Positions 1 to 64,000 of a stretch of 64,000 bases of DNA are shown here, in pieces. The notes beneath the pieces were generated by a model, which saw only the letters and a list, made by a program, of their open reading frames with translations, searched no databases and was not told where the DNA came from. A program made the translations under genes and the position numbers. Each line of letters starts with the position of its first letter. Position 1 is the first letter of the stretch. Origin of the DNA: Mobula hypostoma (taxonomy: Eukaryota); assembly GCF_963921235.1 (NCBI RefSeq), contig NC_086097.1, positions 126,978,001 through 127,042,000 of the forward strand. The letters are read 5' to 3'.

Positions 1-604
1 ATCATCTTCCCAAGCACCTTCTCCCTAGTTATAGCAACAACACTCACTTCTGACCCCTGACACTCTCAAATTTCTAGCATACTGCTAGTGTCTTCCACAT
101 TGAAGACTGACGCAAAATGCTTATTAAGTTCATCTTCCATTTCATAGTCCCTATTACTGCCTCTCTGGTGTAATGTTCCAATGGTCCAATATCCACTTTG
201 GCCTCTCTTCTGTTCTTTATATAAGCTGAAAAAACTTCTGGTGCCCTCTTTTATATTATTGGCTAGCTTGTCTTCATATCTTGTCTTTTCTCTCTTATGG
301 CTTTTTAGTTGCCCTCTGTTTCTCCAAGCTTCCCAATCCTCTAACTTCCTGCTAACTTTTGCTATATTATATGACCTCTCTTTTGCTTTTGTGCTGTCTT
401 TGACTTCCCTTGTCAGCCAAGGTTGCCTCATTCTTCCTTTAGAATACTTCTTCATCTTTGGGATGTATCTAATCTGCACCTTCTGAATTGCTCCTAGAAA
501 CTCCAGCAATTGCCTTTCAGCCGTCATCCCTGCTAGTTTCCCCTTCTTTGGCCAGCTCCTTACTCATGCCTTTGTAGTTCCCATTATTCCACGGTAATAC
601 TGAT
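1..604 (-). mobile_element. CR1-like LINE ORF2 fragment (part interrupted by the HERO-like element)
   Basis: Translations QPWLTREVKD..K, LANNIK...FF, LNKHFASVF are typical of the CR1 ORF2 linker. Confidence 0.8.
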
Positions 605-908
605 CTTAGTCCAAGTGTATTTTTAACTCTTTTGTTCTGGACACCAGTGACTACCAGGAATAGTCTGGTGACAACGTGGAGAGACAGCGGACAGCCAGGG
701 AAGACTGGCACCGGGGGGTGTCAGGATTGGCAGTCCAGGCACCAGCTCAGAAGAGCACCCACCTCTTGAAGCTTCTAGTTTATACGGGGAAACATACCCT
801 CGGGGTCCTCCGAGAGGGAGGGAGAATGATGGACCCAATCGGACGGATACAGTTAATTACAGGGAACGACTACGACCAAGAGCTAGGATAAGAGGCTCTG
901 AGTGTCCA

Positions 909-3900
909 GTGTGTTGGTGTGGGAGAGCGTTTTCCAGCATTAAAGGTGTACGAATCCACCAAGCAAAGTTGAGGTGCTATTCCATCCCAGTGGATGAAGA
1001 TGAGATTACTTCACCAAGCATAGGTGATGTGGTCTTTTCAACCACTGATTCACAAGCCACAGCAATTCGCTCTGGAGAGAGGCATCATACTCCAGGTCAG
1101 ATGAGAGATAACCCAGGTCAGGTTTCAGACCACAGTACCCAGGTAGATCCTTCGCATGATGGCGGTGGTGAGGAGGTAGGGAAGAAGAGAAAGGTCAAGT
1201 GGCCAGCAATGGCAGATGAGAAGGCTTGACGTGTATTTGATGAGGATATCAGTATGATGTTGGAGAACACTCTCAGGGGAACACCAAAGAGGAAGTTGGA
1301 AGTGATGGGCAATATGATTTTCGATGTTGGAAAGTACAGGTTTGGTTTGGTTGAGTTGAAGAAAGCAAAGCCTACACAGCAACCAAGCAGGCACCAGAAG
1401 GAGATTAGTAGGTTGAGGAGAGAGCTTAGATTGTTGAGACTGAGGTGGAAGGTAGCAAGTGAGGGTGACAAGCCAGGGCTTGCTGATCTCCGAGAGCATT
1501 TTCGATTAAAGTTAGCATCACTCTGTCGTGCAGAGTCACAACGTCAAAAGAGAAAGAAGAGAGAGAAGGCAAGAAAGTCGTTCTTTGAGAACCCTCATGA
1601 GTTCACAAAGAAACTGTTTGAACAAAGTAAGAGTGGGCAGCTTAACATCTCTCAACAAGAACTTGAGGATCACCTGGCAAGCACTTACTCTAACGAACAG
1701 CGGGAGGCTCCTTTGCTTGACATTTCAGGGCTTGTGAAGCCTACCAAGCCAGGAGTGAAGTTCAATCTGTCAGAACCCAAACTGGCAGAAGTCGAACGGT
1801 TCATCAGAAAGGCAAGGTCAGGCTCAGTGCCAGGACCTAATGGAGTGCCGTATAACGTGTTCAAGAAGTGTGAACAGCTGAGAAAATACTTGTGGAGATT
1901 GTTAAAGGTGGTGTGGAGACAAGGTGTTGTTCCTTTGTCATGGAGTGAGGCTGAAGGAGAAAACATCCCGAAGGAAGAGAATTCTTCTATATTGAATCAG
2001 TTCCAACCAATTTCACTCCTGAATGTAGAGGGGAAGATTATGTTTGGCTTTCTGGCAGAAAGAATATCTTCATTTGTGATAGAGAATGGATTAGTAAATA
2101 CATCTGTGCAGAAGGCAGGAATACCAGGCTTCCCGGGATGCCTTGAACATTCTAGTATGATATGGCATACCGTCCAGGAGTCAAAAAGGTTGAGAATAAA
2201 TCTGGCTGTAGTTTGGCTTGATCTGGCAAATGCATATGGTTCTGTTCCCCATGTCCTGATTGAGTTTGCGATGGAATTCCTATGGATTCCTGCTAAGGTG
2301 AGGAACTTGGTTATGCAGTCCTGCAACGATTTCCGGATGAGGTTTTCCACTCAGCAGTTTACAACTAGGAGGCAGAGCTTGGATGTTGGAATCCCAATGG
2401 GATGTGCGATTTCACCCATCCTTTTTGTGTTAGCCGTGGAGGTCATTGTGAGGGCTGCAGAATCAGTGGGACCAGGTGTCGCACTTGATGGCGGAGGGGA
2501 GTTACCACCAATACGAGCGTTCATGGACGATCTCACCCTTTTGGGTCCCAGCACAGAGGCAGTGGAAAATGTACTAGCTAGACTCAAGGAGCTCATGGAT
2601 TGGGGAAGAATGAAGTTCAAGACCAAGAAGTCAAGGAGCCTTGTTCTCAGGAGAGGAAAGCTGGTTGACTTTCATTTCACCCTTTGTGGAGAGGAGATTC
2701 CATCCATTCAGGACCAACCAGTTAAGAGCCTTGTGCGATGGTACACAGAGGAGCTGAGAGACACCAAGAGGGTTCAAGAGACAGGAGAACAGATCAATAG
2801 AGGTCTGATGTCTGTTGACAAGTGTGGCTTGCCTGGCAAGTTGAAGTTGTGGTGCTTGCAGTATGGACTGATGCCATGGATAATGTGGCCACTAACTGTC
2901 TATGAGGTGGCAATGTCCCATGTTGAGGCAATGGAATGGAAGATCAACAAGTATGTGAAGAAGTGGCTTGGAGTACCGAGCAGCCTCACCAATGTTGCAA
3001 TCCACAGTAGCCAGACAAAGCTTACCATCCCAGTGCAATCCCTCATTGAAGAGGTCAAGGTTGCCAAGGTAAGATCATTCTTGATGCTTTGAGACTCAAA
3101 AGACCCTGTCATCAAGAATACCCAGCCAGATGTGAGATCAGACAGGAAGTGGTCAGCCCGTGTAGCAGTTGATGAGGCAGAGTCTAGACTGAAGCACAAA
3201 GAGACGGTTGGGACTATCCAGTTAGGCCACCAGGGACTTGGGTGGACAACCCACAAGTGGTGGTCATCTTCTACAGGTAAGGAGTGCCGTGAGCTTGTAA
3301 CACAAGAAATACGAGAGGTAGAAGAGGAGAAGAGGTTAGCTAAAACAGCTGGCCTGGCCAAACAAGGGGCTTGGACTTGGTGGGAAAGTGTTGAACAACG
3401 ACATCTATCTTGGAATGTTCTGTGGCAGATGGAACCGCTCCGTATTTCTGTTCTATGCAGAGCAGCGTACGATCTGCTCCAAACACCTGCCAACCTCAGC
3501 ACCTGGTATGAAGGTAAGACAGGCAGGTGTGCTGCTTGTGGCGAGAAGGGAACACTTCAACATATTTTGAGTGCATGCAGAGTCAATCTTTCCAGCGGCA
3601 TATACATATGGAGACATAACAACTTTCTCAAAGTTGTAACAGAAGCGGTTGAGCAGAGAGTACTGCAGCACAACTTATCTCAAACCCCATGCTGCACAGA
3701 ACATCGCATATTATTTGTGAAAGAAGGCTCCAAGTCAAGGGTGTACAGCGCAGGCTCACGATCAAGCATACTTTCTTCAGCCAATGATTGGTGTGTCAAG
3801 GCCGACCTGGATGGGAAAGGCAGTTTCCCGGAGCAAATAGCTTTCACCACATTGCGTCCAGATATATTTGTATGGTCTAACACCAGTAGAGAAGTGGTTA

Positions 3901-4187
3901 TTGGTGAACTCACAGTCCCCTGGGAAGACAACATCGATGAAGCCCATGAGCGCAAGTTAACCAAGTATGGAGAATTAAGATCAGAGTGCAGAGACAGAGG
4001 GTGGAAGGTCTCATGCTATCCATTTGAAGTAGGCTGCCGTGGGTTTATTGCGTTCACTCTCCAGAAGTGGCTGCGTGACCTTGGCTTCACTAGAAGAGAG
4101 ATCAAGTCAACCAGCAGGGCTGTAGCTGAGGCAGCAGAGAAAGGATCAGCATGGATGTGGACCAAGTATGTCCAGAGGGGCAGATAG
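909..4187 (+). pseudogene. HERO-like ZnF-RT-RLE polyprotein, one frame broken by two TGA stops (1227-1229, 3090-3092)
   Basis: ORFs 909-1229, 1254-3092 and 3132-4187 share a frame, which is open upstream to 672. Confidence 0.88.
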
Positions 4188-4338
4188 TCAGACAGTGTAT
4201 ACATATCTTGCAAACCCTTCAATAGTTGCATAGACACCTGAAGAGCAGACTATCTGTTGGATGGAAGTGACTGATAGTGGCAGATGCCAAGTTTTTAAGC
4301 TCACCAGGGGGAGGTGGTGCTTTAGCACTGCTGGCCCA

Positions 4339-4414
4339 CCACCTCGAGGGAGTCTTGATCATAAGCGGGCTGAAACTCCTGAAGACAGGTGGCGGATCAA
4401 CTGATGATCCCACT
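4339..4414 (+). ncRNA. Putative non-circularly permuted hammerhead ribozyme in HERO 3' UTR
   Basis: GGAGUC (4349-54) pairs with GAAACUCC (4372-79); UUGAUC (4355-60) pairs with GAUCAA (4395-4400), followed by CUGAUGA (4401-07); extra helix CCACCU/AGGUGG. Confidence 0.7.
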
Positions 4415-4465
4415 GGTGATAGCACAGGACAGTTAACATGTTAGTCCAAGTGTATTTTTAACTCT

Positions 4466-5520
4466 AAGTTTGACTTTATCTTCTCTCTCTCAAGTTGCAG
4501 GGTGAATTCCAATACACATTGTAAGGTTTCCTTTACCTTAAGTTCCCTAATCAAATCTGGTTCATTACACAACATGCAATCCAGAATTGCCATCTCATAG
4601 GTATTCTTCAAATTCCCTCTCTTGGCATCCAGCACCAACCTGATTTTCCCAGTCTACCTGCATATTGAAATCCTCATGATTATCCTAGCATTGTTGTGTT
4701 TATATGCCTTTTCTATCTCCCCTTGTAATTTGTAGCCCATTTCCTGGCTACTGTTCAAGGGGCCTGTATATACTGTAACTCCCATCTGTGTCTTTTTACC
4801 CTCGCAGTTTCTACCCACAAAGAGACTACAGTACCTCTTCCAATCCCATGTCACCTCTTTCCAAGAGTTTGATTTCAATTTTTTTGCTAACAGAGCCACT
4901 CTATTTCCTCTGCCTACCTGTCTGTCCTTTCAATACAATGTGTATCACTGGATGTTAAACTCCCTACTATGATCTTTCAACCACTATTCAGTATTGCCCA
5001 AAACATTGTACCTGCCAATCTCTAACAGAGCTCTCAGATACCTTATTCCATATACTGTTTGCATTCAAATATAACACCTTCACTCCTGTATTCATCAACT
5101 TTTCCCCCCATATTGCACTTTATCTCATCCCATTTACTGCAGTGTTGCCCTATCATCTGCCTTCCTCACAGTCTGATTACACACTGCATATGTATGTATA
5201 CCATCTGCCCCATCCTCAGCCCTATCATTCTGGTTCCCATTTCCCTGCAAAATTAGTTTAAACCCTTGCCAAAAGCTTTTACAAACCAGCCTGCAAAGAA
5301 AATTTCCACCTTGTGTTCAGGTGTGACCTATTCTTTTTGTACTTCCAGTTCCTTAGGGTTGTTTTAGTCACTGGCTACCTATTCCCTTTCTCTCTCCTCA
5401 CAATCACGTGGTTACCTGTCTTCTGCAACTTAGGGTTGACTACACCCTGTTGTTCCTATCTATTCTCATTCTTCTACATGAGACAAAGGTCATTGAGCTG
5501 CACCTCCAATTCCTTAAAAT
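4466..5520 (-). mobile_element. CR1-like LINE, APE endonuclease region (continuation of 1-604)
   Basis: AILDCMLCNEPDLIRELKVKE..EFTLQLEREKIKS; joins in frame with SVLPW at 604. Confidence 0.75.
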
Positions 5521-5544
5521 GGTCTCTAAGGAGCTAATTTAATT

Positions 5545-7745
5545 GTGGGAGTGGAATTATGACACTATTAGGCAGGAACTTGGGAGCTTAATTCAGGAAC
5601 GTTGTACTCAGGGAAATTCACAATGGAAATGTGAACATTGTTTAGGAAGCATTTGCATGGGGTTCTTTATAAGTTTATCCTATTGAGACAGGGGAAGGTT
5701 GATAGGGTACAAGAAGAAGAAGGAAGCTTAAATAAGGTTCAGAAAGCAAGGATCAGGCAGGGCTCTAGATAATTACAAAGTAGCCAGGGAGGAGCTGAAG
5801 AATGGATTAGGAGAGAAGCCCTTGACGAGTAGAATTAAGGAAAACCCCAAGGTGTTCTACACGTGTGAAGAAGAGGAGGATGACTAGACTGACGATAGGA
5901 TTGATCGGGGATAGAAGAGGAAATGTTCCTGAAGTCGATGGAGATATGGGAGGTCCTTAATGAATACCTTGCTCCAGTATTCACCAGTGAGAGGGATATT
6001 GATGATTGTGAGGGTAGCGCAAAATCAACTGATAGATTGGAACACCTTGACATTAAGAAAGAAGACCAGCATGAACTTTTGAAAAACATTAGGCTAGATG
6101 ACTCCCCAGTGCTGATAGGATATACCCCAGGTTACTACGGCAAGCAGGGGAAGAGATTACTATGCCTTTGGCAATTATCTTTGCACCCCTACTGTCTTCA
6201 GAGATTTGTTCTGGAACCCCTGCACTTTGTGATTTTTATAAATGACTTGGATGAGGAATTGGAAGAGTTGGTTAGTAAGTTTGCAGGTGATATGAAGGTT
6301 GTGGAAATTGTGAGTAGGATAGAAAGTTGTCATAGGATACAGTGGGATGGATATTGACGGGCTGCAGAGCGGGTCTGAGAGGTGGCAGATGGAGTTCAAT
6401 CTGAAGAAATATGAAGTGATTCATTTTGAAAGATCAAATTTGAAGGCAGAATACACGGTTAATGACATGATTCTTGGAATCCACGTCTACAGATCTCTCA
6501 AAGTCGCCACACAGGTTGATAGGGTGATTAACAAGGTAAGCGGTATGTTTGCCTTCATTAGTCAGGGGATTGAGTTCAAGGCCGCGAAGTAATGTTGCAG
6601 CTCTGTAAAACCCTGGTTAGACCACTCTTGAATTATTGTGTTCAATAATCCAACGTAGATTGGGAGACGCTTCACCAAGCATCTACGTTCCGTCGGCCAG
6701 AACAAGCGGGATCTGCCAGTGGCCAGCCATTTTAATCTCATTCCCATTCTGATATGTTCATCCATGGCCTCCACTGTCAGGATAAGGCCACACTTCGGTT
6801 GAAGGAACAACACCTTATATTCTGTTTGGGTAGCCTCCAACCTGATGGCATGAACATCAATTTCTCAAACTTCCAGTAATGCCTCCACCCCACACTTCTC
6901 CATTTCCCTTCCCCTTGTCCCTGTCTCTTGTTATCTCCTTGCCTGCCCATCGCCTCCCTCTGGTGCTTCTCCCGCGCCCCCCCTTCTTCTTTCTTCCATG
7001 GCCTTCTGTCTCTTTCACCGATCAATTTCCCAGCTCCTTGCTTTATCCCTCCCCCTCCAAGTTTCATCTATCGCCTGGTGTTTCTCTCTCCCATCCCCAC
7101 ACCTTTCAAATCTACTCCTCAGCTTTTTTTCTCCAGTCCTGCTGAAGGATTTCAGCCCGAAACATTGACTGTACTCTTTTCCATAGATGCTGCCTGGCCT
7201 GCTGAATTCCTCCAGCATTTTATGTGTGTTATTGTGCTCAGTTGTGGTTGCCTCATTATAGGAACGATGTAGAGGCTTTAGAGAGGGTGCAGATGAGATT
7301 TCCCAGGATGATGCTCAGATTAGAGAGCATGTCTTGTGAGGATCGGTTGATTGAGCTGAGGCTTTTCTCTTTGCAGTGAAAGAGGGTGAAAGGGCACTTA
7401 ATAGAGGTATACAAGGTGAAAAGATTGACTTTCCCAGGATGGAAATGGCAAATATGAGGAGGCATAATTTTTAGGTGGTTGGTGGAAAGTATAGAGGGGA
7501 TGTCAAAGTAAGTTCTTTACACAGGGTGATGAGTGTATGAAACACATTGTCAGGGATGGTGATAAAGGCAGATACATTAGAGACATTTAAGAAACTTCTA
7601 GAGAGATCCATGGATGATAGAAAATTGGAGGACTGTGTAGAAATGAATGAATGATTAGATTGATTTAAGAGTAGATTAAAAGGTTGGCACAATATTGTGG
7701 GCTGAATTGTCTGTACTGTGCTGCAATGTTCTATGCTCTAAAACC
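5545..7745 (+). mobile_element. Degenerate CR1-like LINE, interrupted by a Penelope fragment
   Basis: LNEYLAPVFT, FVIFINDLDE..VSKFAGD, WQMEFN..K.EVIHF; CR1-type 3' UTR ending tgttctatgctcta. Confidence 0.8.
6645..7228 (+). mobile_element. Penelope-like element 3' fragment (GIY-YIG C-terminus plus pseudo-LTR with degenerate hammerhead)
   Basis: Homologous to 19745-20068; flanked by near-identical 12-bp repeat ttattgtgYtca (6633-44, 7229-40); cagtc-ctgctga...gaaacatt-gactg at about 7134-7171. Confidence 0.75.
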
Positions 7746-8654
7746 AGATTGCTGTGTGTTCCAAACAGAGATGCAATTATGGCAAATTCTACAAAACTAT
7801 AGGGAAGCTGAGGGTGAATGTCATTTGTGCCAATTTTCATCTCGATGTAGCTCTCCTTCCCTTGAGCTTGCTTCCCAGTTTGCATATCAATAGAGAGCTA
7901 CTTGAAATTGGTGTTTTTTGAGAGCAAAATTATGACATGGTTGATGTTACTGGCCACAAAGCCAATGCAATTGTATAATAATATTTACTTTGTACCAGTT
8001 TTACTTTGATAGTAAGGAGAAACTCAATATTGCATGTTGACAGGGAACCAGTTAATGCTTGTATTATTTACTGGCAGTACAGAATGTTTTTCTGTTGTGC
8101 TTTTAAGTGGATGACTGTGGTTTTAATTCCCTGGACTTGAAGCAGTTACGAAGCATAAATCATTACAGTCTTTTCAGGCGGGCAAAAGTGCTTGCTTGCT
8201 ATTCCAGACTTTAACTTCTTCAAAATACTACAGATGCCTTAAATCTGAAACGTAAACTGAAATTCCTCGTGTTTGCTGGAAACTCAGCAGGTCAGTCAGC
8301 AACTGTGGAAAGGGAAACAGCCAGAACTGTCCTGTTTTGGTTTAATTAAAATTCTCCGTGAAATGTTTGTCTTGTAAAACTAATCTCTAATGAGACCATA
8401 ATGGACGACGTTCAGCAAGCAATATTCACGTGCACGTATTGTCCCACATAACTTCACAGGAGCATTGTCAGACAAAATATGGCAAAGACCACATGCTAAT
8501 TAGTCAGGATAGGTGAGTAACTGCTATGTCAGGGTCATGATAAGTTTAATTTATTGCACTGATCTCTGTAGTTACCTTAAAATAAGTGTTTAATTGTGCA
8601 TATCGACCACCCTCACTAAGATGGACTTGGGTAATAACTTGTTTAGGGATGGTC

Positions 8655-9300
8655 ATTGCGCAAGGGAAATCATGTCTCTCAAGTTGAGTTTTTTGAGGAG
8701 GTGACCAAGAGGATTGTCAAGGGCAGTACAGTATATGTTATCTATGTGGACTTTAGCGAGCCATTTGACAAGGTTCCACATGGTAGGCTGATGCAAAAAG
8801 TTATATCGCTTGGGATCCAGGGTGAGCTAACCAACTAAATGCAAAATTTACTTTGTGGTAGGAGTCGGAGAAATGGTAGTGAAGGGTTATTTTACAGATT
8901 AGAAGTCTGTGTTATGTCTGGGGTGCAGGAAGCTGATGGTGACTTTATCAATATTTATAAAAATCATGAGGGGCATAGACATGATGAATGGTCAGAGTCC
9001 CCCACCCCAGTTCTGGAGAACCAAAAACCAGGAGAGAGCAGAAAGGTTTAAAGAACACCTGAGAGGTAACTTTTTTCTTATATAGCTTTTTTCTTGTGTT
9101 TGGAGTGAGCTGCCAGTGGAAGCTATAGGGTGGATGCAATCACAATGTTAAAAAGACATTTGGACAGGTACATAGGATAGGAATGGTTTAGAGAAAGGTT
9201 GGCAAAGCATGGGCAAATGCCATTATCCTAAATATTCACCTTGGTTGGCATGGATGAGTTAGATCAGAGGGGCCTTTTTCTATGCTGTATGACTTTGTAA
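8655..9300 (+). mobile_element. Degenerate CR1 RT/3' fragment
   Basis: EFFEEVTKRI..G..VYVIYVDFSEPFDKVPHGRL. Confidence 0.75.
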
Positions 9301-9327
9301 CTAAATTATGAATCTATTTCATTTCAG

Positions 9328-9381
9328 GGTAGCAGAGGTGAAAAAGGAAATCCTGGCTCTCCTGGGCAACATGGTCTTTCA
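9328..9381 (+). CDS. Collagen triple-helix exon (54 bp): GSRGEKGNPGSPGQHGLS
   Basis: Acceptor tttcatttcAG, six exact Gly-X-Y triplets, donor GTAAGT at 9382; 54 bp phase 0 is the canonical collagen exon. Confidence 0.92.
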
Positions 9382-10789
9382 GTAAGTGTATTTAAGGTCA
9401 CGATCGTCTCTCAAGGAAATGATGGATTACTTAGTTTGTCAAAATCTGGTAAAGTTATGGCATTTTTGCTGCAAATCAGATTTTTTATAATGACACATGT
9501 TGGAAAACTGCTAGTTTTGCTTCCAGACAAGGTATTTTCACAGCCTATTCCTGAAATACTGCAATTGTTATTATAATTTAGACCTCAGGATATCTCTAGG
9601 TACGTGAATACGGTCCCTGTTGCCTGTTTTGTATTTTCACAATTTTATGACTTATTTATGGTCGACCATCATTTGATCTGCATCTGTGGTATGCTTTTGT
9701 AACGGAATAAATCATTTAAGTTCAGCACAGATTGTCTGCAGGATACAACAGGGATCTGTCCCTATCAACTGTTGATAACGTGAACAGTGTGGAAGTTAGA
9801 AATGTGGCCAGGAACCAATAGATGCCTCCAGCGCCCAGAAGGTCCAACCCACACTGTCAAGTCAAACTAGAGTTTCTAGACAGTATTGGGACCTAGAGGC
9901 AAAAGAAAATAAAATTTAAAAGGAATAGTAAGAATCCACTGATAGACCGGATGGAACCCACTGCCTGAGTGCTGCTTCTGCCCGGAACATCGGGAGGACC
10001 CAGCAGCATCACAGCAGCAGTCCGGGAACAGCGTTGAAATCTGCCGTAAGATACTGAACTTCAAGTAACTTTAGAGACTTTTTCATGGAAAAGAGCACTG
10101 CTGTCACTGTGTTATTGGTCAGCTCTAGCTTCATGTCACGGGGATCATCGCGCGCAGGCGCTGCTGGGAAATGGTGCGAGGTTTAAGAAGAGCTCGGGAA
10201 CCTTCGGAAAGGCACGAATTTTGTAGTTTGTATGCATTGTTATTTGCTTAACTTGTTCTACATCAGTGCACTGTGTAATGATTTTATCTATAGGAATGGT
10301 ATGCATGACGAATTTTTCACATGTCTGTACATGTGGCAACAATAAACCAATGCCACTTCCATTTCCTTTTAAGATCCCAGCAGTGTCATGTAGATCACCC
10401 ACTCCTCAAATTTCTCCACTTCCAAAAGTTCAAGGCTAGGTAGTAATTTCTCTTATCCTTGAGTTGTTGTCGTGAGTAGTCATGGTTGAGAAAGACCATT
10501 TCGACCATTTCAATTCAGTATACAAGGATAACTTTGACAGCTATCTCCCTAGCATCTGCAGAATATTTTGTGTCCCTAGTTCTTCCATGTATTAAAACAT
10601 TTGTGGAGTTTCCTGATGCAAGGCATAAATTTACAAGTTGCTTCTTGCAGGTTTAATGTTTATACTGAGGTCATTGTTCTACAAATGAAAAAATCCATTC
10701 CGTTTGCAAACCTTCAGGAAGTAACTCAACTCCTAACATTCCCAGGCTTTTCCAACATCTACAGTACAAGGCACCAAAGCAGGAGCATG

Positions 10790-13300
10790 ATTCAAAGATC
10801 AAGGAAATTTATTATCGAAGTACATATATGTCACCATATACAGTCCTGAGATTTGTATTCTTGTGTGCATATCCAGTAAATTCAAGAAACGTAATAAAAT
10901 CAATGAAAGACCGCAGCCAACAGGATGGACAAACAACCATTGTGCAAAAGACAACAAATTGTGTAAGTACAAAAGAATAAATAAATAAGCAATAATATGG
11001 AGGACAGGAGATGAAGAGTCCTTGAAGTTATCCCCACTCGTTCAAGAGCATGATGGTTGAGGGCTAATAACTGTTCCTGAACCTGATGATGTGAGTCCTA
11101 AAGCTCCTGTGCCATCTTCCTGATGGCAGCATTGAGAAGAGAGCATGACTTGGGCAGTGCAGGTTCCTAACGATGGTTGCTGCTTTCCTGCGACAGCGTT
11201 CCGTGTAGAGGTGTTCAGTGGTGGGGAGGTGGTTGTTATAGCACCAGTCAGCAGGTTTTCAGTCTCCCTCCTATGTGCTGATTTGTCACCACCTTTGATT
11301 CGTCCTATCATCAGCACACTTGAATGGAGCATTGGAGCTGCACTCAGCCACACACTCATAAGTGTAAGGTGAGTAGAGCAGGGTCTAAGCACACAGCCTT
11401 GTGGTGCACTTGTGCTGATGGAGATTGTAGAGGAGATATTGCCAATCAGGAATGACTAGAGTCTGCAAATCGAGGATCCAATTGCACAAGGAAGTATTGA
11501 GACCATGTTCTTGTAGCTTATTGATTAGTTTTGAGGGGATGATGGTATTGACTACCAAGCTGTAGTCGATAAAGCTCATCCTGATGTATGCACTTTGCTG
11601 TCCTTATGTTCCATGATTGAGTGACAGCCAATATGATGGTATCTGTTGTGGACCTATTGTGCTGGTAGGCAAACTGGAGCGGATCCAAATCGCTTCTCAA
11701 GCGGGAGTTGATATGATACCAACCTCTCAAAACACTTCATGACAGTGGATGTAAGTGCTACTGCATTATTGTCATCGAGGTAGGTTACTATGTCCTTGGG
11801 CAATGTTATAACTGAAGCCTGCTTGAAGCAGGTGGTCACTTCATTCTGCTGAAGCAGGAGTGTAAGGATATCAGTGAATGCTCCAGCCCGTTGGTCAGCA
11901 CAGGTCTTTAGTACTTGGCCAGTTACTCAAAGCCAGCCGGTTGCTTTCCGCGTGTTCACCCTCTTGAAGGATAGTCCCACATCGGTCTCAGAGACTGACA
12001 TCACAGGTTCATTGGGGGGTGGGCGTGGGAGGTTGTGAATGTTACTCCATGTTTTGACAGTCAAAGAGAGCAGAGAAGGCATTAGGTTCACCTGGGAGTG
12101 AAGCCCTGTTGTCAGCTATGTTGCTTGGTTTCACTTTGTAAGAGATAATAGCATTCAAGCCCAGTCACAGCCGTTAAGCATCCTTCAAAAATTCAAAGTT
12201 AGTCTGAAATTGCCACTTTGCCTGTGAGATGGCTTTCCAGAGATTGTGCCTGCACCTCGTATCTGTCTCAGTCGGCAGACTTGAACGCCTCTGATCTGGC
12301 CCTTAGCAGATTGTGGATCTCATAATTCATCCAGGGCTTCTGTTTGGGGAGGACAGAATGATTTGGTGGGGACACACTCATCAATGACTGTTTCTGTTTC
12401 TTATACAGTCTGTGACAATCGTGATGTATTCACTCAGTTCTTCTGATGAGGACTTGAACACAGCCCAGTCCACCAACTCAAAGCAATCACATTAGCCACT
12501 TCTCTGCCTCCCACGACCACTTCTTTCTTGTCCTTATCTCAGGAGCTTTGCTCTTTAGCCTCTGCCGGTATGCAGATAGGAGAAGGACAGCCAAGTCGTC
12601 TGATTTCCCGTATTGAGGTCTGGGCATGGAATGGTAGGCATTTCTAATCTCAGTAAAGCAATGGTCCAGGTTTTGGGACCCCTGGTGCTGCAGGTTTTAT
12701 ACTGATGGTAATTGACAGTGATTTCTTCAAACAAGCCTGATTGAAATCACTGACTATGATTTGAAATGTGTTTGGGTGGACTGTTTCTTGTTTGGTGATG
12801 GCAGCATTCAAGATCTCGAGTGGCTTATTACCATCTGCTTTTGGTGGTATGTGAACTGCAGTCAGAATCATGGAGAAGAACTCTTTTGGTAAGAAGAATG
12901 GTTGGCACTTAACCTTTTGATGTTCCAGGTGGGGGGAACAAGAGTATGACAAAATCGTTACATTGGAGCACCACAAACTTTATCATGAAACACACATCCT
13001 CACCTTTTGCCTTCTCTGAATCAGTGGTTGGTCCATCCCATGTATCGAGAAGCCTTTGGGTCTTATCATTGGCAGTGTCCAGAGTGAGCCATGTCTTCAT
13101 GAAACAGAGTGCAGCAATTCCTCATTTCCCTCTAATACAGCAATCTTGCCCCAAGGTCCTCAGTCATATTCTCCAGCGACTGCACATTTGTTAACAAGAT
13201 GCTGGGGAGAGGGAATCTCATTTCTCTGCATTTCAGCCTGACTTGGTGTCCATCCCTTCTTCCTCACTTCTGGTCATGGCCATATACCTTCATCCGTATA
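10790..13300 (-). mobile_element. Rex1/Babar-like LINE (APE plus RT fragments)
   Basis: [52 protein letters not shown]. Confidence 0.8.
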
Positions 13301-16300
13301 AAGGTGCCGCACCTGCATGCTTGAGAGTTAAGTCTGCGGAGTCCTTCAGAAGATCATGAAATCGCTAGTTCATTAAGGTGGTTCAAAAGTGTGCTGCTTA
13401 GAATGACATTGCATGCTGCAGATTGCAGTGAGAGTAATTCAAAAGAAGTATATTTAGAAGTTTTATAAGCAGCCCGCAGTATGCTGCCGTGGTTCACTGG
13501 AGCCATCGTGATGATATACCCTGAATAAGTGCACTTTCAATGACCTTTAATAAGTTCCACATCAAAAAGCTGCGTTCACCCCTGCCCACACCCACTCTGC
13601 TCTCACTCTGGATAGCATAACTAGCATGACAGTAAATGCATTAAACAAATCTAGCAAATGATGATTAATACATTATAGTACAATAAATAAATATTCCAGA
13701 AGCAAGAGAAAAACATTTCCATCTTTTTTGCCAGAGTCAAATATTGTGTGTGAGATTGATGCTGTTTTGTACTCAACTCCATATTTCATCCCATTAACTT
13801 TGTGGAGTTCAATCGATGAAAGTGAGAACTAGCCACTGAGGCTTGTGCATACTTTTAGTGGTAGCAACCATAAAGGAAATCCTTTGTCTTATCGGACAGA
13901 TCTTCAACTTAGTTCCCAGTCCTGCTCACTACTCTCCTATACCCACCAATCACCCCCACACCAACTTGCCCTGGACATGTGAGATGTTGCAGAATTATCC
14001 AGTCAGCTACTGTAGGTGTCTCAGCCTCAGGTGGTGTATCCTGAGGCCCTGTCACCCCAACAATCCTTCTGAGAGCAGAAGCATTTTACAAAAAAGTGCT
14101 ATTTTTACAGTTGCCAAAAGAAAAAAAATGGTTGAAGAACTAGAAATTAATTAAAACATAAAGTACTAGTCCCACCTGTATTGACCATTTCACTCAGAAA
14201 CAATGGCTACATGCTTTTTTTTTGTCTTACTCCAGCATCCCTGGTGTAAGCTCCTCATCCCTCTACATCCACACTCCACCCTTGGTCTCTCTACTGAGTC
14301 CAGCAGATCAGGAGTGCTGATGCTCTCCCCCATCGTCCAGCTCCATTCCAACTTCTCCATTTCAATGCACAGGTGTCGAAGTTGGTGAGTGGTGGAGAGC
14401 TGGCACCCTGAGTTGAACAGCCTCAGTCATTGTACTGTGTGTAGTATATTTAATATTTCAGCATTGTAAATATATTATTTGATAAAGCATTCTTTGTTTA
14501 CATAATTCATGATGGATTATATGTAAGAAGTACATGAATGGCATACATCATCACTAACAAAGAAGAAAAATAAGTACACAAGTATCCGGGCTCCTGCATT
14601 TTTCTTTAAATTAGTTTCTGGAGTTACAAAACATTAACAGTGCTGATGAGGAAGTTTAAAAATGAACCGAAGACAACTACCTACTGTACCAGCATGTTTT
14701 TCCTCGGAAAGGAAGAAAAAATTTCGAGTCTTTTTTTAAAAACGTCAGAAAATAGACTAAGTTAACAAGCAACAAGTGTGACCGGGGGTTCATGGTCAGT
14801 AAGTACTGGGAGATAATAATTTTTTTTTAAATGGAGAAATGGTAAGCTACATTGAAAAGATAGACATGTTTGATTGCACAAGAGATAACTGGATGATGCA
14901 TACCGAAGAAATTGAGTAGTATTTTGAAGCAAATGAAATAGCGGATTGAAAAGCTAGTGTCAGTATTGTTGACTGCAAAAGTGGGAAAGCATGCAGTTTG
15001 CTTAGAAGTTTAAAGTGTTAAGTCCAACCAAACCAGCCGATATAAGCTTTGCTGATATTATGGTCGCAATGCAGGAGCATTTAGAATCTAAACCATTGTT
15101 GATTGCACAATGCTTTAAGTTTCATAAGCAGAATCAAAAGGAAGGGGAGTCCACTTCAGCTTACGTGGTTGAATTGAAGAAATTGTCTGATGGGCTTAAT
15201 GATGTACTGAGGGGTCATTTGGTTTGTGGAATCTTGCAAGAAAGCATTCAAAACTGGCTCCTAACTAAAGCACAACTCATATTTAAAAGAGCAGTTGAAA
15301 TTGGCGTATCAATGGAAACAGCAGCCAGAGATGCAATTGAATTGCAATCAGGAATGAAAGTGAGCATGAACAAAATTGCAACGTCTAAACAGAAACCTGC
15401 CCTGGTGAATGAATTATATTACTATTGTGGCAGGGGCTCCCATACACCAGACCAATGGAAGTTTAAAGACTAACTGCAGAAAATCAACAAATTAGGACAC
15501 ATTCAAAGAGCATGTCAGGCAGAAAAAATAAATGGACTGCATAGGGAAGAGAAAAAGATAATAAGTTAAGTTGCAGTTTCAAAAAGAGCAGTAATCTGCA
15601 TGCCATTGATTAAAAATCTGATAATGATGAGAATGATATAGGACTAGGTTAGCCTTGAGATTTACAATGTGAAATTTAACAAGAGACAAGTAACATGGCT
15701 TACATCAGAAGTGAGTGGCAAATTAATTAAAATGGAACTGGACACTGGCTCAGCTATTTCAGTCATTCCACAAAATGAGCTTGAGTGGCCTTTTAGCTGA
15801 ACTACGCAAATATACAACTAAGGACTTATACTGGAGAAAGATAACTCCTGTGGGAATAATTAGATTAGATTAGATTCAACTTTATTGACATTGTGCCAAG
15901 TACAGATATAAAGCCAATGAAATGCAATTAGCATCTGTCCAGAAATGCAAAGAATAGTGTTATTTACAAAATAACTGCGAATAAAAAAAGTGCTGCAGTA
16001 CACAAATATAAAAGTACTGAGACAGTACAATACAGATGCAGTACTGCTTAGTGCTGTCAATGACATTCATAGCAGTGAAATACAACAACCAACAAGCCAC
16101 ATTGGGCTTGTATGTGGTAAAAACAGGAGGGCCAGCATTATGGAGCTGTGAATGGCTGCAACAACTACAATGTGATTGGAGATCCATCCACCATTTGCAT
16201 GCTACATCCCCTGCAACAGAGTCAACTGAAAGCAAATTAAGAAAGATGCTGGATTGTGCCATAGCATTGTTCAAGGATGCTTTTGGAAAACTCAAACATA

Positions 16301-17199
16301 ACAAAGGTAAAATAGTACTTAATGAAAATGCCACACTTGTGTTTTATAAAGCCCATCCAGTTCCTTATAACATCTTTGATAAAGTAGCCAGCGAGCTAGC
16401 TCACATGGAGGCTGAAGAAATTCTTTCCAAGGTTGCGAGGAGTCCATGGGCAATGCCACTGGTCCCTTATTTTTGGAGTAGCATCTACACCTGCAGTCTG
16501 GCAGAAAGCTATAGACCAAGTACTGCAAGGTTGCCCAGGCATTTAGTGTTTACCTGGATGACAAGGAATATCTCCAAAATCTCAAGACAACGTTTAAAAA
16601 GATCAGAAGATTGCGCGCTCAGACCATGATGCAACAAATGTGAATTCTTTCAAACAAACATCACTTACTGTGGTCACACTATTGACACACAAGAATTTCA
16701 CAAGTGTGCTGAGAAAATTCAAGCAGTGGTGGATGCCCCATGACTAAAGCAAGTGTCACAGTTGCAATCCTATTTAGGATTTGTCAATTACTATAACAGG
16801 TTCCTGCCAAACTGGCTACTGTATTCCACCTCTTGAAATCATTACTACAGATTGGGAAGAAATGGCAATGGACAAAGCCGTATGAGCTCGCTTTTTAAAG
16901 TGACAATTACTAGATTGATTTCAAGAGGACAATTAATCATGGAAATGCTGATGGATTGTCCCATTTACCATTGGAAAAGGAAATACCTGAAAAATTACAA
17001 AAGATGACACTCCTCTTGTTGTGTTTTCCCTAATGGAAATTGAAAGTCTTCCTAATATGGCTGAGATGATCCAAAGGGAAATAGAAAAGACCCACACTGT
17101 CTCAGGTCTGTATGGCAACCCAAAATGGCTGGAATGTGCAGCAAAAATTCCAATTCCTCCATTTTTACCTGCACTGGAATGAACTTGCCCTTGATGGGG

Positions 17200-17424
17200 A
17201 CAACAGGAATTCTGCAGATGCTGGAAACTCAAGCAACACACATCAAAGTTGCTGGTGAACGCAGCAGGCCAAGCAGCATCTGTAGGAAGAGGTGCAGTCG
17301 ACGTTTCAGGCCGAGACCCTTCTTCAGTCCTGATGAAGGGTCTCGGCCTGAAACGTCGACTGCACCTCTTCCTACAGATGCTGCTTGGCCTGCTGCGTTC
17401 ACCAGCAACTTTGATGTGTGTTGC
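17200..17424. mobile_element. Palindromic Penelope pseudo-LTR mini-element with 15-bp TSD
   Basis: Perfect 90-bp inverted arms 17233-17322 and 17335-17424; TSD ttgcccttgatgggg at 17185-99 and 17421-35. Confidence 0.88.
17325..17362 (+). ncRNA. Minimal type I hammerhead ribozyme (Penelope type)
   Basis: CAGUC-CUGAUGA-stem II-GAAA-C-GUC-GACUG; stem I CAGUC/GACUG; palindromic ACGU stem III as in dimeric PLE hammerheads. Confidence 0.85.
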
Positions 17425-17534
17425 CCTTGATGGGGGTTGCCTTATATGGGGATTGAGAGTTGTTCTATCATTCAAGCTGAGAGCTAAAGTGTTGGAGGAG
17501 TTACATGCTTGTCATTTAGGCATCGTCAAATATT

Positions 17535-18152
17535 GTCTGACTGCTTCACAGCCTGTTATAGAAACACCAATCCCCTTGAATGGAAAATCCTACAAAAAGT
17601 TAGGATATGGCCCAGTCCATTGCAGGTAAAGCCCTGCACAGCATGGAACACATCTACACAAAGCGTAGTTGCAGGAAAGCATCATCCATTATTAGGGACC
17701 CCCATCACCCAGGACATGCTCTCTTCTCATTTTTGCCATCAGGAAAAAGGTACAGGAGCCTCAGGCCTCTCACCACCAGGTTCATGAACAGTTATTGCCC
17801 CTTAACCGTCAGGCTCTTAAACCAACGATAACTTCATTCAACTTCACGTGCTCATCACTGAAGCGTTCCCACAACCTATGGACTCACTTTCGAGGACTCT
17901 TCATCTCATGTTCCTGATATTTATCGCTTGCTTGCTTGCTTATTTATTTATTTATTTATTTATTTTCTTTTTGTATTTGCACAGCTTGTCTTTTGCACAC
18001 TGGTTGAAAGCCCAAGTTGATGTGGTCTTTCATTAATTCTAGAATGGTTGTTATTCTTTGATGTATTTATTGTGTATGCCTGCAGGAAAATGAATGTCTG
18101 GATAGTATATACTGACATATATGTTCTTTGATAATAAATCTACTTTGAACTT
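17535..18152 (+). mobile_element. Rex1-like LINE 3' end
   Basis: RKASSIIRDPHHPGHALFSFLPSGKRYRSL..RFMNSY. Confidence 0.75.
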
Positions 18153-18513
18153 TATTTAGGGTAGGGGGTTCCCAACATGCAGTTCATGGTCACCTTGGTT
18201 AATGGTAGTGGTTCATGGCCTAAAAGATTGAGAACCCCTGATTTAGGGGAACATCTTGGATTAATGTAATTGGATGCATTCAAGGACCAGTGAGTGAGGG
18301 GGTAACAAAGGGTTTGATGGCAGATGAAGAAGGCTGGAAAAAGCTTGTGTGTTCATGAGTGCTGGTGTGGACTGATCAGGCTGAATGGCCTTTCTCTTAG
18401 CTGCTAAGTATTGTTAAGATTAAAATGTATTGAAAGGAAAAATGTGTACAGAGCATCATATAAAATCAGTTATTTTGTCATCTTGACAGCAAATCTACAT
18501 TATTTGCTTTCAG

Positions 18514-18567
18514 GGAGGGCCTGGGGTTCCAGGAGTAAATGGACATCCAGGACCACCTGGTTTAAAG
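18514..18567 (+). CDS. Collagen triple-helix exon (54 bp): GGPGVPGVNGHPGPPGLK
   Basis: Acceptor tttgctttcAG, six Gly-X-Y triplets, donor GTAGG at 18568. Confidence 0.92.
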
Positions 18568-19336
18568 GTAGGATACATTTTATGTTATCTCTAAATATAG
18601 TGTTGTGGTACCTGGTTCCAATTTTGAATTCTTCTGTTATTCTTATATATAACTTCGAGCCAAGCACTTCTTGGCAGTTTAGTGGATACGGATAAAACTG
18701 GAACTTCACTATGGGTAGGACAGATGTCTAAGTTACATAAGATGTTATGTAACAAGAAGTGTCTATTAAACTTTGCACCAGAGATTTAACTTTTATTGGA
18801 TTGCATTTTGAAAATCAGTGAACCACACAAAGATATTTGATGGCCCAAATGATTACCCTGCTTGGCACATTATACACTTATACAGTTGTGTGGTGTCGTT
18901 GTATAAAAGTGGAAAATCAACCAACTTGTAGGAAGAGTAAAGGTTCTGCAATTAATGTTCCTCCTTTTCCCATTTCTAAACAGTTTAATTGTTTGGTTTA
19001 AAAGTTTCTTTCTAAATCATAGTTATCCAACTGGCAACTCCATGAAGAGCCAATGTACTTTTCTTTTTACATGCAAACCAAATCAAAATATTATAGTTGT
19101 CTGGCAGCAGAGTTCTCACCTCTAACTTTCTGTCTTGTTTGAATGAAGGAACTACATCAGGTGGTTTTTGGCAACAGTTGAACTTTTCCCAAGGCTTGGC
19201 TACACGTATTCACACTATTGAGCAATATTGAAGGCAATTAGATGCCAGAGGGTCGAGATAGTGGAACTTGGTGCCATATGGAAACAATAAAAAAAGAGTG
19301 TAGAAATATGCTGAGGAAAGAGGTGAGATTGGATTA

Positions 19337-20580
19337 CAGCAACACACACAAAATGCTGGAGGAACTCAGCAGGTCAGGCAGCATCTATGGAAATGAATAA
19401 TCAGTCGACGTTTTGGGCCAAGACCCTTCATCAGGACTGGAAAGGAAGGGGAAGAAGCCAGGATAAGAAGGTGGGGGAAGGGGAAGAAGTACAAGCTAGA
19501 AGGTGAGAGGTGATGCCGGTACCATTTGAGTGGGGGAGGGGGGATGTAGTAAGAAACTGGAAGGTGATAGGTGGAAAAGGTAAAGGGCTGAAGGAGAAAG
19601 AATCTGATAGGAGAGCAGAGTGGACCATGGGAGAAAGGGAAGTGGGAGGGGCATCAGGGTGAGGCGAGAGGCAGGTAACAATAAAGGTAAGATGGTGGGG
19701 CCAGAGTGGGGAATTGAAGAAGAGGGAAGGAGGAGGGAGAAAAATTACTGAATATCAGAGTAACTGATGCTCATGCCATCAGGTTGGAGGCTGCCAAGAT
19801 GGAATATGAAGTGTTGCTCCTCCAACCTGAGAGTGACCTTAACATGGCAGTAAAGGAGTCCATAGACTGAAATGTCAAAATGGGAATGGAGATTGGAATT
19901 AAAATGGTTGGCCACCGGGAAATCATGCATTTTGCAGATGGCGCGAAGGTGCTCTACAAAGTAGTTCCCTAATCTATGTTGGGTCTCACCAGCGTGGAAC
20001 AGGCTGCAAAGTGAGCACCAGATGCAGTTCATGACCCCAACAGATTCACAGGTGAAGTGTTGCCCCACCTGGAAGGACTGTTTGGGGCCCTGAGTGGAGG
20101 TGAGGAAGGAGGTGAATGGGCAGATGTAGCATTTCCTCTCCTTGCAGGAATAAGTAGCAGGAGGGAGATTCTTAGGGAGGGATGAGTGGACAATGAAATC
20201 ACAGAGGGAGTGATCCCCCTGGAAAGCGGAGAATGGTGGTGGGGGCGGGGGAATGTCAAGATATTTTTAGTCCTGTTGAAGTTAGTGTAAGTTGTAGAGA
20301 ATGGTGTGCTGGATGAGAAGGCTGTCATGGGCTAGGAGGTGAGGACAAGCGGAACTCTATCCCAGTTAAGGTGGTGGGAAGGCTTGATCTCCTTCCTCTC
20401 CCCTCACCTTGTTATTCTGGCTTCTTCCTCCTTCCCTTCCAGTTCTGATGAAGAGTCTAGGCCCTGAAATGCTAATTGTTTGTTTTTGTTCCATAGATGC
20501 CTGAACTCCTGAGATCCTCCAGGTTTTTTTGTGTGTGTTGCTCTGGGTTTCCAGCATCTGCAGAATCTCTTGTGTTTATG
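19337..20580 (-). mobile_element. Penelope-like element: GIY-YIG endonuclease remnant with pseudo-LTR and inverted 5' pseudo-LTR (about 20385-20580, +)
   Basis: FTCESVGV..CIWCSLC..HAGETQHRL..FVEHLR..PVANHFN; degenerate hammerheads at about 19402-19440 (-) and 20439-20478 (+). Confidence 0.82.
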
Positions 20581-21213
20581 ATTAGAGAAATAGTTTGATG
20601 GGGTGACATGTTTTATGTAGAAGAAGATATAATGAGAAAATTGTATTTTTGAAGCTTTGTGAGAGACAGGTCATTGAAATCAAGGCTCCTCACCAACTAG
20701 TGACACCATAATATTTATGCTAAATCAAGTGAGATTGCTGACTGAATGACTTATCAGTTAATGTGAATTATCGGTTAACTTGAATGGCCTTGTCATCTGT
20801 TTTTTTTCAAAGTGTAAACTAAGATGAACACTTGGATATAGGTATACTTTAAGTAACATATCCCTTACTATTTAATCTGATGAATATATATTTTGCACCA
20901 TATGTAATGATGTGTCAATGTAATCAAATAATTTGTTAGAAGGTGCATATCTGAAGGGAACTTTGCTTTTGGAAAATGGCGACTCTGAGATAAAGCAAAA
21001 ATCATATTGAGATCATTGAATGGTTGTGTGGTTGATGTGCCAGTTTCATTACTTAACAGCTATTACTCACATTCTCTCCTGGTTTTCAAATTATCCTTTG
21101 ATGTGTTTTGTGCGTTAAGGTCCCACTTGAAAGATTGTTTTCCTTCCTCTTTTACTGGCTATGCTAACTTGTGGAGATATTAGTCCAAATGTAGTTAACC
21201 TATTCAAAGTGTC

Positions 21214-21636
21214 TGTGATGAAGGCCCGTCACTAACTACGGACGGCACATGGCGCACTCGGTGAAACACTCATCCCCAGCAGTAATAGTGACTGGGTCTG
21301 AACCAGAGCTGCTGCATGGAGCTGTCTCATATAGAGACAGCAGCAATCTGCACAGCTGTGCAGATGGCGGAGGATACCATCTTTAATTGGATAATTGAGT
21401 TAATTAGCTTTTGGCTGGTCTAGGGGGAGGGGCTTAGCCGTTATAAGCCTCAGGTTACCAAGGCTTTAGGGTTAGTTTTCTTTGGTGCTTAGTCTGAGGG
21501 TGGCTATATATATTGCTTCCCCCCCCCCCCAGTTTTTGGCTTGTTTTGAGGTAAATAAAGGCACGTCAATTTATTATTGCGACTCAAGCCATCTGGTTAT
21601 TTTTCTTAAACAATTGACCCACAGTTTATTGTGACA
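21214..21636 (+). mobile_element. Solo LTR
   Basis: TG...CA termini, 5-bp TSD gtgtc (21209-13, 21637-41), TATA-like and AATAAA motifs inside. Confidence 0.75.
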
Positions 21637-21859
21637 GTGTCCTTCCTCTGATTTCAGAAGCATGTTGATCTTCCTGAGTGAAGGTTAACTTCAATGATTT
21701 ACAGAATAAGGGGTAGCCCATTTAGAATTGCGATCAGGGGAAACTTCTTCAGAGAATGGCTAAACTTTAGAATTCTCTGCCCCTGAAACCTGTGAAGCCT
21801 CAGTACTTGGGTTTGTTCAAAACAGTTCTGTAGAATTGCCTAATGCCATGATAGGTCTA

Positions 21860-23050
21860 TGGCAGACACAATCTCAGTGGCTCTTCACGTGGCCTTAGAT
21901 CACCTGGACAGTACAAACAACTATGTCAGGACTATAGCTCAGCATTCAGCTGCATAATTCCTACAGTCCTGATTAAAAAGTTACAGAGCGTGGTCCTCTG
22001 TACTTCTCTCTGCAATTGGATCCTCAACTTCCTAACCGGAAGACCACAATCTATGCGGATTGGTAATAAGATCTCCTCACTGATGATCAACACTGACACA
22101 CTTCAGTGTGTTTAGTCCACTTCCCTACTCTCTTTACACCAGTAACTGTGTGGCTAGGCACAGCTCAAGTGCTATCTATAAATTTGCTGATGATATAACA
22201 ATTGTTGGCAGAATCTCAGATTGAGACGAGAGGGCGTACAGGAGTGAGATATACCAGCTAGTTGAGTGGTGTCACAGCAACAATCTTGCACTCTATGTCA
22301 GTAAGACCAAAGAGCTGATTGTGGACTTCAGAAAGTGTAAGAAGGGAGGGCACAAACCAATCCTCATGGAGGGATCAGAAGTGGAGAGAGTGAGCAACTT
22401 CAAGTTCCTGAGTATTCATATCTCTAAGGATCTATGTGGTCCCAACATATCGTTGCAATTATGAAGAGGGCAAGGCAGCAGCTATATTTCATTAGGAATT
22501 TGAAGAGATTTGATTTGTCACCTAAAACACTTGAAAACTTCTGCAGATGTACCGTGGTATGGGGGCGTGGGGGGGTGGTGGTGGAGGCTACAGCATCAGA
22601 TTGATAGTAGTCACAGAAAGTCGTAAAATTAGTCAGCTCCATTATGGGCACTAGCCTCCGTAGTTTCCAGGACACCTTCAAGGAGCGGTGCCTCAGAAAG
22701 GCGGTGACCATCGTTAAGGACCCCCATCACCAAGGACATGCCTTCTTCTCAATGTTACCATTAGGAAGGAGGTACAGAAGCCTGAAGGCCCATATTCAGC
22801 GGTTCAGGAACAGGACCGGTTCCCTTCTGTCACCCAATTTCCAGATGGGCATCAAACCCATGATCACTACCTCACTATTTTTCAAATTATTTCTCTTTTT
22901 GCACTATTTTTATTTTAACTATTTAATAAACACATACATACTTACTGTAATTGATTTATTTTTTTCTTATATCATGTATAGCATTGTACTGCTGCCACTA
23001 AGTTAACAAATTTCACAATATATGCCGGTGTTATTAAACCTGATTCTGAT
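21860..23050 (+). mobile_element. Rex1-like LINE RT C-terminal/3' fragment
   Basis: LCNWIL, KFADD, KTKELIVDFR, KDPHHQGHAFFSMLPLGRRYRSL. Confidence 0.8.
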
Positions 23051-24139
23051 AGAATTCTGGATAATATGGGGATGAAATGATCTGGAGATAATGTTATGGT
23101 TCTGCTGTAATAGGTAGATCAGTTTTGATCCAACTTAATTGCTGGGCTAAGTTCAAAGGGCAAATTGACCTACTCTTGCTTCTGTTTCTTGTGTTTTGGT
23201 GTGGCAAAGCAGACTGCCACTGGGATGGAAGTGCATTAAATGTTGTTTACACTGAATACTTAATGGAATAATAAATGCACATCGAATTAAGTGGAACTAA
23301 TATTAGAAGCAGAGTGTGATGAAACTATCCTAAAAAGAAGGACAAACTTCTGCCTCTTTTTTTGTCCTGATTTGATTAGAACAGAACAGGTTGAGCAGGG
23401 TACATTAGAAAAGCAATCAATTAAGCAGATCAAGCTTTTCAGATATCTGGAATGCATTGCCCAGAATAGTCGTAGAGGCTGATACAATAAGAAAGACATT
23501 TCAAAGGCTTTTAGATAGGCCCATGGATGTTAGAAAAATGGAGGGTTATGGGTTGTTTAAGGGGGAAGGATTAGATTAATTGTGGAGTGGGTTTATAGAA
23601 TGGGCATAACATAATGGGCCAAAAGACCTGGGTTATTCTGTTGAAAGAATTAGCCCCACAAAATACAAATCTTCCAAATCTGCATATAATACAAAAAAGT
23701 ATGAACAATGGCTTTATAGGATTGGATATTGTTACTTTTTGTTTCTCAGCCACTAAATGGCCAAAGTGAGAGCTCATTTTTCAATCATGCCACACTGTTT
23801 TTTTGATTCCACAGTATTGTATGATTAAAAATTGACTTTACCCTTGGGTAAATCAAGATAATGCTTTTTTCTGGGTTAGATCACACCATTCCAACAACCG
23901 GACTGCATGTTTCCTGGAATGATGCCCAGGAACATGCAATGCGATCTCTGCAACAGCCATACATGGAATAACATCACTCTTTCAGTACTGCTACTCTTAC
24001 AGCGTCTTGGGGAAATTTTACTCAAGTTGTGCACAATGAAAGGTTTTCCTGGAACGTGTTGGCCATTTGCAAACAAATGTCACACACAAAAACTAAATTT
24101 TTAAAAACAGCATGAAAATGCATATGGCATAAAAATTGA

Positions 24140-24754
24140 TGCTGCTATTGATAGTGAGGAGTATGGTCTTAGGCTAAAAGATGATATTGATCTGTATTTA
24201 AATTGGCATGAGCAATATCAGATGGAATTTAGCCAGTTAAGTATATATGAAACCCAAAGATTCCTACAGGTGACAGCAAAGATAGATAAAAGCATATGCA
24301 ATGCTTTCCTTCATTAGCCATGGCATAGAATATAATAGTAAAGTGTTTGTTTAACTTCATAAAATATTGATTAGGGCATAACTACAATATTATATACAGT
24401 TCTGGACACCAAATTGTTGGAGGGATGTGATTGCACTAGAAATGGTGCACTGCATATTCACCAAGACATCGTCTGGGATGGAATATCTCGTTTATGAGGA
24501 GATCCTGGATAGGCATGGTATGTTTCCCTGAGGGTTTACAAAATTGCATTTAAGCTAAGAGAGGGTAAGTTCAGAGGAGATGTGCGGGCCAAGTTTGCAG
24601 GTTTTCTTACAGTGTGGCAGATGCTTGGTTTGCACAGCGGGGATGGGGGGATAGTGAAGGCAAATTGATAGAGGCATTTAAAAAAAACTCTTAGGCACAT
24701 GAATGTGCAGAGGGATGTCAACACTATGTAGACAGAGGAATTAATTCAATTAGG
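24140..24754 (+). mobile_element. Degenerate CR1 3' fragment
   Basis: Resembles the CR1 RT C-terminus and 3' UTR seen at 6350-7745. Confidence 0.55.
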
Positions 24755-25214
24755 TGTAATGCCCTGATTCATATTATTTTTTATGGTTATGCTGTTCTGT
24801 ATTTCATTTTGTGTTGTTCTGTGCAAGCTGCTTGTTTGGGTTACTGTTGAAGATAAGAGACAGGAGAATTGTGGTGATTAGGGTGGCCGGATTAAGGGGA
24901 GGTTTCTCTGGTGAGGGACACTAATGTTGAGCTTGGGGCTTTTGTCAAGGGGATGAAGATGTTGGAGAGAAGAGGTCGTAGGATTCGACCCGGAGTGGGG
25001 CCGTGATTAGATAAAGCCCGGGTTGAGATCGAAGGAGGATCAGTGAAGGGGAAACCATGAGCTCCAACTTGTGCACATTAGACTGTTTCATTAAACTGGG
25101 CCCTTTCCTTTTTTTGTTCTTTCTTTACTAACCCTTTAGTCAAATTAAGAATTATAAAGCTAAAGCTTTTAATTGTATGCTTTTTAATTGTCTGTTATTT
25201 CATGGCACTCATTT

Positions 25215-28130
25215 GAGACTGGGTGACCAACCACGAAAAGAGTGGTGACGACTGGAGAGTCAGTGACAGCCCGGAGAGACAGCAACCAGGGCAGAACGGG
25301 CTGGCAACCCAATCTGTGTCCTCTGAAAGGAGGACCCCCACATAAGCCACAAAGAATCTAGGAAAAGATACCCCCAGGGGTGCCCGAGAGGGGGGGAGGA
25401 TGAGCACCCCAGTCGGAAGGACACAATGACATCAGACCCAGGCAATGAACAAACGACGATGAGGAAGCAGTGTGCACGTGGCAGAATCTGCAAGAACGAT
25501 CGTGGCTTGAAGATCCACCAAGCGAGGATGAAGTGTTTGGCGGGAGCAGGAGCAGCACAACACGCAACTGTCCAACGTGGTGAGACGAAGGAAGGGCCAG
25601 GCCCGGAGTCACCCCATAGTGCCCGGAACCTCCAAGTGTTGCAAACTAATCCCTCGAACATGAGTAACAGGAGGCGGATCAAATGGTCTGCAGCTAACAT
25701 GACTTCACTGTGGAAGCAGTTTGATGAAGATGTTAACCAAATTCTGGAGGCAACGGCGAAGGGAGGGGCTGATAGGAAGATGCAAGCCATGACAACAATT
25801 ATTGTCAGTATCGCAGCTGAACGGTTCGGAGAAGAGGAGAAGGAAGGCTCCAAAACATCTTACTCGAAGAACCAAAGAGCATCGAGGATCCACAACATCA
25901 GGCAGGAGATGAAAGCGCTGAAGTCCCAATACAAGGAGGCAGGAGAAGAGGAGTGCATTGGCTTGGCCCAGCTGATGTGCATACTACGAAAGAAGATCAG
26001 GGTCCTCTGCCGGGCAGAGTGGCATTGGAGGCGGCAGCATGAAAGGGCTCGAAAACATGCTGCCTTTATCACCAATCCCTTCAAGTTCACCAAGGAGTTG
26101 CTGGGGGAGAAGCGCAGAGGGAAACTGGCCTGTTCACAGGTAGACTTAGACCAACATCTGAAGAAGATATATAATGATCCTGAAAGAGAGCAGGAGTTGG
26201 GAGAGTGCGACATCCTAATAGACCCACCTGAACCGGATGTGCAGTTCGACATGTCAGAGCTGCAGCTAAAGGAAGTCAGAGAGGTCGTCCGCAAAGCAAA
26301 GACAAGCTCGGCTCCAGGACTAAGCAACACCTCGTACAAAGTGTACAAGAATTGCCCCAAACTCCTGCTGCGTCTGTGGAAGGTCCTGAGAATCTTCTGG
26401 AGAAGGGGGAAAACCCCAGAGCAGTGGAGAGTGGCTGAAGGGGTGTGGATCCTGAAGGAGGAAAATGACACCCAGATAGATCAGTTTCACATCATCTCCC
26501 TGCTGTGTGTCGAGGCGAAGATCTTCTTCAGTGCAGTTTCTAAACGGCTCTTTAAGGGCCACAACATCCATTCAGGCAACCTGCACCGAGTTGGATGGCT
26601 GGCTGAGATCTGTGGACAAGTCTGGCCTACCTGGGAAGTTTAAAGCCTGGATGTATCAGCATGGCATTCTTCCCAGAATCCTATGGCCCCTCCTCATCTA
26701 TGCAGTCCCGATCTCGACAGTCGAAACCTTAGAGAGGAGGGTTAGCAACCACCTCAGGAGATGGCTGGGGCTGCCAAAGAGCCTGAGCAGCATCGCACTC
26801 TATGGACACCACAACAAACTGCAACTGCCCTTCAAATCCTTGGAGGAGGAATTCAAGGTAACAAGAGCCAGAGAAGTGCTACAGTACAGGGACTCAAGTG
26901 ACCCGAAGGTGGCTAGAGCAGGGATCCAAGTAAGTATTGGCAGGAAGTGGAGGGCAGAGGAAGCTGTTCAGGAGGCAGAGGCAAGGCTGCATCACAGGAG
27001 GCTGGTGGGAGTGGTCACACGAGGCCGAGCTGGGCTAGGATCCTTTCCAACTCCCCAAATGGACACCAGAGGGAAGGAAAGGCGTCATCTAGTTCAGGAG
27101 GAGGTGAGAGCAGTAGTGGAGGAGATGAGAGCCTGCAAGGCGGTGGGAATGAAGCAACAGGGAGCTTGGACAAGATGGGAGAATGCGGTTGAGAGGAAGG
27201 TGACCTGGGCTGATCTTTGGAAAGCCGAACCACACCGCATCCAATTTCTCATCCAGGCAGTGTACGATATGCTTCCAAGTCCATCAAACCTGCACACATG
27301 GGGCAAGGCAGAGTCATCTGCGTGCCCACTGTGCTCTAAGCGAGGAACCCTGGAGCACATCCTCAGCGGCTGTGCAAGGGCACTTGGTGAGGGACGGTAC
27401 AGGTGGAGGCATGATCAGGTCCTGAAGACCATCGCTGAAGCTGTCAGCGCAGGAGTTGAGTGGGCGAAGCGGTCCCGACCCTCCAAGCAGACCATTGCCT
27501 TTGTCAGAGCTGGGGAGCAGCCAATACCTGCCAACAGAACATCTGCAGGCATTCTGACCCCTGCAAGGGACTGGCAGCTGTTGGTGGACCCCGAAGGGCA
27601 GCTGAAGTTCCCCAACCATATCGCAGCCACCGCCCTGCAACCAGACGTTGTCCTAGTGTCTGAGTCGACTAAGCAAGTGGTGCTGCTGGAGCTGACAGTC
27701 CCATGGGAAGATAGCTTGGAAGAGGCCTTTGAAAGGAAGCTCTCCAAGTACGCAGGACTGGTCAGCAACTGTCAGCAGGCTGGATGGAGAGCGAGGTGTC
27801 TCCCAGTGGAGGTTGGTTGTAGGGGATTTGTAGCCCGTTCTTCAGTTAGAGCCTTCAGCATTTTGGGCATCGAGGGAGAGAGGAAGAGGAGAGCCATCCG
27901 CAGTACCACCAATGCGGCAGAGAGGGCCTCAAGATGGCTGTGGCTCAAAAGAGGGGAGCCATGGAGTCATAAGTAGCTAGCCATCTGGACACAAGCTGGG
28001 GTCTGATCAGCCCCGGCTGGGTCACCTGGGGGAGGCTGTATGACGTTGAAAGACCCGAAACACCCGATGATTCCAGGAACATCACTGAAGATGTGTCCAG
28101 AAGCATCAATAGATGTATGTACACAACAGT
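25215..28130 (+). mobile_element. Second, divergent HERO-like retrotransposon with internal deletion of the RT core
   Basis: Zinc finger CARGRICKNDRGLKIHQARMKC, GLPGKFK, CPLCSKRGTLEHILSGC, RHD, PDVV..ELTVPWE..K.SKY; no xxDD region, frameshifted junction near 26550. Confidence 0.9.
28025..28098 (+). ncRNA. Putative permuted hammerhead ribozyme in second HERO 3' UTR
   Basis: GGcUGUA (28034-40) pairs with GAAACACCC (28057-65); UGAcGUU (28041-47) pairs with AACAUCA (28078-84), followed by CUGAAGA (28085-91); extra helix CCUGG/CCAGG. Confidence 0.65.
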
Positions 28131-28510
28131 GTAATAGGGTAACGAATCACACAGCATCCACACAAACAGGGGTTTGGGGTGGGCTCGTGCCTCAACCTCA
28201 CAGGTTTGGCGGGGCCAAAGTTTGTCTTCCCTAGACTTACACAACTGACAGAACCAGAGTGTTTCATGAGCATATAATTATTAGTTTAATTAGTACGGCA
28301 CAATATTTTGGGCCAAAATGTCTCTCCTGCTTTTCTATACTCAATAGCCACTGTATTAGGAACCTATTGTCCCTAATTCAAGATTGCTTAATGTCAGTTC
28401 CAGTACAGAGGTGTAGAGGAGAATGAAGTAATTGTGACTCCGGATCTGATGCAGCACAAAAAAACACAAAACTAAATTATAATTTAAAAACACAATAAAT
28501 AAAAATACAT

Positions 28511-31500
28511 TGTGTTGCCCTTAAGGCATTTATTTGACTTTGTTGGGTCTACACTTTAAATGATTTGTTTGTAACTATTTTCTAGTAAAAGTTAAAGGTT
28601 GATAATTAAGTTACAGTATAACAGAGGTAAATTCATTGCCTATGGTATATCGCGGTTTGTGATGACGTCACCTCCGGTTTGCCGCAAGGATAGCTACAGA
28701 GTTAGAAGTGCTGACGCTACAACGAGAAACTGATGTGGCCACGGTGGAAGCACAGGTGTTGGAAAACGCTGAAGAAATGCATGTTCTAGACGAAAGAGGA
28801 AATTCTATGCCAGAAAGGGCCAAATTGGAACGCACCAGAGAATATGTCCAATCTCAAATTGACCTGCAGATTCATTCTTTCTCTCCATACTTGCCTGTTG
28901 GCGTCCCATCTCATGTGAAATCACAGGGAAGCTTCGTTACATCACATCCACCTGGGGAAGACAACTCACGGTATGAAAGGGCTGACTACAAATACTTCCC
29001 GACACCAAACTTACCAGACCCGGCGAGATCAGAGACAAAGGCTGAAGTCAGAACATCAAATCCCATCATGAACGTACACGCTCAGTCATATGTTCCCCAA
29101 CATATTCCCCCAGCTAGCACACCACCTGCAGCAGAACCCTTGGCACAGTATTTAGCACGACGAAACCTCGTCAATTCAGGACTGTACCAGTTTGACGATA
29201 AGCCTGAAAATTACTGTGCATGGTCCTCCTCATTCACCAGCGCCACCGGCGGAGTCCAGCTCACAGTAATCCAAGAGTTGGACCTTATGACTAAATGGCT
29301 GGGAAAGGAATCAAGTGAACAGGTGAAATGCATACGCTCAGTGTACATCAACAACCCCGAGCTAGCCTTACACAACGCATGGGAGAGACTGCGGGAGTGC
29401 TATGTGGCCCCTGAAATTATTGAGAGGGCGCTATTTCAACGGCTGGGCAATTTTCCTAGGGTGTCAGCCAAGGACCACACTAAATTACGAGAACTCGGAG
29501 ATTTACTCATGGAGATTCAAGATGCTATAGAAGACGGCTATTTAACTGGCCTGTCGTATCTGGATACTTCACGCGGAGTTGGACCAATTGTGGACAAGCT
29601 TCCATTTGGGCTGCAGGAAAGATGAATGTCTATTAGCTCAGAGTACAAGGAAGAGAACGGTGGTCGATTCCCTCCCTTTGAGTATTTTAGTAGGTTTGTG
29701 TGCAAGGAGGCGAAGAGGCGAAACGACCCTAGCTTCATGAATCAAGGCAGCACCACAACTCACACCAAGCCAGTCAAACCCATTTTGAACAATTTTGTCA
29801 TCAATAAACCGGTCTCAGTGCATAAAACTGAAGTCTCCGCAATCAACGATGATCCTAGCAAGAATTGTCCATTGCACAACATACCCCACCCCCTCAAAAA
29901 ATGTAGAATGTTTTGAAACAAACCCTTTGATGAAAGAAAGGCCCTTCTCAAGGAAAAAAGAATATGTTTTAAGTGCTGTTCCTCTGCCTCCCACCTCGCT
30001 GAAGAGTGTACGTTCCCCGTAAAGTGCTCAGAATGTAACAGCACTAATCACGATGGAGCCATGCATCCTGGCCCGTCACTGCAGACTGCCAAGGCTCCTC
30101 CACTCCCACAAGAGGATGGCGGGGAGGGAGAGCATCACTCTGATACAACTATTGTCGGCTTGAGCTGCACAGAAGTTTGCAGTCCAGGTCAGTCGAGCCG
30201 TTCGTGCTCAAAGATCTGCCTCAATAAGGTATACCCTAAGGGAGCCAAAGACAAAGCCATCAAAGCCGATGTAATACTGGATGACCAGAGCAACTGCTCA
30301 CTAGCGAGACCAGAGTTCTTCGAGTTGTTCAGCGTAAAGGGTAATCCATTCCCATACTACCTCAGAACTTGCCCTGGCATCACAGAAGCGATGGCAGGAA
30401 GGCAGAAGGCTTCCAGCTAGAGCCGCTGGATGGCAAAGTCGTCATCAGTCCCCCTCCACTCTCAGAGTGCAATGACATTTTGAATAACTGATCTGAGATT
30501 CTGATGCCAAGTGCAGTGCTACACCAGCCTCATCTCCACCACATTGCCAAGCACATCCCAGAACTGGATCGGGAAGCAGAAGTACTCCCGCTACTCGGAA
30601 GAGATGTTCTTAGGGTGCACAAGGTCAGGCAGCAGGTCAATAGACTACACAACGCCCCCTTTGCCCAACGTCTGGATCTGGGCTGGGTGGTGATAGGAGA
30701 GGTGTGCCCTGGCAATGTACACAAACCAATAGTTAACACGCTCAAGACTAACGTGCTAGAGAGAGGCCACCATTCAATTTCTCAGCCCTCCACAAGTGTT
30801 GTGTGTATCAAGGAAGCACAACAAAGGCACGACATAGTAAAGTAACTGAGAAGACACTGGGACAGTCAGTCTTCGCTCAAACTAAGCATGATAATAAAGT
30901 TGCTCCATCGGTGGAAGATGCCATCTTCTTAAAAATAATGGACACAAAGGTTTTTAAGGATGAAGCAAACAACTGGGTTGCTCCACTACCATTCAGAGAA
31001 TCATGCCAGCGCTTACCAAACAACAAAGAGCAGGCAGTCAACTGGTTCGCATCTTTACAACAAACTCTGGAAAGGAAACCTGAGACCAGTTACCGAGGTT
31101 GTTCTACTTCTACCTAAAGACTGATTTAAAGAGTTCTATACCATGTTTATAGTGACCTTACAAAGGTCAGGCGGGGAGTGTGTTGCCCTTAAGGCATTTA
31201 TTTGACTTTGTTGGGTCTACGCTTTAAATGATTTGTTTGTAACTATTTTCTAGTTAAAGTTAAAGGTTGACGTCACCTCCGGTTTGCCATGTCTTATGTG
31301 TAACCTCTGATTCGGGAAGGGATAAAGGTGGGTGCCATGCGTGCAGCATGATCGTGAAGAGCTCCGTTCTACCCACAAAGAAACATTATAGAAGCAACGC
31401 TGTAAGTTCCTACGGAAGTATTTGAAGTAAAAATATTAATGCGGTTTCTGTTAAGGAAGCGGCGGTTCTGGTGGCGCACGTGTCGGCTTTTCAATTTCAA

Positions 31501-31780
31501 ATGCGGGGTGGGCGCGGGCTTGGTGGCGGTTTGATGCGACCCCTCGCTCCCTACTTGGGGTGGCTGGAGACACTCGCTAAAAGAAGAGAGCGCGCGTGGT
31601 CTCCAGAATGAAACAGACGCTGTATATATTTGTATTTTTTTATCAACAGTTTTCACCATATGATGTTCATGTGGAAGAGTGAACAGTAAATGGTTAACCT
31701 TACTATGACTCTGTCTTCATTGGCTCCGGTTTAACTTGGTGTTTAGTCAGAGTTTCTACACACTGCATGAGAACACTACA
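28511..31780 (+). mobile_element. BEL/Pao LTR retrotransposon, internally deleted
   Basis: LTR starts repeated at 28511 and 31179, purine tract before the 3' LTR, 5-bp TSD tacat; gag FDDKPENY, Cys/His fingers, protease ILDDQSNCSL, LLGRD..LGWVVIG, APLPF..LPNN. Confidence 0.88.
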
Positions 31781-31785
31781 TACAT

Positions 31786-33250
31786 AATATAGCTTATATA
31801 CACAGATTGTATGTCCATAAAGTTATGTTAGGCTGTAAATAAGATGACAGACAGGAGATAATAAAATAGTGGTGGGAGCTAGTGGGTGGAGGTGTTGATC
31901 AGCCTTACTGCTTTGGAAAGTAACTTTGAGTCTGATTGTCCTAGCATGGATACTATGTAGCCTCCTGCCTGATGGGAGTGAGACAAATAGCCCATGAGCA
32001 GGATGTGTGGAATCCTTCATGATGTTGCTGGCTCTTTTCCGGCACAGTTCTGTATATAATATGTCGTTGGTGGTGGATAGGCTGGTGCCAGTGAAGTGTT
32101 AACACCCATTATAGAACCTTCTTGTCTGCCGCAGTGCAGTTTCCGTACCAAGCAGAGATACCGCTTGTCAGGATGCTCTCTACTGCGCCTCTGAAAAGTG
32201 ATGTGAGTGTGGATGTGCAAAGCCCAATCTCTTCAGTATCCTCAGAAAGTGGAAGCTTTGGTGAGCTTTCTTGCTTGTGCAGGATTCACTGTGGGACCAT
32301 GAGACGTGTGAGATGTGCACTCCCAGGAGTTTGAATCTGCCTGCAGTTTCCACTCTGTGCCACTGATGTAAGTAGCAAATTCCCCTGAAGTTGATAACCA
32401 TCTCCTTTGCCTTGTTGACATTAAGGAAGAGGTTGAGTGCCTGGCACCAGGCCTCAAGTTTTTCCACCTCCTTTCTCTGTAGGCCTTCTCTTCGTTGTTG
32501 GTGATTGTGTGGCACCACTGTTGTGTCATTGGCAAATTTGACGGTGAGATTGCTTGGAGTTTGGCCGTGCAGTCATGTATGAGCAAAATGTACAGCAGTG
32601 GCTTAGCACACGGCCCTGGGAGGGCGGGGAGGCACCTGTGTTGAGGATGATGGAGCAGGAGGAATGGTTGTGCATCCTGACTGTGAGATATGTTCATTAG
32701 GAAGTCTAACACCCAGTTGCACAGGGGTATATTTAATCAAAGCAATAGGAGTTTTCTCACCAAGGTCTGTGGGACAATAGTGTTGAATGTTGACATAAGT
32801 GTGACAGGGCCAGGTGCATGACATGGAGTGGCTTTATTGGTAAGCATATTGGTGAGTGTCCAACGTGACAGGAATGGAGTTTTTGATATGTGCCATTATC
32901 AGCTGTTCAGAGCCCTTCATGATGATTGGTGTCATTTCCACTGGGCGGTGGTCATTTAGTTCTGAAGGCGCAGAGTCCTTTGGTACAGGGATAATGGTGA
33001 CTGATTTGAAGCATGTGGAGCCAGCTGCCTGGATAAGTGAAGAGCTGGAAATGCCTTTGAAGATGACAGTGAGCTGGTGTGCCTGAGCACTTGACCTGGG
33101 ATACTATCTGGAAGGGCCGCCTTATAGGGGTCGATTCTCTGCAGAGTCCTTCTCTTGTCTGCTGCTGCTGTTGTTACAGTCAGTGGCTGCTCACCTGGAA
33201 GAGCGGCGTTAGCTTTTATGGTTGGCGATATGTTGCATGTGCGCATCAAA
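31786..33250 (-). mobile_element. Rex1-like LINE (3' tail continues at about 28380-28510, split by the BEL element)
   Basis: KDSTHPAHGLFVSLPSGRRL, LNVNKAKEMVINFR, KAALPDSIPGQVL. Confidence 0.75.
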
Positions 33251-36200
33251 GTTGCTTAGAGTATCAGGGAGGGAGGTGTCACTGGTACAGTTGACGCTGT
33301 TTTTCCTTGCTTAGTGTATTCATGGTGTTCAACTGCTGTAGCTCGTTCACTTCAAGGTTCAATGTGTTATGTGTTCAGATATGTACTTTTGAACACCACT
33401 GTTGTAACACATGGTTATTTGAACTACTGTCATCTTCCTGTCAATTTGAACTGCTGTAACCTTCCTTTCAATTTTATTATTATTACTTTGATGTCGCCAA
33501 ACTAGAGCGTACAATCATCACAGCGATATTTGATTCTGCGCTTCGCGCTTCCTGGAGTACAAATCGATAGAAAATATAATAAAAAAATTAAATTATAAGT
33601 CATAAATAGAAAATAGAAAAGGCAAAGTAAGGTAGTGCAAAAAAACCGAGAGGCAGGTCCGGATATTTGGAGGGTACGGCCCAGATCCGGGTCAGGATCC
33701 GTTCAGCAGTCTTATCACAGTTGGAAAGAAGCTGTTCCCAAATTTGAACCAATCTGGCAATTCTCCTCTGACCTCTCTCATTAACAGGGCATTTTTACCC
33801 ATAGAGCTGCCACTCACTAGATGTTTTTTGTCTTGCACGCTGTGAACTCTGCAAACTCTACATGAGAATTCCAGTTTATGAGATACTCAAACCACCACGT
33901 CTAGCACTAACAGTCATTTCATAGTCAAAGTCACCTAAGTCACGTTTCTTCTCCATTCTGTTGTTTGGGCTGAACAACAACTGAACCTCTTGAATATGTC
34001 TGCATGCTTTTATGCATTGAGTTGCTTCCACAGGATTGACTGATTAGAAATTTGCATTAGTGAGTGGGCATACAGGCGTACCTAATAAAGCGGCCACGAA
34101 GTGTATGTTCTAAAGTAGATCTCTTCCTCATATGCTCTGTCTGCCCTTCCCCACCCTTTTCTTTCCCACATCCTCCCCCACAAAAAATGGGCATGTGTGC
34201 TGTCAGCCAAACTTCTAAGAAGACTGAAACTAATAGATTGTTGCAGCTTGTGTTACCAGGCAGATATATATGCTGAGATACAGAGCAGCGTAAGGTAGCG
34301 GGTAGTGGCTCCATATGTCACTACTTCAGGGCGTGACGACCCTGCCTTACACAAGTCCCGGGCTCAGCTGGCTCCGGCTGACAATACCCGGTATGGGCCC
34401 CTATCCAGGGTTACAGACCCCACTGCCTTGTGGGTATCTTTGGGGGAAGAGAAGGCTAAGGAGTAAACCCTACACAAATCCAGAGGTAGTTGGATGACGT
34501 ATCACGTCACCTCCCGGCAGCTCCTGCAGCCAAGCTGATGCCAAATGTACTGCTTTGCATTCCTTTGGACTACATCCGTGAGGCGGATCTTGATGTCTGG
34601 GCAGCCCAGGATCTCCATATTCATTGTCCAGGTCTGCGCCACGGAATGGGCCCATCCGTGGTCTACTCAGACAGACAGAGCCATGATGATGACAGAGCAG
34701 CAATGATCTGTTTGAATGGCTTAACTAGCCTTTGCTTGTTCCTATGTTCATTGGGCAAGAACTCTTTAAGAGCTGCTAATTTTTCAATTTCATGGAGGTT
34801 TTGAATCATGGGGCATTGCTTAGTTAGAATGTGTGGGTAGGGTTTTATGGAACAGTAGTGCAATTGAGTGTAATACTCAATTTTTAAACAAAAACGGCTT
34901 CAGAAAAATCAGACTATCATATTAGCAAGCATTGCATACCATACTGATAAAACACTTTTAAATTTTGGAAAAGAAAAAGCATGCCTCGTGAGTTCTAGGA
35001 TTTTTATTTTGCAGGGCAGAATGCTGACTTATAAACATTGCAAACACTCTATCTGTCAGTAGGCTATAATAAATTGCCAGTGATTAACTATGACTACCTT
35101 GCAATGCAGAACGAGCTGTCAAATCAAATTTTTTAATATTGTGGTTTGGGAAGGATAACTTAAGAATCTGCTTGATACTCCTTCAGTAGAAAAAATTGAC
35201 CTTCAAACTGACATGAGCTTTCATTCTAGATGAGTATCCTGTGGAAAACAGAAGGCAGTGTCATAAGCTGTCATTTGAAATATCCGTGATGGAATGTCAT
35301 CTAAACTATCTCTTTTTCTTAGCTGCGAATATGTTTAGGATTTTGAAGGTCTAGCCAAAATCACAGAAGGTTCTTGGGAGAGCTACTGGAAACTCAGAGC
35401 TCCTGACTTTATGTTTATTTGGATTTATTAACTGTGGGATCACTTCTAACAGCTTGTTGTTTGTCACCTATGATGTAGATCTCAAAGTAATGAATAAAGG
35501 AGGATGTGGGGAAATAACAGAAAATTACATTGTAATTAGAAGTAGCAATTATCCACTATTATTTAGGCAGATCATAAGCGATAATCGTGTGGAGCCAACA
35601 ATATGAACAAGTGGACTATTTGTCCATTTGCATGGCTACATTTACCAATGTATCAATGTACCAGTCCAGATGAAGGGTCTTAACACTGTCCTTTTCCCTC
35701 CACAAATGCAGCCTAGCCTGCTGAGTTCCTCGAGCATCTTGTTTGTTGCTCCAGATTCCAGAATCAGCAGCCTCCTGTCTCTTTGCATCAATAACCTAGA
35801 CTGCTTTGCTGAAGTTAACCCAACAGATTTGCAAAGTCGGATGTTCTCTTGGAGAGTAGGGATTTTGAATTTCAGTTTTTTGGGTTCTGTATTATGGAGT
35901 ACTCCAACAATGCTGTAGTTGATGTAATGTAACCAACCAGCAGCTCCCCTTGGGTATCTTAAAATGGCCTTTAGGATCACATTAACCTGCTGTCATTCAA
36001 CGTGCCAACTGTTACACACTCTGTGTGCATGCGGGTGGGAATGCCCAAAAGGAGAAACTTAGTTCCAGCAGCTTCCGGAATCACGGTATGACACACTCAC
36101 CGTCACTGTTGGTTGAGCTGTTCACTGAGTACGATTTCTGTTCTTCAAAGGATGAAACAAGATCTGTAAAACAGATGTTTCTTCCCCATCAGCTGATTAG

Positions 36201-37080
36201 CGAAATTAAGCGTTTCTAAAATGGAAGCTGGGGGTATGGATTGAAATGCCTGAAGTGATAGTTTCCTTCTGTTAATATCTGGATTTTATATACTGGGATT
36301 GTCAACATATCGGGAAAAGTTTGAAGAACAGTATAACTGGGGGGTCATGAATAAATGCAGGGTGGAGCATCCCGCTTTAAGAAAACTCCTGGAGTGCCCT
36401 GACTGAAGGAGGGTGTTGACAGGCAGTGCTGGCTTTGTGACTGGAATCTGCGGAGGAGTCTTTAATTCACCGGCAAGCTGAAAGGAAGGCAGCTGTCACA
36501 ACAGCCAACCAGGACAAACTGTAGGAGGTGAGTTGTAGGCAAGAAAGCCAGACAGCACAAAGCCTAGGGCACTCAATCAACTCTGTAGGTCACTGCTTTA
36601 AAGTGGGGCATTTGGAAATGAAGTAATTTGCTTTTAGCAGAAAAGGGATGCTCCAATCTGTACAATAGCTGTATGTCAGTGATATTTACAGTCTTGTGCG
36701 GCGCAGTAGGTTTGTGCCATCGAAGTTAATCCTATGGCTATTGCAAATGCAGTGATCTGCTACCGCCAGTTTCTCCAGGTAACCCAAACAGATACATCTC
36801 CTGTGCTCCTTGATGTGGGTTTCCACTGTGCGTCCTGTCTGGCTGATGTACACCGCTCCTCCTTCACAAGGAATCCTGTAAACACCAGCAGTCCCGAGTC
36901 CCACGTCATCTTTGACTCTTCTAAGCTGTGATTTGAGCTCTCTTTACGAAACTGCTGTGGCCAATGGCTTTTGAGACCACCTAGTTAAGGAAACCATTGA
37001 AATAAAACTAGAGGGAAAGAATTTTAACAAAGATGACGTAAGAACTGGAATTCGATCGGAAACAAGATAGGATAGTGGAA

Positions 37081-37269
37081 CACGAGGAAATCTGCAGATG
37101 CTGGAATTTCAAGCAACACACATAAAAGTTGCTGATGAATGCAGCAGGCCAGGCAGCATCTGACGAAGGGTCTGACTAAGTCCTGACGAAGGGTCTCGGC
37201 CCGAAACGTCGTCTGTGCCTCTTCCTAGAGATGCTGCCTGGCCTGCTGCATTCACCAGCAACTTTTATG
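37081..37269. mobile_element. Palindromic Penelope pseudo-LTR mini-element
   Basis: Inverted arms, hammerhead core ctgacga...gaaacgtc at about 37183-37210, flanking repeat aggatagYggaa. Confidence 0.75.
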
Positions 37270-37323
37270 AGGATAGCGGAAACCTGATTGGATGAGGACT
37301 AACCAATCAGGAGGGACAGACGA

Positions 37324-37785
37324 TGATTTATACTTGTGCGTCAAATGTACGCCGTAAGTATTGCAGACCCTATGCCGTAGGGTGACGTGCACCTCCCCAA
37401 AAATATAACTTGTGCGTCGTGGCAACACAGACTGCAACAACTAGGACTGGTCTGCTTGGTAGCATCGCATTTCCTGATACGCATTTCCCGTTGCTTTTCT
37501 CCGCCATGTCTGTACATTGATGCGAAATAAATGGTTGGAGACGATGAACCAAATCGTCAAATCTACCTGCCGACATCAGAAAATATTTGAAGTGCATTTC
37601 CTCGTCCATGTCTGTCACGAAGAAACTCAACACAGTGGCATAGAAACCCCACTGCCAACTAGCGTTTTGGCGGTAAATTGCAGAGCGACACAGACACAAC
37701 TATGCATGCTCGCTATGGCGTAGGGCTACACAAAAGTATAAATCAGGCCTACGGCATAGCCCATACGCACAAGTATAAATCAGCC
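37324..37785 (-). mobile_element. PIF/Harbinger non-autonomous derivative
   Basis: TIR tgatttatacttgtgcgt / acgcacaagtataaatca; transposase remnant [23 protein letters not shown]. Confidence 0.7.
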
Positions 37786-38119
37786 TTAAGTACAGCCAGT
37801 CTAGACATGCCCAGGCATCATCCCTGATGAAGATGGCAGAGTTTGTCATTGAAACATCAGATAAGATTGATACCTGTACCCAGTTGGAAGCCCAAGAAAA
37901 GTTTATTCCTTGGTTAATGTTATAGGTTTACTTTTTATAGTTTGTGTGATTTGTTCCTTTTTTCCATACATTGGGAGTTTGATATTCTTGTTGTGTGGGG
38001 TTTTTCATTAAATGGGCTATTTTGTGGTTTTTTGTTTTGTGGCTGCTTGAAGGAAAAATGCCAAGGTTTTATACTGTATACATACTTTGATAATAAATGT
38101 GCTTTGAACTTCTTTTGCT

Positions 38120-38580
38120 GTATAGCCTGGGAATTAACATATGAGGAATGTTTGGCAGCTTTGGGAATGTACTCACTGGAAATTAGAAGAATGCGGGGGG
38201 ATCTCATTGAAACCTGCTGAATGTTGAAAGGACTAGATAGGGTGGATGTGGAGAGGATGTTTCCTGTGGTTGGGGTATCCAGAACTATAGGGCATAGCCT
38301 CAAAATTGAAGGGCGACCCTTAGAACAGAGGTAATGATGATTTTTTTTTTAGCCGGGGTGTGGTGAATCTGTGGAATGCTCTGCCACAGACTGCGGTGAA
38401 GGCCAAGTCCTGTGCGTATATTTAAGGCGGAAGTTGATTGTCTCCTGTTCGGTCAGGGCATCAAAGGATATGATGATAAGGCAGGTATAGGGGGTTGAGT
38501 GGGATCTGAGATCAGCCATGATGGAATAGCAGAGCAGACTCGATGGGCTAGATGGCCTAATTCTACTCCTGTGTCTTATG
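38120..38580 (+). mobile_element. CR1 3' fragment
   Basis: LTYEECLAALGMYSLEIRRMRGDLIET; CR1-type 3' UTR. Confidence 0.8.
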
Positions 38581-40689
38581 GCTGAATCACATAGCATTAC
38601 ACAATCTAATTTCTATTTTTTTAAATGTTCATTGACTTTAACTTGTATCATATATGCACTTTATTGTCTGTTAATTTACTTGTGGTAATATTACTATTAC
38701 ATGTGTGAGTTATGTGTACTGTGTTGTCCACCTTGGTCCAGTGGTATAGTGTACAGTTGAATGACAATAAACTTGAACTTAACGTACAGATTATAAAGCT
38801 TCATTCTTGGTCCTTTATATGTCTGCACTGCTACTGCGTGGAGTTTTCCAAAACAGCAGTGTAGTGTCTAAGGACATGCAATATACGCCTAAATGCTGCA
38901 CCTGTGATTGTCAACTATCCACATGTGGCCCACACTGTTCGCAGACTGTTTGTGCATGGCAGAACTGCTCCCCACTAGTTCAGAATTGCTCCCTACAAAC
39001 TAGCTGACCTACTCCTCTCTTCCTCTTTGCCACAGATATCACCAGATTTTCGTTGAGGCAAGTTTTTCGAGGTTAGCTGCTACTTTGCCGCAATTCAAGT
39101 ACTGGATTATGGAAACATCCACCATACAAGCACACGTCTCACTTTGTGGGAGATTGAGATTTCAGAACAAAAATTTAAATTCATGAGTTTTGATCCGTCT
39201 TTGTCCTTTGATGTGGAAATCTAGTTCTACCTTATCCAACAACTTCATTTCTTAGTGATGGCCTTTGTAAGAACTTCTCTTTTACTCCTGCCTGCTGGCA
39301 CACAGCATTTGTGATGTTGTAGACTGAGCAACCAGACACATTGAAGAGCTGAAACGCCCAGATGTTACTTTGCATGTTTAAGTGTTGCATAGGGGCTAGA
39401 TAAACCTTGGAACTTCCTCATGGAGCACAAAAACATATCCCTCCATCCACTGATTCTTTGCCCCTCATTGTGCACCTGACTAATTCTTTGCTAATCAAGT
39501 TGTCTTCTCTCTGCTTGCCCATCAGTTTCCCCCAGATTCTGCCTGTCATCTGCATATTTGAGGCAATTTACAGCACCCAGTTATACCTGAGATTGAACCT
39601 GAGATGTGGGAGACAAGCAAAAGCACCCTGAGCAAACGCCCACATGGTCACAGGGAGACTGCACACAGACTGCCCTGGGGTTGACACTGAACGTGGTCAC
39701 TGGAGTCATGAGGTAGCAGCTCTGTTAGTGGCACCTCCATGCCAATGCCAAAACTGAGGATCTCTTCTGGGCCATGATGTGAGAGAAGAGCCGCTCCCTA
39801 GTCAACAGGTTGTAGGTTGTCAGAAGCAGTAGAAAGGGATAGACAGCCAGGAAATGATGGAATAATATTTCTGAAAAGACACGTTTGATTTAATTTAGAC
39901 TGCTTTGAGGTGAATGTGAACCAGATGTGTGTGATGATCTGATTCTAAACCTGAAATGCAGAGACTAAGAATTCTTTGTGGAGTGCACACTGTAAAATAG
40001 TATTGGGCTTGCAGCACTAAAATATGTGGATTTCTACTGCAAAATATTGATCTTGGCAAATGAACAATGTTCTTAATTCTATCAAGAAGAGTTAAAACAT
40101 ACTCAGGTGTGACCTTAACTAAAGCTAAGGAGTAACTTAACACCTTACATCTGAGTTAATAACATATTCATGTTATAACCAGTAGCAAAAGGATGTTTGA
40201 GAACAGCTTTTGTGTGCAGTTATTGGATACATTAGAAATATCAATGTATTTACTCCCTTCTTGACAAAATTGTGTTAGGTTTTATGGAAAATTAATGATC
40301 AGTTCCCTTTTGTAGTTATACATTTGTAGGATTGGTCCTGTTAGACAGCAGGGAATGAATTAGTTTCATAGTTCCAGAGCTCAAATGTTAAATGGAGTAA
40401 TCCATTAACCAAGTAAGTCACCTTCATTTGAACATACACTAAGTGTTAAGTTACAGTCGCGAAACTAACTGCCAGCTCATTCTGGAGATGTAGGTGGAAA
40501 CCAGAGGACCCATGAGGAAGCCACGGGGTCATCAGCAGAACGTTGAAATTCCATGCATGCTGCATCTGAAGTCAGGATTGAGTCCCAGTCTCTGGAGTTG
40601 TGTAAGTAGCAGCACTGTGCTATCCTGCGAGATTTGGACTCTTCATCCACGTTATGCAATACCAGCAGCACAATGCTAGAGACCTGGCC

Positions 40690-40860
40690 TCGATTTTGAT
40701 TTCCAGTACCGTCTTTGTGAAATTTGCACGTTATTCTGTTAGAAGCAGGTTTCCCCTGAGTCTTCCAGTTTCCTCCCACATTCAAAGACCTGCAGTTTGT
40801 TGGATTAATTGGTCTCTGTAAATTGTCCCCAACAAGTGGTAGAATCTGGGAGGAGTTGGT
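40690..40860 (+). mobile_element. V-domain SINE-like fragment; similar copies near 39590-39740, 40480-40620, 43270-43420 and 63630-63700
   Basis: Conserved motif gtttcctcccacatYcaaagac. Confidence 0.55.
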
Positions 40861-40942
40861 GGGAATTTAAGAATACAATGGGATTAGTATCAGAATCAGG
40901 TTTAATATCACCAGCATATACACACTCACACTCACTCACACT

Positions 40943-42230
40943 TCAAAAAGTGAGACAGGTCCTAAAAAGCAGCAAGCCAGGCAGCATCTCTAGGAAGATT
41001 TCAAACATCCTTTTGTTACTGGTTATAACATGAATATATTATTAACTCAGATGTAAGGTGTTAAGTTACTCCTTAAGCTTTAGTTAAGGTCACACCTGAG
41101 TATGTTTTAACTCTTCTTAGAGATGCTGCCTGGCCTGCTGTATTCACCAGCAACTTTGATGTGTGTTGCTTGAATTTCCATCATCTGCAGAGTTCCACGT
41201 GTTCAGGTCCTAAAAAGCCAGCTGAATGGGGAGAACAAGATCAGAGCCATCAATGCATTTGCCCTACCTGTCTTCAGATACCCAGCCACAATAGTGTACT
41301 GGCCAAGGAATGAACTAGAAGCTGCTGACATCAAGACCCAGATACTGTCAACAGTAGATAGAGGATTCCACCTGAAGTCCATCGTCGAGCGATTGTACAC
41401 CCGCTGGAGTAAAGGACGATGAGGACTTGGAAGTGTCAAGGCCAGAGACCTGGAAGAAATGCAAATCAGCCATGAGTATGTCAGCGTGACAGCCCCTAAG
41501 GACGGCCTGCCAGGAGAATCCCTCAGACAGCAGGCAGAGGACGTGGAAATGGAAGCAACAGAAGCAGGGATCAATCACACCAGACAAGACCCAAGATAAA
41601 GACTGTGCAAGAAACCCACTGAAACCATCCAGCACGTAGTAGCAGGATGTAATGCAGGCAGGGACAGCATTCACTGGACAGCACAACAACCAAGTTGTAG
41701 GAGTTGTGTACAGGATCATCTGTTTTAAGTATAGATTGGATACTCTCAAGGTCAAATGGGAAACACCCAAGGTAGTGGAGAATGAAAGAGCACAGATCCT
41801 GTTGGGATTTTCAAATACAGACTGATAAGCAGGTACTGGCCAACCAACCAGACATAGTAATACTGGACAAGGAACAGAAGAAAGCAACAGTAATAGATGT
41901 GGTAATCCTGAATGATAGTAGCATCAGGAAGAAATAATATGAGAAGCTGGAGAAATACCATGGCTTTAAAGAGGAGATAGGAAGGATGTGGAAGGTTAAA
42001 TCCAGAATAATCCTGGTGGTAACGGGAGCACTTGGAGCTCTGATTCCTGGACTGGGAGAGTGGTTCCAACAAATCCCAGGAACAATATCTGAGATCTTGA
42101 TCCAGAAGAACACACTACTAGGAACAGCAAGGATATTGCACTGAACCCTCAAACTCCCAGGCTTCTGACAGTAGACCCAAGATTGAGGGAAAAATACACA
42201 TACACATACCACCCATAAAGGGTGAGGAAA
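40943..42230 (+). mobile_element. R4/Dong-like (RLE) non-LTR retrotransposon, 5'-truncated
   Basis: LNGENKIRAINAFALPVFRY, RLCKKPTETIQHVVAGC, DFQIQTD..NQPDIVILDK..VIDV, EKLEKY, VVTGALG. Confidence 0.78.
40971..41203. mobile_element. Chimeric Penelope pseudo-LTR insertion containing an inverted copy of nearby unique DNA
   Basis: 15-bp TSD caggtcctaaaaagc (40956-70, 41204-18); 41001-41118 is the reverse complement of 40084-40200. Confidence 0.85.
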
Positions 42231-42269
42231 AGAATATATATCTAAAAAACTTAAATTACGTAAGTAGTA

Positions 42270-42835
42270 CAAAAAAGAAAAAAAGTAGCAAACTAGTGTT
42301 CATAGGTTAAATGTCCATTCAGAAATCTGATGGGCAGAGGGGAAGAAGCTGTTTACAAATTGTTGAGTGTGTGCCTTCAGGGTCCTTTACCTCCTCCCTG
42401 ATGGTAGAAATGAGATGACGACGAGTCCTGGGCGATGGAGGTCCTTAATGATGGATGCTGCCTTTTTGAGGCATTGCTCCTTGAAAATGTCCTGGATGCT
42501 GGGGACGCTAGTGCCCATGACTGAGCTGACTGAATTCACAATGTTCTGCAGCCGCCTTTGATCCTGTGCAGTGCTCCCCACGCCCCATACCAGATGGTGA
42601 TGCAGCCAGTTAGAATGCTCTTCGTGGTACATCTGTAGAAATTTACGAGAGTCTTTGGTAACTTACCAAATCTCCTCAAACTCCTAATGAAATATGGCCG
42701 CTGCCATGCCGCCTTTGTAGCTGCATTGATATGTTGGGCTCAGGCTAGATCCTCAAAGATGTTGACACCCAGGAACTTGAAATTATTCACCCTTTCCACT
42801 CTGATCCTTCTGTGAGGACTGGTGTGTATTCCCTC
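42270..42835 (-). mobile_element. Rex1-like 3' fragment
   Basis: QDIFKEQCLKKAASIIKDLHRPG..LPSGRR. Confidence 0.75.
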
Positions 42836-44151
42836 ATCATTTAATATAAATGGGTGGTTGATAATCAGTGTAGACTTAGTGGGCCAAAGGGTCTGTTTTC
42901 TGTGTTGAATCACTCTATGTCACTAAAGTGTTAACATTGAGCATTTAACATTTAAATAACCAAACTTGTATGGCCTAAAGAATGCTAGATGTTTTCATCA
43001 ATTTGTTTCCAAAATAAAATCAACAAAATTCATTTTTATTAAAACCTTGGATTGAATAATATCCCTGGTATGAACAGTTCTTCAGATATTTAGTTATCCT
43101 GATCCCCTTAGCAACTCCACTGAATGCATTTTATAAATTTAGGGTCAAACCTTCTTCCTGCTTCGCCCTGCTGATATTCATGAACATAGACGTTTAATAG
43201 GCACAACTGTGTTTAAAATATGAATTTCCCATGGTGACTGGGGATTGAAAACCAAAACATTGAAGACGATCTCGTTTGATGCTGACCTCCTGTGTGGAGT
43301 TTGCAAGTGACTGTGGGTTTCCTTTAGGTGTTCTGGTATCCTGTCACATCCAGAAATCATTCTGATAGGTTAATTGTCTGCTGTAAATGACCCCTTAGTG
43401 TAAATAAGTGGCAAGAATTAATCAGTGGAATTGACAGGCATGTGAAAGAAAATAAGTTGCGGGGCTATGGGGAAATAAGAAAGAAATGGAACTGGTGGCA
43501 TTACTCTGCTTGGACCTGGCATGGTTTTGTTGGACTGAATAGCTACTCCTGTTTTGTACTGAGTAAGTATCCTATCAGAGAGTTGCTCACGGAAAGAATA
43601 GATGCATTGTCTATACTTGAGTTTAGGTTCCATTTCGGAAGGTTTTCACAGCTGTTCTGGAATGCTGTCTTGTTTGAATTCATTGAGTACATTCCTTCAA
43701 CATTGTTTAAAAATAGGAACAATGACACACTTGTCCAATGGTTATTTTACTTAACCACCCACCCGAGTTCTGGTCCTTTGATCACATATGTAAGTTTGAG
43801 TCCAATCAGGGTCACTGGGGAATTTAAATCTGTGCAATTAAATTCATCTAGAGTTACAATTAAAGCTGGTTCTAGTAATAGCAATCATTGAAAATCCAAA
43901 TAATCAGATTTGCTCATCTTCTTCAGTTAAGGGAATCTGCTATCTTCCCTTGGTCAGACCTATATGTGAATTCCGATTCATCACTGTAATTGACTCTTAA
44001 CTACTTTCTAAGTTCAAGGACATTCAGATATACATTAAATGTTGCCATTACCAGTCATATCCACATAACATGGATGAATAAAGAATAATATTCTATTGTT
44101 GCTTCTGCTTGAATATTTCGATTTCCTAACCAACAGATTTCTTCCTTCTAG

Positions 44152-44205
44152 GGGGATCATGGTAACCCGGGTTTGCCAGGAGGAGATGGACGCCATGGAC
44201 CGATG
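44152..44205 (+). CDS. Collagen triple-helix exon (54 bp): GDHGNPGLPGGDGRHGPM
   Basis: Branch-point-like ctaac, acceptor tttcttccttctAG, six Gly-X-Y triplets, donor GTAGG at 44206. Confidence 0.92.
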
Positions 44206-45639
44206 GTAGGAATACTCTTTCTCAACTGCTGAATATGATTTATTTACTTGCTCTTCCTTCCTTGGTGGGAGGGATCACTGACACAGTGTCTACCACTGCT
44301 TTGAGCAGCTCCAGGACTTTTCCTTGATGTTTTAGTTTATAACGTGCTAATGATTAGATAACTGGAGAGAAGTGCAAAGGATTGCTTCCAAGTTTGATCA
44401 GGGATGCAGACGCAACATCAGGTCAGAAGTAGGGAGATTTGCTGACGATTGGCAGAGCTTGATTGCATTCATACCTTGGCAAACGAAGCAGCCCATGTCT
44501 GCTTTCAACAATATTCAGGCATGAGCTAATAATTGGCATGTAAGTGTGCCAGAAACATGCCAGGAAAATGGCACACGAGGGAGAGTCTAACCACAGTTAG
44601 TGGCATTGCCATTGCTGAGTCCTTCACCATCAATATCCTTGGAGTTACCATTGACCTGAAACTCATGTGGACGAGCTACATAAGTACCAGGCCCTCATGC
44701 CGTAGTGTCACCTGTTGCAGTCATCCAGAAGAGGAGACACTGAGGCAGTGTGGGAGAGAGCAGAAGCTTCTGTGGGCATGTGGAATCTGTACTGGGTTAG
44801 AGGCTGGCCCCTCTTGTCCATCAGTGTTCACTCAGTGGAGGTCAAGTTGGACCAGGACAACATCCCGTGCACCATTAATCTATAGCCCATGCTACATAGG
44901 GACTTGACTGTATGTGACTATGTTTTTCCTTCTATTAAAACTATATGTGGTATGTGTTGTGTGCTGTTGGTACTGTGTTTTGTACCTTGGCCCCAGAGGA
45001 ATGCTATCTTGTTTAGCTGTATTCATGTATAGTTGAATGGGAATTAAACTTCATCATGAAGCTTATAACTACCTGGGACGTTGTAGTACATGTGAATGGT
45101 GCCACATCTATCACCCTGAAAGTTCATTGATCACCAGTGCACATTGGCTATTGTGTGTAATATCTACAGAATGCACCCTGGTTATATGACAAGGCTTACT
45201 GCTGTTGAATTTCCCAGACCCATTTGCTCCATCATTTAAAAAAAGGATGAGGACTTCTGGTACAAAGCAACAGATCTGCAGTCTTCCCTCTATATCCCCC
45301 ACCATCCTGATTTGGAAATGTGTCACCAGTTCCTCATTGTTGGACCTAAATCCTTGAATTCCCTCCCAACTGGCACAGTGAGAATGTCTTCCAAAGGACC
45401 ACAGATTATCTTTGACAAAAAGACTTGGTTGGCCCAAGGGGTTTTTCTGTGTTGGATGGCTCTCTAACAAAGCTCCCTTTACGATATGTTTGCTGCTGTT
45501 TGTAATGGAGGAATATATCCTCCTGTACTGTTCAGAACCTCTACCCCTTCCCAATTCCACCTGACCCAATTGCCATAAAATCTCTATCCATTGAACTCTT
45601 TCTGAGTCTAATACCAGTTTCCCCTACACTCCCCACCCA

Positions 45640-46930
45640 TGCTTCTATGCCAGTCACGATGCCGATCTGACTTAATTCCATCTGCCTCCATGTGGTCCAT
45701 GTCCCTCTATTCCCTGCCTGTTCACTTGTCTGTCTAAATACTCTCCTATCTGCTTCAATTCCTTTCTTAACAAAGTGTTCCAGCTGCTTACCACTCTCTA
45801 TGTAATGAAACTTGCTTTGCACACCACCTTTAAACATCCCCCCTCTCACTTTAATACCATGTCCTCCAGTTTTGACATTTCCATCCTGGAAAAAGAACAT
45901 CTACCTTCTTTATGCCTGTCATAATTTGATTAACCTCTGTCAGGTCGCCACTGATGTTCAGGAGAGAACAATCTAAATTTGACCAACCTTTCCTTTTAGT
46001 TCATACATTCAAATCCAGGCAACTTTCTGGTGAACCATAAGTACTCTTTCCAGACCATCCAAACCCTTCCTACAGTGTGGCAACCAGAAGTGCACACAAT
46101 AATACAAATATGATCTAACCAAAGCTTTTACAGCTGAAACATGAATTCTTACATTTCATCACTTTGGCCCATTTGTGTTGCCATTTTAAGGGGCTATGGA
46201 CTTGTACTCCAAGATTCAGTAGGTGTATTTAATGTCAGAAAAATGTATACAATATACATCCTGAAGTTCTTTTTCTTTGCAGATCTTCCACTGCACATAG
46301 TACTTCTATGGCTTCTGCTATTTACTGTCTACCTTCCTCTTACAATTGACCTCCCAAAATACATCCCGTCACACTTGCCTGGATGAAACTCTATCTGCTA
46401 TTTCTCTGCCCAAATTTCCAACTATATCCTATACCCTATATCCTGCTGAATACTTTGACAACCTTCCTCACTAAGCACAAATCCACTATTTTTCATGTCA
46501 GCTATATTTTTAATCAGATCACTCATAACAGAGGTTACAGCACCCATCCTTGCAAAGCACGACAGGTCACAAACATCCAGTTTGACAGAAAACCCCCACA
46601 ATGACCCAACGTCTTCTATGATCAAATCACTTCTACTATATATCCAAGTTACCAACTGTCTGTGGGTTCCAGGTGACTTAATCTTTTGAACCAACCTACA
46701 ATGAAGGGTATTGTCAAATGCTTTACTAATGTCCATACACATAACATTCATTGTCCTACCCTCATCAATCAGCTTCATTACTTCCTCAAAAAACTCTAGC
46801 AAATTTATGAGGCAAGGCCTTCCCTGTTCAGAACTAGTAGGTTCATGCTTTTCCAAATGCAAGTAAATCTTGTCCCCAGCAATGGTTCCAATAATTTCTC
46901 TGTCACTATTGTAAGCTTCACTGGCTCATA
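45640..46930 (-). mobile_element. Degenerate CR1 RT/3' fragment
   Basis: CLINLLEFFEEV..IDEG..MDISKAFD..H.RLVQK. Confidence 0.75.
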
Positions 46931-47169
46931 ATTTCTCCAGTACATCTTAACTCCCTTGCAGCTTGCTTGAAATTCACCACCATCTAACTGTAAGCAAAAC
47001 TTATCCCAGACAGGTTGACTACGAGGTGTGGAACCTGTTGAGAACATTCCCCATATGCACTTAAGGTTCTGTACAAATTGCTATCTTTTACTTTTGCCTC
47101 TGGCGGAATTAACAATTCTCTCAAAAACAAAATGTCCTGGAAGTAATTGAGTGATGTTGTGATGAACTA

Positions 47170-47690
47170 GGTGTAAAGTCATGTTTATTGTCATGTGACA
47201 CATAGTGATATGTGCAATGACATGCTTCTATGCAGTAGTATCACAGGCACACATATCATCATTTAACCAGCATTCAAAGCAAAAGCATAAATGGCACGCA
47301 ATTCTTGTCAGGAAAGAACCCAACTGGAACAAATAGTCCACTTCAGTGGAAAGTTGTCAGAGTGGCTGTAGTGTCGCTAAACTCTTATGATTATGGTTTT
47401 GCTTCAGTTCCAGAATAGACTGGCTGAAGGGTTGAAGCTTTTCTTGAAATTAGTGGTGTGGGACTTCAGGCTGCTGTGTCTCCTCCCTGATGGTAGCCGC
47501 GAGGAAATGGCATGGTCCAGATGGTGCGGATCCTTGGATTTTGAAGCAGTGGCTCCTGTAGAAACTGCCAGTGGTGGGGAAAGATATGTCTGTGGTGTGT
47601 TGGGTCGAGCGTACTGTTGTCTGCAGATTCTTGCATTCCTGCACATTTGAGTTGTCATACCAGACCATTGATACCGTATCACAGTGATCC
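47170..47690 (-). mobile_element. Rex1-like 3' fragment
   Basis: KDPHHLDHAISSRLPSGRRH..TTNFKKSF. Confidence 0.65.
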
Positions 47691-48269
47691 AGGTATCAAC
47701 TGTGCTCAGTAATGTTGTCATAATGTAGACTATCCCATGCTGGGAAGCAATTTCAAAATAGCTGGTGACTTTGGTTACTGAATTAGCTGAACAAATAACT
47801 TTCCTAAAGAGTCAGTTGAACAATTATAATTTCTGGGGTTTTGAATATTCCACATAATGATTCACTTGCTTTGTGAATTGGCATCTAATTTTCTGTCTTT
47901 CCCTGAATTTCAAGCAATTGATGTTGTTGTGAATGTTATGATGAATTATCATAACCTAGAGCTGATTATTGCTAAGACATAGAAGTCTATGGGCCAGCTG
48001 TTGGTGAATGCATTGATATAGACTAACATGTACATGATGCACCAACGGGCCAGATTTTGTACTATATGATTCTATGACTCTAACACTATATGTTGATAAA
48101 CAACGTTTCTCTCGTGTCCTCATTAGTTTGAAAAATGCTGAAATTGGCATTTATCACTCTGTGTATGAAACACCAGGTCAGGCTTATTTTGTGGGATTGG
48201 TTGAACTCAAGAATACACAGTATATATACAATATTCTCCTCCAGTGTGTAGATTCAGACTCCTTGGATG

Positions 48270-48760
48270 AGCAAGAGATCCCAATGGGATGGAATCCTCC
48301 ATCCCCTTCTCCTATAGCCAACTCTCCTCTGCCTTCATCTCCAGCCCTTTACCTTTCTCCCCACCTGGCTTCAGCAATCACCTTCTAGCTAGCCTTCTTC
48401 ACCTCCTCCCTCTTTTTTTATTCTGGTGTCTTCCCCCTTCCTTTCCAGTCCTGAAGAGGGGTCTCAGCCCGAAATGTCAACTTTGTTCATTTCCATCGAT
48501 GCTGTCTAACCTGCTGAGTTCTTCCAGAGTTTTGTTAATGTTGATCTAAAACGTACAACTTGGGCACTGGAAAGATGAATAGGGTTTAATCCTGTGGACT
48601 ATAAATATAAAAGACAAGCAGCATGGTCCTGCTGAAGAGTCTTGGCCCAAAACATCGACTATATTCTTTTCCGTATATGCTGCCAGGCCTGCTGAGTTCC
48701 TCCAGCATTTTGTGTGTGTTGCATGGATTTCCAGCATCTGCAGATTTTCTCTTGTCTGTA
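48270..48760 (+). mobile_element. Two Penelope pseudo-LTR fragments with degenerate hammerheads
   Basis: ctgaaga...gaaatgtc near 48451 and ctgctga...aaaacatc near 48629, each followed by the shared gctgcc..ctgagtt..cagc tail. Confidence 0.7.
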
Positions 48761-49096
48761 AATCTCATTGCTACATTTGTATTCCTACCAATTTAAACCC
48801 ATCACTTTTACAGTCTTCTGTGTTTGATGGATATGTAAAGGAGCATGTTGTTTTGTTTCGAAACGCACTCGGTTATGGGCATTGTTGGAAGAGAATTCAA
48901 AGTCAAAGACAAGGTAATTACTACCTTTAATAGCATCACCGTGATCACTTTAAATTAAAATGGACTTTCTTGTTCTTTGATTTGTGTTCTTTCTTGCAAA
49001 AATTGTGTATAACCTATTTTAATTTGATTTTCTTGCGAAAGCTGCTTATATTATGCGATGTGCCTATGATGCTGCTGCAGGTTTTTCAGTACTTGT

Positions 49097-49426
49097 TGGA
49101 TACTGCCTGTTACTCGGTTTGTACTTAAGGCAGCAATGAGGGTCCTCCATCTCTGTCATTCCTTGGCCATCTTCTCTATTGTGCCCCAGGTGTGGTTCAG
49201 GGTCCTCATTTCTGCCTCTGCAGTATGGCGTCAAGTTGTCTTTGGTCTCCTGCATTTCCTCTGCCATTGAGAGGTCCACTGAAGTGCTGTCTTGATGGTG
49301 GAGTTGGCCTCTCTTCTCATCATGTGCCCAATGCATCTCCAACGTTTCCTCATGATGATTGTGCCCATGTCCTCTTGGTGACACTGAAGGAGTAGGGCAT
49401 GGCTGGAGATCTTTCTTTGCCAGAAC
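49097..49426 (-). mobile_element. RTE-like LINE 3' fragment
   Basis: RWRCIGHMMRR..TALQW..RRPKTT; 14-bp TSD ttttcagtacttgt (49083-96, 49427-40). Confidence 0.75.
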
Positions 49427-50059
49427 TTTTCAGTACTTGTGCACGTGACTTTGAATTCTCTTCCAACCCTCACCAACATTATACAGTTCCAGCTGAAGTG
49501 GGTATGAAGTCAGTGGATTGAAGCCACCATTAGGTGAGACAGTCTTTTCAGATTCAGGTCATGCTTATTTGTGTATAAAAACTGGAGAAGAGCAGACAAC
49601 CATATAGGCAGTTAGGTGCAGCACTCTGGTAGTGAAATGTGAGCTTGCTTTGGTTCCAAGTTGGATAGAGGAAATGGATTGGTAGAGCATTCCAGAGGTT
49701 CATTGGCCTCTTTAAGAAGTCCATAGAAGAGGAAAATGGAGAAGCATGTGCTCATATTTTTATTGTTTTTTGTTGAGTGTTTCTTTCACTTGCTTACATT
49801 TCGCTTTTTTGTGTTTTATTTCTTCTTCTTCCCCACCCAACTTTTCTTCCCCAGATTTTGTGTTGCCCTTGGCTACCACTTTGACCTGCCCTCTGAAAGC
49901 ATAATTGTGAGAACATTTAGTTATCCATTATATGAGAGTTGTCCATTATGAGTGTAAGTGAAAAGATGATAATAGCTACAGGATCTGTAGCTATGACCAA
50001 GCCAGTTCCATTGATTTCAATACAAGGTTGTGAATTAGTAGTGTGATCACTTGAGTTGA

Positions 50060-52470
50060 GTATGATGTTCTCCTAAGGCGTCATCTATTGGTGGGTCCTT
50101 GGGTGGCAGTAGAGGCCAATCCAGGGTCCACATATTCTGGTTCAGTATAGACTTGAGGAAGTGGTGGCTGTGTTTACTGGACAGTTGTTTTGATTGTTCA
50201 GTCTCTCCTTTCACAGCTGCCATTTATTCTCTGCAACACCGTGCAGAGGGCAGCTCCCTCTTATAGATATTTTCTCAAGGTGCATTCATTGAGTGCAATG
50301 TAGTCCCAGTTTTCAGATGCAATGTTGAAGTTTCTTCGGTCTGATTTTGATGTTAACTTTGAAGCGTTTCCTTTGCCCACCAGGGATTCACTGACCTTCC
50401 TTCAACTGGGAATAAAGGTTCTGTTTGGAGAAGATGTGAGTTAGGTATCTGGATGACATGACCTATCCATTGGAGCAGGTGTTGCTTTACTGTGGTGGAG
50501 ATACTGTTCATGTTGTCCTCCTCCAGTACACTGGTGTTAGTGTGTTTGATCTTCCACCTGATTTTCAAACTCTTTTTGTAAGGTTCTCTTGTGGTATGGT
50601 TCCAGGGCTTTTGTATGTCTAGTGCAGGTGGTTCATGATTCAATTCCATACAGCAACGTAGAAAGGACAACTGCTCTATAAAACTGAAAAACACACACAA
50701 AATGCTGGGGGAACTCCGTAGGCCAGGCACCATCTATGGGAAAAAAATACAGTTGATGTTTCAGGCCGAGACCCTTCAGCTAGACCTGAAGTTTTGTTTG
50801 GACCTGTAGGTTGCGGCTTTAAGGACTCTTTTCGAATCTGCATAGGCTCCACTAGCACTACCCAGGTTCAATGCCTGCTTTTGAGGACAGAAGGCCACTA
50901 AGATAGGGAAATTGGTCTACGTTTTCAGGAACGATATTGTCAAGTTTTATGGAAGGCTGGCTGGTGGTGGCTGATATAGGATCTATGTCATTTTTTATAT
51001 TCAACACATGAACCAGAGCTCTTTATGCCTTGGTAAAAGGATTCAGGATACATTGGAGATCTTCTTCAGAGTGTGCCACGATGGTGTTGTCATCCACATA
51101 TTGAAACTCCATGCTCGTGGTGCTGCTGGCTTTGTTCTTGGTCTGGAACCGGTTGAGGTTGAAAAGTTTGTTGCCCATTCTATATACAATAGGGATTCAC
51201 TGTGGCAGGTTTTGGCCAGTGAGGTGGAGGATGACAGCAATAAAGATGGCAAATAGAGTGGGTGCAATGATACAGCCCTGTTTGACTCCTGTCTTCACAG
51301 TGAAGGGTTCTGATTCAGTGCCACTATGTGTTGACATGCCATCATACAGTAGCCTCAGTGTTTATGAGTAGCTGATAGTATACACCAGAGAGGACAAATC
51401 TGAGGCATGTCGACAGCACTCCAGTTCTAAACGGTGGCATCTCATTGACTATGTCGTTGTCCGAGCTAGGTACCGCCACGATGTAAATATCACAAGAGCC
51501 ATGATTGTCACAGATGACTGCTGGGCAAATCATTGCCTGATCTGCTCCATCACATCCATCAGGCTCATAAAAAATAGGGGAATTCATAAGAATCGGATCA
51601 GTTCAAGACTAAAACCAAAGCACCTACTTGACACTGCCACCCAACAACACTTTCAGGCCTTATTTGGGGAGAACCTCCAACAGGAATATCTGGAGATTAT
51701 CAAAGAACATTGGGGTCCACTTAAACCCACCATCCTCAATACTTATAAAAACATCCTTGGGTAGAAGTCTAGAAAACATCAGGATTGATGATAATGATAT
51801 GGAAATAGAACAACTTAACTCCAAGAAAGAAATACATCGGCAGCAAGGCTGGAAGAGAAGCCTACTCCTGAGCCAAGTCAAATGTCCAGCGAAGGGTGAG
51901 ACAGCTAAAGAATTCTTGGCAGAATCAGATGACACATTTGATGGAGAGAACTCTTTCGAGAACTGTGCCAGCACTGCTGGACCAGAGGTTACAAACCAAA
52001 TCCTCCAGCGACCTGTGAGAGAAGACATGGGAACCTCCTAGTACGAAACAGGTCCACGAAGCCTTCAGGAGTCTGAAAAGCAGCAAGGCCACTGGTCCTG
52101 ACAGCGGAGATCCTCAAGGAAGGTGGGCCTGTGCCCCGGCACCACATAAATGCCTTGCTCCTGCAGGGCTGGGAAAAGGAGCAACTGCCCTCAGAGCTCA
52201 GGGATGCTCTAGTAGTGACCATATTCAAGAAGGGAGACAAGGCACATCGTGGCAGTCACAAAGGTATCTCCCTCCTGGCAAAGTGCTTGCACATACAGTA
52301 TCCTTGTCAACTGGCTCCTTCTACTATCTGGAAAAGTACTCCATGAATCATAATGTGGTTTTCGCCAATTAGAGGTACAAGCAGACATAGCCTTCACTGT
52401 ATGCCAATAACTGAAAAACTGCTGTGAACAAAGGCAACCCTTGTTTTTGGCTTTCATAGATTTGACAAGG
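50060..52470 (-). mobile_element. RTE-like LINE with 5' inversion (about 51350-52470 on +)
   Basis: Minus strand: TGVKQGCIIAP, LQWIGHVIQ; plus strand: ELRDALVVTIFKKGDK..GISLL; Penelope pseudo-LTR piece inserted at about 50690-50790. Confidence 0.7.
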
Positions 52471-53269
52471 TTGTGAATTGTATTCTCTGGACTAAAATAC
52501 ATTTGAATCATCCTATTGTGATGTGCTGTGAATGTGTTCCAATGTACACCATCCCTTCTGTCCCCACTGGCTATTAACTTTTTAATGGCCTTTACACTCG
52601 GACAAGGTATTTTCCAGTGCTGATGTTGACCTTAGTCCCAAAGCTATTAACCTGATTTTTGAATACTCACAGGTGATGTGCAATATTAAGCAAGCAGATA
52701 TAAAAGTGAAAACAAGGGAAAGAGTCAGCAGTTCTGTAAAACAGAAGTAGAAATGTATTTTCAGGTTAGGATTATAATACTGTATTGTGAGTATGCATTC
52801 TGCAGGGGCATCTCTCCATTGGAAGTGAGAGTTTATGGAATCACTTTACTGTATTGTTATTTTAATTTTATGGATGACCTTTATATTACTGGTGTTGTGA
52901 AATAAAATATCAAACTCAGCTGTGTTTCCAGAGATTAGATGATTCAACTGAGAACAAGAGAGACTTCATAAGAAGTGTGCTGGAAACACAGGAGATTTGA
53001 CATAATTTATAATAGTGTTTACCTACATCTCCCAAACACCAAGCTCCTTTTGGTGTACTTAAATCCCAAAGCTTCATTCCAGTTTAAAAAGGATCACATG
53101 GGATATGTGTCTCAGAAACAGCCAAACAATCTGGCCAGTTGATACGGACAATTATGATTCATTGGAGCAACCTCTGCCTATCCTCTTTTAATTCAACTAC
53201 TGTGATCCTCTATTCCATTCTTCCTCAGACACTTGTCCAACCTCTATAAATACATCCCAGTTATGCTTT

Positions 53270-55760
53270 CAACATTGACTATCCTTCATGCCTCTGGTAC
53301 CTGTCCTATCACTAAATATGATTTAAATATCTCTGCTAGTGCCATGACACTTCCTGCACTTGCTTCTTGTAGGGTCCGAGGGAACACCTTATCAGGCCCT
53401 GGGGATTTATCTACCCTGTTTTGCCGCAGGACAACAAACACCTCCTCCTCTGTAATCTGTGTAGGATCCATGAGGTTGATACCACTTTGCCTCACTTCTA
53501 TAGACTCCGTGTCCATCTCCTGAGTAAATGCAGCTGAAAAATATTTAATTATTTACAAACTCCTCCATCTCTTGGCTCCATACATGGATTACCATTCTGA
53601 TCTTCCAGAAGACCATTTTTGCCCCTTGCACTCAATCTTTTGTTCTTAACATATCTGCAGAGTCCCTTAGGATTGACCTTCACCTTGTCTGCTAGAGCAA
53701 CTCCATGCCTTCGTCTAGCCCTCCTGATTTCTCTCTTAAGTGTTCTCTTGAATTTCTTATACTCCATAAAAACCTCATTTGTTCCGATCTGCCTATACTT
53801 GCTATGCACCTGCTTTTTTTCCCCTCTCTTAACCAGGGCCTCGATATCTCTTGAAAACCAAGGTTCCCTACACTTATTATTTTTTTCCTTTTATTCTGAC
53901 AGGCACATACAAACTTTGTATTCTCAAAATTTCACTTTTGAAGGCCTCCTATTTACCAAGTATATCTTTCCCAGAAAACCGCTGGACCCAGTCCACACTT
54001 GCCAGATAATTTCTGATGCCACCAAAATTGGCCTTTCTCCAATTTAGAATCACAACCCGCAGACCAGACCTAGCTTTTGAAGCTAATGGCATTATGATCA
54101 TTAGATTCAAAGTGTTCCTCTACACAAACTTCTATCATCTGCTCTGTTTCTTCCCTTAACAGGAGATCTGGTGTCGCACTCCCTCTAGGCTCTTTCTGTA
54201 CTTACTGATTAAGGAAACTTTCCTGAACACATTTGACGAACATTACCCTTTTACAGTATGGGAGTCCCATTCAATGTGTGGAAAGTTAAAATCACCAACT
54301 ATAGCAAACTTATCCTCTTTGCAGCAGTCTGCAACTTCTCTACAAATCTGTTCCTCTAAATCCCTAGGACTGCTGGTGGTCTGTAATATAGCCCCATTAA
54401 CGTGGTCATACCTTTCTTGTTTCTCATTCCCCCCATAATGCCTGACTAGACGATTTCTTTAGTCTGTCCTGACAGAGCACTGCTCTGACATTTTCCCTGA
54501 CTAGTAGCGCCATCCCTCCTTTAATCCCTCCCACTCTGTCGCACCTAAAATAACAGAACCCCGGAATACTGAGCTGCTGGTCTTGCCGCTCCTGCAGCCA
54601 AGGCTCACTAACGGCTACAGTATCACAATTCCAGCTGTTGATCCATGCCCGGACCTCATCCGCATTTCTTGCATTGAAATATATGCAGCTTAGGACACTG
54701 GTTTCCCCATGCTCTCAACCCTTTACTTCCTGACGTTGTCTGAGGTCTTACCAATATCTCTCTCCACAATCTCCCCACTAACTGTTCTGGCAGTCTGATT
54801 TCTATCCCCCTGCAATTCTAGTTTAAATCCCACTGTGCACCATTAGCAAACCTTAGGGCTAGGATATTAGTCCCCCTCCATTTCAGGTGCAAAGCATCCC
54901 TTCTGTACAGGTCCCAGCTTCCCTGGAAGAGAGCCCAATGGTACAAAATCTTACACCCTCAATCCTACACCAACTCCTTAGTCATGCATTAAACTTTATA
55001 ATTTTTCTATTTCTGGCCTCACTAGCACGTGGCACAGGTAGCAATCCTGAGATCACAATCCTGGAGGACCTGCCCTTTAACTTAGCACCCTGAACTCACT
55101 TTGGAGAATTTTGTCACTCTTCCTACCCATGTCATTGGTACCTACATGAACCACGACCTCTGGCTATTCACCGTCCCACTTAAGAATGCCGTGGAGTCGA
55201 CCCGAGATGTCCCAGAAGCTGGCATTCAGGAGGCTGCATACCATCCATTCTCACCCACCAAACCTCCTTTCTGTTCCCCTAACAAATCCTCTGTTACCAC
55301 AGCTCACTTCTTCTCCCCACTTCCTTCTGAATCGCAGAGTCAGACTCTGTGCCAGAGACCCGATCGCTGTTGCTTTCTTCTGTTAGGTCATCCCACCCCT
55401 CCACGCCCCAACAGTATCCAAAAGTGATATACCTGTTGTTGAGGGGAATGACCACAGAGGTACTCTGCACTGGCTCCTTAACCCCTTTCCTCTTCCAGAC
55501 TGTCACCCAGTTTCCTCTGTCCTGCACCTTGGGTGTTACTACCTCTCAATGTGTCCCGTCTGCTACCCTCTCAGCCTCCCAAATGATCCAGAGTTCATCC
55601 AGTTCCAGCTCCAGCTCCTTAATGTGGATTGTTAGAAGCTGCAGCAGGATGCACATCTCACGGATGTAATTGTCAGGGACACTAGAGGTCTCCCTGCCTT
55701 CCCACATTCTGCCAGAGGAGCGTTTGACTATCCTGCCTGGCGTCTCTACTGTCCTAGCTG
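53270..55760 (-). mobile_element. CR1-like LINE 5' part (ORF1 and ORF2 APE to RT start)
   Basis: DKSPGPDKVFPRTL, ALADKVKVNPKG, WVTV.K..VVIPLNNRY. Confidence 0.8.
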
Positions 55761-56136
55761 AGCAAGTGTAAAGGAGGGGGAAAAGCCTCCACCCACAGCT
55801 TATTTTAGCTTCTCTGACCGAAGCCTCTCCTCACTGAAGCCTCAAAATCTCCACTCTAACTCTGTCCATTCCAGCGATGCTCTGAGAATGGCTGCTCTGC
55901 TCCGATGGCCACTGCCTAACTTTAATTTGTTCTTGCCAATCAATCCCGAACACTGGCTGCCATCCAAAGCTCCAAAACTGCCGAGAGTCGCTGTCCTTTT
56001 GACTCAATCAGCGAATGGTAGCGAACTATGTACCTCTCCGATTGGCTGCTGCTCAAAGCTCATCTTAAAGACTGCTGTCAGGTCACCCTCAGTTGCCTTT
56101 TCTCAGAAGTGAGGCCCAGTCTGCTCATGCTTTTCT

Positions 56137-56248
56137 CACGTGTACCTCCTCCTATACTGCCACATATCCCTGCACCCTCGCGATTCCCACATCACATGTA
56201 CCCCCTCCTATACTTCCACATATCCCTGCACCCTCATGATTCCCACAT
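56137..56248. repeat. Tandem duplication, two 56-bp units
   Basis: cacRtgtaccYcctcctatactKccacatatccctgcaccctcRYgattcccacat repeated twice. Confidence 0.85.
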
Positions 56249-57458
56249 TACAGGATTCCAACACTGTGACTTCAAATCCTCAGCACCCCTGTGGTTTTGC
56301 TGGAATATTTATCTACAAACGATTTGTAAATGATTGATCCTACATCAAGTCCTAGTAGCTCTACCTACCTGAACACTTATGTATTCAATGTGTATTGGTC
56401 ACTGTCAACCACCTTTGTTAAAATGCAAAACAAACTTAAAAACAAAAAAAAAGTTCAACATTCATTTACAATTTGAAACTTGTGGTAACGCCAAGGAATG
56501 AAGTTCCCTAGCTATCAAAGGGTGGGAGTGAACTAATTAGTCAATTTGGCTCATAATTGTGCTAAATAGTACAAATTTTGCATGTGTATTAAATGAAAGC
56601 CACTTTTTATGGAGGGCTTAATTTATTTCAGATGCTCTTGGTCCAACATTCCTGTCCATATATAGCTTGGCAGACTCCGAATGAAGTTTGTGAAAGCTTG
56701 AATGAAGTTTCGATCCATTGGAAACTAGGACAGGACATAGGTGAGCTAGGTTGAGAGATGTATTTTTTTCAGTTTTCCTGTTTTCACTGGTAAAACTGAA
56801 AATTTTCCAGAGTTGTATTTGGCCATAAATTTGAGTATGGCATAGTCTGTATTTATTTGAAGTGTTTTGACACAAACTGTTTTCTATATTAATCTTAGAA
56901 CATGGTTTAAATAAGAAAACAACAATATTAGTTTCTATATTGTCAATGATCTACTTATGCTTAATGTCACAGAAGGGATCCCTTTTAATCTAAGCAACTA
57001 TCTCTGTCTACACCATAAATGTCAGGCACATGATGGACTGCTGTATCTTTCTCATCATTAACAGTGTGCCACTTATGTAAACTGTCTACCCAGTTTATCA
57101 TTGCAAAAATGCTTATGTTAAAGTAGTATAATACAGTGCAAACCCTTTCTATCATGTGTGTCCTACTAATTTGCTAATTAATTTCTGAGAGGTGGCAAAT
57201 TTATGAAGTCTTCGTTAAAGCTTTCCATTGTATTGTATCCCCAGTTAAAAATAATGAGTGGTTTATTTCTTTGAATAATGAGTATTCATTAGTAGAAAGT
57301 CACCATTCACCACTTTTTTCCCCATTGCAGTATTTATGTAAAAAAGTGTGTATATTCTACTTTTACATCTTTGCACTACCTTTACACCTGAAAGCTGGTT
57401 AATTGGTGTTCGGTTTGTAGGCAAGTAAAGGCTGCACGTAAAATCTTCCTTTACAAAT

Positions 57459-58088
57459 AGATTAGATTAGATTATGAGGACACGCAGTCCTCTTTTATTG
57501 TCATTTAGTAATGCATGCATTAAGAAATGATACAATATTCCTCTGGTGTGATATCACAAAACACAGGACAGACCAAGACTGAAAAACTAACAGAAACCAC
57601 ATAATTATAACATATAGTTACAACAGTGCAACAATACCATAACTTGATGAAGAACAGTCCATGGCACAGTAAAAAAGTTCAAAGTCTCGAAAGTCCCACG
57701 TCTCACGCAGACGGGAGAAGGAAGAAAACTCTCCCTGCCATGTCCGACCACAGTCTGACTCTGAGTGATCCGAAAACTTCGAGCTTCCGACCAGCCCTCC
57801 AATGCTGAGTACTGAGCACCATCTCTGCTGAACGCTTCGACCCCAGTCCTGGCCACCAGCAGCAGGGAAAGCCGGGTATTGTGGGGCCTTCCCTCCGGAG
57901 ATTTTCAATCGCACAGTAGCAGCGGCAGCGAACCGGGCATTTCAGAAGTTTCTCCAGATGTTCCTCTGCTTCTCACGTCTGTCTCCATCAAATCAGAATT
58001 GTGCACAGCATCTTACTTACAAATACGATATCATTTCATCAGAGAGCTGTGTGCGCTGTGTCGCGCCGCCATCTTCTCCTCCCGCCAT
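57459..58088 (-). mobile_element. Non-autonomous retroposon with (TCTAA)n tail
   Basis: CpG-rich 5' end aagatggcggcgcg; the same 3' tail is inserted in the Tc1 at about 61412-61474. Confidence 0.6.
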
Positions 58089-58356
58089 AGTTCTCTTTTT
58101 CAAAAAAATGTTGAGGTGGAGTAAAGCTGCTCATTTTAAACAATCTTCAATCTTTGGTAACGTACTCAATATGTCTAAGAATTATTATACCTTTAAGGAC
58201 TGAATGTGTCTTTTCATGTGGCTCTTGATATGGTTGTAGCTGTCTCTTGTTAGTCAGGAGTTGCCGATCTGTTTCTGTTACTTGCCTGAGTTAGTGTCAC
58301 CCCAGCAGAGCTTTTGGATTTGGTACTGGGATAGAGGGTGGGTTACTGGTGCTTGA

Positions 58357-59635
58357 GTGGCGTTTAACAGGGAAGTCGGCAAAGTTCAGTCACTCCACAC
58401 AGACGTGAAGGGCATTGTTCAGTTTGACGGCTCTTCTTTAGAGGCCTTCAACATCCGCAGTGGTGTGAAGCAGGGCTGTGTGCTTGCTCCCATTCTGTTC
58501 GGCATCTTCTTCGTAGTCATGCTGAAGCACGCCTTTGGAACACCAACTGATGGTGTCTCCCTCCACACCAGATCGGACAGGAGGCTGTTCAGTCTGTCCC
58601 GGCTGAGGGCGAAAACCGAGGCTTGTGAAGTACTCATCAGGGACGTCTTGTTTGCAGATGACGCGGCACTGGCAACACACTCTGAAGAGCAACTGCAACG
58701 CCTCATGGACAGCTTCTCAAGAGCCTGCCAGGACTTCAGCTTGACCGTCAGCCTGAAGAAGACCGACGTGTTGGGCCAAGGATTTGAGCACCCCCCTGCC
58801 ATTATCATTAACAACTACGAGCTGGAGATAGTTCACGAGTTTACATACCTTGGCTCCACTATCACGGACAATCTCTCCCTAGATCCCGAGATCAACAATT
58901 GGATCGGACAAGCAGCCTCAACATTCGCCAGGCTGACAAAGAGAGTCTAGGAGAACAGAAAGCTGATGATGCACACCAAAGTTGCAGTCTACAGGGCCTG
59001 TGTCCTCAGCACACTGCTTTACGGCAGCGAGACCTGGAGTCTCTACTACAGACAAGAGCAGCGTCTCAACACCTTCCACCTTTGCAGCCTGAGACACATC
59101 CTGGACATCAAGTGGATTGATCAAGTCACCAACAATGAGGTCCTAGCCCACGCCCAGATACCCAGCCTCTTCACCCTGCTCCAACAACGCCGTCTCCGCT
59201 GGCTGGGCCACGTACGCCGCGTGTCAGATGGGAGGATCCTGAAAGACTTGCTGTACGGGGTACTGGCCTCTGGCAAGAGAGCACAAGGGTGGCCCCATCT
59301 TCATATCAAGGATGTTTGCAAGAGAGACATGAAGTCACTGAGCATGAACATCGAGAGGTGGGAGGACATTGCAAGCGATTGCTCTCGCTGGAGGCTGGAG
59401 AAGAGAAGCTGAGGCTTGCTGCTGAAGAAAAGCTCACTCGTCGGAAAAACAGCACCAAGACAGCACTGGAGGACAGCGCCTTCAAGTACAGTCACCGCAG
59501 CCAAGGCTGGCACTCCTGTGTGGGCCTCTACAGCCAGAACAGATGCTGCTTTTCCAATACAGACTAAAGCAGGACTTTCCAGGCGCAGATCCATGGTCTC
59601 GCAAGACTAACGGATGCCACCACCACCACCACCAC
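58357..59635 (+). mobile_element. RTE (BovB-like) LINE, 5'-truncated, relatively young
   Basis: SGVKQGCVLAPILF, LFADD, FTYLGS, LLYGSETW, RLRWLGHV; (CCA)n tail. Confidence 0.85.
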
Positions 59636-60388
59636 AGGCAAAGTAGCCAGGAGAATCTTCTTATTAGAGAAGAGGATACTCCAGACTAATGTCTGACAGA
59701 GGATGTAATTAGTTTTTAAGTTCTGCTTATTGCAAGTTAATGCATCATGCCTTCAATGGTCATAGTTCCCAGTCCCCAACCAAGCTCAGTCTGTGCAATG
59801 CCATAGTCAAACCAACACTTGATGGCTGTGACAGCAGCTTTTGTACAGAACATCAGTGCCTCCTGTCCTAGATCTTCAGAATCAAAGGGGAAGACCACCG
59901 CCCAAATGCCAGTGTCCTATCCAGAGCCAATTGAGTTGGGCCCGTGATCGTATCAGATATGTCTCTCAAAACAAATTCACTATTCCCAGCTTAATCAAGC
60001 TCATAGAGCTCCAGAAAGGTTCAAAGAAGACCCTGGAAGCATCACTAAAGACATTTTTATTTAACACATACCTTGGAAATTAAAACAAAGAAGGAACCGT
60101 TTTGGTAGCAAAGTCTATTTAACGGATCTTCTTAGACTGAATACCTTCCACTTTCAGGCAGCTAAATAGAGGAAAGCAACTTTGGTAAAGTAATAAGCTA
60201 TTAGCCTGACCAATCCTGCCTTGGCCATTTACACGATTGAACCTGAAAGACTGGGCGCACAAACTAGAATGATTCTGGATAAGGATAACATGGAAGAGAA
60301 TGTTTTTGTTCTCCTAGAGTTTTGCCAAACACAAGTAGTTGACAGTTGTTACTAGTTCATGTTGATGAAAACATCGGTTGATGTTTTG

Positions 60389-60963
60389 TGCAATCCTCTG
60401 GTTCTGTTGGCTGTGTAAGTCTAGGGAAGACAATCTCCGGCCCCAGCAACTGTGTGAGATTGAGCTGTGAGCCCACCCCGAATCCCCCTGTTTGTGTGGA
60501 TGCTGAGTGATTCGTTACCGTTACAAATAAATAGCACTAAATAACAGACGGTACACTGCATACCTTTAACGATTTAGCTTTATGATTCTTAATTCGACTA
60601 AAGCGTTAGTAAAGAAAAAGCAAAAAAAAAAGAAAAGTGCCCATTTTATGAAATAGTCTAATGTGCACAAGTTGGAGCTCACAGTTTCCCCTTCGCTGAT
60701 CCTCCTTCGATCTCCCCAGGCTTCGTCAAATCGCAGCCCCGCGCCAGGTCGAGTCCTATGACCTCTTCTCCGGCATCTTCTCCTTTCATCTCCCGCCGAA
60801 CAAAAGACCCAGCTCACACCGGTGTCGGGCACACAACACGAAAACTCTCCCCCTTCATTGGACAGCTCACATTCTAAAGCACCCGTTATCTCTAACCATA
60901 ACCCAAACACTGCTTCTGCAGAAAGACCTATGTTAGAAGTGAAGCCGTTCCCAGGGTGTTACA
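60389..60963 (-). mobile_element. Solo LTR, same family as 24755-28266
   Basis: TG...CA termini, shared blocks such as gagctccaacttgtgcacattagact. Confidence 0.75.
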
Positions 60964-61070
60964 TTAGGAAAAGATGTATTTACAGTTATCCATAGTTACT
61001 GAGGTAATTACTTATGGAAGCAAGTGTACTGCATGATTTGAGATCTGATATACTGTATACACGAAACCTA

Positions 61071-62764
61071 CAGTGCCTGTTAAAAGTACTCATCCCCCTT
61101 GGAAGTTTTCATGTTTTATTGTTTTGCAACATTGAATCACAGCAGATTTAATTTGGTTCCTTTTGACACTGATCAACAGAAAAAGACTTCCGTGTCAGGG
61201 TGAAAACAGATCTCTACAAAGTGATCTAGATTCATTACAAATATAAAACGCAAAATAATTGATTACATGAGCATTCACACCCCCTTAATGTGAGACACCA
61301 GATCATCCATGGTGCAGTCAATTGGTTTTAGAAGTCACATAACTAATTAAATGGAGATCTGTTTTTGGAGACCTGTGTACAGTCAAGTTGTTTCAATTGA
61401 TTGTAGTAAAATGCATGCATTACTAAATGACAGTAAAAGAGGATTGCGTGTCCTCATAATCTAATCTAATCTAAAAGTATACCTGTATCTGGAAGGTCTA
61501 ACCGCTGGTGTGTCAGTATCCTGGCAAAAACTACACCATCAAGACAAAAGAGTACTCCAAGCAACTACACAAAAGGTTATTGAAAAGCACAAGTCAGGAG
61601 ATGAATACAAGAAAATTTCCATGTCACTGAATATCTCCTGGAGTACAGTTAAGTCAATAATCAAGAAACGGAAAGAGTATGGCAGAGCTGTAAATCTGCT
61701 TAGAGCAAGCTGAACTCAAAAACTGAGTGACCATGCAAGAAGGGGACTAGTGCAAGAGGGAGGCCACCAAGAGACCTATGACAACTCTGGAGGAATTACA
61801 AGCTTCAGTGGCTGAGATGGAGAGAATTGCACACAACAACTGCTGCCCTGGTGCTTCACCAGTCACAGCTTTATGGGAGAGTGGCAGAGAGAAAGCCACT
61901 GTTGCAAAAAAAACTCACGAAATCTCGGCTCGAGTTTGCCAGAAGACATGGGAGACTCTGAAGTCAGCTGGAAGAAGGTTCTATGGTCTGATGAAAACAA
62001 AATTGAGCTTTTCGACCATCAGACTAAACGCTATGTTTGGTGTAAGCCAAACACTGCAATTCATCAAAAACGCACCATCTCTATCGTGAAGCATGGTGGT
62101 GGCTGTATCATGCTGTGGGGATGCTTCACTGCAGCAGGCTGTGGAAGGCTTGTGAAGATAGAGGGTAAAATGAATGCAACAAAATACAGGGAAATCCAAG
62201 AGGAAAACCTGAAGCAGTCTACAAAAGAATTGTGACTTGGGAGAAGATTTGTTTTCCAGCAAGTCAATGAACCTAAGCATAAAGCCAAAGCTACACAGGA
62301 ATAGCTTAAAAACAACAAAGTTAGTGTCCTGGAGTGGCCGAGTCCAGACCTCGATCCAATTGAGAATTTGAGGCTGGACTTGAAAGGAGCTGTTTATTCA
62401 TGACCCCCATGCAATCTGACAGAGCTTGAGCAGTTTTGTGAAGAAGAATGGGGAAAAATTGCAGTGTCCAGATGTTTCAAAGCTGATTATAGACCTATCC
62501 ACACAGACTCGAGGCTGTAATTTCTGCCAAAGGTACATCAACTAAATACTGACTTGAAGGGGGTGAATATTTATGCAATCAATTATTTTGTCTTTTATAT
62601 TTGTAATTAATTTAGGTCATTTTGTAGAGATCTGTTTTCACTTTGACATGAAAGTCTTTTTCTGCTGATCATAAAAAGAACGGATTAAATCTACTATGAT
62701 TCAGTGTTGTAAAATAATAAAACATGAAAACTTTCAAAGGGGTGAATACTTTTTATTGGCACAT
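61071..62764 (+). mobile_element. Tc1-family DNA transposon, full length but degenerate
   Basis: TA flanks, long (about 200 bp) TIRs starting CAGTG; transposase [54 protein letters not shown]. Confidence 0.9.
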
Positions 62765-64000
62765 TATTTGAAGCTGTAATCCACTGGAGTAATTTACACC
62801 TGGAGTAGATAAATCAGAGGTACAGCTCATGAATAAAATGCTTTGGAGTTGAAAGGACTCAAAGAATGGCTGAGAGAAATTGTTTCGCTGGCACTGGCAC
62901 CTGAATAGGGAACAGAAGGAGTAGTTCTATTGGAATTGGCTTAATTTGAATTGGTGCCCTGCAAGTTGAATAACTAGGACTGAAGATGGTGTTTTAAATT
63001 GCATAGCAGGGAAAGGGTGTGAGCATTGAAGAGTAAATTGTGAAGGAATGACAACCCAGAGGAACAGAGCATTGGAGTGAAAAGCAAAAAGAACGTTAAA
63101 ATCATAAATGAAGGTGCTTTAGCAAGGTGAAATGATACAAGCATATATTTATTGGTGCATTATGATAGTCTTTGCAAACACGTGGTTGTTAGGAGAGCGA
63201 GGCTGAAAATTACATAGTGTGATTGGCTTTTAGAAGAGAGGGGTAAAATGCAAAAGGAGGTGGGTAACTAACCTTGATATCAAGAAATGAGATGAAAAGG
63301 ATCAAGAAGTACGGCCAGTTAGCTGAAGTGATGAATGGCAAAGTGCAGAAAGCACTTTTGGGAGTTGTCTATGGCCCCAAAAGCAGATAATTAAAAGCAC
63401 AAGTGACAAGGGGCCATTAATCCACACACACACAACACATCAAAGTAATTGTAAGTGTGAAACAGAAAATGATGAAGTATGTGAGAAATGACTTGCCAGG
63501 TCAGGTTGTTAAGGAGCCAATAGGGCAACACCGTGAGGCATCTAGCAGAGCTGCTGACTCAAATCTGGCAGCCCATGTTCAACCCCAACCACCTGTGCTG
63601 TCTCTATGGAGCTTGCTCTTCCACCATGACCAGGTGTTTTGGTTTCCTCCCACATCTGGAAGACATACTGGTTGATAGATTAATTTGTTCGTTATGTGCC
63701 GTGTCATGGTCTTTCCATGACCATGATAGTTTTCGGCATGACCATCCACCACCTGCTCCCATGGCTGCATGTGACCCTGATTGGTTGGGGGCTGGGGTTT
63801 AAGATGGTGCTACACCTTGCCCAAGGGTGACCTGCAGGCTAGCGGAGGGCAGGACCACCTTACACCTCCTTTAGTAGAGACGTATCTCCACCCCGCCGCC
63901 AGGTAGGCTAATTATCCATAGTAAATTACTCCTGGTGTGTAGATGAGTTGTAATATCTGGGAAGAAGAGTCAATGACAATGTGGGGAGAATAAAAACTAG

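Follow-up and report, generated by a model that had tools for sequence, protein, structure and literature searches.

LINE-like elements of Mobula hypostoma whose copies, on reaching the unit start, mostly run on into the 3' end of another unit

In a 64,000-nucleotide stretch of the Mobula hypostoma genome (contig NC_086097.1, forward-strand positions 126,978,001 to 127,042,000; hereafter the window), we found a retrotransposon copy that represents a single insertion event of one unit plus 26-28 nt. In the genomic copies of its family, the 3' end at which reverse transcription begins is fixed, and most copies stop early; those extending as far as the unit start nearly always continue seamlessly into another 3' end, stopping there at variable points. 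Taken together, the fixed 3' start without poly(A), the mostly early stops, the seamless run-on and the lack of a target-site duplication (TSD) quite probably reflect, as far as can be read from the sequences, a template longer than one unit. Such a template had been proposed in the first-pass annotation of the window, and it gains support from the same head-to-tail boundary found before 80 of 85 unit starts and from the one-event insertion in the window; it would present the 3' end of the unit directly upstream of the unit's 5' start.

The element interrupts an older, LINE-like repeat that lies on the minus strand, with its left part at 1-604 and its right part at 4466-5300 (5300 being an approximate repeat end). 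An identical 25-mer, noticed already in the first-pass annotation, is located at both ends of the insert (606-630 and 4441-4465); these are the only two copies in the window, and none of 100 window shuffles contained a match. The likeness extends past the 25-mer, because positions 603-630 and 4438-4465 are identical at 27 of 28 nucleotides, and the triplet preceding TTAGTCC is ATC both in other copies and at window 603-605, and ATG in the 3' copy of the window. For comparison with the empty site, 29 paralogues of the host repeat, 81-85% identical to it, were taken from the genome. Both flanks were alignable to the site in 18 of them, and across window 604/4466 sixteen of these 18 were exactly contiguous and two were off by one base; in the remaining 11, the alignment of the right flank stopped short of the site. 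Since the paralogues are collinear over 604/4466, the insert corresponds to 605-4465. Twenty empty junctions were read, mostly as ...taatactgat/acatctgac... with single-base variants, and no likeness to the 25-mer was present in any of them. Furthermore, three contigs of host paralogues from public runs bridged the site with letter counts as expected (39, 27, and 30). The overshoot and the unit thus share one gap in the host repeat, and the 5' joint of the insert displays a 2-nt AT microhomology.

These findings bear out the earlier proposal that the repeat is element sequence and not a TSD, as the host paralogues are collinear without either copy of the 25-mer and lack it altogether, and as the 25-mer recurs at the ends of copies at unrelated loci, whose flanks are mutually unrelated. 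An ordinary TSD, or a second element that landed behind an older truncated copy, would account for the direct repeats flanking the insert and for nothing else. We consider this explanation hardly credible and have rejected it, for it is refuted by the host paralogues, by the 25-mer terminating copies at unrelated loci, and by the finding that no element DNA follows any of 27 free 3' loci. Moreover, no TSD of at least 4 nt was present in seven of seven insertions with both flanks known, showing that the insertion generates none.

The family of the window copy (family 1) has a fixed 3' end at window position 4465. Thirty-four of 39 genomic 3' matches stop at 4462-4467, and the 32 free 3' ends lead into unrelated DNA, in no case into poly(A). 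Most genome copies are 5'-truncated; the 18 visible 5' ends are spread over 2969-4086, and a first look at the genome yielded 1499 candidates for the last 166 nt versus 322 for positions 631-1100. A fixed 3' end combined with variable 5' truncation is the footprint of target-primed reverse transcription, and it is present here. In DNA runs, depth was seen to rise from 5' to 3', which is a rough picture, as contig depth cannot rank gene parts. Among contigs of public runs, which are of uncertain kind, neither starts, ends or usable junction joints nor a circle were seen.

The first 25 nt of the unit had 85 matches in the genome, 80 of which were preceded by the 3' end of another unit. This number comprises 68 junctions detected at ≤3 mismatches, one known from locus reading, and 11 of the remaining 16 starts, which were read as 45-nt stretches (10 diverged junctions, one imprecise, and five with none). 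The window copy therefore consists of the unit at 631-4465 and 26-28 nt more, and the 25-mer is present twice because this single insertion exceeds one unit. An upstream partial unit was found in 28 of 29 fetched 5' loci, and its length in these 28 copies ranged from 21 to >1521 nt (the longest, at locus L011, measuring at least 1521 nt), with an overshoot of <100 nt in 12 of the 29 loci. Hence, of the 25-nt overshoot suggested by the first-pass annotation, the running past one unit was confirmed, whereas the length proved not to be fixed. All 26 distinct junctions that we read were seamless, and genome-wide 77 of 80 were perfect, the imperfect ones being L094, L104, and L095, the last of which is the one stutter junction. 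In family 1, a start at the boundary is seen in only five of the 85 copies, which is barely above the expectation from a smooth stopping rate. Among the 18 truncated copies with a visible 5' end, none has element DNA upstream of it, which, like the 27 free 3' loci, speaks against double insertion by self-targeting. Circularly permuted endpoints and tandem arrays, both of which the first-pass annotation had named as points to check, were not encountered: the 3' ends are fixed, and arrays of whole units were not seen, with no two unit starts lying one unit apart. Inverted companion copies were likewise absent from the 59 loci examined. Internal deletions with 0-4 nt of microhomology occurred in seven of the 29 5' loci and, together with the stutter junction of L095, indicate a switch-prone enzyme. 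When the upstream piece was compared with the 3' end of the same copy, the two carried different variants of the terminal 25 nt in two of seven composites and were mutual nearest relatives in one of four, the latter being a low-power comparison.

All parts of the window copy lie on the plus strand. The overshoot (605-630) is the last 26 nt of a second unit, or at most 28 nt with the ambiguous AT at 603-604, and holds the 5' copy of the 25-mer. It is followed by a full unit of 3835 nt (631-4465) that reads as a LINE with a restriction-like endonuclease and whose reading frame (672-4187) is interrupted by in-frame stops at 1227-1229 and 3090-3092. The 5' UTR contains a hairpin, ACCAG-GAAUAGU-CUGGU (653-669), with compensatory stem changes; it is doubled in most family 1 copies, as ACCGG...CCGGU, and takes the form ACCAC-GAAAAGA-GUGGU in a second family described below. 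An apparent 5' end at window 653 was dismissed as an alignment artefact stemming from a 22-nt duplication of this hairpin. The reverse transcriptase domain lies at 1965-2642 (Pfam RVT_1, E = 1.3e-14, residues 246-471 of the 1230-3092 frame), and a linker, a CCHC motif and the restriction-like endonuclease were assigned to 3093-4187 from invariant columns and the predicted fold. Downstream of the frame, minimum-energy folding and compensatory pairs point to a 3' UTR hairpin, GGAUCA-ACUGA-UGAUCC (4394-4410), which includes CUGAUGA at 4401-4407. Next to it, folding places the 5' arm of a boundary-spanning helix (4411-4436), and the terminal 25-mer (4441-4465) closes the unit, as defined by the genomic 3' matches.

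A PDB sequence search with the reverse transcriptase gave vertebrate R2 (6.2e-18) and L1 ORF2p as the best matches, while the same search with the C-terminal part gave no match. The structure of this C-terminal piece was predicted with a pLDDT of 72, and in Foldseek all seven matches of the model at E ≤ 1e-3 were R2 proteins, followed by PD-(D/E)XK nucleases. The CCHC residues (C146, C149, H157, and C162 of the 3093-4187 piece) are invariant in 20 homologues. Pfam detected neither a GIY-YIG match nor an integrase domain in the element frame. Judged by these sequence matches and the predicted fold, the element is a non-LTR retrotransposon with a restriction-like endonuclease, belonging to the R2 superfamily. 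Homologues were found in lancelets, sea urchins, a brittle star, and fishes, taxa that are covered by the range given for HERO elements (PMC4640811 and PMC9004415), and on the basis of these taxa only, the element is probably a member of the HERO clade. Its insertion is mostly not site-specific, since no relation was seen among the flanking sequences at about 27 5' ends and at 32 3' ends. The variable upstream piece (21 to >1521 nt), the missing Pfam integrase domain and the lack of a TSD led us to reject an LTR retrotransposon.

The window contains a second, divergent element of the same kind at 25216-28125 on the plus strand (family 2), whose protein is 37-41% identical to that of family 1 in tblastn. 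The window copy is incomplete, with 35 nt missing at its start and some 210 residues missing from the reverse transcriptase, and 3' ends of the family fall at 28123-28136. A search for the exact gapped junction pattern of family 2 returned no matches, the 17-mer used in it, which came from the window copy, having only three exact matches in the genome. Direct reading of the loci revealed the junction: in nine of 12 other copies, the family's own 3' end stands directly before the unit start, and two of the 12 begin at the boundary. The hairpin aligned to 4394-4410 reads ACAUC-ACUGAA-GAUGU in family 2, with two compensatory pairs.

A template that contains the junction could also be supplied by terminally redundant linear transcripts. 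According to this explanation, the active masters are partial tandems whose upstream piece contains the transcription start and works in the manner of a pseudo-LTR or of a 3' promoter as in HeT-A; therefore, the junction is part of the RNA from the outset, and each new copy derives from this RNA by 5' truncation. The seamlessness of the 26 junctions read, the 77 of 80 that are perfect genome-wide and the small pile-up at the boundary (5/85) agree with this, and the 12 of 29 overshoots below 100 nt could mark transcription starts. There are also precedents, as Penelope and Chlamys are described as starting transcription in the pseudo-LTR (pLTR) in a passage of PMC8557442, and the HeT-A promoter is placed in the 3' UTR in one of PMC5537684. 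On the other hand, the overshoot could only shrink with each generation, yet the layout has been kept in several subfamilies and in two families. Copies starting at the boundary exist in family 1 (5/85) and family 2 (2/12), overshoots of 600 to >1521 nt would require very distant start sites, and the promoter is hypothetical. We thus regard linear transcripts as a rather doubtful source of the pattern.

A further observation concerns the complementarity between the two ends of the unit. The first-pass annotation had suggested that 4411-4436 pairs with the unit start in a head-to-tail arrangement, and folding agreed, giving about 22-25 pairs, in which the partners are 4458-4465 and 631-649, the latter either from the unit that follows or from the RNA itself. 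The head-to-tail junction had a minimum free energy of -24.2 kcal/mol (z = -2.95, with one of 200 shuffles as good), and the junction of a second copy a z of -2.19 (4/200). Joining the 3' end to the unit start yielded a gain of -10.4 kcal/mol versus -4.2 ± 2.8 kcal/mol for shuffled starts; the gains were -10.4 and -10.6 kcal/mol in family 1 (7 of 300 shuffles as good in each case) and -10.7 kcal/mol in family 2 (1/300), but only -1.1 and -4.3 kcal/mol with real genomic flanks. The duplex-only energy of the 3' UTR against the unit start was not significant (family 1, z = -0.8, 108/500; family 2, z = -1.5). The helices of the two families are not alignable column by column, and the pairing is predicted from energies. 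There is modest statistical support, from predicted folds, that the 3' UTR pairs across the boundary with the start of the next unit in both families.

We tentatively prefer, reading the sequences, a mechanism in which the ends of a unit-length RNA would be held together by pairing of the 3' UTR with the unit's first 20-45 nt. An R2-type reverse transcriptase, an enzyme known for template jumps, would on reaching the 5' end cross to a 3' end, either that of the RNA being copied or that of a sister molecule, and every insertion would thereby acquire an upstream piece resembling a pseudo-LTR. A precedent is described in PMC11371274, where R2 proteins jump to further templates in vitro and, in cells, give a "tandem insertion" class of 5' junctions. 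The same path by way of a covalently closed RNA circle seems unlikely to us. It is conceivable, although we would not lean on it, that an R2-related clade of LINEs in a cartilaginous fish replicates on end-paired or even ligated RNA, so that the reverse transcriptase would routinely pass from the 5' end back to the 3' end and provide each new copy with a pseudo-LTR. If true, the Penelope layout would have a convergent equivalent that manages without a ribozyme, and LINE logic and LTR logic would be connected by a living intermediate.

Crossing could, in principle, do without pairing. Template jumps of R2 in vitro often leave extra bases. The small number of imperfect junctions here (3/80) fits a jump no better than it fits a template in which the junction is present beforehand, and this, like the few copies beginning at the boundary, counts against our preferred mechanism. 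Unguided jumps are far rarer than the crossing rate of 75-94% observed here with near-perfect junctions, a jump from a broken 5' end is displayed by none of the 18 truncated copies, and cross-boundary pairing was found in two families. These three points speak against unguided end-to-end jumps between separate RNAs, in which pairing has no role. For them speak the internal deletions, which indicate a switch-prone enzyme, the two of seven composites with differing terminal variants, and the report in parts of PMC11371274 that R2 proteins in vitro lengthen their products when they jump to additional 3' UTR RNAs. On balance, we consider unguided jumping very unlikely.

The first-pass annotation had proposed a different route, a circular or head-to-tail RNA cut and perhaps religated by a hammerhead. 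Spelled out for a covalent circle, a multimeric or read-through transcript would be cut by a ribozyme at the unit boundaries and ligated, its ends being aligned by the 4411-4436 helix, and rolling-circle reverse transcription would begin internally at 4465. Such a circle would explain why the junctions are seamless, why the overshoot varies and why there is no pile-up. In the predicted fold, the boundary lies inside the helix, with U4465 and U631 facing A4433 and G4432, which is the geometry of a ligatable nick, and internal initiation is documented for a Penelope element in a section of PMC11167929. However, the hammerhead on which this route had been founded was not recovered. At a threshold of E ≤ 10, Rfam searches covering 6 kb of the window, three tandem loci and family 2 returned no ribozyme, whether hammerhead, HDV-like, twister, pistol, or hatchet; a descriptor scan of both strands of six sequences (12 strands) found no hammerhead core. 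GAAAC (4372) and CUGAUGA (4401) stand in the wrong order for a hammerhead, with spacing too short for two hairpins. The CUGAUGA heptamer belongs to the loop and stem of a hairpin for which family 2 shows covariation; the letters aligned to it there are CUGAAGA, and so the heptamer is not kept. The stem II that the boundary hairpin was said to overlap was not found either. An HDV-like 5' ribozyme, a type hard to find by sequence, gave no Rfam match, and no P1 partner for 631-637 was seen by eye; back-splicing signals (AG...GT) are absent from the unit boundary. We conclude, from these sequence searches, that a hammerhead is not involved, and we judge the ribozyme-cut circle to be quite unlikely.

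Terminal redundancy that lets a reverse transcriptase move between the ends of its template is textbook knowledge for the R regions of retroviruses and LTR elements. The present element resembles them in this respect, but its repeat has no fixed length and its synthesis is target-primed, and no integrase, primer-binding site or polypurine tract was noticed in passing. With retrozymes it shares the idea of a unit-length RNA with joined ends that is copied past one unit, as outlined in part of the literature on them; retrozymes are non-autonomous and defined by a hammerhead, whereas this element is autonomous in design and no hammerhead was found in it. The HeT-A and TART elements of Drosophila, as portrayed in part of PMC5537684, likewise have head-to-tail neighbours in which the upstream 3' end serves the downstream element as an LTR-like unit, but they arise by successive insertions at chromosome ends, while here the upstream piece arrives in the same insertion and anywhere. 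HERO elements have the same single RT-CCHC-RLE frame and mostly non-specific insertion. Literature searches outside Repbase reports brought up no account of partial tandems in LINEs with a restriction-like endonuclease, HERO included, and none of end pairing in HERO. R2 agrees in its reverse transcriptase, its C-terminal fold and its precise 3' end without poly(A), and its reverse transcriptase can, having finished one RNA, carry on at the 3' end of the next (a passage of PMC11371274). It differs in being specific to a 28S rDNA site, where our element has unrelated flanks, and in forming tandem products as a side reaction, where they make up 75-94% of our copies reaching the 5' end; for the HDV-like 5' ribozyme, the element gave no Rfam match, as noted above.

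The closest likeness in layout is to Penelope elements, which the first-pass annotation had correctly named: partial tandems of pseudo-LTR type stand before 80 of 85 starts in family 1 and nine of 12 in family 2. In Penelope, too, according to portions of PMC8557442 and PMC11167929, a full-length copy lies behind another copy of itself that is 5'-truncated to a varying extent, copies tend to be heavily truncated at the 5' end, and the layout is family-wide rather than accidental. The enzymes are different, a telomerase-like reverse transcriptase with GIY-YIG there and a LINE-type reverse transcriptase with CCHC and an R2-fold endonuclease here, and the hammerhead that canonical Penelope clades carry in the pLTR was not found in this element. 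Pseudo-LTRs have been treated as a Penelope hallmark whose origin is tied to the GIY-YIG nuclease, and according to a statement in PMC8557442, non-LTR elements have not been observed to form them in the course of target-primed reverse transcription. If end pairing drives the crossing, it would be a simple RNA device that makes a reverse transcriptase copy beyond the 5' end. This would bear on the origin of terminal redundancy and LTRs, on annotation, where such copies can pass for LTR elements, for tandem duplications, or for inserts flanked by a TSD, and on the concatemer by-products of gene insertion by R2 proteins that are mentioned in PMC11371274. Running past one unit is a habit described so far for Penelope elements and not for LINEs; since the layout is the rule in two divergent families with an R2-type nuclease, it need not depend on the Penelope enzyme set.

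The window contains two exact copies of the 25-mer TTAGTCCAAGTGTATTTTTAACTCT, at 606-630 and 4441-4465, as the first-pass annotation had stated, and none of 100 shuffles gave such a match. Self-comparison lengthened the repeat to 603-630 versus 4438-4465 (27/28 identical); the triplet before TTAGTCC was ATC at window 603-605 and in other copies of this element (family 1), and ATG in the window's 3' copy. The element is flanked by an older, dispersed host repeat, and 29 paralogues of it with 81-85% identity to window 330-604 were compared. Both window flanks aligned up to the site in 18 of these, the other 11 having no right-flank alignment that reached it, and contiguity across 604/4466 was exact in 16 of the 18 and off by one base in two. 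Twenty paralogue junctions were read, mostly ...taatactgat/acatctgac... with single-base variants, and nothing resembling the 25-mer was present in them, while three paralogue contigs from public runs spanned the site with 39, 27, and 30 letters exactly as expected. Because paralogues and contigs are collinear across 604/4466, the insert is 605-4465, without target site duplication (TSD) or target deletion. Both 25-mers are thus part of the insert, as had been claimed from the sequence alone, and the reading of the repeat as a TSD was ruled out. The sole mark at the 5' joint was a 2-nt AT overlap, and no TSD of at least 4 nt was found among the seven insertions with both flanks available. The right flank at 4466-4470 (aagtt) differs at three positions from the paralogues (acatc), with good agreement over the adjacent 30 nt, and is either a small integration scar or a chance difference.

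The window copy is dead: its single frame, open over 672-4187, is interrupted by in-frame stops at 1227-1229 and 3090-3092. The central part of the frame matched Pfam RVT_1 and, among solved proteins, the sequences of vertebrate R2 and L1 ORF2p. Its last 364 residues had no sequence match in Pfam or PDB; alignment with 19 homologues showed C146, C149, H157, and C162 to be invariant, and in a Foldseek search with their predicted structure (pLDDT 72) all seven matches at E <= 1e-3 were R2 proteins, PD-(D/E)XK nucleases coming next. Based on the reverse transcriptase (RT) matches, the invariant CCHC residues, and the R2-like fold of the C terminus, family 1 thus belongs to the non-LTR retrotransposons that carry a restriction-like endonuclease, and a Penelope-like identity was rejected. 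Its closest relatives came from lancelets, a sea urchin, a brittle star, a carp, and a stingray, which is the taxonomic range given for the HERO clade (PMC4640811, PMC9004415); judged by these taxa, family 1 probably belongs to that clade. Near-identical family 1 31-mers were also contained in runs with at least 12 different coded organism labels (X1-X24), so the family is either common to related species or widespread.

Across the 3.48-Gb genome, the 3' end of family 1 was fixed and its 5' ends were dispersed: 34 of 39 matches finished at window 4462-4467, whereas 18 truncated copies began within 2969-4086, and first-look candidates numbered 1499 with the last 166 nt as query versus 322 with 631-1100. 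The end of the 25-mer recurred at unrelated loci, since 32 free 3' ends read ...AACTCT, with a few AACTCA or AACTCC, and then ran into unrelated DNA, in no case through poly(A). The truncated copies L049 and L050 (G000:C91), separated by about 1.1 Mb, begin at the same point of the unit and run into identical 3' flanks; they represent a segmental duplication, not two insertions. Among 29 loci retrieved by their 5' region, 24 contained, besides the 5' block, a further stretch of the unit's 3' part that ran to 4465, with the 25-mer shared between the two; four more had 21-34 nt of the unit's 3' part upstream, and one (L030) started at 634 with no upstream piece. The unit spans 631-4465, which leaves the window copy longer than one unit by 26-28 nt. 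The proposal that reverse transcription had run 25 nt past one unit was therefore right about the arrangement, but a length of 25 nt has no special status: the upstream pieces measured 21, 22, 33, 34, 54, 63, 64, 69, 74, 93, 94, 141, 162, 174, 177, 250, 270, 285, 441, 478, 596, 617, 627, 646, 800, 890, 1011, and at least 1521 nt, with 12 of 29 overshoots below 100 nt. All 26 distinct junctions read were seamless (...AACTCT/TTTGTTCTGG). A covalent RNA circle as template fits such junctions, and we regard it as improbable.

Since the 29-locus sample had been ranked by a query containing the 25-mer, a pattern count was added. The first 25 nt of the unit occurred 85 times genome-wide (<= 2 mismatches), and the junction was present at 59 of these starts with <= 2 mismatches and at 68 with <= 3. 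Beyond the 68, one start (L028) had a diverged junction, and 45-nt stretches at the remaining 16 revealed 10 diverged junctions, one with a terminal deletion (L094), and five starts without an upstream unit (L095, L097, L100, L101, and L105). In total, 80 of 85 unit starts had another unit's 3' end directly upstream. Nowhere did two of the 85 lie one unit apart, the sole pair within 12 kb being separated by 904 bp; family 1 copies are thus partial tandems, and the whole-unit arrays considered earlier were not seen. Two successive insertions, one behind the other, were ruled out by the following observations: (i) the window overshoot and unit together occupy a single clean gap in the host repeat, (ii) none of the 18 truncated copies had element DNA upstream, and (iii) none of 27 free 3' ends was followed by another copy. 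Together, these tie the crossing to the 5' start of the unit.

A second, divergent element of like kind (family 2) lies at 25216-28125 on the forward strand. It encodes a restriction-like endonuclease and shares 37-41% protein identity with family 1; the window copy lacks about 210 RT residues, catalytic region included, and the first 35 nt of its unit. The 3' ends of the family are sharp (28123-28136) and 97-99% identical, which marks it as young; it is also abundant, with 3180 first-look candidates for a query in which 266 nt of flank were included. An exact gapped junction pattern gave no hits, the window-copy motif having only three exact genomic matches. When 55 nt were read around 12 other 5' ends, the family 2 start GCTTACACC... 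directly followed the family's 3' end ...TATGTACACA in nine; two others began at the boundary and one was truncated. The nine junctions make the layout a property of the element group and not of one lineage.

The hammerhead ribozyme proposed earlier did not withstand scrutiny. A permissive Rfam search (E <= 10) of window 1-6000, three tandem loci, and family 2 matched none of the ribozyme classes, and scanning both strands of six sequences with a descriptor (CUGANGA/GAAA cores plus closing helices) gave no candidates. GAAAC (4372-4376) lies 25 nt upstream of CUGAUGA (4401-4407), and the pair is unfit as a hammerhead because 25 nt are too short for two hairpins in that order. The CUGAUGA heptamer is contained in a covarying 3' UTR hairpin, GGAUCA-ACUGA-UGAUCC (4394-4410), aligned in family 2 with ACAUC-ACUGAA-GAUGU, which has two compensatory pairs and reads CUGAAGA at the heptamer. 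No HDV-like 5' ribozyme was detected, a weak negative. Both families share 3' UTR blocks (4366-4410 and 28055-28100) consisting of CCGAAAC.CC and the hairpin with loop ACUGA(A), and this conservation may mark a putative RT recognition site. The 5' UTR contains a hairpin, ACCAG-GAAUAGU-CUGGU (653-669), which in most family 1 copies is accompanied by a 22-nt duplication reading ACCGG-GAAUAGU-CCGGU (e.g. L007:1551-1588); family 2 has ACCAG-GAAAGA-CUGGG and ACCAC-GAAAAGA-GUGGU. With covarying stems and a conserved loop, these hairpins suggest that an RNA element near the 5' end binds protein or is regulatory.

The complementarity between the ends fared better. In the head-to-tail junction of the tandem locus L007, 4411-4436 pairs with 4458-4465 plus 631-649 (-24.2 kcal/mol, z = -2.95, 1/200 shuffles as good), and the unit boundary lies inside the helix, U4465 and U631 being opposite A4433 and G4432; a second locus, L003, gave z = -2.19 (4/200). 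A more specific measure was how much folding energy the 3' end gains when the unit start is attached to it, with shuffled starts as the control: -10.4 and -10.6 kcal/mol versus -4.2 +/- 2.8 in family 1 (7/300 shuffles as good) and -10.7 versus -3.5 +/- 2.5 in family 2 (1/300), whereas real genomic flanks gave only -1.1 and -4.3. In family 2, the 3' UTR pairs over a long range with unit bases 18-45, and this helix encloses one 3'-terminal and one 5'-terminal hairpin. The duplex-only test, however, was not significant, and the helices of the two families do not align column by column and so offer no covariation proof. We take the end-to-end pairing to be genuine, though with no more than moderate support.

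Insertion in family 1 involves priming at a fixed 3' end and frequent early stops, without TSD or poly(A), and 75-94% of copies reaching the unit start continue seamlessly into a unit's 3' end for a variable, often short distance. We infer that on the template a 3' end directly precedes the 5' start. Our preferred, still tentative, explanation is a unit-length RNA whose ends would be held together by pairing of the 3' UTR with the unit start, an R2-type enzyme then crossing from the RNA 5' end onto a 3' end. It is favored because (i) template jumping is known for R2 proteins, which in cells also produce "tandem insertion" 5' junctions (PMC11371274); (ii) family 1 itself shows signs of switching, with internal deletions in 7 of 29 5' loci (L005, L014, L017, L023, L024, L025, and L028; 0-4 nt microhomology) and a stutter at L095 (G000:C63:50271398-50271442), where a few 3'-end bases, the first 7 unit nt, and an extra A precede the unit again, which looks like slipped crossing at the RNA's 5' end; (iii) some copies in both families begin exactly at the boundary (5/85 and 2/12); and (iv) a layout remade at each insertion explains its persistence in subfamilies and two old families. 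The left breakpoints of the deletions cluster at 1187-1407 (6/7 within 1316-1407), the right ones being scattered over 3722-4334, and the cluster may reflect a preferred template-switch landing zone or a short RNA whose end lies near 1350. Partial-tandem master copies transcribed in the Penelope/HeT-A manner (PMC8557442, PMC5537684) would also yield seamless junctions, but this model has to account for an overshoot that has not shrunk from generation to generation; we consider such transcripts a possible though rather unlikely source.

Window 5900-6600 (forward strand) contains open frames with LINE reverse-transcriptase-like motifs that are part of a further repeat. In the literature searched, which did not include Repbase reports, we found neither partial tandems nor end pairing described for LINEs that carry a restriction-like endonuclease. 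For a Penelope element, internal initiation on a junction-spanning RNA has been shown (PMC11167929). The layout of families 1 and 2 is the pseudo-LTR layout of Penelope, and the protein set matches that of R2 and HERO.

What the first reader, a model, noticed from the sequence alone, without database searches (positions are those of the whole stretch)
4339..4414. Non-circularly permuted hammerhead ribozyme in the 3' UTR of a HERO-like LINE
Seen: all three hammerhead core segments are present with supporting helices, but in the order NUH, then GAAA, then CUGANGA. Canonical types I/II/III are cyclic permutations of NUH, CUGANGA, GAAA, so this order cannot be reached by circular permutation. Stem III: GGAGU(C) 4349-54 with (GAA)ACUCC 4372-79. 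Stem I: UUGAUC 4355-60 with GAUCAA 4395-4400, directly followed by CUGAUGA 4401-07. Imperfect stem II: AGcGGG 4364-69 with CCCaCU 4409-14. An extra helix CCACCU/AGGUGG clamps the fold. Predicted cleavage is after C4354. Known: R2 elements use 5' HDV-like ribozymes, and natural non-circular hammerhead permutations have been reported; I cannot confirm whether they have been linked to HERO 3' ends. Inference: an active or recently active self-cleaving RNA processing the element transcript.
Basis: partly seen in the sequence, partly recalled or inferred. Interest (0 to 1): 0.92.

Follow-up and report, generated by a model that had tools for sequence, protein, structure and literature searches.

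The report
New hammerhead ribozyme form in LINEs
An RNA fold with every sequence hallmark of a self-cutting hammerhead ribozyme, wired in a way not described before, sits just after the coding part of a widespread family of jumping genes; the cutting itself has not yet been shown.

Summary
Stems I and III, the clamp helix and all core boxes are real.

Related LINEs (31-78% protein identity) from metagenome contigs carry the same motif right after the ORF stop. This holds for 33 of 40 loci with enough downstream DNA. There are 51 model hits, all on the sense strand, including a second copy in this window at 27985-28105.

The helices covary: 88-93% of cells are paired, against 34-49% when the partners are slid. 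Core letters are near-invariant, while N7 and H17 vary as in hammerheads; H17 is never G (0 of 43).

The true stem II is 4333-4337/4367-4371. CUGAUGA runs into a long helix P1 (4301-4312/4408-4419) plus a hairpin (4313-4332). This makes a four-way junction between A9 and G10.1. It amounts to a circular permutation of the published type SGC, broken inside its block C.

My searches found no paper describing this form, or any hammerhead in RLE LINEs. Cleavage after C4354 is inferred, not shown, and copies show no 5' ends piling up at 4355. Units lie head to tail, which suggests transcript processing as with the R2 and Penelope ribozymes.

The parts
672..4187 (+). LINE ORF in one frame, with in-frame stops at 1227-1229 and 3090-3092. 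It holds an N-terminal C2H2-like zinc finger, RT, a CCHC motif and a PD..E..K-type endonuclease motif.
   Evidence: searches (RVT_1, E 1.3e-14; R2 and L1 RT structures, E 6e-18 to 1e-16), and the conserved C-terminal motifs in the consensus.
603..630 (+). Leader: a copy of the element's own last 28 nt placed directly before its 5' UTR (5' UTR starts at 631).
   Evidence: 22 of 22 full-length copies examined have such a leader.
4301..4312 (+). P1 5' strand. In the family consensus it pairs 12 of 12 with 4408-4419. The window copy has G4308 in place of U, giving one mismatch.
4313..4332 (+). Hairpin Px (8 bp including G.U pairs, UUUA loop). It fills the space between P1 and stem II with no unpaired letters.
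   Evidence: 18 of 32 instances fold closed at both ends; predicted de novo.
4333..4337 (+). Stem II 5' strand GGCCC. G4333 = G10.1.
   Evidence: (G in 42 of 42).
4339..4344 (+). Clamp helix K 5' strand CCACCU. It corresponds to the fourth helix that ties stems I and II together.
   Evidence: 89-92% paired, with compensatory changes.
4345..4347 (+). Linker CGA with a conserved GA.
   Evidence: G in 34 of 43, A in 36 of 43.
4348..4353 (+). Stem III 5' strand GGGAGU. U4353 = U16.1.
   Evidence: U in 41 of 42; 96.8% paired.
4354..4354 (+). C17, the predicted cleavage site. The cut would fall between 4354 and 4355.
   Evidence: By position in the core. H17 is C 17, U 15, A 11, G 0. Cleavage was not tested.
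4355..4360 (+). Stem I 5' strand UUGAUC.
   Evidence: 91-95% paired; all pairs show changes on both sides.
4361..4366 (+). Short linker from stem I to stem II (AUAAGC).
   Evidence: 11-17 nt between H17 and G12.
4367..4371 (+). Stem II 3' strand GGGCU. Position 4371 = 11.1; it is C in half of the close copies and U in the other half, so G-C or G.U.
   Evidence: T 15, C 15; GC 25, GU 2.
4372..4375 (+). GAAA: G12, A13, A14, A15.1.
   Evidence: 43 of 44, then 44 of 44 three times.
4375..4380 (+). Stem III 3' strand ACUCCU.
4381..4386 (+). Linker GAAGAC with conserved G4384 and A4385.
   Evidence: 39 of 41 each.
4387..4392 (+). Clamp helix K 3' strand AGGUGG.
4395..4400 (+). Stem I 3' strand GAUCAA.
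4401..4407 (+). CUGAUGA box, C3 to A9.
   Evidence: 41-42 of 42 at each fixed position; N7 is U 26, C 9, A 5, G 2.
4408..4419 (+). P1 3' strand UCCCACUGGUGA.
4420..4465 (+). Last 46 nt of the element. Homology among copies ends at about 4465.
25273..27949 (+). Second, distantly related RLE LINE fragment (41% identity over the C-terminal 480 aa).
27985..28105 (+). Second instance of the ribozyme motif, 36 nt after the end of that fragment's protein homology. The core is intact, with one mismatch each in stems I and III.
   Evidence: 80.1 bits, E 4e-17.

Best explanation
Window 4301-4419 is a hammerhead-type self-cleaving ribozyme of a topology not described so far. It is conserved just after the ORF stop in a clade of restriction-like-endonuclease LINEs (HERO-like).

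From 5' to 3' the chain runs: P1 5' strand, hairpin Px, stem II 5' strand, clamp 5' strand, stem III 5' strand, U16.1-C17, stem I 5' strand, short linker, stem II 3' strand, GAAA, stem III 3' strand, clamp 3' strand, stem I 3' strand, CUGAUGA, P1 3' strand.

All three junction strands of a hammerhead are present. The exception is that A9 is not joined to G10.1. Two helices (P1 and Px) are inserted there with no unpaired letters. This allows a four-way junction in which the core can still stack on stem II. If P1 and Px are removed and the chain is opened between the clamp and stem III, the result is the published type SGC.

Inferred: the RNA cuts itself after C4354 by the usual hammerhead chemistry, leaving a 2',3'-cyclic phosphate and a 5'-OH (chemistry recalled).

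Inferred with less certainty: the units lie head to tail (leaders or tandem arrays). The ribozyme therefore sits between the stop of one ORF and the opening of the next, often AUG-less, ORF. It would cut multimeric or read-through transcripts into defined RNAs, as the HDV-like ribozyme does for R2 and hammerheads do for Penelope-like elements and retrozymes.
For: Shown:
- Motif found in relatives. Among 45 metagenome loci of related LINEs that contain the end of the ORF, 34 have CUGANGA within 450 nt after the stop. 38 descriptor hits (32 unique) all lie on the sense strand.
- Model R1 gives 51 hits at E <= 0.01 in 357 kb searched on both strands. All are on the + strand, and 33 of 40 loci with at least 150 nt after the stop have one there.
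- On a sequence-only MAFFT alignment of 27 instances, 92.6% of cells pair, against 66.0% in shuffles and 34-49% when slid. The covariation score is 0.630 against 0.179, reached by 0 of 500 shuffles. On the 45 distinct model-aligned rows it is 88.1% against 58.8%.
- Core counts in 45 distinct rows: G10.1 42/42, C11.1 41/44, G12 43/44, A13, A14 and A15.1 44/44 each, U16.1 41/42, C3 41/42, U4, G5 and A6 42/42 each, G8 41/42, A9 42/42. The two positions that are free in hammerheads vary: N7 is U26 C9 A5 G2; H17 is C17 U15 A11 G0.
- The one row with U3 also has A8. This is the core pair known to covary (recalled).
- RNAalifold alone predicts P1, Px and stem II abutting each other. P1 is at least 7 bp in 22 of 32 instances, against 1 of 32 in a reversed-strand control, and starts right after A9 in 19.
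- A second LINE in the window, at 41% protein identity, has the motif in the same place.
- Head-to-tail layout. 22 of 22 full-length copies in the genome are preceded by the element's 3' tail at one precise junction. In 14 metagenome contigs with a motif upstream of an ORF, the frame opens 24-240 nt after it in 12. Two motifs lie 4365 nt apart in L171 and about 3720 nt apart in L156.
- There is no in-frame AUG before the zinc finger in 3 of 3 copies.
Against: - No cleavage was observed by any search.
- None of 30 genome-order copies begins at 4355. Their 5' ends are scattered; the nearest are at 4320, 4333, 4337, 4341 and 4388.
- None of 22 leaders begins at 4355. Nine run on through the site, two of them for 656 and 890 nt. 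The RNAs that were copied were therefore uncut, religated or bridged there.
- A break of the chain between A9 and G10.1 has no precedent that I could find, so activity cannot be assumed from the core alone.
- Rfam has no match, as expected for a permuted order.
- In contigs of one other organism's run, the deepest contig over this part carries G12 to A plus a change in stem II (run X12, depth 61.7 of 88). A copy lineage without an intact core can therefore be abundant.
- Within the young family, 64 copies show 0 compensatory changes in any helix. Support comes only from distant relatives, which are unnamed metagenome contigs.
- The instances used for the alignment were picked by a descriptor that required at least 4 pairs per helix, which inflates the share paired. 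The model search and RNAalifold reduce this bias but do not remove it.
Confidence: 0.6

Rival explanations
1. The fold is a structured 3' UTR module that the element's reverse transcriptase binds to start target-primed reverse transcription. It keeps a hammerhead-like shape, but cleavage is absent or irrelevant.
For: It lies in the 3' UTR within about 165 nt of the 3' end, where R2-type elements have protein-binding pseudoknots (passage in the listing; R2 biology otherwise recalled). Copied RNAs run through the site uncut in 9 of 22 leaders and in most truncated copies. The 134-nt domain folds better than shuffles (z -3.10).
Against: A binding platform does not explain why exactly the catalytic letters of the hammerhead are fixed. 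It also does not explain why N7 and H17 vary in the hammerhead manner (H17 never G, 0 of 43), or why U3 appears only together with A8. The two roles are not exclusive.
Confidence: 0.2
2. The ribozyme is active, but its role is to limit the element. Cutting in the 3' UTR detaches the last 111 nt, where reverse transcription starts, from the coding RNA. Only uncut RNAs would then transpose.
For: All insertions end at about 4465, downstream of the site. No copy starts at 4355.
Against: A purely self-limiting device is unlikely to be kept across LINEs that differ by up to about 69% in protein. The head-to-tail layout gives the same ribozyme a position upstream of an ORF.
Confidence: 0.1
3. One reading: a true type-SGC hammerhead whose stem II is AGCGGG 4364-4369 with CCCACU 4409-4414.
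For: The letters can pair 3+2 with one mismatch. The order of the three boxes and the short stem I to stem II linker match type SGC.
Against: Across 27 relatives these columns pair in 50% of cells, the same as slid controls. The 3' strand belongs to the 12-bp helix P1. That pairing would leave a 1x2 internal loop next to the core. The alternative stem II is adjacent to G12 and covaries.
Confidence: 0.03
4. A chance look-alike inside a repeat.
For: A descriptor of this quality hits random sequence about 0.16 times per Mb without stem II and about 0.02 times per Mb with a weak one. That amounts to hundreds per genome.
Against: The same architecture, with covarying helices, is found in 45 distinct sequences and always on the sense strand just after the ORF.
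Confidence: 0.01

Closest known systems
Type-SGC hammerhead ribozymes (Eckert, Friedrich, Weinberg and Weinberg, NAR 2023, PMC10085705). I read the abstract, sections 13, 14 and 15, part 1 of section 18, and supplement passages.
   Same: Same order of the three core boxes (site, GAAA, CUGANGA). One side of stem I is joined to one side of stem II by a few letters. A fourth helix ties the other sides of stems I and II. All core letters are kept.
   Different: There, CUGANGA runs straight into the stem II strand and the fourth-helix strand ends the RNA. Here the stem II strand and the fourth-helix strand lie upstream of the cleavage site, and CUGANGA runs into an extra helix P1 followed in the chain by hairpin Px. 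The authors' block C is therefore split, which they assumed does not occur. Their RNAs come from IMG/M metatranscriptomes next to hairpin ribozymes; apart from one RefSeq bacterium for type GCS, all accessions are IMG/M. The tested SGC-3 leaves only an 18-nt 5' product, too short for the 54 nt needed here.
Classical hammerheads of types I, II and III, including those with a loop-loop pseudoknot ('helix IV'; PMC11300833, search listing only).
   Same: Same core letters, three stems around them, a conserved G10.1-C11.1 pair, a free N7 and H17, and a helix linking stems I and II.
   Different: They are three-way junctions with A9 joined to 10.1 and contain no pseudoknot in the core. No Rfam hammerhead model matches here.
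HDV-like ribozyme at the 5' end of R2 and other non-LTR elements (R2 review PMC13580325, passages read; the rest recalled).
   Same: A self-cleaving RNA carried by an RLE LINE, placed upstream of an ORF that lacks a conserved AUG. It is thought to free the element RNA from a longer transcript.
   Different: It is a different ribozyme class. R2's ribozyme is at the 5' end and cuts at its own 5' edge. This one is encoded in the 3' UTR and reaches a 5' position only through the head-to-tail layout. About 54 nt of it lie upstream of the cut.
Hammerheads of Penelope-like elements and retrozymes (PMC4209133 and PMC7229834, search listing and abstract starts only).
   Same: Hammerheads in terminal repeats or tandem units of retroelements, which cut multimeric transcripts. 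The window also holds such minimal type I motifs.
   Different: Those are small type I hammerheads, often active as dimers, in elements with a GIY-YIG nuclease or none. Here the fold is a 119-nt pseudoknotted structure in an autonomous RLE LINE.

Membership tests
Hammerhead ribozyme (catalytic core) | CUGANGA box with N7 free | tested here: met
   Window 4401-4407. In 45 distinct rows, C3 is 41/42, U4, G5 and A6 are 42/42, G8 is 41/42 and A9 is 42/42; N7 is U26 C9 A5 G2.
Hammerhead ribozyme (catalytic core) | GAAA, with its last A paired to U16.1 | tested here: met
   G12 43/44; A13, A14 and A15.1 44/44. The 15.1-16.1 pair is U-A in 41 of 42.
Hammerhead ribozyme (catalytic core) | Cleavage-site nucleotide H (not G) after U16.1 | tested here: met
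   C17 U15 A11 G0. The seed sequences were chosen with H; the added model hits follow the same rule.
Hammerhead ribozyme (catalytic core) | Stems I, II and III directly flanking the core strands, supported by covariation | tested here: met
   Stem I 91-95%, stem II 94-96% and stem III 96-97% of cells paired. 4 to 6 pairs per helix show changes on both sides. Slid controls give 34-49%.
Hammerhead ribozyme (catalytic core) | Unbroken chain from A9 into stem II (three-way junction) | tested here: not met
   A9 is followed by P1. G10.1 is preceded by hairpin Px.
Hammerhead ribozyme (catalytic core) | Site-specific self-cleavage giving 2',3'-cyclic phosphate and 5'-OH | not testable with these tools
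   All four runs laid were Logan contigs, not raw reads, so RNA ends could not be read. Genomic copies show no ends at 4355.
Hammerhead ribozyme (catalytic core) | Match to a curated hammerhead covariance model | tested here: not met
   0 matches at the gathering threshold. At E <= 10 only a chance snoRNA match appears. This is expected for a permuted order.
Type-SGC hammerhead (Eckert et al. 2023) | Order block S, block G, block C | tested here: inconclusive
   The three boxes are in this order, but block C is not in one piece.
Type-SGC hammerhead (Eckert et al. 2023) | Block C uninterrupted: stem I strand, CUGANGA, stem II strand | tested here: not met
   The letters after CUGANGA pair with the G-block strand in only 50% of cells. 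The stem II 5' strand is at 4333-4337.
Type-SGC hammerhead (Eckert et al. 2023) | Short linker from stem I to stem II, and a fourth helix tying their other sides | tested here: met
   There are 11-17 nt from H17 to G12. The clamp helix is 89-92% paired with compensatory changes.
HERO clade of RLE non-LTR retrotransposons | RT, followed by a CCHC motif and a PD-(D/E)xK-type endonuclease, with no AP endonuclease | tested here: met
   RVT_1 is the only Pfam hit. The CCHC and RPD...ELTVPWE...K motifs are conserved in the 19-sequence alignment. The C-terminal part has no match among solved structures.
HERO clade of RLE non-LTR retrotransposons | Mostly non-specific insertion sites, unlike CRE, R2, R4 and NeSL (PMC4640811, passage read) | tested here: met
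   Flanks of 30 and then 30 more copies differ from each other.
HERO clade of RLE non-LTR retrotransposons | Placement with reference HERO elements in an RT tree | not tested
   No reference HERO sequence was at hand. The closest named relatives are amphioxus proteins at 67-71% identity.

The most novel reading that the evidence does not exclude
An autonomous LINE clade found across animals uses a four-way-junction, permuted hammerhead to cut head-to-tail transcripts into unit-length RNAs. The ends of these RNAs stay clamped by about 29 bp of ribozyme helices, or are ligated into circles. Reverse transcriptase then runs round this nicked or closed circle. That would explain two observations: every full-length copy continues seamlessly from its 5' UTR into the 3' tail, often through the ribozyme, and no copy ends at the cut. 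It would be a retrozyme-like, circular-RNA life cycle in an element that encodes its own enzyme.
Probability: 0.2. Interest if true: 0.95.

Novelty: new variant of a known kind. Interest (0 to 1): 0.88.

Why it matters
Hammerheads were long thought to exist only as types I-III, and one 2023 paper added non-circular permutations from metatranscriptomes. This finding would matter in four ways.

- It would show that the core tolerates a break between A9 and G10.1 bridged by two extra helices. That goes against the working rule that the three blocks cannot be split, and it widens what motif searches should look for.
- It would place a permuted hammerhead in animal genomes for the first time.
- It would give RLE LINEs outside R2 a ribozyme of their own, in a conserved place. 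This makes testable how these promoter-poor, AUG-less elements make and translate their RNA.
- It would provide a compact, strongly clamped ribozyme scaffold for engineering.

A covariance model now exists (R1) with which eukaryotic genomes can be screened.

Tried and rejected
- Rfam gave nothing.
- Earlier notes of this scan hold no look-alike by sequence or by words.
- Covariation inside the young family is uninformative: 64 copies show 0 double changes in any helix.
- A protein search of the window's own genome was saturated by the same family. 150 of 11001 candidates were scored, all at 88-100% identity.
- Read laying covered four runs, all kept as contigs. No starts, ends or joints were listed, and contigs bridge 4354/4355 in a run only guessed to be RNA. 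This gives no verdict on expression or cleavage.
- The jump in contig depth at 4376 led me to a 'family B' that shares the last ~90 nt. I first took it for a SINE-like partner and for evidence that the CUGAUGA stretch is kept for RT binding. I rejected both ideas. B is a 902-nt LTR: two copies 97.3% alike flank 3.2 kb holding a SCAN plus zinc-knuckle ORF on the other strand. It reads CUGCUGA or CUGUUGA in 16 of 16 typical copies. It has no motif (R1 at most 13 bits). It therefore says nothing about the ribozyme.
- Before relatives were in hand I considered hairpin P2 (4313-4319 with 4337-4343), and also P1 acting as stem II. Both were dropped, because Px, the clamp and the new stem II are what covary.
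- A test for 5' ends at the cut was negative: 0 of 30 random copies and 0 of 22 leaders.
- The C-terminal domain has no sequence match among solved structures.
- PMC8370743 (part 1 read) and PMC3088659 (passages read) contain no helix insertion between A9 and G10.1.
Full report
WHAT IS IN THE WINDOW

They lie in the 3' UTR of a LINE. Its ORF runs in one frame from 672 to 4187, with two in-frame stops. The ORF has an RT domain (RVT_1, E 1.3e-14). That domain resembles solved R2 and L1 reverse transcriptases about equally. The C-terminal part carries CCHC and PD..E..K-type motifs that are conserved among relatives.

Homology among copies ends at about 4465.

The family is young and large in the window's 3.48-Gb genome. 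A 17-letter word from the motif occurs 1278 times, against 0 for the control. The best 40 matches are 98-100% identical. A genome-order sample of 30 copies is 89-96% identical.

The family consensus differs from the window copy at 4308 (U, not G), 4394 (A) and 4440. Position 4371 is C in half and U in half of 30 close copies.

IS ONE COPY BEYOND CHANCE?

Not by itself. In 44 Mb of random sequence it hits 7 times without stem II and once with a weak stem II. That means hundreds of chance hits per genome.

Within the family, 64 copies show no compensatory change in any helix. At that stage I rated a functional hammerhead as unlikely.

THE TURN

The RT piece has relatives at 67-71% identity in amphioxus. 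It has a 77% partial match in a stingray, and matches of about 45% in teleosts, bivalves and echinoderms.

An alignment of 19 of these relatives retrieved 80 loci of related LINEs from metagenome contigs, at 31-78% identity. Of these, 45 contain the end of the ORF plus downstream DNA.

Among the 45, 34 have CUGANGA within 450 nt after the stop. The printed contexts show one shared architecture with different letters in the helices. A stricter descriptor found 38 instances, 32 of them unique. All are on the sense strand.

THE STRUCTURE

From 5' to 3' in window coordinates:
- P1 5' strand, 4301-4312
- hairpin Px, 4313-4332
- stem II 5' strand GGCCC, 4333-4337
- clamp 5' strand, 4339-4344
- linker CGA
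- stem III 5' strand, 4348-4353
- C17 at 4354
- stem I 5' strand, 4355-4360
- short linker
- stem II 3' strand GGGCU, 4367-4371
- GAAA, 4372-4375
- stem III 3' strand, to 4380
- linker with conserved GA at 4384-4385
- clamp 3' strand, 4387-4392
- stem I 3' strand, 4395-4400
- CUGAUGA, 4401-4407
- P1 3' strand, 4408-4419

Support from a sequence-only MAFFT alignment of 27 instances:
- This structure pairs in 92.6% of cells, against 66.0% in shuffles and 34-49% when partners are slid.
- 20 of 23 pairs show changes on both sides.
- The covariation score is 0.630 against 0.179, reached by 0 of 500 shuffles.
- The new stem II pairs in 95.5% of cells. Its closing pair is G-C in 25 and G.U in 2.

RNAalifold, which cannot draw pseudoknots, predicts P1, Px and stem II abutting one another on its own.

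P1 has at least 7 contiguous pairs in 22 of 32 unique instances, against 1 of 32 in a reversed-strand control. It starts directly after A9 in 19. In 18 the spacer between P1 and G10.1 folds as a hairpin closed at both ends. Some of the misses come from my own wrong segmentation, and from the G4308 change in the window copy.

THE MODEL SEARCH

Covariance model R1 was built with the clamp and stem III as nested pairs. It finds 51 matches at E <= 0.01 in the window plus the 80 loci (357 kb, both strands). All are on the + strand.

33 of 40 loci with at least 150 nt after the stop have a match there. It usually starts between 21 nt before and 142 nt after the stop.

The second site follows a second LINE fragment (25273-27949) that is only 41% identical in protein to the first.

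On the 45 distinct aligned rows, the full pseudoknotted structure pairs in 88.1% of cells, against 58.8% in shuffles and 36-41% when slid.

WHY IT IS A HAMMERHEAD CORE

In those 45 rows the fixed hammerhead letters are all but invariant:
- G10.1 42/42
- C11.1 41/44
- G12 43/44
- A13, A14 and A15.1 44/44 each
- U16.1 41/42
- C3 41/42
- U4, G5 and A6 42/42 each
- G8 41/42
- A9 42/42

The two positions that are free in hammerheads are free here. N7 is U26 C9 A5 G2. H17 is C17 U15 A11 and never G.

The single row with U at position 3 has A at position 8. C3-G8 is a pair in the active fold, and U3-A8 is a known natural covariant; that point is recalled, and PMC3088659 was read only in passages.

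I cannot think of a reason other than the hammerhead active site for this pattern.

HOW IT DIFFERS FROM WHAT IS PUBLISHED

Eckert et al. 2023 (PMC10085705; abstract, sections 13-15, part 1 of section 18 and supplement passages read) define blocks S, G and C. They assume the blocks cannot be interrupted. They describe type SGC with a roughly 3-nt link from stem I to stem II and a fourth helix tying the other sides.

The LINE motif shares all of that, with one difference. The stem II 5' strand and the fourth-helix strand that follows it lie upstream of block S, and CUGANGA runs into P1.

In other words, it is type SGC closed between the fourth helix and stem III, and opened between A9 and G10.1. 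That gap is bridged by P1 and Px with no unpaired letters.

Such a perfect four-way junction could stack as core-on-stem-II and P1-on-Px. That would leave the usual core geometry intact. This last point is inference.

Their tested SGC-3 has an 18-nt 5' product, and its oligo letters show a contiguous block C. It is therefore a different form.

Their sequences come from IMG/M metatranscriptomes, with one RefSeq bacterium for type GCS.

NOVELTY SEARCHES

The following full-text searches were run:
- hammerhead + HERO + non-LTR: 0 papers
- hammerhead ribozyme + LINE + restriction-like endonuclease: 1 paper, on R2 engineering
- hammerhead + non-LTR retrotransposon + self-cleaving: 16 papers, none on RLE LINEs by title or abstract start
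- 'type-SGC': only the 2023 paper
- hammerhead with additional or fourth helix, or four-way junction
- hammerhead with NeSL, Rex6, Utopia, R4 or RLE

None describes this form.

The library lacks most subscription journals. The supplementary figures of the 2023 paper are not readable here.

WHAT IT MAY DO

Shown:
- In the window's genome, 85 places match the start of the 5' UTR.
- In 22 of 22 that I examined (20 fetched, plus L028 and L029; the window copy is the same), the 5' UTR is preceded at one precise junction by the element's own 3' tail. The tail is 28 nt in the window copy (603-630). It exceeds 176 nt in nine copies, and is 656 and 890 nt in L029 and L028.
- In the metagenome contigs the motif also lies upstream of ORFs. 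In 14 such cases the frame opens 24-240 nt after it in 12.
- Two motifs lie 4365 nt apart in L171 and about 3720 nt apart in L156. Several contigs begin and end inside the motif.
- In 3 of 3 copies there is no in-frame AUG before the zinc finger.

So the ribozyme sits in a short spacer between head-to-tail units.

Inferred: it cuts multimeric or read-through transcripts. This parallels the HDV-like ribozyme of R2 (PMC13580325, passages) and the hammerheads of Penelope-like elements and retrozymes (listings only).

Against a simple version of this:
- No copy starts at 4355 (0 of 30, 0 of 22), and many copied RNAs run through the site.
- After a cut, the two pieces would still be held by P1, stem II, the clamp and stem III, about 29 bp in all. 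A reverse transcriptase that jumps between template ends (recalled for R2) could cross the nick unseen.
- A closed circle would give the same picture.

These points are speculation and are scored as such.

SIDE TRAILS

The depth step at 4376 in the laid contigs comes from an LTR family that shares the last ~90 nt of the LINE. It has no bearing on the ribozyme.

In one other organism's run, the deepest contig over 4299-4402 has G12 changed to A and a stem II change. I count this against a universal need for the core in every abundant lineage.

Earlier notes of this scan on the same genome describe Penelope-type minimal hammerheads. The window has five such repeats. They are unrelated to this motif.

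The scan had not noted this motif before.

VERDICT

It is a conserved hammerhead-type RNA in a new topology and a new host element. Self-cleavage and role remain to be shown.

Noticed in passing
window 25273-27949 and 27985-28105: A second, distantly related RLE LINE fragment (41% protein identity to the first over the C-terminal part). It carries the same ribozyme motif 36 nt after the end of its protein homology.
   Followed up: partly
window 603-630; loci L185-L204, L028, L029: Every full-length copy examined (22 of 22) has a piece of the element's own 3' tail joined precisely to its 5' UTR. The pieces range from a few letters to 890 nt. This points to multimeric, circular or end-jumped RNA templates.
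   Followed up: partly
window 631-1229; L028, L029: The LINE ORF opens about 40 nt after the junction. It has no in-frame AUG before the zinc finger in 3 of 3 copies, as is known for R2 (recalled).
   Followed up: partly
L205 (own genome), L061, L062, L064, L067, L089-L104: An abundant LTR family (at least 3358 junction matches) has 902-nt LTRs flanking a SCAN plus zinc-knuckle gag-like ORF. Each LTR begins, in antisense, with about 90 nt that are 84-95% identical to the LINE's 3' tail from 4376 on. Its copy of the box reads CUGCUGA or CUGUUGA.
   Followed up: partly
L060, L071, L074: Head-to-head fold-back copies of the LINE tail. The inverted arm meets the forward arm at the same place (about 4390/4397) in L071 and L074, and at a similar place in L060.
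   Followed up: no
window 7135-7225, 17326-17416, 37179-37269, 48447-48537, 48625-48715: A repeat family carrying a minimal type I hammerhead (CUGAUGA ... GAAAC GUCGAC), of the Penelope-like-element kind. The 17326 copy scores as a type I hit in my any-order descriptor. Earlier notes on this genome describe the same family.
   Followed up: partly
L142:18-137 and L143:1522-1641: A motif whose box reads UUGACAA: U3 together with A8, with all helices intact. This is one compensatory event in the core's tertiary pair.
   Followed up: partly
window 4346-4347 and 4384-4385, and the same columns in alignment A3: Two conserved GA dinucleotides face each other in the internal loop between the clamp helix and stem III (G 34/43 and A 36/43; G and A 39/41 each). 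Their role is unexplained; they may form tandem sheared G.A pairs.
   Followed up: no
L175, L141, L106, L114, L158, L181: Metagenome contigs of about 3.8-4 kb begin and/or end inside the motif, with roughly 60-120 nt of terminal redundancy. This is what assemblers produce from tandem arrays or circular molecules. The ends do not coincide with the predicted cut.
   Followed up: partly
window 66-563 (-) and 5905-6592 (+): Fragments of other LINE-type reverse transcriptase ORFs flank the element. They were not examined further.
   Followed up: no
window 56136-56247: Two tandem copies of a 56-nt unit, 91% alike.
   Followed up: no

Follow-up and report, generated by a model that had tools for sequence, protein, structure and literature searches.

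A predicted hammerhead core in a rewired strand order in the 3' UTR of an RLE-type retrotransposon from Mobula hypostoma

A domain of about 116 nt in the 3' UTR of a non-LTR retrotransposon from Mobula hypostoma holds a complete hammerhead core, as judged by conservation and covariation. The core runs in the order cleavage site, GAAA, CUGANGA. Two copies of the element lie in the window, which is the whole stretch of 64,000 nt that was analyzed. By its assigned strands, the domain falls outside the type-SGC hammerheads as defined; it opens the same circle at a further point, inside block C. We predict, with a probability of roughly 60%, that the domain cuts itself between A28040 and U28041 by hammerhead chemistry.

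Host element and its copies

Both copies in the window are from RLE-type non-LTR retrotransposons and lie on the + strand (Table 1). Copy 1 gave a Pfam RVT_1 match (E 1.3e-14). Copy 2 gave a sub-threshold zf-RVT match only. CCHC-like and PD...ELTVPWE...KY...EVGCRGF motifs were read from the sequence in the C termini of copy 1 and copy 2, and we take them to be a CCHC motif and a restriction-like endonuclease. The C termini of the two copies are 41% identical. The combination used to recognize HERO-type elements (reverse transcriptase, C-terminal CCHC, and restriction-like endonuclease) is present, with the RVT_1 match coming from copy 1. The clade name HERO is the label of the original prediction, and the element is placed here as RLE-type by its domains and motifs.

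The two copies belong to large, young families in the 3.48-Gb genome, with 1450 and 1835 first-look candidates. Of these candidates, 40 were scored, and identity was 96-100%. Homology in the copy 1 family stops at 4465, and copy 1 contains a 25-nt terminal repeat at 4441-4465. Homology in the copy 2 family stops at about 28126-28136. The similar spacing from core to end that had been proposed for the two copies agrees with these limits. It is about 90 nt from the predicted cut to the end in copy 2, and 86 nt from the predicted cut (after C4354) to the terminal repeat in copy 1. The RNA domain makes up nearly the whole 3' UTR. It is followed by a short hairpin and then a single-stranded end. 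A scan found no relatives among viral contigs.

TABLE 1 Coordinates of the two element copies and of the parts of their 3' UTR domains, counted from the first letter of the window
Copy	Feature	Position	Strand	Remark
1	ORFs	1254-3092, 3132-4187	+	
1	Whole domain	4302-4418	+	63 bits (P+III model); MFE z -3.4
1	Outer helix II	4302-12 / 4408-18	+	
1	Hairpin A	4313-32	+	
1	Helix Q	4333-37 / 4367-71	+	
1	Helix P	4339-44 / 4387-92	+	
1	CGA	4345-47	+	
1	Helix III	4348-53 / 4375-80	+	
1	N17 (C4354)	4354	+	
1	Helix I	4355-60 / 4395-4400	+	
1	GAA	4372-74	+	
1	CUGAUGA	4401-07	+	
2	ORFs	25426-26643, 26507-27976	+	
2	Whole domain	27985-28100	+	About 116 nt, 3' UTR
2	Outer helix II, upstream strand CUGGACACA	27985-27993	+	Pairs with 28092-28100; recovered by MFE
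2	Hairpin A, stem AGCUGGGG/CCCCGGCU, loop UCUGAUCAG	27994-28018	+	Flush between outer II and Q
2	Helix Q, 5' strand GGGUC	28019-28023	+	Pairs with 28052-56
2	Helix P, 5' strand (clamp CCUGG plus GG)	28025-28031	+	Pairs with 28071-77
2	GA of P/III internal loop	28032-28033	+	K-turn-like; faces GA 28069-70; G 41/48, A 47/48
2	Helix III, 3' strand GGCUGU	28034-28039	+	C28036 mismatched in copy 2
2	N17 (A)	28040	+	Predicted cleavage 28040/28041, by position in the hammerhead core
2	Helix I, 3' strand UGACGUU	28041-28047	+	C28044 private mismatch; 6/6 pairs compensatory
2	Helix Q, 3' strand GACCC	28052-28056	+	Adjoins G12 directly
2	G12 A13 A14	28057-28059	+	G 41/48 (7 A, at CpG), A 48/48, A 48/48
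2	Helix III, 5' strand ACACCC (A15.1 first)	28060-28065	+	Covariation alignments
2	3-nt bulge GAU plus GA	28066-28070	+	GA 45/48 and 44/48
2	Helix P, 3' strand UUCCAGG	28071-28077	+	Covariation alignments
2	Helix I, 5' strand AACAUCA	28078-28084	+	Covariation alignments
2	C3 U4 G5 A6 N7 G8 A9 (CUGAAGA)	28085-28091	+	Fixed letters 46-48/48
2	Outer helix II, downstream strand UGUGUCCAG	28092-28100	+	Sequence, rule-based strand assignment, MFE
2	3' tail	28101-28131	+	Small hairpin 28103-16 (read from sequence), then single-stranded end

Hammerhead core and covariation

The original prediction held that copy 2 has the same permuted hammerhead architecture as copy 1. This is borne out: both copies contain site, GAAA, and CUGANGA in that order, and the core is kept while the helix sequences differ. 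The elements named for copy 2 are present. They are the clamp CCUGG (28025-29) and CCAGG (28073-77), GUA (28038-40), GAAACACCC (28057-65), UGACGUU (28041-47) and AACAUCA (28078-84), CUGAAGA (28085-91), and CCGAUGA (28064-70). The covariation of the helices that had been seen between the two copies extends over 47 further relatives.

Relatives were taken from 80 metagenome-contig loci of the C-terminal domain, with protein identity of 33-84%. They were searched with a two-part descriptor. The first part is a helix III strand of at least 4 bp, a non-G letter, and a helix I strand of at least 5 bp. The second is a later GAAA with the helix III partner, followed by the helix I partner with CTGANGA. 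The descriptor matches 34 of 68 3' UTRs, copy 1 counted. None of the 68 is matched in any of 100 dinucleotide shuffles, and the reverse complement gives 0 matches. Copy 2 is missed solely through its two mismatches. A relaxed descriptor matched 46 of the 80 loci. Three of these matches (L068, L129, and L131) look spurious by eye, and several of the misses are decayed or truncated copies.

A MAFFT alignment (A3) contained 20 sequences. Six of 26 had been dropped for a misplaced 5' half (L077, L080, L094, L104, L106, and L132), and a model-based alignment (A4) recovered L077, L094, L106, and L132. Helices Q, P, III, and I are paired in 97.1% of the cells of A3, compared with 69.8% when shuffled and at most 46% with slid partners. 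Compensatory changes occur at 18 of its 22 pairs.

A covariance model was built on helices P and III only. It gave 49 matches, 47 in 47 of the 80 loci and 2 in the window, and all were on the ORF strand. Helices I, III, P, and Q are paired in 95% of the cells of these relatives, against 68% when shuffled. Helices I and Q lie outside the model and pair in 96.8% and 94.4%. In the alignment from this model, 6/6 pairs of helix I and 4/5 pairs of helix Q are compensatory, and Q is 94-98% paired across alignments.

The core letters were counted in 48 distinct rows. CUGANGA is kept with C3 in 46 rows, U4 in 47, G5 in 47, A6 in 48, G8 in 47, and A9 in 47. In GAAA, G12 is kept in 41 rows (7 have A, at CpG), and A13 and A14 are kept in 48 each. 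At the opening of helix III, A15.1 is found in 47 rows and U16.1 in 46, and the pairs A15.1-U16.1 and C15.2-G16.2 are kept. N7 takes all four letters (A 7, U 33, C 6, G 2). N17 is A in 15 rows, C in 21, U in 11, and G in 1, in an alignment without constraint on N17. Only N7 and N17 vary in this test of the core, and CUGANGA, GAAA, and a non-G N17 are all found. N17 lies between helices I and III, as in any hammerhead, and both helices are supported by covariation. The first letter of Q, which pairs with the base before G12, is G in 48/48 rows. In copy 2, this G pairs with the C preceding G12, which is the 10.1-11.1 place; in the domain generally, the pair here is G-C or G-U. At the stem II place there are instead two covarying helices, Q and outer II, along with hairpin A.

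Rfam hammerhead models gave no match, at the gathering score or at E<=10, in the whole window or in 500-nt pieces around both copies. This is expected for the strand order S-G-C. A 91-nt piece around the originally predicted coordinates folds no better than shuffles (z +0.5), since two partner strands lie outside it; the z score is -2.25 once they are included. Taken by themselves, the missing Rfam match and the z score of the short piece would suit a chance resemblance, that is, short hammerhead-like words within a GC-rich UTR. The shuffle and covariation controls (descriptor, MAFFT alignment, P+III model, and core letters) refute that explanation, and we give it practically no weight. The 5' end of copy 1 gave nothing credible with Rfam and no HDV-like match.

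Full architecture of the domain

Strands were assigned by rule, and the assignment was full in 28 of 30 non-redundant sequences. It contains two helices that the original prediction had not seen, outer helix II and helix Q, and hairpin A, likewise not seen there. The wiring is more complex than a plain S-G-C order. Stem II had been called weak. It is instead wired otherwise: 27985-93 is the partner of the strand that follows CUGANGA, and 28019-23, across a hairpin, is the partner of the strand ahead of GAAA. A classic stem II, in which these two strands pair with each other, was rejected, as they form at most 2 contiguous pairs in 29 of the 30 non-redundant sequences.

Outer II, hairpin A, and Q follow each other in this order, each directly adjoining the next. 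They abut without spacers and make a four-way junction at the classic stem II place. Most lineages contain an equivalent of outer II, a helix of 6-14 bp directly after A9. Of the 28 assigned sequences, most have a hairpin of 13-26 nt at the place of hairpin A. A linker of 1-7 nt connects I and Q at their far ends. Helix P, described earlier as a clamp, links these ends with the far end of III.

In 24 of 29 sequences, copy 2 left out, the periphery (Q, P, A, and II) does better than every one of 50 shuffles of the upstream part. Partners were also swapped among 19 of the 28 assigned sequences, those with at least 6 pairs in II, at least 4 in Q, and at least 4 in P. The contiguous pairs with own and swapped partners were 7.9 and 1.5 for II, 4.8 and 1.9 for Q, 4.8 and 1.8 for P, 5.0 and 1.2 for I, and 5.8 and 3.0 for III. 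For outer II, the value with the own partner is 7.9 of 8 contiguous pairs. Pseudoknot-free MFE folding recovered outer II and hairpin A in 6/6 domains folded, with z scores of -2.25 to -4.73.

A second CUGANGA-like linker after stem III had also been noted. CCGAUGA is present at that place in copy 2, but it is conserved only as (U)GA and is no second core box. The conserved GA at 28069-70 faces another GA across a 3-nt bulge, in a K-turn-like arrangement. A K-turn has a 3-nt bulge followed by tandem G-A and A-G pairs, between two helices. As a pattern of letters only, this fits most rows (GA 41-47/48 and 44-45/48, with the next pair mostly non-standard). The position of P next to GA 28069-70 is mostly non-standard. 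The pattern is absent in L077, L080, L094, L106, and L132.

Comparison with known systems

Type-SGC and type-CSG hammerheads were described in 2023 from metatranscriptome viroid-like RNAs with hairpin ribozymes and were shown to cleave in vitro (PMC10085705). Only two sequences of type CSG were reported (PMC10085705). The domain described here shares with type SGC the order of cleavage site, GAAA, and CUGANGA. It also shares the full core, a linker, a helix tying I and II, and at least two pseudoknots. It differs as follows. Block C is split after A9, and what comes next pairs with the 5' edge as an outer closing helix. The pre-GAAA strand finds its partner upstream, beyond a hairpin, which gives a four-way junction. 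Helices P and III are separated by a K-turn-like GA/GA loop. The domain sits in the 3' UTR of an animal-type RLE retrotransposon, and theirs are viroid-like RNAs. Theirs were shown to cleave, and cleavage of ours is predicted.

Eckert et al. assume that the blocks are uninterrupted at A9/10.1 and that stem II forms between blocks C and G (PMC10085705). The domain has the block order of type SGC, but a stem II from uninterrupted blocks fails to form in 29/30 sequences. An ordinary type-SGC hammerhead (HRIMA-1 and variants), with a wiring that is not new, would account for the block order S, G, C and the short linker from stem I to the pre-GAAA strand. It would also account for a helix that links stems I and II on their far sides and connects with the far end of III through a spacer of 0 to many letters. 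This reading is very improbable. The post-CUGANGA and pre-GAAA strands form at most 2 contiguous pairs in those 29/30 sequences, and both have other covarying partners. The published examples are from metatranscriptome contigs with hairpin ribozymes, and the available text gives no retrotransposon context for them (PMC10085705).

The wiring can be derived from type CSG by opening its chain between A9 and the stem II strand and moving I5'-CUGANGA to the 3' end. SGC, CSG, and GCS form one circular class, and the wiring here is included in it. Its opening lies inside a block and is closed by a helix and a hairpin. The domain shares with the classic types I, II, and III (Penelope-like elements and retrozymes) the core, helices I and III, the cleavage-site rule, and the link to retroelements. 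It differs from them in its order S-G-C, which is not a circular permutation of C-G-S, and in leaving the Rfam models unmatched.

The 3' UTR element of R2 resembles the domain in being compact and pseudoknotted, in lying at the 3' end of an RLE-type non-LTR element, and in its single-stranded tail (PMC12222951). The available part of that paper reports no hammerhead core in it (PMC12222951). We found no hammerhead in RLE or HERO elements in the literature searched, with subscription journals outside its coverage.

Non-circular permutations of RNA became known in 2023 through a few viroid-like RNAs (PMC10085705). With the present domain, such a permutation would be placed in animal-type retrotransposons, in a family that is large and widespread and has many copies in this 3.48-Gb genome. 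The domain would add a wiring with a split conserved block, in which the stem II place becomes a four-way junction. Dozens of natural covarying sequences would provide a test of the rewiring that a ribozyme core tolerates. RLE-type LINEs would join Penelope-like elements and retrozymes as retroelements linked to hammerheads, and the use of a ribozyme to a retroelement would become testable in a second system.

Mismatches in copy 2

Two mismatches in copy 2 (28036 and 28044) had been put down to decay after insertion, with G28036 and U28044 expected in the family consensus. For this genome, the 30 best genomic copies were aligned, the window's own included. For other organisms, contigs from four runs were mapped to the stretch to read letter variants; all 24 runs on offer consist of contigs. 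U28044 is restored by the family, with T in 28/30 genomic copies. By contig depth in the four runs from other organisms, T was found in 479/598, 7/7, 14/14, and 204/224. Helix I is therefore perfect in the copy 2 family.

The expectation for G28036 holds in part. It is restored in the relatives from other organisms, with G by contig depth in 316/497, 7/7, 14/14, and 258/276 in the four runs. It is not restored in this genome, where the 30 copies have T in 21, C in 7, and G in 2. Helix III is thus perfect in the relatives and has a U-C mismatch in most sampled copies of this genome. Copy 2 of the window, a decayed copy with mismatches in helices I and III, is likely impaired. Position 28030 is A in 29/30 genomic copies.

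Predicted self-cleavage and alternative roles

In the known hammerhead fold, stems I and II run next to each other, with III directed away from them (PMC10085705, PMC7761336). The closed scaffold of the domain would hold the three core strands as a hammerhead does. Helix Q, whose first G is invariant, would stack under the A9-G12 pair as stem II does. P would run back to the far end of III, and a sharp kink at the GA/GA loop would permit this. At the stem II place, the core stack, outer II, hairpin A, and Q would form the four-way junction; all of this geometry is inferred. After the predicted cut, outer II, Q, P, and III (>25 bp) would keep both products together, so that cutting would be easily reversed. 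Our best guess for its role would be the processing of multi-unit transcripts from head-to-tail copies.

Several considerations count against cutting, among them the genomic 5' ends and the Penelope-like hammerhead described below. A cut 90 nt from the 3' end would part the ORF from the end where reverse transcription starts. Most sampled copies carry U28036, the U-C mismatch in helix III, and the family is nonetheless abundant. Between A9 and the 10.1 place the backbone exits the core, at a point where Eckert et al. assumed that a block cannot be broken (PMC10085705).

The fold may instead be derived from a hammerhead that no longer cuts in the cell. It would then serve as a 3' UTR handle for the reverse transcriptase that starts target-primed reverse transcription, as in R2. 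The extent of the domain, which nearly fills the 3' UTR before a short hairpin and a single-stranded end, is consistent with such a handle. R2 proteins recognize a small pseudoknotted 3' UTR RNA and then a single-stranded tract (PMC12222951). The abundant family in this genome tolerates a mismatch in helix III. Genomic 5' ends at the predicted cut number 0/30 in the copy 2 family and 0/20 in the copy 1 family, as detailed below. We regard this role as possible but rather unlikely. The catalytic letters are all kept in relatives as distant as 33% protein identity, as are the G at 10.1 and an N17 nearly without G. Only the positions left free in a hammerhead, N7 and N17, vary, and protein binding alone need not require this exact set. 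The roles in cutting and in protein binding are compatible and do not exclude each other.

Genomic copies were examined for the footprint of the predicted cut. In the copy 2 family, 30 copies were picked by the 94 nt downstream of the predicted cut alone. All of them extend upstream, with starts from 26637 or beyond to 28022, and none of the 30 starts at 28041. A comparable puzzle is known from a Penelope-like element, in which no RNA-seq ends were seen at the hammerhead site (PMC11167929). That hammerhead cleaved only when protein was present, and insertion in vitro did not depend on it (PMC11167929).

Predicted self-cleavage of the domain can be extended to an autonomous, LINE-like coding element. 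The rewired hammerhead would cut multi-unit transcripts to unit length and ligate the pieces as circles, and the reverse transcriptase would copy round them to give head-to-tail copies. This extension is doubtful, and we do not expect it to hold. If it were true, the element would be a coding counterpart of the retrozymes.

Head-to-tail copies occur in the copy 1 family. There, 20 of 30 5' UTR starts are directly preceded by the 3' part of another copy. None of the 20 upstream partial copies begins at 4355. A ribozyme that makes the 5' ends of downstream tandem copies was considered and rejected; it predicts starts at the cut, and 0/20 were seen. The 3' parts always end at the exact 3' end of the element and begin anywhere from 2974 to 4444. 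This pattern fits template jumping, and it fits equally the copying of tandem or circular RNA.

Head-to-tail junctions and the 5' UTR

Elements of the copy 1 family are often arranged head to tail, with the 3' part of one joined to the 5' UTR of the next. The terminal 25 nt of copy 1 (4441-4465) are repeated immediately 5' of its own 5' UTR (606-630). Among 30 genomic 5' UTR starts of this family in Mobula hypostoma (loci L171-L200 of G000, its genome), the 5' UTR is abutted by the 3' part of another copy in 20. These 3' parts range in length from 21 to >1490 nt, and every one has the exact 3' end at the junction. The same order, 3' end then 5' UTR, was retrieved from the metagenome loci L065, L069, L070, L071, L089, and L102.

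The 5' UTR contains an array of short hairpins that is common to lineages with strongly divergent proteins. Each unit is a CCAG-GAAAGU-CUGG hairpin, and the spacers are UGACAAC. RNAalifold predicted 23 pairs in the array, with compensatory changes in 8. It had no match in Rfam, HDV-like ribozymes included.

Features in the window and in metagenome relatives
Feature	Sequence	Coordinates	Strand	Remarks
5' UTR short-hairpin array	Window (copy 1)	640-745		Conserved at the nucleotide level
Same array	L065	2867-2981
Same array	L069	2807-2921
Same array	L070	2288-2402
Same array	L071	2815-2929
Same array	L102	750-864
305-aa ORF	Window	28708-29625	+	Just 3' of copy 2; its match to DUF1759 is weak and misses the cut-off (E 0.003); it probably belongs to another mobile element

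Variation in the copy 2 hammerhead-like domain

Position 28036, in helix III, is T in most of the 30 copies sampled from Mobula hypostoma, which gives a U-C mismatch. It is G in contigs of other organisms. The amplifying subfamily of Mobula hypostoma seems, from these sequences, to tolerate a weakened helix III.

The core letter G12 forms a CpG step with the C before it (28056-28057). A takes the place of G12 in 7 of the 48 distinct aligned sequences, and some of the contig depth from other organisms also shows A there, as expected from CpG deamination in dead copies.

In copy-2-like lineages, hairpin A may compete with helix Q. The 5' arm of the hairpin, GGGGUCU (27998-28004), could pair with AGACCC (28051-28056) as well as the Q strand at 28019-28023 does, and this pairing is a possible alternative conformation. 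Several lineages retain UGAUCA in the hairpin A loop.
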